Source: Perna viridis
Taxonomy: Eukaryota
DNA length: 64,000 nucleotides
Assembly: GCA_037379345.1 (NCBI GenBank)
Contig: CM074515.1
Span: 12,090,001 to 12,154,000 of the forward strand
Reading direction: 5' to 3'
Shown: positions 1 to 64,000 of the stretch, piece by piece
How positions within the stretch are numbered: the stretch's first letter is position 1
Layout of the letters: each line of letters starts with the position of its first letter
The notes under the pieces: generated by a model
What the model saw: the letters and a program-made list of their open reading frames with translations, nothing else
What the model was told of the DNA's origin: nothing
Database searches by the model: none
Position numbers and translations under genes: made by a program

Positions 1-14720: not shown

Positions 14721-15265
14721 AAAGTGAGGAGGAACTTAAAAACAATATCTTATGATAGTTCCTCATTTGACTACCACTTTTTTATCATCCATGCAATGTT
14801 GTTAGATCTCTCTTCCACAATAATGCTATCAGAGGGATACATTCAATCAATAAACTTTTTAATACATTCTTTAATATAAAGAGAAGGACCACAACTTGGC
14901 CAAAGAAAGCCATCTTACAGGATAAGGTCAAGGTCATAAAATCACTTATGACTACAGGAAGTCGAACTCATAATCACTTTTGACCAAAGTAAGTCATGAC
15001 CATAAGATTACTGCTAATTACAGATACTAGTACATTGAATCAAGTAAATTCAAGTTTTCAAATTTCATTACATGTATTTGTTACCATTTTGAAAATCCAA
15101 GATGGCCAAAAGGAGAATCCAGGCATTAACAAGTCCTCTCCATCTTTGTCTATCTCTCACTAAAGTGGTTGTGTCAGTCACCAAAGTGAGGAGAAACTTA
15201 AGAATAATTTCTTGATAAAGTTCCTTATTTTACTATGACTTTTTTTATAACCAATGCAATGTTGT
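14721..15265. repeat. Pair of ~83-bp diverged direct repeats (14721-14802 and 15183-15265)
   Basis: aaagtgagga...gttcct...atgcaatgttgt is present twice. Confidence 0.7.
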
Positions 15266-16691
15266 CAGTTCAAATCTGTGAATACCACAGGAGCCATAGT
15301 GTTGATGTTCCATATTCAGAAAAAAGATGATAAACATTTGTAAGACTGGATACCCCACAAAGTCACGAAACAGTTACTTACACCACATATATGTCTTCTT
15401 ATTTACTTCTTTTACATTTTCCGTATCAACATCACAAATAAATGTTAATCTTATAAGTAAAACATTGCATGTTAACACTAAGGAAAAGATTGCTGTGAAG
15501 TTCAGTCAATAAAGCAATCAATCATAAGTAATATATAATTCTAAAAAGGACACAAAAGCATTACCAATGTTTTCTCTTCATAATACAATGAGGGCAGGTG
15601 GCACTTTGCCAAATTTCATTAAAACCAAATGGAATGGTTCTCCCATAAGCCTGTCATTCAATAGACAATAAACTAATAAGGATATTCTTCTCCTAAAATG
15701 GTGCACATCTGCATGGATCTTAGTAATGAGATTTGTAAATGTGATTGGTCATGCAACATAATGTTCACAACATCCACTTTGATTCAGCAGAAACATACAA
15801 AACTGGACAATCAAAATTTATCAGACAGATGATATTTTCAGATACCCCTTACAAGAAATAAATATCAAAATATGATGAAATAGCTGATTATGGTTAAAAA
15901 AATTTGTTATCAACAATATAAGGGAAGATGGAACACATTTAAGGACATGCTGTATGAGCTCAGACTACCATTGATCTAATAATCATAGACTATTATACCA
16001 TGACACGTCAAATTTAAGCTCAGGTGTTTTCGACCAAAGTTACGATTCTTAAAATGTTTATTGTTTATTTGGAATAGCATGGTTCAGGTGTATAGGGAGC
16101 AGGGTAGATTTGCTAACGATGAGAAATACGAGGCTCGCATATGTGCATATCAACTTGTGCTCAGGTGGGTAGTGTATTAAAATATTGGTTTTATGACTTA
16201 ATCTGAGGTGTTCCAAATGTCAAACGATAAAGTCAACTCATCTTCATCTTGAAAAAGACATTACAATTTTTTTGTAAAATAAGAACTCATTATAAAAACC
16301 ATAATCTGTAAAGAATGTTCAATGATTTCAAATTTCAAATGATGTTGTATTTTTTTGTAGTTAATATTTCTGAAATGATCAAAACACAGAAGTATTCACA
16401 GAACAGACATGTCTTCAGACTCTGTAGAGCACCTGCCTTTGTCAATATTTTTACTTCTGGTTGTCTGAAACATCATTTGCACAGAACAAATTGGAGTCTC
16501 TGGAGTGCCTAAATTGCTCATCTGACATCATCAGATACCTTTCAGTTCAAAGGCAATGGTTTTGTTACTGAAAACTTTTATATAAGGCAGCAATAGGAGC
16601 CATTGATGGTATATAAAAAGGCAAAACCTAAATACATTGTAGTCAAGTTTGGCCTAATATAGAAAATATCACTTGAAAGAAGTTAAGTATA

Positions 16692-16897
16692 CTGTGAAAG
16701 TACTATTGTTCATGGGGTACCAGTTTTTGTGGTTTTCGTGGGTAGGCCAAACCATGAAATTTGATTCCCAACGAAAAAGAGATTTTCATTGATGTGTATA
16801 CTGTTAACTACAAAACCACAGATTCAAGAATCCATGAACTTGTGATTCTTCTCTAATCCACAAAAACTGGTATCCATGAATTAAAGAACTTTTACAG
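16692..16897. mobile_element. TA-flanked MITE, copy 1
   Basis: ta-ctgtgaaagtact ... agaacttttacag-ta; homologous along its length to 34897-35082. Confidence 0.85.
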
Positions 16898-19800
16898 TAA
16901 GTGTTTGTAAGAACCTGGCAAAATGGGAAAAATCAGAAACATGCATGTCAAAACCCCACCGATCTGACAATGTAATATCACTCAAGGATACTTTCTCTAA
17001 TTTGATCTCTGCATCACTGGCTTTGCTCAGAAATTTTTCAATAGAATCTTAGAAAAATGTTTTGACAGTTATTGACCCTTGAAATGTTCATTTTTCAGTG
17101 TACTTTAATGAAATTGTAATTCAATGGTCTGTTTTCCTTGATTCAGATGGTACAAAAAGTCAAATTACATTAACAAAATGATGGGTTTTTTCCATACCAT
17201 GTTTCACCCACTGCCTGATTCTTACATGGACTGACTCTTAATATACACTTTAACCAACTGGAAAATAAGGATTTTCATTCATTTCAAAGATTATTCCAAT
17301 CTGTTTCAGTTGGAAAAAGCAAAGAGCAGCAAAAAATGTCGCTTTTCAAGGCAAATAAAGTCTTGCAACTTCAACCAATCTATGACTAATGTACATAGAT
17401 TATTTGAGAAAAAGAAAAATCATATTTGAACTGCAAAAACCATATTCTGCCTATTTAGCGAAAAAAAAAAATCCTGTAAGTTTGTTTCAATAATGTATTT
17501 TGTGGGTCTTGTTATGAGGATCACTGCAATTTCTTCCTATTTATAATGGTCTTCAAAACAGCAAAAATCCTCAATTCTGGCCATCAAGAGGAATAAATTG
17601 TATATGATGTGACTCTACCAATTAAACCTTTAGTCCATTAAAGTAGGCCTTTTCAAAATGTTCATAAATGTAATACAAAATTTCCATCTATCTATCACAT
17701 TTTTAAAGATAGAAGCAAAAGACAACAAATACTGTCATTTTTTTGCCTCTAAAGGATTTAACTACCACATTTTGTATACCGGATTGTTGTGTCTTAAATC
17801 TTCCCAACAATGACTTTTGAAGGCCTCATTGTAAAAATCATTTTAGTTAAAGTGTTGCCTTCTTTCCAATATGATTTCAAGATGAAATTCAAGAACAGCT
17901 AAATTGTCATTTTTGCCATTCAAGAATAACTATATAAAGTTTTTGAACAAACTGAGCCACATAAGTGTAGATATAGGCCAAAATAAGTTCCCCATAGGGT
18001 TTCAATGCCAACTTTTAGTGGCCACCAGAGCCACACAAAAAGTGGATCCCTTGTAGAGGACATTGACATCATTAACCCTATTAAGAAAATTGGCCAATCA
18101 GAAACTTAGATAGCTTCTTGCAGCCATCTTGTTTGATCAAATGAAACCAAAATTAGATCTTTTGTAGCACTCTTGCTTACATCACATTTCTGCCAAGTTT
18201 GGTTAAAAGTGGTCAAGAGATTTTCATGTGGTTGAACATAATGTGAAAAGTCCATGGATGATGGACAATGGACAACAGACAATGGACACACAGTGATGGC
18301 ATAATATCAACGGTACTGTTGGTCCATGTGAGCTAATAAATCATTGATACAGTTACCAGTCTTTACTTATATCTAAATCACTATAAGAGATATGTAGAAA
18401 ACTGTCCTGTGAGCTAGTGTGAGCCAGTGAAGAAACACATATAATATTATGGTTCCACAAATGATGCTTAAATAAAACAAAGAGAACATTTTTAAAAATG
18501 CATGTTTAATATCAGTAATTATTTAAACTGATCTAAATTAATAAGACAACCCTCAGTTGACAAATACTAGGTATGTAACCTTTATTTTGAAGATTCTTTC
18601 CTACAAGAAGCAATTCAGTTTTTGTACCATATATTGAGTCTGGTAGTTTCTCATGAGACACGATATATTGAGGCTATAACCTACACAAGCACCTGCTCAA
18701 ACTCATTTCCTAGGGCATAATTAATTTAGTTTTTTGTAAAATTAGGAAAATCACCTGCGTGGTTATTTGAACAATAATGTAAGATGACAACTTTATTTCA
18801 GTCCACATCAAACAAACTGAGGCAAAAAAATCAATCAAACGATGATTGGTTCTAATGATAAAGGGAAGTACAAATACATTATAACATTTTCTAATTCATC
18901 TACCTATTCTTAACAGTGCATAAAGAATCCTGTATCTCTTGTAAAATCTTTAATTTCTGGAGTTTTTCTAGGATCCAATACAGTCTTGTCAGTGGATCTT
19001 ATTCCTTTACCGGTCAATTAAAGAAAGAATGAAATCTTTAATTCTACTTTTCTGAGTAGGATGATACTGGAGGTAACACAAGATTCCTAAAACTTGACCA
19101 GAAGGAATGCCCCAAACTGCAGCGTGTATGTTGCCCAAGTTTTTAGTGATTAGCACTTGACTAATTGTTTAAATTTAAGTTTCTTGTGTAAAATGTCTAA
19201 GTCCACAACTATGTTTTTCACTAAACATTACATAGTTTCATGAGGATCAAGCAAGTCATATATGAAAAGTTGCAACCAACTTCAGTTTAAACAAACTTTA
19301 AACAAAAACGTTTACAAGCATATTAAAATGTCTTAAACAAGATATTACTTAAATTTGAATTATTTCGAATTTAGGAAATGAGTAAAAAAATAATTTGTAA
19401 AACTAACCTTTACATAGGGGCTAGTAAGTTTTCCATGCCTTTTTTATACAATTAACCAACAACTTAGCCATGCCAGCATAGCTAACCCCATTAGTAAGGG
19501 TTCGTTTTACAAATTAATTATTTTACTTTTTTTCTAAATTCCAAATTAAAATAATACTTTGTTTATATAAGAATGATAGACTGACATCGATACACTAGTA
19601 CCCTAAAACTTCTTTGTTGTTTTATAATCAAGCTGCAGTCTGCTCTGTGGTGTGAGGGTTTCTTCCTCCTTCATTGAAGACCAATAGGTGACCTTGGACT
19701 GACATCCAGGTGGGGTTGTCTTTGACATATAACTATACCTATTCTTGTTCCTTGCCACCAGAGAGGTGAAAGTGGATCTATTGTAAATGTCCAGATAAAG

Positions 19801-22091
19801 TTACCTACATGTATCATCTACAGGTTTCAATGCACCATAGATAATTTTAGTAGAGACTAGACGGAGGGTAAATATACCAAAATAAATGGGTTTTTATCAA
19901 TTAGTAAAACAAATCCTTAAAAGCAGATACCAAATACTTAGATTAAATGATATTAGTTACACTAGTTCATAAAACAAAATGAAGGAAAAATACACTTTTT
20001 TTTTTCCTGATAGGAATATTACAGTTTTGAAGTAATCAAACCAGATGTGGTCACTTCAAACAATAAAACAGATTGATTTCTGAATGAGATCAATTTCATA
20101 TGTCACCAAATACACGTAACATTTCGCTCAAACATCAATACACATTTTTTCAATTTATTACAATACAAAGTTATCCAGCATGAGTCAGAATCTCAATATG
20201 TTTCACTAATGGTGCTTCCAAGTTTCATGAAAAAAGTTTACTATCTTTGCTCTTTTTTTGATAGAATGACCTTGACATTTACCCTTTAACCCATAAAGGC
20301 TGATTCCCTATATGCATATGGTTTATTGTGGGATGCTTTGTTCTGAGTTGTAACAAGCTTTCTGATTGATTCAGTTTCTGCAGACTAATGTAACTATAAT
20401 ACAATATCTAATTTTGTACTGTCATGTGACATTTTCAGCATTTTTTTCAGCAATTCAAATAGTCAATTTACTTCAGACAGTAGAATTAAGTTACATGAAT
20501 TGTTACTTTTTGTTTCTATTGTAATTTGTAAAGTTTTACAGTAATTCCACAAGATACATACCTGTTAACCTTTTGAATGCTCAAAGATGGAGATCTTTTT
20601 TCCAGCTTTTCTAAGAGGGAGATTTAACATGACGACTTCACAGAAGGATAATGTTGCTAGAAATCCAAGTACACAGATAAGACAAAGATATAAAATCTTA
20701 GAATTAACTGGTACTAAGAGTTTCTTATCAAAATTAAGAGTAATTAGTACAATAAAAAGGATTAGTGATTTGTTGATTGTTTCTCAATGATTATTATGTT
20801 ACATAAATGTTGTATTAACAAAACATTTTTTTCCATATATAGAAAAGGATTGTTCTCTAGGATTTCCAAGTTTCATTGACTTTTAGGATGGCCAGGTGAT
20901 GGACAAAGTGGTATAAGAAATCTGATTGGTCAGCTGTATTGTTGTGACATATTTTCTATTATTTTTCCATAAAAAACTAATGACATTGTTGTTGGATGAT
21001 AGTTAGAATTTCTGCCATTACAAATTCCAAATCTCAAACTTTATATGTTACAAAGGAATCACCCTTTAAAAGGTTGATAACTTGTAAAAATTTAATATTG
21101 CAAAATATATTACCAAAAAGAAAAGACTATTGCTTGAGTTACCTCCCTTGCCCAATAAAAAAATCAGAGTTAATATAAAAGTCTACTTTTGAAGTTATCC
21201 ATTGTCATTGTTTCAGTGGACTTTTAATGAATATATTTAAAATACTATACAGCAATGTGGATTCAAAATATCTGCTGTTGCAAATAGTTTGACATTAAAC
21301 TTTTTTTGTAATGCTGGCATAACCAACTTTTGTTATCCTTTCATCCCTGCAGAATATAATGAAATGGCACACTGATGCATGAAACGTGATAAATGCCCAT
21401 GATTAAACAAATTATCTGTTATAATCTTCAAACTGGACCAAAACGAGTTCCTTCATCCTAATAAATTGTACAGCGTACTTAGAGTTACCTCCCTTATAAC
21501 ACTAAGAACAGTCCCATTTACAGTTAGTTATGTAATGACTTTTTGAAGCTGTTACAATATTTTCATTTGCTCAATAAAGTCAATCTGTTGTAATATTTAA
21601 ATCTGTTTAACCAGAACCACAAATATTTAAATAATTGATTAAATGATTAATATTGACATCTTATAGTCACTTAAAATGCTCAATAAAATAGAATTTATAT
21701 ATTATCCTACGGACAAGATAAACCAACATATGTGTAATATATGACTGTGGTATATATGCATTTTCCATTCATATGTCAACCTCCAAAAAATACTGACATG
21801 ACCTTGAAGTTGTTACAAACTATTGCTAATTGCTTTCTGCATCACTGTATTGACTTTTTCATTGCAATTTGAAACATCATATAGTATACCACTTCCTATA
21901 GTTTTACAATCATTTTGAAAAACTCAGACTAAGACACAAAATAAAAAAAAATAATAATAAAAGATTAACTCCTGTTCTTAGCTTGGACACATCGTATGTA
22001 TATATATATATACATGGACTTGGACAAAGTTTTACAGCATTTTGTTCATAGAAAAGCACTCATGAGTTAATGATATAATTATGTTATTAGT

Positions 22092-22600
22092 GCCCAGTGT
22101 CATACGATATTTTGACCCCTGCAAAATATTGACCCCAGGGTTATAACATCATAGCAAAATTTTGACACCCTCCCTTATCAGGCCTTTCATTAAGAGGCAA
22201 AACCAGGTACCTTTACCCATCTAAGCTACTGAAAGGTACCTCCAGAGTTTTAAAATTTCTTATCCCTACAAAAAAAGGTACCAGAATTGCGAAAAAAGGT
22301 AATGAAACCCCTGCCTTATGATAATTTGACCCCTCCTGTATGGTATTTTTGTTACTTTGTATGTATTATTTTGGTTAATTATGTTCTTTGTTTTGTTTGT
22401 TTGTTTCCATGTCAGGATTACATTCTTTTGATTTCCGCTAGAATCTTGGTTCCCTTGATTACTCTTTACCTCTATCCAATATTTTAACCCCCCCCCCCTT
22501 GCAGCAATATTTTAACCCCCCTGCTGTGATATTTTAAATACATGCTGCGATAAATTAACCCCCATTATGATACTTTAACCACCCTGCTGCAATATATTAA
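22092..22600. repeat. DNA-transposon-like subterminal repeats with an embedded retroelement 3' tail (22345-22468)
   Basis: Multiple atattttgacccc / atattttaacccc motifs. The embedded segment matches 60740-60872 (cttggttcc...ttgat(t/a)actct). Confidence 0.45.
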
Positions 22601-22846
22601 TGCATTAATAAAGGGGCCTGTCTGGTCTCAGTTTCATAATCATAGTGTTGTCAGCACTGGAGGTTTTTGATTCTTGTAAAAATTGTAGCATGGACAAAAT
22701 TTTGAAGATTACATGATGTAAAATAAAATTGTGATCATATATTTGCATTTTTCATAATTAATGTCAAGACCTGTTTTTTTTCCCTAATATGTATAAACTA
22801 AATGTCAATCCATACTTCTAATCCAACTTCACACACAAATATATAT

Positions 22847-23704
22847 ACAATATAGGTACATTGTCGAAAATTATTGAAGATATGTGATGAGGCGACGAAA
22901 CGGGTAGGAAATGCAAGGCTCTGCCGAGCTATTTCCCCCGTTCCAAGCCGAATACACATATTTTCAATAATTTTCGACAATGTACCTATATTGTTTTTAT
23001 CCTGTTATATTAATAGTTTTGTGCGTGTATACATTTTTAAAATACAATTTAAAAAGACATATCCCCTGAGAAGCCCGGATCGTTAAACCCGAAGAAAAAA
23101 ATTAATATGCATGGCGCATGACTCAGTAAACATTTAAATTCAATCCGCATCATATAATACGTCAAAGCTGTTTGAAGAAAATAAGCAATGTATCAAAATT
23201 TATTTAATTCCAAGAGACAAATAAGTTAAATGAACAATAAATAAAAATATTTTGAATGTTGTAAAGTCGATTTTAAGAACATTTAAGTTTTGAATTTCGC
23301 GAGGAAGGTGGAAGCTGACTTGTTTCTGTTTGGTATATTGGAAGTCGTCTGCAAACTGATAATGAATCAAATCTGAACGAGATTCAGGATTTGCCATATA
23401 TATGGCGGTTAAAAAAATACAAACAAAATCATTATTTGGTTTACATAAAATCTTTTATTTCATTCAGGTGAAAACAAAACAAAACATAAAAAAAAAGATT
23501 AACCGGATATGCAATTGCAAATTGTTTATATCGTATCTATGGTGGCTGCCATAATTAATTTACGCATACCAGAAAAAAGTAGTTCCGCCGATCACTTGAG
23601 TGGGAGGAGCCAGAAAGTCGATAACCTGCCAATGTACAGATACAGCAAAAAAATAACCGTATACCTTTATTCGTTTAACTAATAACCTCATTGCAGGATA
23701 AAAA
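22847..23704. mobile_element. Non-autonomous element with 5' hairpin plus a second inverted-repeat pair (Crypton-like architecture)
   Basis: 40-bp arms at 22847-22886 and 22955-22994 (39/40 complementary); tttttatcctg (22994-23004) pairs with caggataaaaa (23694-23704). CpG-rich compared with its flanks. Confidence 0.6.
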
Positions 23705-25315
23705 TTTTTTTTCGTTTCACCTTTTACTGTCCAAAGGTTAATTTGCATTAATATTAAAAAAAAAAAAACTATAAAACAGATAATTAATTATACAATGTAC
23801 TCAAATAAAAGTAATTTCAGCTTAAGAAAATAATTTCCTTGATGAACATAAGAATTCCAAAAACTTGACACTTCTATCAATTTGAATTTTCCAGCCAATT
23901 TTACTTGGTTAAAATCACTGCTATTCACCTTCTGTTTATTCATGGTAAACTATTAATGAAAGGATGGAGAATCTGACTGATGAGTGTGTTAAATGGAACA
24001 TGTTTAACACATTTTATGCTTCTTGACAAATCACTGCAAGAACTAAATTTCCTAAATGCAAATTTATTACTGAATATCTTTCATGGTCTAAAAGGAGTCC
24101 CTCAAATCTTCTGTTGATATGAAGACTAGACCTCAATTCTATTTACAGAAATAATAGAATATTATTGAGCTGAATAATTGCAAGAAGCATATTTACTGGT
24201 TATAAAAGAGGGATTGAAAGAACTAAAAGGTATTACATTTGGACTATATTTTTGTGCAGTGTTCAGAAATAGTAGGGATGTTCCAGTGATACCTGGTAAC
24301 ATAAGGTATTTTGATAAATTAAAAACCTAAAAAAATGTCAAACTGAGATTTTCCTCAAATCATTGACCTTTTTTCTCAAATTGTTTTGAAGCAATCTGAT
24401 GGATCAAAAATTCAGTTGAGGAAGGATTTGAAGAGATTGAGATTTTTAATGAAACCAAACACTGACCTACAGAACTGGGTCATGTTGACAAGAATGTACA
24501 CGTAAGTCTTAATCACTTTTTATCATAAACTCTGTACTATAATACATAAATTTGATGCTAAGGATATTTTCTTTAAACCTCATACATACTAAGCTAAGTC
24601 ATACACATTATCTTTTATGATACATTTAACAGTATATACATTTGTAACATGTGTTCAAAAATCTTAACCAATCTAATCAGTTTTAGTTTCTGTCAATATT
24701 TTCATTAATTCATTAGTCATTTTGCCTTATGTGGATATCACAAAAGATATATAGGACAAACCAGTTCAAAGATGTTTGTGAGGGCAAACCAATGTACCAT
24801 TTTGGAGTTATTTGTTGAACTTACACTTTCAACAATTACAATGCTTAGTAGTTTCTGAGGAAAACAAATTACATAAATGACTTTTTAAATCTAGACTACA
24901 TGTATCTGAATGAGTAATTTGAAGGTTCAAACTATTTTTTATTAAAACAAATATGCTGTTTCAAACAAGTAAGGCTATCATTCAATTTTCAAAATAGGCC
25001 AAGCAATCTGACAGACCAAACGTAAGCCTAATAGGCTTTGGAGGCAAGGACAGATTTAAAAATGAGAAAAACTGAAGGAACAGACAAGTCATGGAATAAT
25101 GAAATTTCTTAGTTCAATTATCTCTAATTTTTTGCAATATTTTATGAAAACCAACATCCATTAGAACTGGTAATATCCATTATAAGTATCACAAACATCC
25201 TACAAATAATCCAAATTATAGCTCAAAAACTAACTAAAGGGAGAAGATAGTCAGATCAACCATATCCAGATGGATAAATGGATAAATGTATCAACAGGAG
25301 TAAATTAATATGTCG

Positions 25316-25398
25316 CTCTCCTCCCCCAGGAAAAGAGGTATAACACTCTCCTCCCCCAGGAAAAAAGGTATAACACTCTCCTCCCCCAGGAAAGGAGG
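25316..25398. repeat. 30-bp tandem repeat, about 3 copies
   Basis: Unit ctctcctcccccaggaaaagaggtataaca. Confidence 0.9.
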
Positions 25399-26580
25399 CA
25401 TGCAGTCCTTGAAACCATCCACACAACGATTTGACAGATCTATGACCGTTGACTGATTGATCGCTGATGAATTGACGATCGATGACCGGCGACCGATCTG
25501 ATCGCAGTTTTGTTATATAAAATGACATAAGATCTGTATTAAATAAAAGAAATGTAAAATAAAAGTATAAATTGATGTTTAAATCTATTACATTATATGA
25601 ATATGTGTAAAATTAACAAAGAAAACAACAAAAACCGTAAAAATACATTGACCGCTATGTGGACACGTGATGCAATCACCAGTTGGGTGGATTGGTTTGA
25701 CGGATCGATGACTGACCAGAAACTGATTGGTGATCGATGACCGATCGCAGTTTTTGTTGCACGAATTGGTTCAGGTACTGTAACAATGGATGAAAATCAT
25801 GGATAAACATGATTTGTATGAAACTACCCATGAAACATGCAGTGTGTATTTACAAACAGTTTCATTATTATATTAATTTAGCACAGTCCAGGCAATACAA
25901 GTCACAAAGGCATTGTTTTTGAATGATCAAGCTGTTGTCTCAACACACTCTCTGCCTTTACAATAAGGCATGTAAATTCTTACTTACTGAAATCAATAAA
26001 TATATATATTTCACAGAATATTATACTTTTAATCAGTGGTCCATCTGTCGTCGGTGAATGACAGATGGCTTAAATAACTCTGCCGTCAGCTGTCCCCTTT
26101 AAAACAATCATTATTGATAGCCTATACTAGTACAGTAGTTACAAACAGGATTTAACACATCATTACTGAGACATATGTTCACTTCATATTCAACTATACT
26201 TGTGTGTTTATTTTTTACAACAAATATCCTAAAAAGGGGCTTGATAACCTAGAAAGGGCTAATAATAATGCTCTTTTGTTGTTTTAGTATCAGTCTGTAT
26301 AAATATCAAACATGAGATGAAACATACATGCCAAAAACTCACAAAATTCTCCTTATTTCTATTTAAAACTAGTTACGGAGCATATAACCAGTTTGGAGAT
26401 CAAAATTAAAGTACTCATGTACTTGGTCAATTTACATCTGATGAGAAACAAAACAATTATACTTAAATTTGACAACAATATTTGGTACATGCAAATACTA
26501 GTAAGGTACCACTTAGACAAAAACTTGTCATAGTGTATTTGATTTCTCATTTCTTTACACCTGGGTTATGGTGTTATTAA

Positions 26581-27146
26581 GGTAGATCCTACATAATATT
26601 TCTAGTAGATAGAACATTCTATTTTTTTTTTCTAAAGTTTACCTTGAATGAACATAATTCAGAATTTTAATGTAAAAAACATAGGTCATCGAACTTGATT
26701 TCAAGATAACTGAAACTTAATAAAGGCAATTTTAATATGGATTCTGTAGGAAATTTTCACTATTTCGCATAGTATTAAAAAACTGGTAGATAAGATTTCT
26801 TATAAATTTATATAAAGAACAATTAACTGACATTCCTTCATATTTCAAAAAGAAAAAAAACTGGGGTTCATCAAACTCTTTTTCTTGAAATATTTAAAAA
26901 CTAAAACTCCCATTACATTTCTTCAAAACATTTTCCCACCAATTATCTCCCTTTGAAAAAAAGGCCTTTTACAGTTCATACTTCTAATTTTACCAAACAA
27001 ATTTTTATGTAAAATATTCTTTTAAAATATATTAAACAAATTATTTTTACATCATTTTAACACTAGTCATTAATTGAAAATATATACATCAGTAAAATTT
27101 TGTAAGATGACAGAAAAGAATGCTCTGTAATAGGTATCATCTTACC
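26581..27146. mobile_element. TTAA-flanked MITE (Kolobok-like)
   Basis: ttaa-ggtagatcctac ... gtatcatcttacc-ttaa; imperfect TIRs. Confidence 0.5.
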
Positions 27147-27197
27147 TTAAATGGAAATTATGATCTATGAATGAATGGAATACTTACTTGGAAGTCT

Positions 27198-27369
27198 GAT
27201 CTGAATAAAGAAGACCCAGACCCTGACTAGATCTGAATAAAGAAGACCCAGACCCTGGCTATACCTGAATATATAAGACCCAGACCTGAGTAGATCTAAA
27301 TAAAGAAAACCCAGATCCTGACTTGATCTGAATCGAGATGACCCAGACCCTGACTACATGTAGATCTGA
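27198..27369. repeat. 32-bp tandem repeat, about 5 copies
   Basis: Unit gatctgaataaagaagacccagaccctgacta. Confidence 0.9.
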
Positions 27370-29029
27370 AAGCAAACTAATCAGCATAAATACATGTACA
27401 TGTTGATAAATAAGTTACCTTAAATGTTGTTATCAATATACATGTAGAGCAAAAAATGATATAAATGCCTTGAACTTCAATAACCCAAACATGTCAGTGT
27501 CTAGAGAGCTATTTTCCCACAGTTTTACTCTTGGCTCAGGGATTGCTATATCATTTTCAACAGTTGATCTTAATTGACAATAATATAGATAGTATATGAA
27601 CTTTGCACTTTGTATGAGTAATCATTCATTATTTGGTTGATTGTATATATGATTTATGTACACCTAAAAAACATCATTTGCTCAACTGGTTTTTTTACAC
27701 CTTGTGTCACCTAAACTATTTGCAGTGTCTGAATCATATATGGACAATAAATATGTGTTAACCTTCAAAAAATATTTTGTCGAAGTTGTGGTCCTTAAAA
27801 CAGAAAAAAAAACAAATGCATTCCCTGAGCAAAATTGCATAAAGTAATTATCAATTTAGAATTAAAATTTGTGAATGACTGCTGGTCAAGCAATTCTTCT
27901 ATCTCCTGAGTCGAGTTTAATCACAATTCAAAATTATGCAAATCTTAATTTCAGCCCTCAATACCTATTCATTCATTAATGATGTAAAACTTGCCTAGAG
28001 AGAAAACAACAGAAAATTAATTATTCAGAAACTAAATTTTTGTGATAAGATTTCTTTTCATTAATAAACAAACTGGGTTTAACAGTATTGAGTATATATG
28101 TTAGCATGAAAATGACAACTAAACCAAGTACAGGAACACTCAGTTGATGGTCAGCGTCACTCATATCGTGCAAATGATTGGCTTACACTGTGTTACAAAA
28201 GATTTTTCGGGATTTTAGTGGTTTATATCCACAAAGATAGTCAAATTATCTACTTGAAGCAACGATGTCCTAGCTTTATAATGCACGAAATGAAGGGTGT
28301 AACGGATATACGGAAAGTGCTATCATTTTTAACTTTGTCTTTATAGTGTTATTTAAAGACTAGTGTTTCATTGTCACAGTCCTGCAAAAAGGGCAACATG
28401 CCATTAACATAATATTCATTGATAAAATTAGATTTTTAACCAGAGATTCATGGTAACATCCTTTCAAATAAATTTAATCAAAATCCATTGAAAAAAAAAT
28501 TGATTTCAAAGGGAGATAACTCTTAACATTATCAGCTGGTCAGAGCTGATTTTTTAACTTGTGAAGAGAGATTCACAGTAGCAACCTTTTGTAGAAACTT
28601 ATCAAAATCAATTAACAAATGTAGACATGAGAGCATTAATAAAATGTAAGGAAGGGATACTCCAACATGCAGATGCCTATCATTATATGTCCATGTGTTA
28701 TGTTGTGGTGGGGGACCAAAATCAAATATTTTTTTTATGTTGAATCAAGTGAATTCAGAAATTCAGCAGGTACTAATTTTTCCTGTTAAAAAATATCAAT
28801 AAATGTGCCTATCCTTGTAATAGAAATGATCCATACCATTACATTTTTCTCACTTTTTTTCAACTGTGAAAATATCATGAATCACCACACAATGAAAATT
28901 ACCATGTTAATAGTATACTAAAGTTGGCATGTTTTTTTTGTTATTTGTTCAGAAACTATTGCAAATGTTTTTTGCTTTGCTTTGTTTTGTTTTTTTTTCT
29001 TTTTGTTGTTATCTGCTTGGTGATTTTGT

Positions 29030-29236
29030 TGCAGCATTCTTGTCTAGAGCATGAAAGGCTGTAAGTTTAAACTCCAGCTGAATTTAACTTTAAAATTGGT
29101 AGTCACTGCTAAGAGACATGAAAGAGATAAAAAGACAACAGTTTGAAATTGGCTCAGAGCAGTAAGTTTGAAGTAGGGTCTGTTGAAATGATAAAATGTT
29201 CATGGATGTTAAACTACAATCAATCTTTCAATCACT
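29030..29236 (+). mobile_element. Highly degenerate SINE remnant (V-SINE-like)
   Basis: actttaaaattggt...gctaag core-like motif and a gatgttaaactacaatcaatc tail similar to the SINE tails at 38.8, 42.0 and 53.6 kb. Confidence 0.35.
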
Positions 29237-32200
29237 CTATTTGTTACCAACCTCATCTTTGACATCATACATATATATATATATATATACATGTATATAT
29301 CTAGAATTATTTGTCATCAAATAAACAAAGTGAAGCCATTATAAAGCAAACCTCAACAAAAGGAGTAAGCCATGCATGACCAAAATTGGTATAAAAAATC
29401 TAGTCTTTATGACTCATCAAGGATATACCATTATTTGAGGGTACCAGTTTCTTGATTTGCTTAAATTTGATGAGTTGTTTATTAAGCGTTTTGTTCATTT
29501 TACCAAATTCTATGAAATGACTTATTTAAATTTTATCTAGAAATTTATTAAGTGGATTGACTTAGCCATAAAAATTAAAAAGTTTAAAAATGTATCTTAC
29601 AGGTAATAACACTAAATTTACCTGATAAAGGTTTTGGTTACTTTTTCATATGTCTCACTGTTTTCTAAAATAACCTGCTTCATTCATTTAGTCATTTCTT
29701 TGCAAAAAGTTTTTCCCTCAATATAAAAAATCCTTTTTTTTTTTTTTAAATAAATGATTTCAAACCACTTTAATTTGTGATTACAACCAAATCTTATTTG
29801 TCTAAATAATAAAAAAAACACAACTATTTCTTTATTTACAGTACCTGTATTTAGAATATGAGCATTGCCTAAAATATAAACCATCTTATATCAGTATAGA
29901 CTCTCATATGCCCTTTTAAAGAAACAGAACACTATTATAGATTGTTAGCCCTTTACTAGGTCTGGATAACATCTCAAGCAGAAATTCAGAAGTTGCCAAA
30001 TTTTCTAAATTTCTATTTGTAACATGCACTTCATCTTCTTCCCTGTCAAGTTTAATAAAACTTTACTAAAATTTTGTATTGCAATCTTGTTTTTTCCAGC
30101 ATATGTTTCCAATGTGAATTAATTATCTCCCTTTGAAGCTGAACAGGTGCCCTGATTAGATTAAGTATTGGAGAGCTAAGGGACATCTGGGATCTATATT
30201 GCTGTATCCAGCTTATAATGTTTGAAAACATGGTCTCTGAATGCTTATATAATTGTAACCAATGATGAAAACCAGATATCCAATTCTCAGGGTGCTGCAG
30301 AAAAATGGCTACAGTAAATAATATTAATATTTATAAATATAAATCCGAAATCTCTTTGTTTAGTCATAAATCTTATTATAAAAAACAGACTTGCCTGCCA
30401 CAAGGCATTTTATTTAATAAAAGTCTCTTTGTGTAGTGATGTTTTGATATAATAAGCCATGCAAGGCAATATTTCAAAGAAGTTGGTTTGTGTCAATGTC
30501 TAGTTACATCTCGTATCAATCCAGCCATAGACAAATTATGGCGTACTAATTACCAACTAAAACTGCTTGTTTTTTTTTTCAACATGAGGAAAGTGAATTA
30601 GAAAATGTTAAAGTTATCACATACAGAGTAGTTACACCATACTAAGTAACTGATGAATTAAAGAGTTAATTGCTCTATATTTCTGAATTTTGTTTGAAAC
30701 ATCCGCTGTGATTACAAACTATTATGGTGATGGAGGTGTAGCATCCCAAAACTGATTGAATGAGCTAAACATTATGTTTGTACAGTTTTACAGAAATTTA
30801 TGGTACTGCATGCTGTACCAACAAAAATAGTGCAGTGCCTGCCATGCTACTCCCCTGGGAGATAAAAAAAAACAATTATTTTATTTTTTATCATAATCGA
30901 TAATCAGAAAATCACTATGAAACAGGAAGTATCAGAAAATTGTATAGAAACAACCTAAATATAGACCTCATACTGCAATCACATGGGTTTAGAATTCGGG
31001 AAAAGACAAACAATACAAAATATCAGTAAGCTACTGCTCACTGAGCACACTCCTGCTCTACCAGAAAATACTGAATAACCAATTGGAATTTGACATGACA
31101 CCAATCTGAAAATGGGAATATTGAGACTGCAGGAGTACTGAGGGGTGTATTCATGCAATAAAACAAGAGATCTATGAACTATATGCTGATGTACACCAAT
31201 CACAGTTTTAACATACGCAAATAAAATACATGTATCCGAGGATTAAATGTGACAGTTATATACTTAGATGATCTAAAAACACAATTCTGAAACTACAAAA
31301 CTAATTCTGAGGAAATAATAAACAATATGCATCACCATACACAGCCCTCTTATTATGTTTGATTTCAGAGTAAAATCAAGTGACTATCTATAATATTGTA
31401 CTCACCTATTCAGGTAATCACTTTATCCAGATATCCTTGTTTCACTGCTGAAGGCACTCATTAACCACTTAACACCAGGTGTACTTGTTAAGGCACTCAG
31501 ATCTGCAAATCCAGGTGTGCTTCCTGGCATACAGGTGTAGAGTAATCTAGGGAGGCAGATAATCTCCAACAAGGTGACATCCCTCCAGCTATGTGGATTA
31601 TCATAACTAATCATAAAGATAATACAGCAAAAGATTAACTACAACTTAAATTAAGATCAGAAAAGCTGAATAAATGTTTTATTCTTCCATATAGAAAACA
31701 TTTCACCAGACAATTGTGGTACTATAAACAAATCAAGTATTTAAGATTAGTCCTGTGTCAACATTGGGTTACTGTTGTTATTTTACAATTATACTGTAAG
31801 ATTATAGATATATCCCTAGGTACAAATTGTTAGCTGACACTACATGTATGGAATGTTACTTGTATATACCTGTAATAAGATGATAATGTAGTAGCTAAAT
31901 TCACTTAAATCAAGCAACATGTGGTTATGGAATTTTTTCTGCCAATACCAGATTAAGCTTTTAAGTTAAAAAAAAACAGAACCCTCCAGGAGATGATAGA
32001 AATGAAATTACAAGAAAACATAAATTACTAAAAAAGAAATTAGACATAAAACTCTTAACAAAAATTCATTTTATGATACAGGACTTTGTATTAAAATTTC
32101 TTAGAAACCAGAAGAACAGATAGTAATGTTATTCACTTCTAACAAAGGCCATAAGGCTGAAAATTTGGGCCTCCCTTTCTTCTTTTATCATGATTTAATT

Positions 32201-32485
32201 ACATTTGACTTGTAATTATTTTTTTTTTACCTTTAAAGGCCTTAAAATGTGGCTACTGTTTACTCATTCATTATTCATACGTACAGTTGACTAAGCCATA
32301 TAGCAACTTATTTTTATCCAGGAAAGTAAATGTTTCTCGACCCTTAAAGCCTGCAATTTTTTACACTTGACTTAAAAAGCTAAGTTTTATCAAATGCTAT
32401 TTTAGCCCTCAATCTTGAACAGTTAGAGCTATGGCTAAAAATAAAAATCAATCAAAACATTCCTTTATAAAACCATGTAGTATAG

Positions 32486-32773
32486 TTTCATAGAGAACCA
32501 TAACTTCTACCATACTCTTTCATAGAGAACCATAACTTCTACTGTACCCTTTCATAGAGAACCATAACTTCTACCGTACTCTTTCATAGAGAACCATAAC
32601 TTCTACCGTACTCTTTCATAGAGAACCATAACTTCTACCGTACTCTTTCATAGAGAACCATAACTTCCACTGTACTCTTTCATAGAGAACCATAACTTCT
32701 ACCTTACCCTTTCATAGAGAACCATAACTTCTACCGTACTCTTTCATAGAGAACCATAACTTCTACTGTACTC
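32486..32773. repeat. 32-bp tandem repeat, 9 copies
   Basis: Unit tttcatagagaaccataacttctaccgtactc, near-identical copies with no spacers. Confidence 0.97.
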
Positions 32774-32895
32774 ATGCTATTTTTCCTGAACTATTTAACT
32801 GCTCCTTTTACATCCTTTTTCAGTCCCTAATTCCTACAAGGTGAAGGTCATAAACAAAAGAGAAAAAATATCAATCAAAGTCTTGACTATTTGGG

Positions 32896-33005
32896 GTTTG
32901 GAACCCAGAGGAACGATTTCATAGAGATCCATACATTTACATGTGCCTGTTTGGAACCCAGAGGAACGATTTCATAGAGATCCATACATTTACATGTGCC
33001 TGTTT
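32896..33005. repeat. Perfect 53-bp tandem duplication
   Basis: gtttggaacccagaggaacgatttcatagagatccatacatttacatgtgcct occurs twice. Confidence 0.95.
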
Positions 33006-33153
33006 AAACTTCAAGCAACTACTTCTGAGTTAAATAAGTTCATTTCAATCAGGACAGTTTTCAGTCATTCATGTTTCAGATACCATCCCCTACACAACCA
33101 AATGTGCCACACATGAGAATCATATGGTTTGAAACTATAGGTTTCATAATGAG

Positions 33154-33547
33154 TGAAAGTTAAATATTAAGTATTGCAAAATATCAACACGTTATTTAAT
33201 TTCAACATCATATCTAATGAGCCTTCGGGTGTTCGTTATGATATTGAAATTAAATAAAGAGAGTTGATATTTTGTGATATTCAACTTTTATGATATTTAA
33301 TATTTTTCTCTATGATTCCTTTGGAATATTTTGGCTGCTTGATATTTGGTATCTGTCGTGGCAGATATTCTAGTGATTGTCCGTCTATGATGTCAGCGTC
33401 TGGAGAACAACATTATGAACATCACAAAATCACTTTCGACTAATCAGGTTTTTAGAAAATGATACATTATCACACAACAATCTATGGTGTGGTTTAGCAA
33501 ATATCTAGCTGTCCAAGAAAAGATTTAACAACCAAATCATAGAGAAA
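33154..33547. mobile_element. Second hairpin-plus-inverted-repeat element (same architecture as 22847-23704)
   Basis: Imperfect hairpin arms at about 33154-33212 and 33237-33290; tttctctatgatt (33305-33317) pairs with aatcatagagaaa (33535-33547). Confidence 0.55.
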
Positions 33548-34896
33548 TATGATTATCATAAGAAGTCAGCAAGATATGAAAATCATATGTTTCAATTTAC
33601 ATACGGTTATTGCATGATTATTATATGATAATCATGTTTTTCACAAACATATCATTATCATATGTTTCAAAACCAAAATTAATATGGGAATCATATGATA
33701 ATCATACTAATTTCATATGTAAATTATCAGTGTCCCTATTAAATTCCCTAACATTAAGACTAAATTTTTCCGAAGCAGTCAGTATAGTTTTGCTTTTTAC
33801 CCTTTGACCAAAAAGACACTCTTCCATGGAAATGCAAGTCACCTGATCTAAATTCTATTTCCTGATTGGATAAATACTGATAACTAATTGGCATTCAAAA
33901 AAACTGTTTCGGAAATATAAATTGCCTGCCATGTGTTATATCCTGAATAAAATGTAAAAAATTATAAGTAAAAATAACTAATTTTACTGCATCTTTTTTA
34001 AAAGATGGTACTTGATACTTGTTATTAATCTAGTGGTGATATATTTTTATAAATTGAAATTTTACCAAACATCTTCTCAGAGTAAAACTAGAAAAATCTG
34101 TACACTAGAAATAACTACATTCAACTCATTGATGTTTTACATGAGTAATATGAAGAAAACCCGACCTTAAAGACTTAAATACCCATATATGACATTATTT
34201 GACAAATTATAGAGAAAATTTCTTGATACAGCAATGATGATGTATTAAGATGGTTTCATGAAGATTTGACAACATTTTTAAATATCTTGAGAGTACAGAC
34301 TGAAAATCTCTATTATCTCCCTTTATAATAAACTAGACATTTGAAGCTGGTAAAATTGCTGGTGGTCTGAAAAAATCCCACATACAAGCCAGTAATATCT
34401 ATAAAAAAAACAACATTTTCAATTTATCTTGAAGTCAGTCATAAAAAGTAACTATTTTGAATTATTTAAACTTCATGTATATACAAAGGGAAATAATTCA
34501 ATTTTTGTGGCCATCAGACACATACCTGCTAAGTTTTACTATTTGTGGGAGGTTTCTTCCATGAAAGCTCCTAAATCTAAATTTTCAAAAAAAAATATCT
34601 TGACCACAATTTACAACCCAAGATCCAAATAAGTGGCACATTACATTTGTTTGTCACAAAGATACCAGAGAACACTTCGATGAATTTGAAGCCCCTGAAG
34701 CTTTTTGTTAATGGTTGCTGAGGACTATTTCACACATTGAAACTTCCCATAGACTTTTGAAATATCAGCAGGTATGCTGGTCGGCTTTTCTTCCGTAACC
34801 TTCACAGACAACCCTAAGCACAGTCTAACTCCAGTAACTAACACAAATAGAATTCATGTTAAAAAGTCAAGTATATTATTGAAAAAAACAATCATA

Positions 34897-35082
34897 CTGT
34901 GAAAGTACTATTGTTCGTGGGGTACCAATTTTCATGGTTTTTGTGGACCCATGAAATTTGGTTCCAAAAGAAAAGCATATTCCTATTGATGTGTGTACTG
35001 AAAACCTCAAAACCATGAATTCTGCAAACTTATGTATTTTCCCTAATCCACAAAAATTGTTATCCACAGAGTACTTTCACAG
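34897..35082. mobile_element. TA-flanked MITE, copy 2
   Basis: Perfect ta-ctgtgaaagtact / agtactttcacag-ta termini. Confidence 0.88.
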
Positions 35083-35842
35083 TATGTAACTTTGTCTGTG
35101 ATAGACACAGAGAAATTTGTGTGTAAAATAACTACCTATACTGCTCACTAAAAACAATTTCATAAATTTTTATGAATTCCAATTAAATAATAAATCCTAC
35201 ATGAAGAATTAATTATTTTTCTCTTTAGGATTACAAAAATTGAAAAAAGAAACCAAGAAATTGCCACTTAAAATTCATACCATGTTCATAAGTTTTCCAG
35301 AAGAAAAAGGCAGTAGGTAGTTTTGTTTTTAGGAAAAAGCCTATTTTATTTAGGAAGAAATCTGGTAACAAAAAACAAAAAAAAATTTTAATGAAAAATA
35401 TCCTTATATAGAACATTCGACGGACATGATTTAATAAGGTCACCAAACAAAGCTGAAATTGGCAAAATAAGAAATAAACATGTTATAAAACAATAATGTG
35501 ATTAATTAAATTGGTGAGTGCTGACCAATCCACCTTAATGATGTCATAGTACCAAGAAGGGGTGTAATCATTCCATTCTGCTGTCATGATTCTTGGCTGA
35601 CAATTCTATAAATATTGCAATTATAAGACATATATTAGATATGTCGTGTTTGTGTTTTATTTCATTTTTCATTTCAACCAATTACAAGAAAAATGACACA
35701 GAGTCAAGTCCTTAAGTAATGACTAGCCTTTACCCCTTACACTTTAAGCAATTCTAAAGTGCTCAAAACAGCAGATAAATCGGCTTGTGATTAAATAAAC
35801 AAAATTTCAAAAAACTTTGTCATCTGGAATAAGTACAGTTTT

Positions 35843-36600
35843 ATACAAGGATACAAGGATACTAATACTTTATTCAAACTGTCATCTGCGAATAGTCTCA
35901 CAGATGAGTTGACTAAATCGGGCAAATCATTTGTAAGACACAAGAAGTGTATTGGCACTTGGGGACCCCTGATGGTCCCAACACTGTGCCCTGGGGGACC
36001 CCTGATTCTCCTGTTGCATATTTAGTGTGTTCTCTTTTTTGCTGTACTTACATTTCCTTTCTGTAAGGGAAGATGCGAGCCATTTGTGGCAATTTCCTTG
36101 GATTTCATCTTCATGAATCTTATGCAGTAATCTGTCATGAGGCAGAATGCTTTTGAGAAGTCTAAGATCACAATGTAAACTGTTGTGTCATGGGTTTTGC
36201 GGATTGGGAATCAAATTTCACATTCATTGCTACCTGTTTAGTGTCAGAATTCTCCAGCTGATATTTTGATGTTAGAAATAAACTTTATTATGAGAGAACT
36301 CTCGATGAGTTAAATTCGAGTTTCCCTTCATTGACCAAGCACATTTTAGAGTGCAAAATATGAGAAAGTCAATATCTGGTTGAATAGCCAATCTATCAAG
36401 GAAAAGCTATCAACCCGGGCCCGTTTGATTAGCCACGGCCTAAACAAATTTTTAAGTCAGAGAATGTTTTTAACATCCATGGTAACTACATTCAAAGTCT
36501 TTGAAATTGGTGATGTCACAGTTTTGAGTACTTCCTCAGACTTAAGTAATTTTTTTCAGGTTTATGGTGCTGGGGCTTGAACTCAACAAATAACAACAGG
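35843..36600 (-). mobile_element. CR1-group LINE reverse transcriptase fragment (pseudogenic) with 3' tail
   Basis: The minus strand gives LDFSKAF, SGVPQGTVLGP (35973-36005) and RLFADDS (FADD at 35881-35892), followed by aataaa and an (atccttgt)n tail. Confidence 0.85.
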
Positions 36601-37366
36601 CCTGTATGACCATAATTTTTTTAACATTTTTTTATCATTAAAACAAGGATTATTACACTCCCTGATTTAAGGTTATCATTTAATAAATCATTATGTTTCT
36701 ATATTTGAGCTATTATGTGTGTTCTCAGATATATTCACCTGTTTTTAAATGATTGTTATGCTATGCCCAGATGATAAAACCGGGCGCAGCATAAAAAACA
36801 CTTTATGTGCAAATAAGCTTATTATACTGCTGTACCCTCTTTCCGATGTATAACTAGTTCTGGTGTATTATCAATATACCTTTTGGTACAGAACTGATTG
36901 CATGTGCTTGGGTCAGAGGTCAGAGGTTGCCGACACAGAAACCGGCCTGTTCCATGAAAACAATAACAAAGACCAGTTTGTCAGTCTTCCTCGTATTTTT
37001 AAAGTTTAAAGCTCAACATAAAATATTTCCAACTTTTCCAAAACCCATAATATTTAATCCCAATTATAAATGTAGAAAATACAATAATGTCAATATTGAA
37101 TTATCGTCTGTCATTTGCAAAGCTTCCAAAACAACAATCACATGACCAAAATATGTTGTGTGTCCTAAGAAAAAACCATGAAAAGCCAGATTAACAAAAA
37201 TTGAACATTTTCTGAGGAATTTTTACTACATCCTGAAGGCCTTGGCTTGAGCTATTTCTAGATATACAGATTTACAGATGCTTGACAATTTTTTAAAGTT
37301 ATAAATGTTACAAAACATCAGATTACAAGACCAAAATTAGGCAGTTCTACAATACTGTGAAGTGCT

Positions 37367-38406
37367 GGCTAAATAGTTAAAACGGCACCTGGTTAAAATG
37401 GTACATTGTTAAAATGGCACCTAATACAGTCAAAATGGCACTTATTTTCTATAAAATGGCACTTTATTATTGCATTTTTTAAAATAAATTACAAATGCTA
37501 TATAGACCCAACCAATGACAGAATAAATGTTTATTTTCATTAAACATACCAATGTGGATTCACACACACACACAATGACATACACACATTTAGTCATAAA
37601 TATTACCAATATAATACTTTTTATTATTTATTTTATTTATTATTTATTTTGAAGAGCTAATTTCATTAAGAATAGGAAATATTATTCAAGTTTTGATTGC
37701 AAATTCATTAAGTAAATTAGTTTGGGGATTGGATTATGGTTTATGGCTTTGCTAATTACCGATAATGTATGGCTTTGTTTATTTAATAGATGATACAATT
37801 AATATTATTAATTTAATTATTTAAGTAGATTATTTCACTACTTCAATTATAATTAACTATATGTCCTGATATCCATACTTTTGTAAAAATTATAAGTTTT
37901 ATAAGATTATTTACAATGTAATAAATGTGGCATTTACTTCTGTATTTTAATCTAGTTTTTATTTGTGATAAATTTCACACCTTATTTTTTTTTTGGTATT
38001 TCATTTAATTTAATTTTTATTGCATTATATATTTTCCCATTTTTATAAATAATTCAATGAAAATAATAAAACATGTGAACAAAATATTGTAAATGAAAGG
38101 ACAAAATGAAATTTATTCATATGAAATTAAAAAAAAAAATTATCACAATTTTTGCATGACATGTCATGCAAAAACACTTTAATTTTATATCTATCCAAAA
38201 TAAATAACCTCCAAAAAATACCAGGAAGAATACTAAATGTATCAGAGGATTTATTTTCAATATTATTAAATGATTAATCATACATTTATGACTGGTGCTA
38301 TTTTAACTATATACAGGTGCCATTTTGACCAAGTGCCATTTTAACCAGGTGCCGTTTTAACTTCACAGGTGCCATTTTGACCAAGTGCCATTATGACAAG
38401 AATTCC
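37367..38406. mobile_element. MITE-like element with subterminal inverted repeat arrays
   Basis: Arrays of gttaaaatggcac on the left and gtgccattttaac on the right; 27-bp perfect IR at 37375-37401 / 38336-38362. AT-rich interior; TSD not identified. Confidence 0.7.
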
Positions 38407-38808
38407 GACAGCAATAATGGCTGATAGTTGACATCTGATTTACATTCACTGGTTTAATAGCTAATTGAATAAAGACATGCATATGACATAATATACAGAA
38501 ATGGAAAGTAGAATGTTCGAATTTTACTTAAATAAATAGCATTAGCGTCGTCTCGTCAGATCGGCAACTCTATCGATGCCCAAGTATATCTGTTGTCCGA
38601 TTCGGAATTGCCATCCCGGGAAAGTGCCTCTCCAACACATCTAAATGTGCATTACCTTCTGAAAGACATGTTTTATGTTTTCATAAGTATCGGATGACTC
38701 TATCTTGGGTTTCTTCTGAGATACAATAAAATCTTGGTCTGCATTGTCCTCGGATGGAGGACGGCAGAGGACAGGGAAAAGAAACGGACTTTATTTCGTG
38801 GTATTTGA

Positions 38809-38996
38809 TTGATTTGATTGATTGTTGGGGTTTAACGTGCGAGCAGCCATATCTCAGCCATATTCAGACGATGAACATGAAATTGGTGATAAATGAACAT
38901 GGAATGATGATGAAATCAAAAATGGGATGGGACACAAGGATAACAGGGTCGACAAATTTTGATTGCCACTAGAAAAAGGGAAGAATGGGTAAGGTC
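38809..38996 (-). mobile_element. 5'-truncated SINE copy (same family as 42030-42545)
   Basis: Homologous 3' portion with (caat)n tail; 9-bp TSD ggtatttga at 38800-38808 and 38997-39005. Confidence 0.88.
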
Positions 38997-39204
38997 GGTA
39001 TTTGAGTTACACCACAACCCACAGGGGCTTGCTCCTACCATAGACGTGTAATTAGGTAATCATAGGTCTCTGCTCCCACTATCATATGCGGCCGTGGTTA
39101 TAGGGCTGCATGTATTTGATGGTTGGGCAAGCCCTTGTGGTTTTACGACGTTATCTAATTTTCATACGTTTTATTTGAATAGTGTCCATGAATTTCGAAA
39201 GGCC

Positions 39205-39374
39205 TGTCAGGAAAAACGCGAAGTACTAACTCTTAGCGACATGGTAATGTCGCAGCCATGACGTCTTTATGTGACGTTCTTATAAACATATTATATGGAC
39301 TTCATAAAGACAACATTTAGTAAACGTTATATCTTCTTCAACAGCGCATTATTACTGAGTTTCACCCCTTTTTA
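39205..39374 (+). repeat. 5' LTR of the BEL/Pao element (about 170 bp)
   Basis: Starts with TG, is similar to 52154-52204, and is immediately followed by the PBS. Confidence 0.8.
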
Positions 39375-39384
39375 TGGTGCCGTG
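39375..39384 (+). promoter_or_regulatory. Primer-binding site complementary to the tRNA-His 3' end
   Basis: TGGTGCCGTG directly after the LTR. Confidence 0.75.
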
Positions 39385-39399
39385 CCGCTGGAAATAAAA

Positions 39400-41061
39400 T
39401 CCGAGCCAAGTCTAAAATCAGTTCGTGCAAGACATCGAAGATGCATGACGAAACTACTGCAGAAATTCGATGATCTGAAGGCGAAAACGGATATTGAAAT
39501 TGGCGATGTGAAATCTCTCGAGGAGACGGTGACACAGAAACAGAAAACTCTCATAGACTTGAACGCTAAGATTCTTGAGCAGATACCCGAAGAGGACTTC
39601 GAGCAAGAGCTCACTGATGCAGACGAATACATGTATGTATTACATTGTAAAGTTAGACAAATACGCAAATTTGCCGAGTCATTACAAAGTAACGAAAACC
39701 ACGCAAAATCTACGCAAGATGTTGCACCTACGCCCATCAGACTTAACCGGCATGGATCTACTTACACGCCCACGCCTGCATATTCCGCAGATATGAACAC
39801 TTGTGCAATAGATACACTGAGTAATCATTGCTCCATTCCCGCCCCGGAGATGCATACCCGTCCATCAGACCAAGTTTTGTACGAGAATACGTCCATGCAT
39901 ACTCGCCCGTCAGAAAACGCAACATATGAGATTCCGTCAGGTACTAGATTTCAATCACGCAACAATCATAGACTCCCGAAACTAGACCTACCTTACTTTA
40001 ATGGTGATATACTGAAATGACAGACATTTTGGGATTGCTTTGAATCGTCAATACATTCCAATGACTGACACCCATTCAAAAATTCAGCCACTTACTTGCC
40101 CAGCTGGAGGGAAGCGCCGCACAAACAGTAGGTTCTGCTTTGACCAACGGAAATTAAGATACCGCACTCAATCTACTCAAAGACGGATACGGAAATCCGG
40201 GTAAAAGGGTTCACGCATACATGAAAGCGCCCATGAAATTGCCTGCACCAACAAATGATGTCTATAGAGCATACGGAGATAAACTTGAGTCTAGAAACAC
40301 TTGGTCAAACGTCGGGTATATATGGATCGATCTTAGTACCAGCTATCCTAGAGAAATTGCCATCAGAAATCAGAAAATCTATAGCGCGGGAACACAAGGA
40401 AAGCACGCTAACTTTGGAGAAACTACGCATATCGATCAGCGATGTAATTGACGTACTAGAAGCTGGAAAGGGAGTAGACGAGACGGAAAAAATGCACGCT
40501 ACAGCATTTTTGACGGGAGTGCACCCAAAGAAAAACAACAAGATAAAAAAGAATACAAGACGATCGTGTATATTTTCATCTGGGGACCATTTTCCGATAG
40601 ACTGTACCTAAGTAACGGATGTTAACGCAAGATTGAAAATTGTAAAACAGAAACAATTACGCTATAACTGTTTAGGAGCACACCGTATATCCGCATGCAA
40701 ATCAACAAAACGATGTAAGAAATGCAAATCGATGCATCACACTTGTATCTACAAAGGAAAGGAGTCAACGACGTGCACCACTGAAAAAGCAAAACCAGTG
40801 ACAACAGCTATTAACGAAGTAGAAACGCATGAGACAACTGTAATGCACGCATCACAAAGAAGCAGTGAGATTTTATTGAAAACCGCTGTTGCGTCAGTAA
40901 CCTACAACGACCAAGGAGTTGAAACAAGCATTTTATTTGATGAGGGCGCTCAACGTTCTTTCATTACACAGAAACACGCTAATTGTCCCACAAATTGCTA
41001 TTCCGTTGCAAAACAAGACATCAAATGCGACACGCAACTTACCGTATTTGAGAGGTCTTAA
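39400..41061 (+). pseudogene. BEL/Pao gag and aspartic protease (stops and frameshifts)
   Basis: RLPKLDLPYFNGDILK*QTFWDCF (DUF1759-type), Cys/His knuckles (CIFSSGDHFPIDC; CKKCKSMHHTC) and ILFDEGAQRSFIT protease motif. Confidence 0.9.
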
Positions 41062-42029
41062 GTTGGCACACCCAGTATGAGACGGAGAACGATTTGAGAT
41101 AGACCTACTTGTAGGCTCAGACTACTATTGGGAAATCGTAGCAGATCAAGTGATAAGAGGTAACGGACCCACTCGAAAATCGAAAATTGGATATTTACTC
41201 TCAGGACCACTGAACAAAAACGTTAATCAGACATCAGCGTCAGCAGTAATGCTAAATGTTATAAATCGCATCATTTCGAGGAAATGGAGATAGAAAAGTT
41301 CTGGAAACTTGAGTCCATTGAAATCAACTCATGCGAGGATACGGATGAGACGAACTCATGAAGAAGTATCAGAAAGAGGCTATAACTTACGATAATGGGA
41401 AATATATCGCGATGTTGCCTTGGAAACCATAACACCCCGAACTACCTTCAAATATTGCAGTTACCAAGAGCAGGACCGAAAACATCGCTAGGCGCTTGAG
41501 TAAGGAGCCGTATTTACTACAGAAATACACAGAGATAATCGATGGACAAGAAAGGAGAGGTTTCATATAGAGAGTTCATGAAAGACGATCAAGACAATAA
41601 GCGTACTGTCCATTACATTCCCCATCACCCCATGAAGAAGGACTCCGAGACTACTCCAATCCGTATAGTATACGATTGCAGTTGTAAACCACGTCAAGAT
41701 GCACCTAGCCTAAACGATTATTTGAAGTCAACCCCGCCTGATTTAAAGGACTTGACAAAAATCCTCACGAGATTTAGAATCGGAACGTATGGAATCAGCA
41801 CAGATATCGAGAAAGCGTTTTTGCAAGTAGGACTACAAAAAAGGCTACATGAGAAAGATATGGACGCAACTCGTTTCTTCTGGTTAGCAGACACAAATGA
41901 GTCACATGGAAAACACAACCTACAGGTTCAAGTCGGTATTGTTCGGAGCCACATGCTCACCGTCTCTTCTTAATGCCACTCTATTTAAACACCTAGACGA
42001 GAACAACACTGAAATTTCGGAAACAATGA

Positions 42030-42545
42030 TTGATTGATTGTTGTTGGGGTTTAACGCCCGAGCAGCAATATTTCAGCTATATTCAGGCGATGAACATGAA
42101 ATGGATGATAAAATGAATATGAAATGATGATGATGAAATAAAAAAGGGTGGGCCACAAGGATATGAGGGTTGACAAATTTTGATTGCCACAAGCGGGAGA
42201 GGTGGGTAGGGTCGGGCAATTTAGCCTCCTGTCGCGGAGCGCAAAGGTTCATACTCCTATCGAATACCGCAGCAGGGTTCTTTAACGTGCAAGGAACGTG
42301 GCATCTTTCAAAAGACGGTGCACCACTATGGTTTGCTGTCAGGTTTTCCGTATTATAGCCTGACAACCCCAGCATGTAACACGCCAGTGGTACCCCATTC
42401 AACAACCTGGGGCACACAACCCAGTTGCTGAGTGGGCAGAGCGCCTAGCCCCCAGCTAGGTTTCTGAGCACTATTTAGTCGCCTTTTACGACAAGCTTAG
42501 CGCTGCTGCAAGCCTATTCGTTTGACATCCGGACCTGTACGGGGC
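42030..42545 (-). mobile_element. Full-length SINE-like retroposon with non-tRNA structured head, Meta-like core and (caat)n tail
   Basis: 13-bp TSD tcggaaacaatga at 42017-42029 and 42546-42558; core motif gcacgttaaagaaccc; tail atatagctgaaatattgctg...gcgttaaaccccaacaacaatcaatc. Confidence 0.92.
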
Positions 42546-42884
42546 TCGGAAACAATGAAACAGGACTTGTATGTAGACAATATCATGTCAAGCGTGAACA
42601 CAAAAGACGACGCTATAACTTACTTCAAAGATGTAATGTCCGCCGAGGGATTCAATTTGCGCTTATGGAATTCAAACTGCAGTGAACTTATGGATGAAGC
42701 GATTGAGGAAAATGCAGTAGAGAGAAAAAAACAACAGTCAAAACACTGGGTGTAACGTGGAACACGGAAAAAGACGCGGTGTCTTTCCATAAAGTGAAAG
42801 TTACGGACGTTACGGAAGCAAATATTACGAAGCGGGAAGTTCTCAGGCAGTCATCTCGTGTATATGATCCCGTAGGAATGTTAT

Positions 42885-43771
42885 CAGACCCATCGAAACC
42901 TGCCGGACCGTCGGACCTGTCCGGTAAAATTGTCCCGGGTCCGGTAAATACACGTTGCTTGTCGGCCCGGGTGTCCGATGTTTTTTTCTTACGTTAAAGA
43001 AGATTTTCTCAAAACTGAAGTGGTTTTTGTGAATAATAAAACTAGAACGTTTTCATAATTACGTGAATTAGTCTACAGTCTAGCGAGATAGTCAATGAAT
43101 TTGATTGTAAACAATAATATGTAACTTCCGGTTCATTCGCTATACGTCATTTCGTCCTTTGATATATCGTCCCTTCCGTTGTCTCGCTACTCGTTTACAT
43201 GTGAAACATGCGGTCATTATATTGTCAAAATAATAATGAAAAAAATAATAAAGTATATTTCTTTTACATCGAAATTGATAAAGATTAATAATTGAACATC
43301 TGATAAAACAAATTTTCATTTGACAATGATGATGATTATGAAGACAGTGAATGTTTTGACTATCAAGATGAAATGTTGAATTTTGAAATGATTATGTTTT
43401 ATGCCAGAGATTGAGAATAGATTTTATAATTTAATAACAATACTTTATTTCAAATTTAAAAAATCAACAATATATAATACAAAGAACTCAAAACAAAGTA
43501 CACATGTTTCGTTTATGAAGACTCATCAGATACACTCTAGCCAAAATGAATAATGGTGACAAATTAACAAATTCAAGAGCCCATACCCAGTAGTTTTAAA
43601 ATCAGCTTGATAATAAAATGTACTTGGAGATTCCCACCCCCCATCAAAAATGTTAGCGTGTCGATAAATTGTTCAGAGTTTTTTCGGTCAGACAAATTGT
43701 CGTTCGGTCAGACAAGTCATCACCTTGTGTCTGACCGAATGTCAGATTTGCTAAAAATTTCGATGGGTCTG
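42885..43771. mobile_element. Non-autonomous DNA transposon (MITE) with 14-bp TIRs and 6-bp TSD
   Basis: TIRs cagacccatcgaaa / tttcgatgggtctg; TSD tgttat at 42879-42884 and 43772-43777. Removal restores BEL DPVGMLSPETIRSKILM. Confidence 0.93.
43498..43537 (-). ncRNA. Degenerate type I hammerhead ribozyme core (Penelope-type remnant)
   Basis: The minus strand reads CTGATGAG-TCTTCATAAAC-GAAAC-ATGT-GTA. Stem II has a mismatch and stem I is not formed. Confidence 0.4.
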
Positions 43772-44767
43772 TGTTATCACCAGAAACTATCCGATCAAAG
43801 ATACTTATGTAGGGTCTATGGAAGGACAAATACGAATGGACGAGCCGCTACCACTTAGCATTCAACAGGAATGGACTACACTAGCTAAAGACTTGAAATT
43901 AGCTATGGAAACTGAAATGTCACGACAATATTTCACAACCTCAACAAACGAAAGTAACACTGAGTTAAACGTTTTCGTCGATGCCAGTCAGCGAGCTGAC
44001 GGATCAGCAGTTTATTTGACAAGCGACAATGAATCGAAATTAGTAGTCGCCAAAAGCCGTATAGCACCTCTGCACTAACTTTGCCGCAACTGGAGCTAAT
44101 GGCCGCTTTAGTAAGTGCAAGGATCGCTTCACATGTAAAATCCGCACTGATAGTCAACAAAACCACCTACTGGTCGGACAGTCAAATCGCACTGCAATGG
44201 TTGGTAACAAACAAACAACTGAGGAAGTTTCTACGGAACAGTGTGTCCGAGATCAAATCACTAACAAACGATTCAAACTGGAGATATTGTCTGTCAAATG
44301 ACAACCCCGCCGACAAGAGGGATCAATGCATTGCAATTGGCAAAGTCGAAATTATGGATTAATGGACCGAAATGGATCACTTTCAAAGCTAAATGGCCAG
44401 AATGGAATACGAACACCAGCGTTCTTATGACAAGCGCAGACGTGGAGGAAAATGTTAACGTAGCATTGCAAACCACGAGCGATATGAATGACACAACCAG
44501 GGGCGGGTCCAGGTAAGGGCGTAATGGGCGTACGCCCCCCCTTTAAAAAAAAAAAAAAAAAAACTATCGTTATAATCTGCTAGTATTGTATTGAATGATG
44601 GCAATTTATCATATTCATGAATTAAACACATACTCTGATTTCTTTTTATACTGATTCCCCAATTTGATGGGTCATCATCAACCGTAAAATTTCGTTTCTG
44701 GGAGTCCGGCGTGTTCGACTCTGCGATTAGTATCCATTGTTGTTGATGTGATAAAGAATTCGCAAAG

Positions 44768-47700
44768 ATGTCGATGTCAAAAACAAAACGTCAAAAGACC
44801 TTAAAATCGTATCAAGGTGTCTTGGACACCTTTTTTAAACAACCAAAACGGTAAGTAAATCAGTATAATACATGAATTTTGGTTGTTTTGTGTGACACTA
44901 ACTTCGATTCCCCATAGCCATTCTAAATATACCGGGGGGGGGGGGGGTATATTACTATATATACAATACTGGGTATATTCTGACAAAAGGGGTTGTATTT
45001 TCAGCTAAATTGTCTAAAATGGGGTTATTTTTTCACGCGTTGCCTTGGAAGGGGTCACTCAGATTTGACTATGATATCCAGAACGGGGTTCAAACCTATG
45101 ATTGCGTTGGATAAAAAACGCAATTTTTATACGTGTGCATGCAAAACAAATTTCTTGGTAGAGTGGTATAAATACAGCACAAACAACATTTTCCGTCGGT
45201 CCGTCCATCCCGGTGGTTTTAATACAATAACTCGAGAACGGATACACGTTTTTAACATTTGCACAGTTCAATGTAGTTGTTTAGTGTTAATATTAAATCC
45301 ATGTTTAGCAAAATCTACGAACTATTTTTGTGAGAAATTACAGTTTTATAGTACACTATTTGCCATCCCCTTATGCGTGGCGAGGTATCACTTGTATATG
45401 TTTTGTCAGTATACTATTTAATTACCCTTTAAACCTTCTCAGTCTTTATATACGCAACTCCTGCTACATTAGAGACATTCAAGAATATCTCCCCTGCATT
45501 GTCTTCCATCGGCCACGCGTCAGAGGGGCATGGAAATGGTGGCCTCTGTTCGTCCGTCACACAGTGACTATTTTGTGTACACAACTCCTATGAAACCTTG
45601 GACGGATTCGTTCATTTTTTGCAGGATTGTTTAACATGACATGTAGTTGATATCATTTCGCACCATCATTATAAATGTTTCATTTAATTCTGTATGAGTT
45701 ATGGGACTTGATTTTTTCGGTTCGGGGGGGGGGGCGACATTTGGCTACGTGTATAGCAATGACATGCACTTTAACAAGAATGAAAAAATGGGGAAGTTCC
45801 GTTACAAATGTGTTAAGTGTATCATACGTGTCCGTGTAATTCATATGTTAACAGATTTTGTTTTTGCATTCTAGGCTGGTTTGCAAAGGGTCAATGCATC
45901 AAGGTGATATAAACGGCGGTGGACGACAATGTACGTGCATTGCATTGGCTTTCATGTTGGATAATACTATTCCAAAGACTAGAGATGAAATAGATAATAT
46001 TCTTCTAAGAGGTACTGACTTGTACCATAAAGTTTGTACTACCGATGGCTACATGCTAATAACAGAGTTTCCGGAGAATATTTTTATTGAAAACGAAAGT
46101 TTCTCTATTACAATGAAAGATCCGATGAGTGGACTTGTGGAACAGGAAAGTGACAATTCTGACGCTTTAACATTTACTTTAGAGTCTGCATTACACCAAT
46201 CATTAGCACAGAGTGAAACTTCTTTCATTACACTTGGAAGTAACCCTGGTTCAACTATCGGCTTAAAAAAGGCTCAAGGGATACTTTGTTGTATTGATTC
46301 ACACAGTCGCAATGATATGGGACTATGTGTTCCATCTGGTAAAGCTGTTGTACTGTCAAGTTTGATATCACATATCAAAGATTTAAACAAATCGATCACA
46401 GACCGATTCGCTGAATCACAGTTTGAGATAACACCCCTGGTCAGTTCTAAACTAAGAGTGGTCGACTCTGACGTAGTTGGAGACGTCCAGGCGTCTAATT
46501 CACCGCGATCCACTGACTATGAGACTGACATACCAAATATAGAACATACTAGCCATGAGATGTCAATTGATGAAGAGTCTACGTTCCACTGTGACAACGG
46601 AAGCAACAATAAAACTTCGGGTAAAGAAGTGGATGAGTCTTTTGTCTCCATCAATGAAAATAACGTCGAAACTGCAGATACTCAAAATGATGAGTCATGT
46701 ATGTCCTGTAATGACAATAACGATGAAACTTCCGGTACTGGAGATGATGAGTCACCTATCTTCAACAATGAACGCAACGAGGAAACTGCGGGAATTCCAG
46801 TTGACGATACCTTTGGATCGCAATTATCAGATGATATTGGAGTCATTGATGTACATACCCTATCGGACGATGTAAAATTCAGGATTTTGTCTAATCGGTG
46901 TCCGGAACCAGGCTTTAAATTTCCGTTTAAATTATATAACGATAAAAGATGCAAAAGCGGAACTTTTAAAAGATCTTGTTGTCGCGATTGGTTTGAGCAA
47001 TTCCCATTCATAGCATATTCAAAGTTGAAAGATGGGTTATATTGCCTTGCTTGTAAGTTTTTTCCGGACACATCCGGTCGCCGACCAAGAGTGTTAGTTA
47101 CAGAACCATTCAATAAATGGAAAGACACCACTGTCGATTTGAAAAAGCATGCACAGACTGGTAATCACGCTGACTCGATGGTTAGATTGAATGGGTTCAA
47201 GAAATCGTGTGTCAATCAGTCACACAGAATCGACGTCAATCTGCAATCGAATAATACAGCAATCATCGCTAAGAACCGTGATATAATCAGATCTATGCTT
47301 AAGTGTTTAGAGTTCTGTGGAAGGCGTGGAATGGCGCTTAGGGGACATCGGGATGATGATACAGGCCATAGTAAGAACAAGGGTAATTTCAAAGAACTTA
47401 TTCAATTTAGAATAAATGCGGGCGATACAACCCTAAAACAACATTTTGAAACGTGTTCAAAGGTAGCAACCTACACATCAAACACTTCTCAGAACGAGTT
47501 GTTAACTTGCATTAAGACATACATTCAGAAATCTATTGTGGAAGAAGTGAAGTCCCAGCCTTTTGGTGGATACTTTGGAATCCAATGCGACGAGGTATCA
47601 GACACTAGCAATTGGGAACAATTAGGACTGGTTTTACGTTATGTCGTCGATGGAGTTCCAGTAGAACGCCTGCTAGAATTTATTTTGGCCGAGGAAACCA

Positions 47701-49064
47701 CTGGCGAATCCCTTTGTAATCTTGTCGTTCAGTCCCTCGCTAGTAATGGTTTGGATATCCAGTTATGTAGATCGCAGACTATGGATGGGGCAGGAAATAT
47801 GTCAGGGAAAAACGTTGGATGTGCCGCACGGTTAACACGAATCTCTCCACGCGCAATGTATCATTATTGCGCTAGTCACAATCTAAGTTTAGTGCTGTGT
47901 AAAAGTTGTAAGGTTACAGAAATCCATCTCATGCTAGATTCTCTCAAACAACTCGGGATATTTTTTAAATATTCCCCTAAAAGAAGCCGACGACTAGAAA
48001 CGGCGGTAGAAGATATTAACAACAATCGACAAGAAAATAACAAAATTTCTAAATCAAAATTCAAAATCTTCTGTGAAACTAGGTGGACAGAGAAACACGC
48101 CACACTCGACACATTCGCGACAATGTATGAGGCATTGGTAGCATGTTTAGAAGGCATAAGCTCCAATGAGGGACGTTCGTGGGACCAAAAGGCTATTACG
48201 GATGCTCATGGCATTCTGTCCAAGATAACAGATAGTACATTTATTATTTGCTTCCAAACAGTACACAACTTTTTTGGTTATGTACGTGGAGTAAGTTCTA
48301 AGCTTCAAGGCTCATCTTTAGACATTGTTGAAGGTTATAAAATGATCGGAGCTGTGAAACAGATCATCGATGAAACCCGTAAAAATGAACAAGAGTTTGA
48401 CTTGGTTTACAGTAATGCGTCTGACATGGCAGTAAAGGCCGGACTTGATGAGCTTAAAATGCCCCGTCGTTGTGCTAGACAGACACATCGTAACAATGTT
48501 CCCGCTTCATCAGATAAAGAATACTTTAAACGGGCAATCTACTTACCTTATCTTGATGAGCTAATTCAGCAACTTGATATGCGTTTTGGTCAAGAGGCTG
48601 TCTCTGTTGTTCGTGCCTTGTCAATTTTGCCTTTCCGAGTTCACCTCATTTCCGAAGAGATGGAGAAGGATGTTTATGATTATTACAATACTGATATGCC
48701 TTCGCCTGAAACATTCAGGCAAGAGATGAGACTCTGGAAGTCGTTTTGGGAAAATCAATCGAACAAACCAGAGTCAATAACATCAACCTTAACTGATGTA
48801 AGGGCATGCTCGACTTTATTTCCAAACATCATGAAAGTTCTCTTCTTACTTGCTTTGACGAGCGTCACGTCAAGCTCCACCGAAAGAGCTAACTCATCCC
48901 TTAAGTTGATCAAGAATGATTTGAGAAGCACCATGAAGGAGGATCGCCTAAATGCTCTGCTTCTTTTGTATATTCACAGAGACATTAAACTTGATTTTGA
49001 TAAAATTATTGACGATTACGCCATGAGAAATCCACGTAAAATGGTTCTTATGAATCCACTCTAG
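44768..49064 (+). CDS. Spliced deubiquitinase(VTD/C76-like)-hAT transposase fusion, join(44768..44850,45875..49064), about 1,090 aa
   Basis: Exon 1 MSMSKTKRQKTLKSYQGVLDTFFKQPK ends CG|gtaagt; acceptor tttgcattctag|G; both phase 2. Exon 2 contains GSMHQG..GRQC and IDSHSR (DUB), a TTF zinc finger (W..FPFIAYS..LYCLAC..H), DUF4371 (LRGH, QCDEVSD), MDGAGNM, HYCASH, CETRW, STERANS and a hATC dimerisation tail. No stops. Confidence 0.92.
45885..46440 (+). other. Herpesvirus large-tegument-like deubiquitinase domain (VTD / peptidase C76) within the transposase
   Basis: GSxHQG motif, catalytic Cys codon at 45930-45932, Asp-Ser-His at 46296-46304, closing QFEI strand. Confidence 0.82.
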
Positions 49065-49685
49065 TAATTGAAAATGAGAGTCCGTCAGTATTTTTCTGTG
49101 TTCATTTTAGGTTTTGCGTCAAGGTACATGTATACTAGAAATATGTATATTTCCACATTAAAGCAATACTCAGAACGAAAGAACTTTATTCTTCAGTGTT
49201 TATTTGTCTTGTATCATGTGTGTCGTTCAACGAAACCTGAACTTAATCAAAAATAGAGGGATTACTTCATAATTTGATGCTAAATTGTTGAAATTCAGGA
49301 GCTTCTGATTTTCCCCATGGACCCTCAACCTTAATCACGCCTCTCGTTCATAAAATCCTGGCCTAGGTATTGAAATGTTAAGTTACTCCTTATACCCTTG
49401 AGTTTGGAATTTCTCGTTATTGGTCTACTGCTGTTAAGATCCATCCAATCATTTTAATATACCATAGACAATTAATGGAGAAAACTCGGCATAAAAAATG
49501 TCACACCCTGACACTTTAACTATAAAATATACATGCTCCAAGTCAGGAACCGTTACATTAGTGCAATTCTCTATTATTTTATGTTTTTAAGCCAAAAAAG
49601 GTCCAAAAATCTTTTCGCCTCGCTTCGCTCGACGAAATATTTTATTCTACGCCCCCCCCTTTCAAATATCCTGGACACGCCCCTG

Positions 49686-52036
49686 ACAACAGGAATTCAC
49701 AGAATAGTGGATATCACGAGATTCAGTACATTAAAGCGATTGTTTCGAGTAACATCGTGGATATATCGATTCATTGGGAATTGCCGAAAACCTAGTCTGG
49801 AACAAACAGTGAACAAATTCGTTACATGTAATGAGATGGGGGAATCAAGGGCAAATTGGATAATGACAACGCAGGTAAGGAAATTGAGATTCTGAAATTG
49901 CAGGAAAAGATGACGAATGCGTTAATTCGTCTACTGCAACTTTACTTAGATGAACATGAGATCATTTGTTGCGGTGGGAGAATCCACAATGCTCCGATTA
50001 GTGAACAGTCGAAATTTCCGTATATACTACAAAATCACAGTCGATTCACCGAGCTACTGATATTGGAAATACACGTTAAGATGAAACATTCGGGAGTACT
50101 TGCGATCGTCACCGAAATACGCCTGAACTACTGGATTCCGAAAATACGACAAGTAGTAAAGAAGATTATTCGGAAATGTGTCACATGCCGCAAAGTTATC
50201 AGGAGACTGTAGTGCACCTGATCTGCCGCCACTACCAAAGACACGATTGATGGAAACACCGTCATTTACCATGACAGGTATGGACTTTACAGGAGCCTTA
50301 TTCATGAGAGACTATAATGAATCACAGCCAGTTTTTAACTCATTTATTATAGACCTTCGGAAAGGGTACAAAACTGCAAAGACAGAAACAATAAGCATAC
50401 TAAGTACAACATTTAGATGAAACAAAGTAGATGCAAAGCCTGTATGTTTATGTTAATAACGCGTTCCATACATCAAGTACACATCAAACACAGTCATTTA
50501 TATCATAAAAATATATGAAATATGAACACTCGAAAATACCATCAAACTTGGAGTAAAGAACGTTAAATTAGAACGCGATTGTATTTCTCAACAATCATTA
50601 TGACAAGTTGCTACTGGACAGTACTGTAGTGACAAAAAAATTGTGCATGACACGTTAAGAACGTAATGCCATGAAAAATAAAAGGGCAAAACAGGTGAGG
50701 AATAGTGTAAAACATATTTAAATATGTCCTATAACCTAACGGGAACATCAGGATAAGATAATCAACTCGTAAACGCAGTTAATTGATTTGTCCTTGAACT
50801 CGGTGCCAATATTTTTTTATGAAAACTCAATTAAATATGAAAGGTATGAACTGGGACGATTGACAAGCACTAAATAAACACTAGTAAACAATATAAGCAT
50901 AAACATAAATCCAACTCACCCTGTGGAGGTTCGAACACCAGTTAATAAAGAAAAAATATGCGACGTTGCATAGCCCGTCAAAACAATTGTCCTAAGTAAC
51001 GACTCTATACCGGACAGATCAGTTAAAATTCAGAAGTGACATTACAGAGACATTACCGGACACGACAGCAAAGTTTACATTTGTTTATTCACGAGCGCGT
51101 CAACAAAAACAGTGCATTTGGAAGTAGTTCCTGATGTTCTTGTGCGCGTTTAGAAGATTTACAAGCCAGAAGTCACTACCGAAACTTATGATATCGGATA
51201 ACGCCTCAACGTACCTAGCTGCATCAGAAACTTTAGAGACACTTACGAAATCTATGACACTGAATGGTGCACTATCGTCGTGTGGTACGAGTTCGAAATT
51301 CTTACCGAGACGCGCGCCGTGGTACGGCGGGTGGTTGGAGCGGATGATTGGACTGACTAAAACCTGCCTTCGTAAGACAATTGGAAGATCGTACATCACA
51401 CTCGAAGAACATCAAACGAACGTCAGTGAAGTCGAAGCAGTTCTAAACGATCGGCCGTTACCGTACGTGTCCGCCGATATCAACGACATAGAGCTGCTGA
51501 AGCCATCGCACTTGTTATACGGACCCCGGATTACCGTGACACCGTACCCGAGGGAGGATATTTGAGATACGAACACACACGCAAACAAGAGTGACATTCA
51601 AAAACGTGTGGAAAGACAGATATTCAAAATAGACCAGTTTTGGTCTCGTTGGAAAGCGGAATATCTCACTTCGCTACGCGAATTTCACACTCAAACGGGA
51701 TACAACGAGAAGATCCAAGTGGGAGACGTCGTACAAATTCACGAGGACAAGTATCCGAGAAGCGGATGGACCATCGGAGTAATCGAAGCTCTTGTGACCG
51801 GAAACGATGGACTAAAGAGAGCAGCCGTCGTCAAAACAAGATATGGAACTGCTTCGCGATCGATCGTGAAAATGTACCCACTTGAAATGTGTGACACTAC
51901 GATTAAAAGTGATACATTTCAACCGAAAGACAGAGATTCCTATCAACCGGGAACCAGTGATTCACCAAGAAGATTGCCGATTCGTGGAGCTGCTGTACGT
52001 GTCAGACAGAATGGACAACGAAATGAACTCAGATAA
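49686..52036 (+). pseudogene. BEL/Pao integrase and C-terminal DUF5641-type region, interrupted by a solo LTR
   Basis: H..H...WIPK..C..C zinc domain, GMDFTG, KVYICLFT, ISDNA, GGWLERMIG, FWSRWKAEYL and VGDVVQIHED. Confidence 0.92.
50313..51046 (-). mobile_element. Solo LTR of an unrelated LTR retrotransposon (734 bp)
   Basis: The minus strand begins TGTAAT and ends ATTATA (probably from ATTACA) with AATAAA near the end. TSD gagac at 50308-50312 and 51047-51051. Removal restores FMRDITGHDSKVYICLFT. Confidence 0.82.
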
Positions 52037-52153
52037 AGTGCTCATTTTAAATTCAAAGTGGTTAAGTATTTTCATTTGAATCATGAACTTCAATTCTTAC
52101 ATTGTACTTAAATTTCATTTCATTTAATATTTCACTTTTGTCGGCCTCCAGAA

Positions 52154-52204
52154 TGTCGGGGAAAAAACGCGAAGTACTAACTCTTTAACGCCATGGTGAC
52201 GTCG
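52154..52204 (+). repeat. Truncated 3' LTR of the BEL/Pao element
   Basis: tgtcggggaaaaaacgcgaagtactaactctttaacgccatggtgacgtcg matches the 5' LTR start; preceded by a degenerate PPT-like ggcctccagaa. Confidence 0.85.
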
Positions 52205-52244
52205 AAAAAGAAAGAGAAAAATAAATAACACTGACAAGCAAGAG

Positions 52245-52390
52245 ATTCTGCCTCGCAGTGAGAGGATCTATAATAAATGCGTATATTGAGGATGAATTGC
52301 ACTATATGTGTATTTGTCCTAGTTATGATTCGAATAGAAAAAATGTTCTATGAAAAGCTATATATAACCTGTCCAAATTTACATAATCTG
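52245..52390 (+). mobile_element. Remnant of a non-LTR retrotransposon C-terminal Cys/His motif (RTE-X-like)
   Basis: LPRSERIYNKC (frameshift) IEDELHYMCICPSYDSNRK resembles the PRxERxCxxC..EDExHxxxxCPxY LINE C-terminus. Confidence 0.55.
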
Positions 52391-53554
52391 ACCCCTGAAA
52401 TACTTTTTATCTGGACCACTGAAAATATTTAAGTCACAAGTTTATTAGCTGATTATTCGGAATCAAATTTTAACATTTGAAAGTACAATAATGCTTGACC
52501 TACATTTTAGGTAAACCATATGAACAACTACCGTTAGGTGTCTTGATTGGCTCATCCATGTATTCTGTTACCACGATAATTTTTATTCCCCCCTATCTCT
52601 TCTGTTTTTTCATACGTGTCAAATTAACGACAATCAGGTATGAATGGTTTTGTATGTCTATGTTGAGTGAATGCTTAATATTTTTAATTTGATATGGTCA
52701 CAAGGATATACATGATTCATAAATAGCGGCACAATAGCTGTACTGCTTGGGGCATTTTCCAAGAAACGCACGGACACAAACAACTAATCCCAATCACCTC
52801 CAAAATAAAACAACAGACTTCAAATTTTGCACGGTGCTGAATGTTCCTCATCAACTGAAGCATAAAAGATATCTCTCTAAAAATGTCTTGCTATTCATTA
52901 TAGGACAACGGCTTCATCTAAATATATGCATTTAAACATTTTATTACCGGGGGAGCTTAAGTTTTTAGAACAAAGAAAATTATTTTCAAGATATATTCTA
53001 AAATACCCCTGTCCAACTAAATGTTTTACAAAATAAAAGTGAATATTAGAAAACTATATTGTTCTTGGTTCGTACGTATGTTTTGAGTGGTAACTGCGAG
53101 CGTTCTGTAGCTGGATATTTTATTTTGCCTATATGTTATGTGTTGAGGTATTTCATGGAGAGAATTGGATGTATTATTGTGTATTTGTTTTCTCAACTCA
53201 TTTTTGTCCACCGTAGAATTTATGCGCATGTCCACTGTCAGGAGATGTTGTTCATCATTGGATCTTTGAGTCGTTATATTACTTTTTAGTTAAATTTTGA
53301 AGAATTTGAACCACCGTTCTGTTAACGCAGATTTTATCACTTGTTGTCGGATCCTTCCAGAGCTTACTTAAATGTGTGTTTACACATGTTGAAGACCTTT
53401 TGGTGATCTCTAAAAATATTTACTGTTTTGTAATTAGATTATACCTGGTGCATTTGTTGCATTTCCTCATAGTCGTTTCAGACTAGAGCAAGATACTCTT
53501 AAGGCATGAAACCCAATCTCCACAATAAAATAAAAAGTTTAGTGCCTTGCTATT

Positions 53555-54013
53555 GATTGATTGGTTATTGGGATTTAATGCCGTGCAGCAATATTTCATC
53601 TATATTCAGGCAATGAACATGAAATGATGATGATGAATTGAAAAAAGGGATAGAACACAAGGATAATAGGGTCGACAAATTTTGATTGCCGCTAGAAAAA
53701 GGGAGGGATGGACAGGGTCGGGCAATTTAGCCTCCTGTGGCGGAGCGGGACGTGCGAGGAACGTGGCATCTTTCCAAACACGGTGTGCCACTATGGTTTG
53801 CGGTCAGGTTTTCCGTATTATAGTCTGACAACCCCAGCACGTAACACGCCAGGGGTACCCCATTCCACCATCTAGGGCGCACATAACCCAATTGCTCTGT
53901 GGGCAGAGCGCCCTAGCCCCCGGCTAGGGTTATGAGCACTATTTAGTCGCCTTTTACGACAAGCTTTGCGCTGCTGCAAGCATATTCTTTTGACACCCGG
54001 ACCTGCACGGGGC
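53555..54013 (-). mobile_element. Second SINE copy with both termini (same family, internal deletion)
   Basis: Same 5' end gccccgtgcaggtcc and same tail; imperfect 10-bp TSD ccttgctatt / ctttgccatt. Confidence 0.9.
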
Positions 54014-56696
54014 CTTTGCCATTACTTGAAGGATGGGTTTTCATGAAATAAAAAAAAAATAACAATACAATACCACAGAGGAGCAAATTTTTGCATGATT
54101 ATGGTAAGATATTTCATAGTGGGAATTTTTGGTAGGGATAGAGCCAATTCATTACAATTGCTACAAGCAACATTGTGCTGACTGAGACACGATTACATTG
54201 TTTGGAGAAATATTCAAGTTTGTCGATCGTTATGGCCTCTTTCTCTTATACTTTAAAACAACCAGCCTGAGGATGCACTTATCGAATACTACTGATAATT
54301 AAATCGACAGTATATCTATATATCGCAGGCAGAAACCTACCCAAGTTAAATATCTCCCATTTCATGGCGATTTTCGTCCGTCGGGGAGGAAATGGCTACG
54401 ATAGGCCGTTGTTGGTTCTGATACGGAAAATGATCGAATATGAACGACATTCACGTGTTGATAATATTTGTCTGGTGAAAGGTGCTTTCTACGTGTATGG
54501 TGAACAGGAAACGACAAGTGTAAATCGTGCCGTTTGCTTGACAGATTTGTAAAACGATGATTTCTTTGGATGAATAAGTTGTGAAAAACTCATATATTGG
54601 TGGTAAACTGTGGTGCCCTGATGACATTTCGTGGTATAAAATTGGATCATGCGTTTTAATTTTATGGTAAGTGTTTCTAGTTTTCTAGAAAGTAAAAAAA
54701 ATATTTTCCTCCGAAGTCGCATATAGAAGTGATCCCCTTAAACTTAAAATTTTGCTTGAAGACACAACACACGTACATTATTAAATAAACAAAAAGGGTC
54801 AAAGGTTGTAATATAGAACGCACATGTACATTTACTGTCCTATAGCTCCATTCTTGATTTCAATCGTCGTACGGCAATCGTATCTTAAAATCATTCAAGA
54901 TTAAAGTAGAATATGATGATTGCTAATGAAGGATTCTTACATACTCACAAGATGACAAGTTATGATTTTGTCATTTTTGGAATAGGTTCTGTGCAATTTT
55001 TATGCTAAGACGCTATATATGTTATATTCCGAGCAAATGACAATCAGAAATCTAGTTAAAATTCGTCACAAGGTTTTGTTATTTGACACCATGTTTAATT
55101 TGAGAAGGGCCAGCTCGCTATTAAACTAAATATAATATTTAAAAGTTTATTTTTGAAGTAGAATTTTCTTAAAGTGCATCCACACACCACAGTCACTTCT
55201 TTCCATCTTTGATTTGGCTGTATTATCCACATATACCCAGGGTACATGTACAAATGTAAGTGGATAGTAATAGAAACAGGTGCATGCGACGCGTACCTCT
55301 AATTTATTCATTATGTAACAAATATGATTAGCAATTGAAAATGATTTTTACCAGTTCCTTAGTACTTCTTAAATATTAAACATAGCACATGTACACTGCA
55401 ACAACTGACAAGTATTCTTTTCAGGTTTACAAGTAGTAAATTTCTCTATTTCCTTAATGTTACATTTATTTAGTATTTTCCTTGTGTTCCGTAATAGGAT
55501 ATTCGTATCTATTATCTTGGTAGCATTTATATTTAGCTATACCTGTACATGTATGTATTCATCACATATACACATATATATTGACTGTAACTATTAACTA
55601 TTGTAACTAAATATACATACATTGTACATGTGTATATTATTGTCATAAAAACAGTCACTGAGACAGTACTACTATATAATGCAGTTGTTATTTTACAGGG
55701 AAAGTACAGATAAGTGTGATAGAACAGCTTATGTCGGATTGGATCAACATGAGTTTATACCTAGATGAACAGCAACAGAAGGAACACATTTATCAAATAT
55801 GTGAAGAAGTCAAGAACTGTTTAGAACAAAAAATGTTTAAAAAAACGAAATAAATTCAATATTTAATTATCACATCGTTACTAATATAATTCCCACTATG
55901 ATCATGTTTACTTTTAATTAGAGACAGTGTGATTGTTACACAAACATAAGAAATTCGGGACTGAAAGGAAAGGAATTAAGAGAAGAACGTATGTAATTTG
56001 CATATTTTGACGGAGAGAAAAAAAATGCGAACGGAAACGTTTTAAATAAAAGCCATGTTCAACACCTCAAAAGCAAGAGTTAATCAAATTTTCAGATTTT
56101 CGCGAATAAAACTCCTAGTAACTAGCTATATAGAGTGAAAGTGTACTCAAATGGTATTTGAGTTAATATCACTTGTAACATGAATCTTCTTTTTTCCTTT
56201 GATCTTTTCATGGAATAACATAGAGACGACAAGCATGTACCAAAATGTATGCTCTAAATTGAAGCAACCAAATAATATTGCATGAAAGGTCACATGGGCC
56301 TATATAATGCAATGAGGAAACAGCCATGAAATAACCAAAACACTAAAACCAATATTGCATGGGTAAGCTCCGCCTCTTTGGGAAAAGATTACGCCTACAA
56401 AAAAGCACACATACAAATGTCAATTTTATTAGGTTTCATATAATAAAATACAAATCTTTAAATCTCTGCAGGTTTTCTTTGCCAGACAGAGAACAAAAAA
56501 TATAATGTTCTATTGTTGCCGACGCATCTGCTAATGATATATCTTCCTCGACATCTTGAAGAACCTGCAAAACAGTAAACAATCGTTTTAAAAAAATGAA
56601 ATATCTATATTTCCAAAAATTAAGGGCCAATATAGGGCATATAAATGACATCACATCGGAGAAAAATTTTACCGATTTCCGATCAAAAGCACGGGT

Positions 56697-56917
56697 ATTT
56701 TGGGCATGGACCCCCCCCTTTTTTGGGTCCCAAGGTAAAACAATAAAATCTTTTCACTTGCGGAACGTGTGGATAGTAGAAAAGGTATTGTAATCGACTG
56801 GTTATGGAGTTTTGAGACTTGTTATATGCCTACATATTGTAGAAAATTGTAAATATGGAAAAATAAATAGATTTTTTTTACATTTTGGCCAAAAAAAGGG
56901 GGTCCATGCCCCGAATA
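56697..56917. repeat. Inverted repeat pair inside an unclassified interspersed element
   Basis: tattttgggcatggaccccccctttttt vs aaaaaaagggggtccatgccccgaata. Confidence 0.55.
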
Positions 56918-59005
56918 GTTGTGTTTAAAAGCCTTCAAAAAGACAAATAGCGTAAATCAGTCTAATTCAATTAAAAAATACACACCTGAGAGAGAACCAA
57001 ATCATCGCTTTCTACATTTTCAATGTCAAGCCAAAAATTCTGTAATTATTACAGCTAGAAAAAAAATCCAAATTTGGCATGTTGGTAGATACACGTTTGA
57101 CGGACTCGTATATTTTTACCTGATTTTTATGTGATCAAACACAAAGCGTGATCCAATTATGATTGAAGGTACCACCACTCAAAATCATTTCAATTAAGGA
57201 TCGAGGGTTTATCCTAGTATTATTTGATACTGTTTTTGTTGATAATTTAATGTTTACTAATAATATTCCTAACTTAAATTGAAAATAATAACTTTTTTGT
57301 CTAAAAGTAACTTTTAAAGTCATTAGAAACGGCAATAAACAACAGGATTCACTTTTCCGCCTCAACTAAACGAGAACGCGAGTTCTATTATTCTCGTCGA
57401 GGTTTCTGTCTGATCGTACACCCGAAAATATCACCTGAGTTCTATATCATAAACCAGGAACTAATTTTTGTTCCGACATAGAAAATAAAGGACGGGATGA
57501 CAACGGTAGGTGAACTGACAATTTAACCCAAATTATCAGTGTATACAGAAGGTACATGTATATTAAATGGGAATTTGAAGGCTTCCTTTCATTTTTTTCT
57601 GTGATATTATAAAAAAGTAAGAGAAATTGCACGAATAAAGATGTATTTAGGGTTATGATACAATTTATATTACAATTTGTACCTTAACATTCAGAACGGA
57701 AAACCAGTATGCGTGGGCATACATGCAGGTAAGTATCCTGATGACTATTGTTTAGTTTGTGCATTGCTCACGTATACTGGTAGTGTGCTACGTCAATACC
57801 GAATTAAATTGTGCACAAAATATATTTAATGTACGCATTATAGGTGGGTTCAAGGCGATGGCGGGGTGCCCCTTTGTTTGAAAAAAAATGGTTGGGGTGC
57901 CCTTTTTTGTTTGAAAAGTTTGCTTGATTATATCGAAAAAAGTGGAAATCACTGGAGGCCCTACTCCTTTAGTTAGTCAGCAGCCCATCCCCTCTTTATA
58001 GAATTTCTGTATCCGCCATTGTCATATTATGTGCTGAATGAATCTAATAACAAAATATTACCTTAGTAAGCATTACTTAAACTTGGCTTGTTGGAATTCT
58101 GTGTGGAGAGGGTTTAGTATGTAGTATGTTGATGTTGGTACAGGCACGAAACCAGACATGTTTTTCTGCTCTTTTAATCCATATGATAGGACCTTTGAAA
58201 TATGAACATGCATATTTACATGATACAAATAGAAATTGCGTTTTTTTTTTATTTTAGGAGAGTCAGCAACGGTCAGTTGTATGTCAGCGTCACATGAAGT
58301 AAAGACGGTAATTGAAATTTGAAACGCCAGCATTGTCATATCATTTGCAATGTAATTATATGCTATTAGTTTAAACAACTACATGTACATACAAAACAGT
58401 CATATATCATATACTAATGTATAGGAAGATTCTTTCTTAAAACATAAATGTATGTAAACTATACACATATACCCAAAATAAGTGCCACAAACCGTCATGG
58501 ACATTATTACGGACCCAGTCAAATGATTTGAGAACAAATCTTGGTAAGGATCAGGCAAAATGGGAAAACATTTTGAAATATGAATGTCAAAACCCCACAG
58601 GTCTAACACTGAAATAATTCTTCTCTTTTAGGAATTTGATCCCTGCATCACTGGGGCTATTTGACATTTTTCATTGGAATGTTAAAAAAAAAGGGTTTTT
58701 GATAGAGTTCATGGAGTTGTCTGTCTATAAAATGTACAATGACTATATAAGGGTTTCGTATATTTCGTTTAGTCCAAGCTGACATAAAGAAACAAATATT
58801 TTTTGTTATTTAAGCAAAGCGGACATAGACCCGGGCGATAGCTATTGGTTTACCATTCGACAAAAGAGTCATTGGCAACTGGTAACAACAAAATAAAGGA
58901 ACGGCGAAATAAAGACCAACGGTAAAAGACAGAGACAACAATCATATAAAGATGATCACAAAAATGGTTTACATTGTAGCAATATTCGTAGGGAAAAATC
59001 CGAAA

Positions 59006-59111
59006 ATTCTGAAAAGGTCATCTGAACAGATAGTAGAGTAGAGTGTTGTTAGATAACCGAGGATTCTGAAAAGTTCATCTGAAAAGACAGTAGAGTGGAG
59101 TGTTGTTAGAT
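59006..59111. repeat. 57-bp period tandem duplication upstream of the ATG
   Basis: attctgaaaag.tcatctgaa.aga.agtagagt.gagtgttgttagat occurs twice. Confidence 0.85.
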
Positions 59112-59222
59112 CTTACAATCAGTGACTAACTGGAACAATTGAAAGGTCTAATTTTAATTAGATTGCTCATGTATTAACAACGTATCAGACATACTTGTTA
59201 TGCAAAGACAAGCAACTTAATC

Positions 59223-59655
59223 ATGGCAGAGTCGTATGAACCAACTGAAGAGGAGCTACCTTACGCGGTGTTAGAATGTTCAAATAACTACCCACCACTG
59301 CCACCACGATTGTTGACGATACCCAAAGAGTTTCACCGATCACAGACCAGTTTAGTAAGCTCTCTATCTATTTCAACCTACCAGAATGAAAGAAGATCTA
59401 GCTTGGAAAACAACAAATCTAGATCTTCATTCACATTGAATAATACTGCTATTAACTCCGTTGAAAACTTTATCCGGCAGCCTAGGGACATTTTTAGGGT
59501 GCCTTCAGAAATGTTGTTGTCGCCAGAAATACAATTTGAAAGAACCAAGAATGCTGTTACAGAAAATGCGTTTATGTTAAGCAAAACAATGCATGTATAT
59601 TCGGAAACATTCAATCGAGGTGTGTTCGTGAAGGCGGAACTCAACACGTCTACTG
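59223..59655 (+). CDS. Kinase-like gene, coding exon 1 (Pro/Ser-rich N-terminus)
   Basis: ATG with G at +4, open frame, donor G|gtaagt in phase 1 matching the next acceptor. Confidence 0.7.
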
Positions 59656-60094
59656 GTAAGTTTACACGGAAACAATCACTAGTGTGATAAAGTTTTCAAG
59701 TAAAATTTAGCATATCATAAAAAAAAACAGAATGCACCTTTTCCTAAAATATTTAAAATTCATAAGCTAAGTTTGTATAAGTAATTAAGGTGTAACAGAT
59801 GTGTGTTAAGTACATCAAAGTATAAGTGATAGAGATGTGTAGAAACCAGTCATAATACGCTATGATCAACGAAGCATATACTAGTAATAGTAAATAATAG
59901 ACAGTGCAGACCAATACTGTGAATAACAGTTCTGAATTTCAACATCTAAACACACAATAACCGAATCATTTTATAATACTTTACATACTACTAGCATTTA
60001 AAGCTGTAACTTGCTTATGATGGTATAAAATACTATGATTTTAGTCTGTATAACTTCTATGCTCCGCCTTTGTTGTTTTCTCGTTTTTGTTGAT

Positions 60095-60872
60095 TTCTAG
60101 ATCCTTTGGTCTCAGTCTTCGGTATGTAGATGACATTTTGTCTTGAAACATTTATAGTTTCGGGGATTTTATAAATAGTATCTAGTCCAAAGAACTTAAC
60201 ACTACAGACACTGTGAAATCAGCCTTATATCTTGACCTACTCATGACTCTACGAAATTGATGGAAAAGGAAAAATCATGACCAAACTAGCTATATGACAA
60301 ACACGATGACTTCCCATTCCTTATTGTCAACTTTCCTTTCCTATATGGCAACATCTCTTCAGCACCTGCGCATGAATTTTTTATATATTGCATACGTTAT
60401 GCCAAAGCTTTTTGAAACTATGCCGACTTTTTGTACTTTGCTAGAATTCTTACAGCCAGGCTTTTGGAACAGGGTTATATGTTTATGCATGATTAAATTC
60501 ATCTCTACAGAAGTTTTATGGTCGTCACAATGAACTCGTGGGTCGTTATGGTGTATATATCTGCACCATGATAACCAATTTGTTCACCTTGTTATAGTTT
60601 TGCTTTCCTTTTCCATCTACCCAGGACGCGACATTTCATGGGCAACTCGGGGGGGGGGATGGTGAAGCTTGCATAATGTACCTAATTGGTGCACCTCATA
60701 ATGCTTTCAGTTTTTAGTGGAGTCCAGGTTATTGATTTAATTATGTTTCTTTGTACGTTTAATTTTGGCTATTTTCTGTTCTTTGCTGTGTGTGCTTATT
60801 TCCCTGTCTAGTCTTTATCCTTGAAATATATTTTTTTATTACTGCTCGAACCTTGGTTCCTTGATAACTCTA
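60095..60872 (+). mobile_element. Penelope-like element RT fragment with 3' tail, in an intron
   Basis: LRYVDDILS, TTDTVKSALYLDL, YDKHDDFPFLIVNFPFL.GNI..APA and KFYGRHNELVGRYG, with stops and frameshifts. Confidence 0.85.
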
Positions 60873-61033
60873 TACATGTATGAAATAGGTGTAGTCCGGG
60901 AATTGGTCCTTTTTTGTAGGATTTTTTTTTGCAAAAATGAGCAAATTATAGCCTGGAACCTATTTTATAACTTTCTGCATCGGACGCCCCTTTTTATTAA
61001 TTCTTGATTGTATCGTGGTAATTTCTTCTTCAG

Positions 61034-61635
61034 GTGTTTTGATGAGCAGCTACAATAACTTGGAACAACTAGTGGAAATATACAATAATAATGACGACAT
61101 AGAAAATGTCGAAAGATCTGAAATAGAAAAACATATTGTAACATCGATCCTCGTAAAATTAAGACAAGAGAGGAATATATATGGTATGTCTCAACTGCTC
61201 CATCTTTCAAGCAATATTTTGAGGCCTATCATAGAATCTGCGATACTGGAAGCGACTCTGGAAATGCAACGAAAAGAAATATTCACGATACTAGAAATAT
61301 GGCTATTGCTGGATGTCCTCTGCATGCTCCGTACCGATTGTTCTCACTCGTCCAACATCTTGTTATCTGTACTTAACTTGCTGTCGGAATTATTTATGAG
61401 AAAAAACAGGGAAGAATTCTGTCAAAATTGTGAAAAGTTACAGAGTAATCTCAAAGGAAAAAGACGAAATGCACACGTAACTGTTGTTAAGGATTTTGTG
61501 CATAACTTAAATAAATACGGCGACTTGTATCTTTCTGAATATAGTTCTGAAGTTGAAATAGAAAAACGGAAACGATTGTTTGATAAAATGACATTCAGCC
61601 AGAAGTATGTTCTTATTTACACTGTACTGAATAGA
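61034..61635 (+). CDS. Kinase-like gene, exon 2 (Leu-rich, probably helical)
   Basis: Acceptor ttcttcttcag in phase 1, open frame, donor AGA|gtaagt in phase 0. Confidence 0.8.
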
Positions 61636-62219
61636 GTAAGTTGTCCGCCAGTAGCTTTGAAATGTCGTGTGCAGTTTTATTTTAAAAAAGGAGAGCCATC
61701 TCGCAAAATTAAGGCTTGAATATACATGTATAGTTTACATTTGATGAGATGGTTCTTACAGGATTTTTTTTATTTAAAAGATATCTTTGTCTCTGTTACC
61801 CTATATTGATTTAAAATATTTTTTCTGACCCGCTAATTTCGAAATTCTTATGTAAGCAAAGTCATTTCAATATCTAGTTACAAATTATTTCTGTTGTCTA
61901 ACTGGGTACCAGATGAAGTGAAAGTTATTTGTCAGATCTTGCTATTGTACTTTCGATCTGATTTATGGACCCATGAAGTTGTACTCATTATAAAGCATGG
62001 GATGGACCTTTATATTCGTATAGTCATAGTGGTGTCTTTTTTTTAACCCTCCATATAAGTGTGGTAAACTGCTTTTTTACTGTTTGAAATTGAATTCCTG
62101 TCTTTATTTCTACTGTCGACAGTTGTTCATTCTTATGTTTGGTAGACGATGTATTTTGCAAAATTTACATATAGTACTTCAATTGGGAATCTTGGCGAAT
62201 CATGATATTTATATATTAA

Positions 62220-62519
62220 TAGGACGTCCACGCAAAAACCAGACAGTGGGTGGCACATGACAAATTTTGTTTTAAGACAAATTCATCTATTTCATATCGC
62301 AAATGCATTCTTGTTTTTTTTTTAAGAAGAGAAATATATTAGATAGAAGGGAACTGTAAAATTGTTTTCTGTGCCATCTATTGTTGATTTAAATTTTTTT
62401 TTATACTATTGGACATTCATAGGACATAAACATTACATTGGAACAAAAAATTCAGTGGGATAAAATTTATCCTGTTCCACCCATATTAGGATCTGCCTGA
62501 TTTTTATATGGACATCCTC
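62220..62519. mobile_element. TTAA-flanked MITE in an intron
   Basis: TIRs aggacgtccacgcaaaaaccagacag vs ctgcctgatttttatatggacatcct; ttaa on both sides. Confidence 0.7.
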
Positions 62520-62596
62520 TTAAATGTTTAACAGAAAGGACTGGTAATGGAATCTTTGCGATACAGCTCTTTAATGACAGTGATTTTCGTCTACAG

Positions 62597-62753
62597 ATAA
62601 TTACGTCCAACGAATGTGACTGCAGTGAACAGTTAATGGAAATCATACCGTTGCTTAATAGTTGGAAAACAAAAAGGAAATCAGGAGAAGTCCTCTACAA
62701 AGATCTAATGATTCGATTGGTTACAACTGCCTTATGCCGTCTTTTAGCCAATG
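62597..62753 (+). CDS. Kinase-like gene, exon 3 (IITSNECDC...LCRLLAN)
   Basis: Acceptor ttttcgtctacag in phase 0, 52 open codons, donor G|gtaatt in phase 1; phases match both neighbours. Confidence 0.8.
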
Positions 62754-63081
62754 GTAATTTGAATACAGTGCATTTTCTTACCTCAACAAAATTGAAATAA
62801 GGTTCAGTTCAGTGTAAGATTTGCCACACAAATTCTATATTTTATTCGTCATCATATATATTTATGTTCTTACAAAAACAAATATCTTTTAAGTCAGATT
62901 TTTTCAGTTCCTTCATTTCTCTATTTGGAAGTCGTATGACTTTTTCGATATCTGCTATTCAATTCTGGTCAAATTATTAATGTTCCTTGCTTTTTGATAT
63001 ACACTCTGCTTTCTTAATAATTAGGTACCAAAAACTTACTTTTATTTCTAAAATTAAACATTAATATGCATGTCGTTACAG

Positions 63082-63864
63082 AAAATTTTATTGACCTTCA
63101 TCCAGAGAGTTTCCTTTGCCAACTGCTAGACGCCTTCGACACGATTTTCATTAACACAAATGTATCTCAGGAGACTAGACTATCTCTTATGGAATTACTG
63201 GAACCATTACTGTTAGTTAGCAACCGTGAGGTAGTTATCAGGATTCTGGCTGTTTTTAGAAAGAACTGCAGCGAGTCAGTTCAAGTGGCAAAGCTAATTA
63301 ACAGCTATGTCAAACAAGAAATACTGCATACTGATATTCAAGTGCGACCTATCAAATGTTTGAACGACGAGGTTCCAACTTGGAAGACTTCAGAAGGGTA
63401 TAATGTATCCAACAGAAGGAGTGTTACACTCAATTGTCTTGTCCCATCTTTGCATTGCCTTGCAAGTAAAAATGAGCCTGGTAAAAATTGTCAATCTGAT
63501 CATCATCACTGTCTAGAAGTGCTCCGCCATCTACAGGACACGACTACTCATTGTTCAATATTACAGCTTTTTGCTTATCAAGTTACACCAAAACCTGTCT
63601 TTTACATTACAGAGAAAGTTTCAACTTTGACACTTAACGAATTTCTCTTGACAAAACGTAAATCATCTAAATGGTTACCGACGAAAGACCTGCTCACTAT
63701 TGCGCTCGAGGCCACCGACGCCGTTGAGTATTTACAGTTGAAGTCTGTTGTTCATCGTGATATTACTACACACTCGTTCAGGGTATGTGATAGAGGGTCA
63801 AGATTAGTGCTTCATGACTTTTCCTTGGCGCTTATCTTTGAGAATGGACAGCAGGAAATGAAAA
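63082..63864 (+). CDS. Kinase-like gene, exon 4: N-terminal part of a TK/TKL-like (pseudo)kinase domain; gene probably continues past the window
   Basis: H..ILQLFAY, FYITE, L.EFL, IALEATDAVEYL, VVHRDITTHS and LHDFSLA; acceptor in phase 1; donor A|gtaagt. Confidence 0.85.
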
Positions 63865-64000
63865 GTAAGTGTTCAAGATGATTTTTTTGTCGCATTTAAA
63901 TGTTGATTTTGTAAACATACATCCTCATTAATTTACAGAAATCATTCTTAATGTCAACTATTGTGAATAAAATAATTTGCTAGAGATTTTGTGGGTACCG

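Follow-up and report, generated by a model that had tools for sequence, protein, structure and literature searches.

The locus described here raises the question of whether a transposase that is visible as one long open reading frame has a further exon upstream, and what such an exon would contribute to the protein. The window (the whole stretch of DNA that was analysed, 64,000 nt) holds a 5188-bp (approximately 5.2-kb) hAT element at 44498-49685, and a preliminary description had claimed that a short exon, missed among the open reading frames, splices in phase and places a PIP box ahead of a deubiquitinase and a transposase. We find that an exon of 83 nt, from an ATG at 44768 to the donor CG/GTAAGT after 44850, can be joined in phase 2 to the acceptor TTCTAG/G at 45875, and that the spliced product is open over 1090 aa, with a basic patch, a PIP box, a predicted VTD deubiquitinase (DUB) and a hAT transposase in that order (Table 1). 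The long ORF itself, 45852-49064, has an in-frame stop just upstream of the acceptor, and its first ATG is M35 of the spliced product.

Table 1. Features of the hAT element and of its two-exon gene, in window positions.
Feature	Position	Strand	Basis
Left 5-bp TSD, ACAAC	44493-44497	.	Sequence; 5-bp TSD also in 17/18 other copies with both ends
5′ TIR, 16 bp, 15/16 identical to the 3′ arm	44498-44513	+	Sequence; copy boundaries
Transcribed 5′ UTR part of exon 1, start site unmapped	44574-44767	+	X1 contig; X21 sense reads
Coding exon 1: NLS-like basic patch, PIP box, phase-2 donor	44768-44850	+	Sequence; RNA ends in X1, X2, X21
PIP box codons, QGVLDTFF	44813-44836	+	Translation
GT-AG intron, 1024 nt, putative junction	44851-45874	+	Phase; splice-site scores
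Predicted VTD domain, Gln46-Cys47 and Asp169-x-His171	45875-46460	+	pLDDT 95.7; 8ADD, 2J7Q, Foldseek
Acidic low-complexity linker, length varies among homologs	46461-46850	+	Alignment
hAT transposase: zinc-finger region, DUF4371, C-terminal dimerisation domain	46851-49064	+	Pfam; motif positions
3′ TIR	49670-49685	-	Sequence
Right 5-bp TSD, ACAAC	49686-49690	.	Sequence

The donor at 44850 ranks first of the 94 GT sites in 44560-45860, with 6.2 bits against 1.4 for the next on a rough generic matrix, and among donors above 2 bits only the ATGs at 44768 and 44774 yield ATG-open in-phase exons. Other AG sites compete within the intron, the one at 45625 being slightly better than 45875 on pyrimidine content. 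The predicted VTD fold aligns to the Helitron VTD structure 8ADD from its first residue, L29; the whole domain would therefore require the upstream exon, and a protein begun at M35 would lack the first part of the fold. The open reading of 1090 aa, the best donor of 94 and a PIP leader of the same length in a Mytilus homolog (P0272, below) bear out the claim of a hidden first exon in phase. Judged by its sequence, exon 1 is real, a transposon exon of the kind that is overlooked when genes are called from ORFs, and we hold the 44850>45875 splice to be very likely.

The motif can be read directly in the product as the preliminary description gave it. QGVLDTFF occupies residues 16-23 and satisfies the consensus Q-x-x-[ILM]-x-x-F-[FY] as given in PMC5371812; KTKRQK lies upstream and KQPK follows the box, with the Lys at +4 being residue 27. 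Taken alone it proves little, because 6% of 2000 shuffles contain a strict PIP box by chance in the three plus-strand frames of 44498-45874 (approximately 1.4 kb), and conservation has to decide.

Four of the 24 listed runs were compared: X1 and X2 are contigs, taken as RNA by guess, X15 is DNA-like, and X21 is raw RNA that is labelled as another organism and of which about 6% was read. In all three RNA or RNA-like runs, pieces stop exactly at 44850 and then run into other sequence, which shows that the donor is used in RNA. The X1 contig covers 44574-44850, the stranded X21 reads are sense-only across 44581-44942, and the DNA-like X15 contig passes uninterrupted through the donor (44599-44903). 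Reads across 44850>45875, which had been proposed as the check on the exon, were seen in none of the three RNA or RNA-like runs (X1, X2, X21) among the pieces listed, where the depth over the ORF was low (X1 about 1-10, X2 0.2-8, X21 near 0). Exon-1 depth in X1 is 88, far above that of the ORF, and deleted copies of the element therefore seem to supply most exon-1 RNA. Depth in X1 is zero across 45486-45847 and is back in the acceptor bin, as fits splicing; X2 has depth throughout the intron and little in the acceptor bin, and is of no help to the splice. One X2 contig skips 3715 nt (45408 > 49124) between GT..AG ends that overlap by 3 nt; the donor context at 45408 is weak, and a deleted copy is therefore as likely an explanation as a splice.

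The continuation in X1 maps once in the genome, at G000:C7:33834315 (minus), behind a canonical pyrimidine-rich AG; 1229 nt away lies the donor that belongs to a deleted copy. This copy (G000:C7:33834643-33835907; L041, L062, L063) is located within an intron, and the exons of the host gene in question are signal-peptide-like, Ig-like and LDLa-like by weak Pfam matches under the cut-off. Read in the PIP frame the chimera meets a stop after 47 aa, and it is possible that the deleted copy acts as a transposon-derived alternative first exon of the host gene. The X2 continuation from 44850 had no exact match in G000, and that of X21 is 16 nt long.

All three observed continuations from 44850 thus go elsewhere, with the 44850>45875 junction unseen, as would be expected if exon 1 were never joined to the VTD exon, occurred only in chimeric host transcripts and left the transposase to start at M35; the database ORFs P0008, P0265 and P0270 begin at this same Met. 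On the other hand, M35 lies within the VTD fold and is not conserved among homologs, whereas the position and phase of the acceptor are conserved in other families and the gene model P0272 has the joined form. We consider a start at M35 highly improbable, and favor the spliced product.

Conservation of the motif in related elements, a further check that had been proposed, is seen in P0272, in a second family of the same genome (L058) and in eight of 103 homologs. P0272 is the RefSeq protein XP_063442576.1 of Mytilus trossulus, 54% identical to the window protein, and its leader of 28 residues, equal in length to that of the window, holds a basic patch and the strict PIP box QGRIDAYF before LVCKG. 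All four Mytilus gene models that were compared, namely those with an intact VTD start, add residues upstream of that start; the PIP leader is found in one of the four, the M. edulis models P0001, P0271 and P0276 having other short first exons with no PIP box. A second, decayed VTD-hAT family in G000 (family B), with a VTD 34-52% identical, has at L058 a mini-exon of 74 nt and phase 2, which encodes QSRLDSFL and can be joined in frame with R-LACKG; L060 of this family reads QSRLDSFS and in L059 the motif is lost. At the equivalent VTD position an AG acceptor is also present in L087, a metagenome locus that starts inside the intron. Exon 1 was not found in the metagenome loci, of which 20 were found and 11 examined, and none of these extends far enough 5′. 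In read-through ORFs, the residue at the acceptor is Arg in 9 of the 18 close VTD homologs vs 3 of 33 more distant ones. No database protein with the exon-1 peptide was found in a weak search that used the 50-aa frame of L028, with 20 exon-1 residues. Identity of exon 1 among copies of the element itself (24 of 29 identical) was discarded as evidence, because the copies are 97-99% alike throughout and such identity is no sign of selection.

The preliminary assignment of the DUB to the herpes-tegument (VTD) family is confirmed by fold matches together with an intact Cys47, Asp169 and His171, which align with the motifs of 8ADD. The model of the domain has a pLDDT of 95.7 and a Foldseek E of 1e-12; it matches 8ADD with Z 23.2 (rmsd 2.3, 188 aligned) and the herpes M48 DUB 2J7Q with Z 19.9, the next unrelated fold reaching Z 11.1. 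Among non-gap homolog rows the triad is kept as Cys in 37/38, Asp in 43/44 and His in 43/43. Pfam gave no VTD match (PF04843, precomputed for P0001 and P0002) in the window protein, P0001 or P0002, and the identity was therefore settled by the fold search. The predicted domain is very likely to be an active DUB. In PMC9741609, Helitron VTDs are described as cleaving K48 and K63 chains in vitro, and two of them NEDD8 as well. Four proteins among the best 150 VTD matches (P0013, P0034, P0040, P0064) have two or three VTD stretches each.

Downstream of the linker, Pfam recognizes PF14291 (DUF4371, E 3.5e-20) and, just below the cut-off (20.3 bits vs 21.4), the dimerisation domain PF05699 (E 5e-4). 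The residues D600, D665, E1031, the CxxH of C693-H696 and W765 are present, and we take these to be the hAT catalytic-motif positions. The element has what marks a hAT, namely a DDE with CxxH, a dimerisation domain, and short TIRs with a TSD. Helitrons are the known carriers of VTDs, and this identity was ruled out by the hAT domains, TIRs and TSDs; a Helitron would encode a RepHel protein, and Helitrons are not known to have TIRs or a TSD. A TSD of 5 bp defines hAT5 (PMC12730594; Kapitonov and Jurka, 2007, as cited there), and by this measure the element is hAT5-type, the tree of its relatives comprising search hits only and no named hAT5 references. Homologs carry the database name '52 kDa repressor of the inhibitor of the protein kinase-like' (PRKRIR/THAP12-like).

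All 18 copies with both ends read have a TSD, which is 5 bp in 17 and 8 bp in one (21 loci were taken, 3 of which gave no row), and 5 bp are also found at the window element and at the deleted C7 copy. The copy with the 8-bp TSD is the full-length L028 (G000:C15:16972903-16978040), whose exon-1 start is also damaged. The genome contains at least 10 full-length copies of 97-100% identity (40 candidates scored per search) and, as a lower bound, many internally deleted ones that retain the first 400-530 bases including exon 1. Of nine other full-length copies, the spliced reading is complete in three, meets an early stop in five and has a damaged exon 1 in one. The element thereby appears to be young or recently active, with four of the ten listed full-length copies, the window copy included, giving a complete reading. 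Proteins labelled Mytilus galloprovincialis, M. edulis and M. coruscus (P0260, P0263, P0265, P0266, P0267) share 88-98% identity with the window protein, and horizontal transfer would be a candidate explanation if the window host belongs to a genus other than Mytilus.

Around the element, the window shows a broken Bel/Pao-type LTR retrotransposon into which the hAT is inserted (about 39286-41973 and 43780-52036), recognized by Integrase_H2C2 and DUF5641 matches downstream; the ORF at 39286-40020 is presumably gag-like, by its motif. A 1-kb MITE-like element with 48-nt inverted arms and short internal repeats occupies 37375-38362, and a dispersed repeat is present in three copies, 60-92% alike, at 38822-38998, 42041-42545 and 53564-54013. 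Two plus-strand ORFs, at 63021-63881 and 60952-61719, give a protein kinase match (E 3e-10) and a weak Pyr_excise match (E 0.006, under the cut-off), respectively.

The PIP box extends beyond the VTD elements. Of the 103 homologs, 8 have a strict PIP box within their first 60 aa, where counts of 0.12 (internal windows) and 0.25 (shuffles) would be expected, and the maximum in 1000 shuffles of the 103 was 3. As the homologs are related, these are not eight independent events, and many of the 103 are predictions truncated at the N-terminus. In a post hoc subset of 37 homologs with N-termini of DUB-free length (170-300 residues ahead of the transposase core, picked afterwards) there are 8 strict PIP boxes (shuffle mean 0.03), and the hydrophobic core of the motif is present in 17 (shuffle mean 0.56). 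All eight strict-PIP homologs are without a DUB, and they are found on several branches, including the sister group of the VTD-containing clade, of a tree of 101 rows that was built by a quick method, the careful search being unfinished. A basic patch precedes 11 of the 12 PIP motifs compared. In the same genome, one DUB-free family apparently begins with a strict PIP box, which is intact in 3 of 20 other hAT loci and frameshifted in a further 2; L066, L070 and L074 (also L065, L082, L073 and L080) are DUB-free hATs that open with a PIP or PIP-like motif.

Sister lineages have an OTU domain in place of the VTD, with P0164, P0165 and P0219 at or over the cut-off among 17 scanned. N-terminal OTU matches under the cut-off are seen in P0226 and P0235, and the cnidarian-labelled homologs P0231 and P0232 have related OTU-like N-termini by blastp. 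The simplest history that these sequences suggest is an ancestral leader of NLS and PIP box behind which DUBs were inserted more than once; as the homologs stand, the PIP box is not tied to a DUB. The preliminary description had proposed a module of PIP box, DUB and transposase. All three parts lie in the one spliced reading, but a dedicated pairing of PIP box and DUB is weakened by the PIP boxes of DUB-free homologs and by a DUB that can be swapped for an OTU.

It had also been suggested that the motif follows the CRL4-Cdt2 degron pattern, for which PMC8871960 gives TD at positions 5-6 and a basic residue at +4, with a basic +3 as well in human cells. If so, the transposase could be destabilised in S phase and the DUB could counteract this. 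The window does have Lys at +4, family B has Arg there, and a DUB-free family again has Lys. However, TD at 5-6 occurs in 0/12 motifs compared (the window has DT), a basic +4 occurs in 3/12 at a K/R background of 24%, the window has Pro at +3, and the +4 residue of P0272, the closest VTD sister model, is Pro. The degron pattern does not hold up against these counts and we consider a Cdt2 degron very unlikely; the PIP box would instead be a docking motif.

We lean, by a modest degree, towards an overall explanation in which an ancestral NLS-plus-PIP leader is a clamp tether and a DUB added later protects the transposase. Exon 1 would then encode the N-terminal tag ancestral to this hAT clade, with a basic patch for nuclear import and a canonical PIP box, and the exon-1 PIP box probably binds PCNA. 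The tag would most likely hold the transposase on PCNA where DNA is being replicated or repaired, and such a tether could bias excision and insertion to S phase or pass the gap to repair. The VTD may later have been placed between tag and transposase core, behind a phase-2 intron, where sister lineages have the OTU. The DUB would most likely trim K48 and K63 chains off the transposase or proteins in its complex, allowing survival on chromatin, a role suggested because Helitron VTDs show that specificity; we put such self-protection just short of an even balance. Deleted copies, which retain exon 1, would yield most exon-1 RNA and splice into flanking host sequence. We point out that the host PCNA gene is itself split by introns.

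Alternatively, the PIP box could aim the VTD at PCNA (K164 ubiquitin) or at cullin ligases of the fork, altering the choice of repair pathway, in the manner of EBV BPLF1, which reportedly has a PIP box and deneddylates cullins. In three families the VTD follows immediately after the PIP box, PMC4092849 and PMC11225014 both cite the deubiquitination of PCNA by BPLF1, and the NEDD8 cleavage by two Helitron VTDs (PMC9741609) points the same way. Nevertheless, the strict PIP box stands without a DUB in all eight cases among the 103 homologs and in a DUB-free family of the same genome, and the type of DUB is swappable between VTD and OTU. As the PIP box occurs without any DUB, it needs none as its explanation. 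Nothing that was found favors a DUB acting on PCNA over self-protection, and we regard a PCNA-directed DUB as unlikely.

PIP-like motifs are promiscuous, and the basic leader with its QxxLxxFF might serve mainly nuclear import or another partner, with docking on PCNA being irrelevant to transposition. The basic patch ahead of 11/12 motifs would agree with this, and according to the review PMC5371812 it is unclear what PIP boxes contribute to the function of transposases. What is kept on distant branches, however, is the full pattern of Q-x-x-hydrophobic-x-x-aromatic-aromatic and not basic residues alone, and we consider this explanation quite unlikely. Of the docking tether one bolder version can be imagined, in which several animal hAT5-type lineages separately put a VTD or OTU behind an ancestral, PCNA-riding PIP box and so created a DUB directed to the clamp, able to edit the ubiquitin of PCNA or of PCNA partners where transposition takes place; deleted copies would also spread the PIP exon to host genes. 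We hold this to be doubtful. If true, a cut-and-paste transposon would have reached the same trick as BPLF1, and in host genes the PIP exon would have become a cryptic exon or a new first exon.

These observations touch on two open questions, namely how cut-and-paste transposons are coupled to replication and what role accessory ubiquitin proteases have. Clamp motif and DUB appear as separable parts, and the PIP-only and OTU relatives can serve as natural controls. In the literature covered, with Repbase Reports and subscription journals lying outside it, no VTD-hAT or OTU-hAT fusion and no clade-wide N-terminal PIP box of animal hATs was found. The term 'hAT' is absent from the text of the VTD paper (PMC9741609) and from three of its supplements, although the paper does mention VTDs of cnidarians in fusion with transposon-associated domains that it leaves unnamed.

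The element resembles the hAT5 or PRKRIR/THAP12-like hATs in its DUF4371 and dimerisation domain, short TIRs and 5-bp TSD, and differs from them in its N-terminal VTD DUB and the split-off PIP exon. With the Helitron VTD DrT1 (PDB 8ADD), herpes M48 (2J7Q) and BPLF1 it shares the fold and the Gln-Cys and Asp-x-His motifs. Helitron VTDs are likewise carried on a transposon, whereas the carrier here is a cut-and-paste hAT, which adds hAT elements to the Helitrons as carriers of VTD enzymes. Fusions of a transposase with a ubiquitin- or SUMO-type protease (OTU or Ulp1), with introns, are described for Ginger1, Mutator and Helitron elements in PMC2836005, where a role in transposition or repair is proposed; transposase superfamily and protease class are other than here, and Ginger1 has the domain at the C-terminus and not, as here, at the N-terminus. 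Like Cdt1, p21 and Set8 (PMC8871960), the window protein combines a PIP box and a basic +4 residue in its N-terminal leader, but unlike in these degrons there is no TD and no basic +3, and the +4 residue is unconserved. The closest parallels for the clamp motif are pogo of Drosophila, Tigger, Lemi1 and LINE-1 ORF2p, transposition proteins with a canonical PIP box according to PMC5371812, which reports PCNA binding through it for the pogo transposase and ORF2p and has already put in print a putative PIP box in a hAT, maize Ac. In contrast to these, the PIP box described here lies at the extreme N-terminus, recurs in a clade of animal hATs and, in the VTD members, appears to have a mini-exon of its own.
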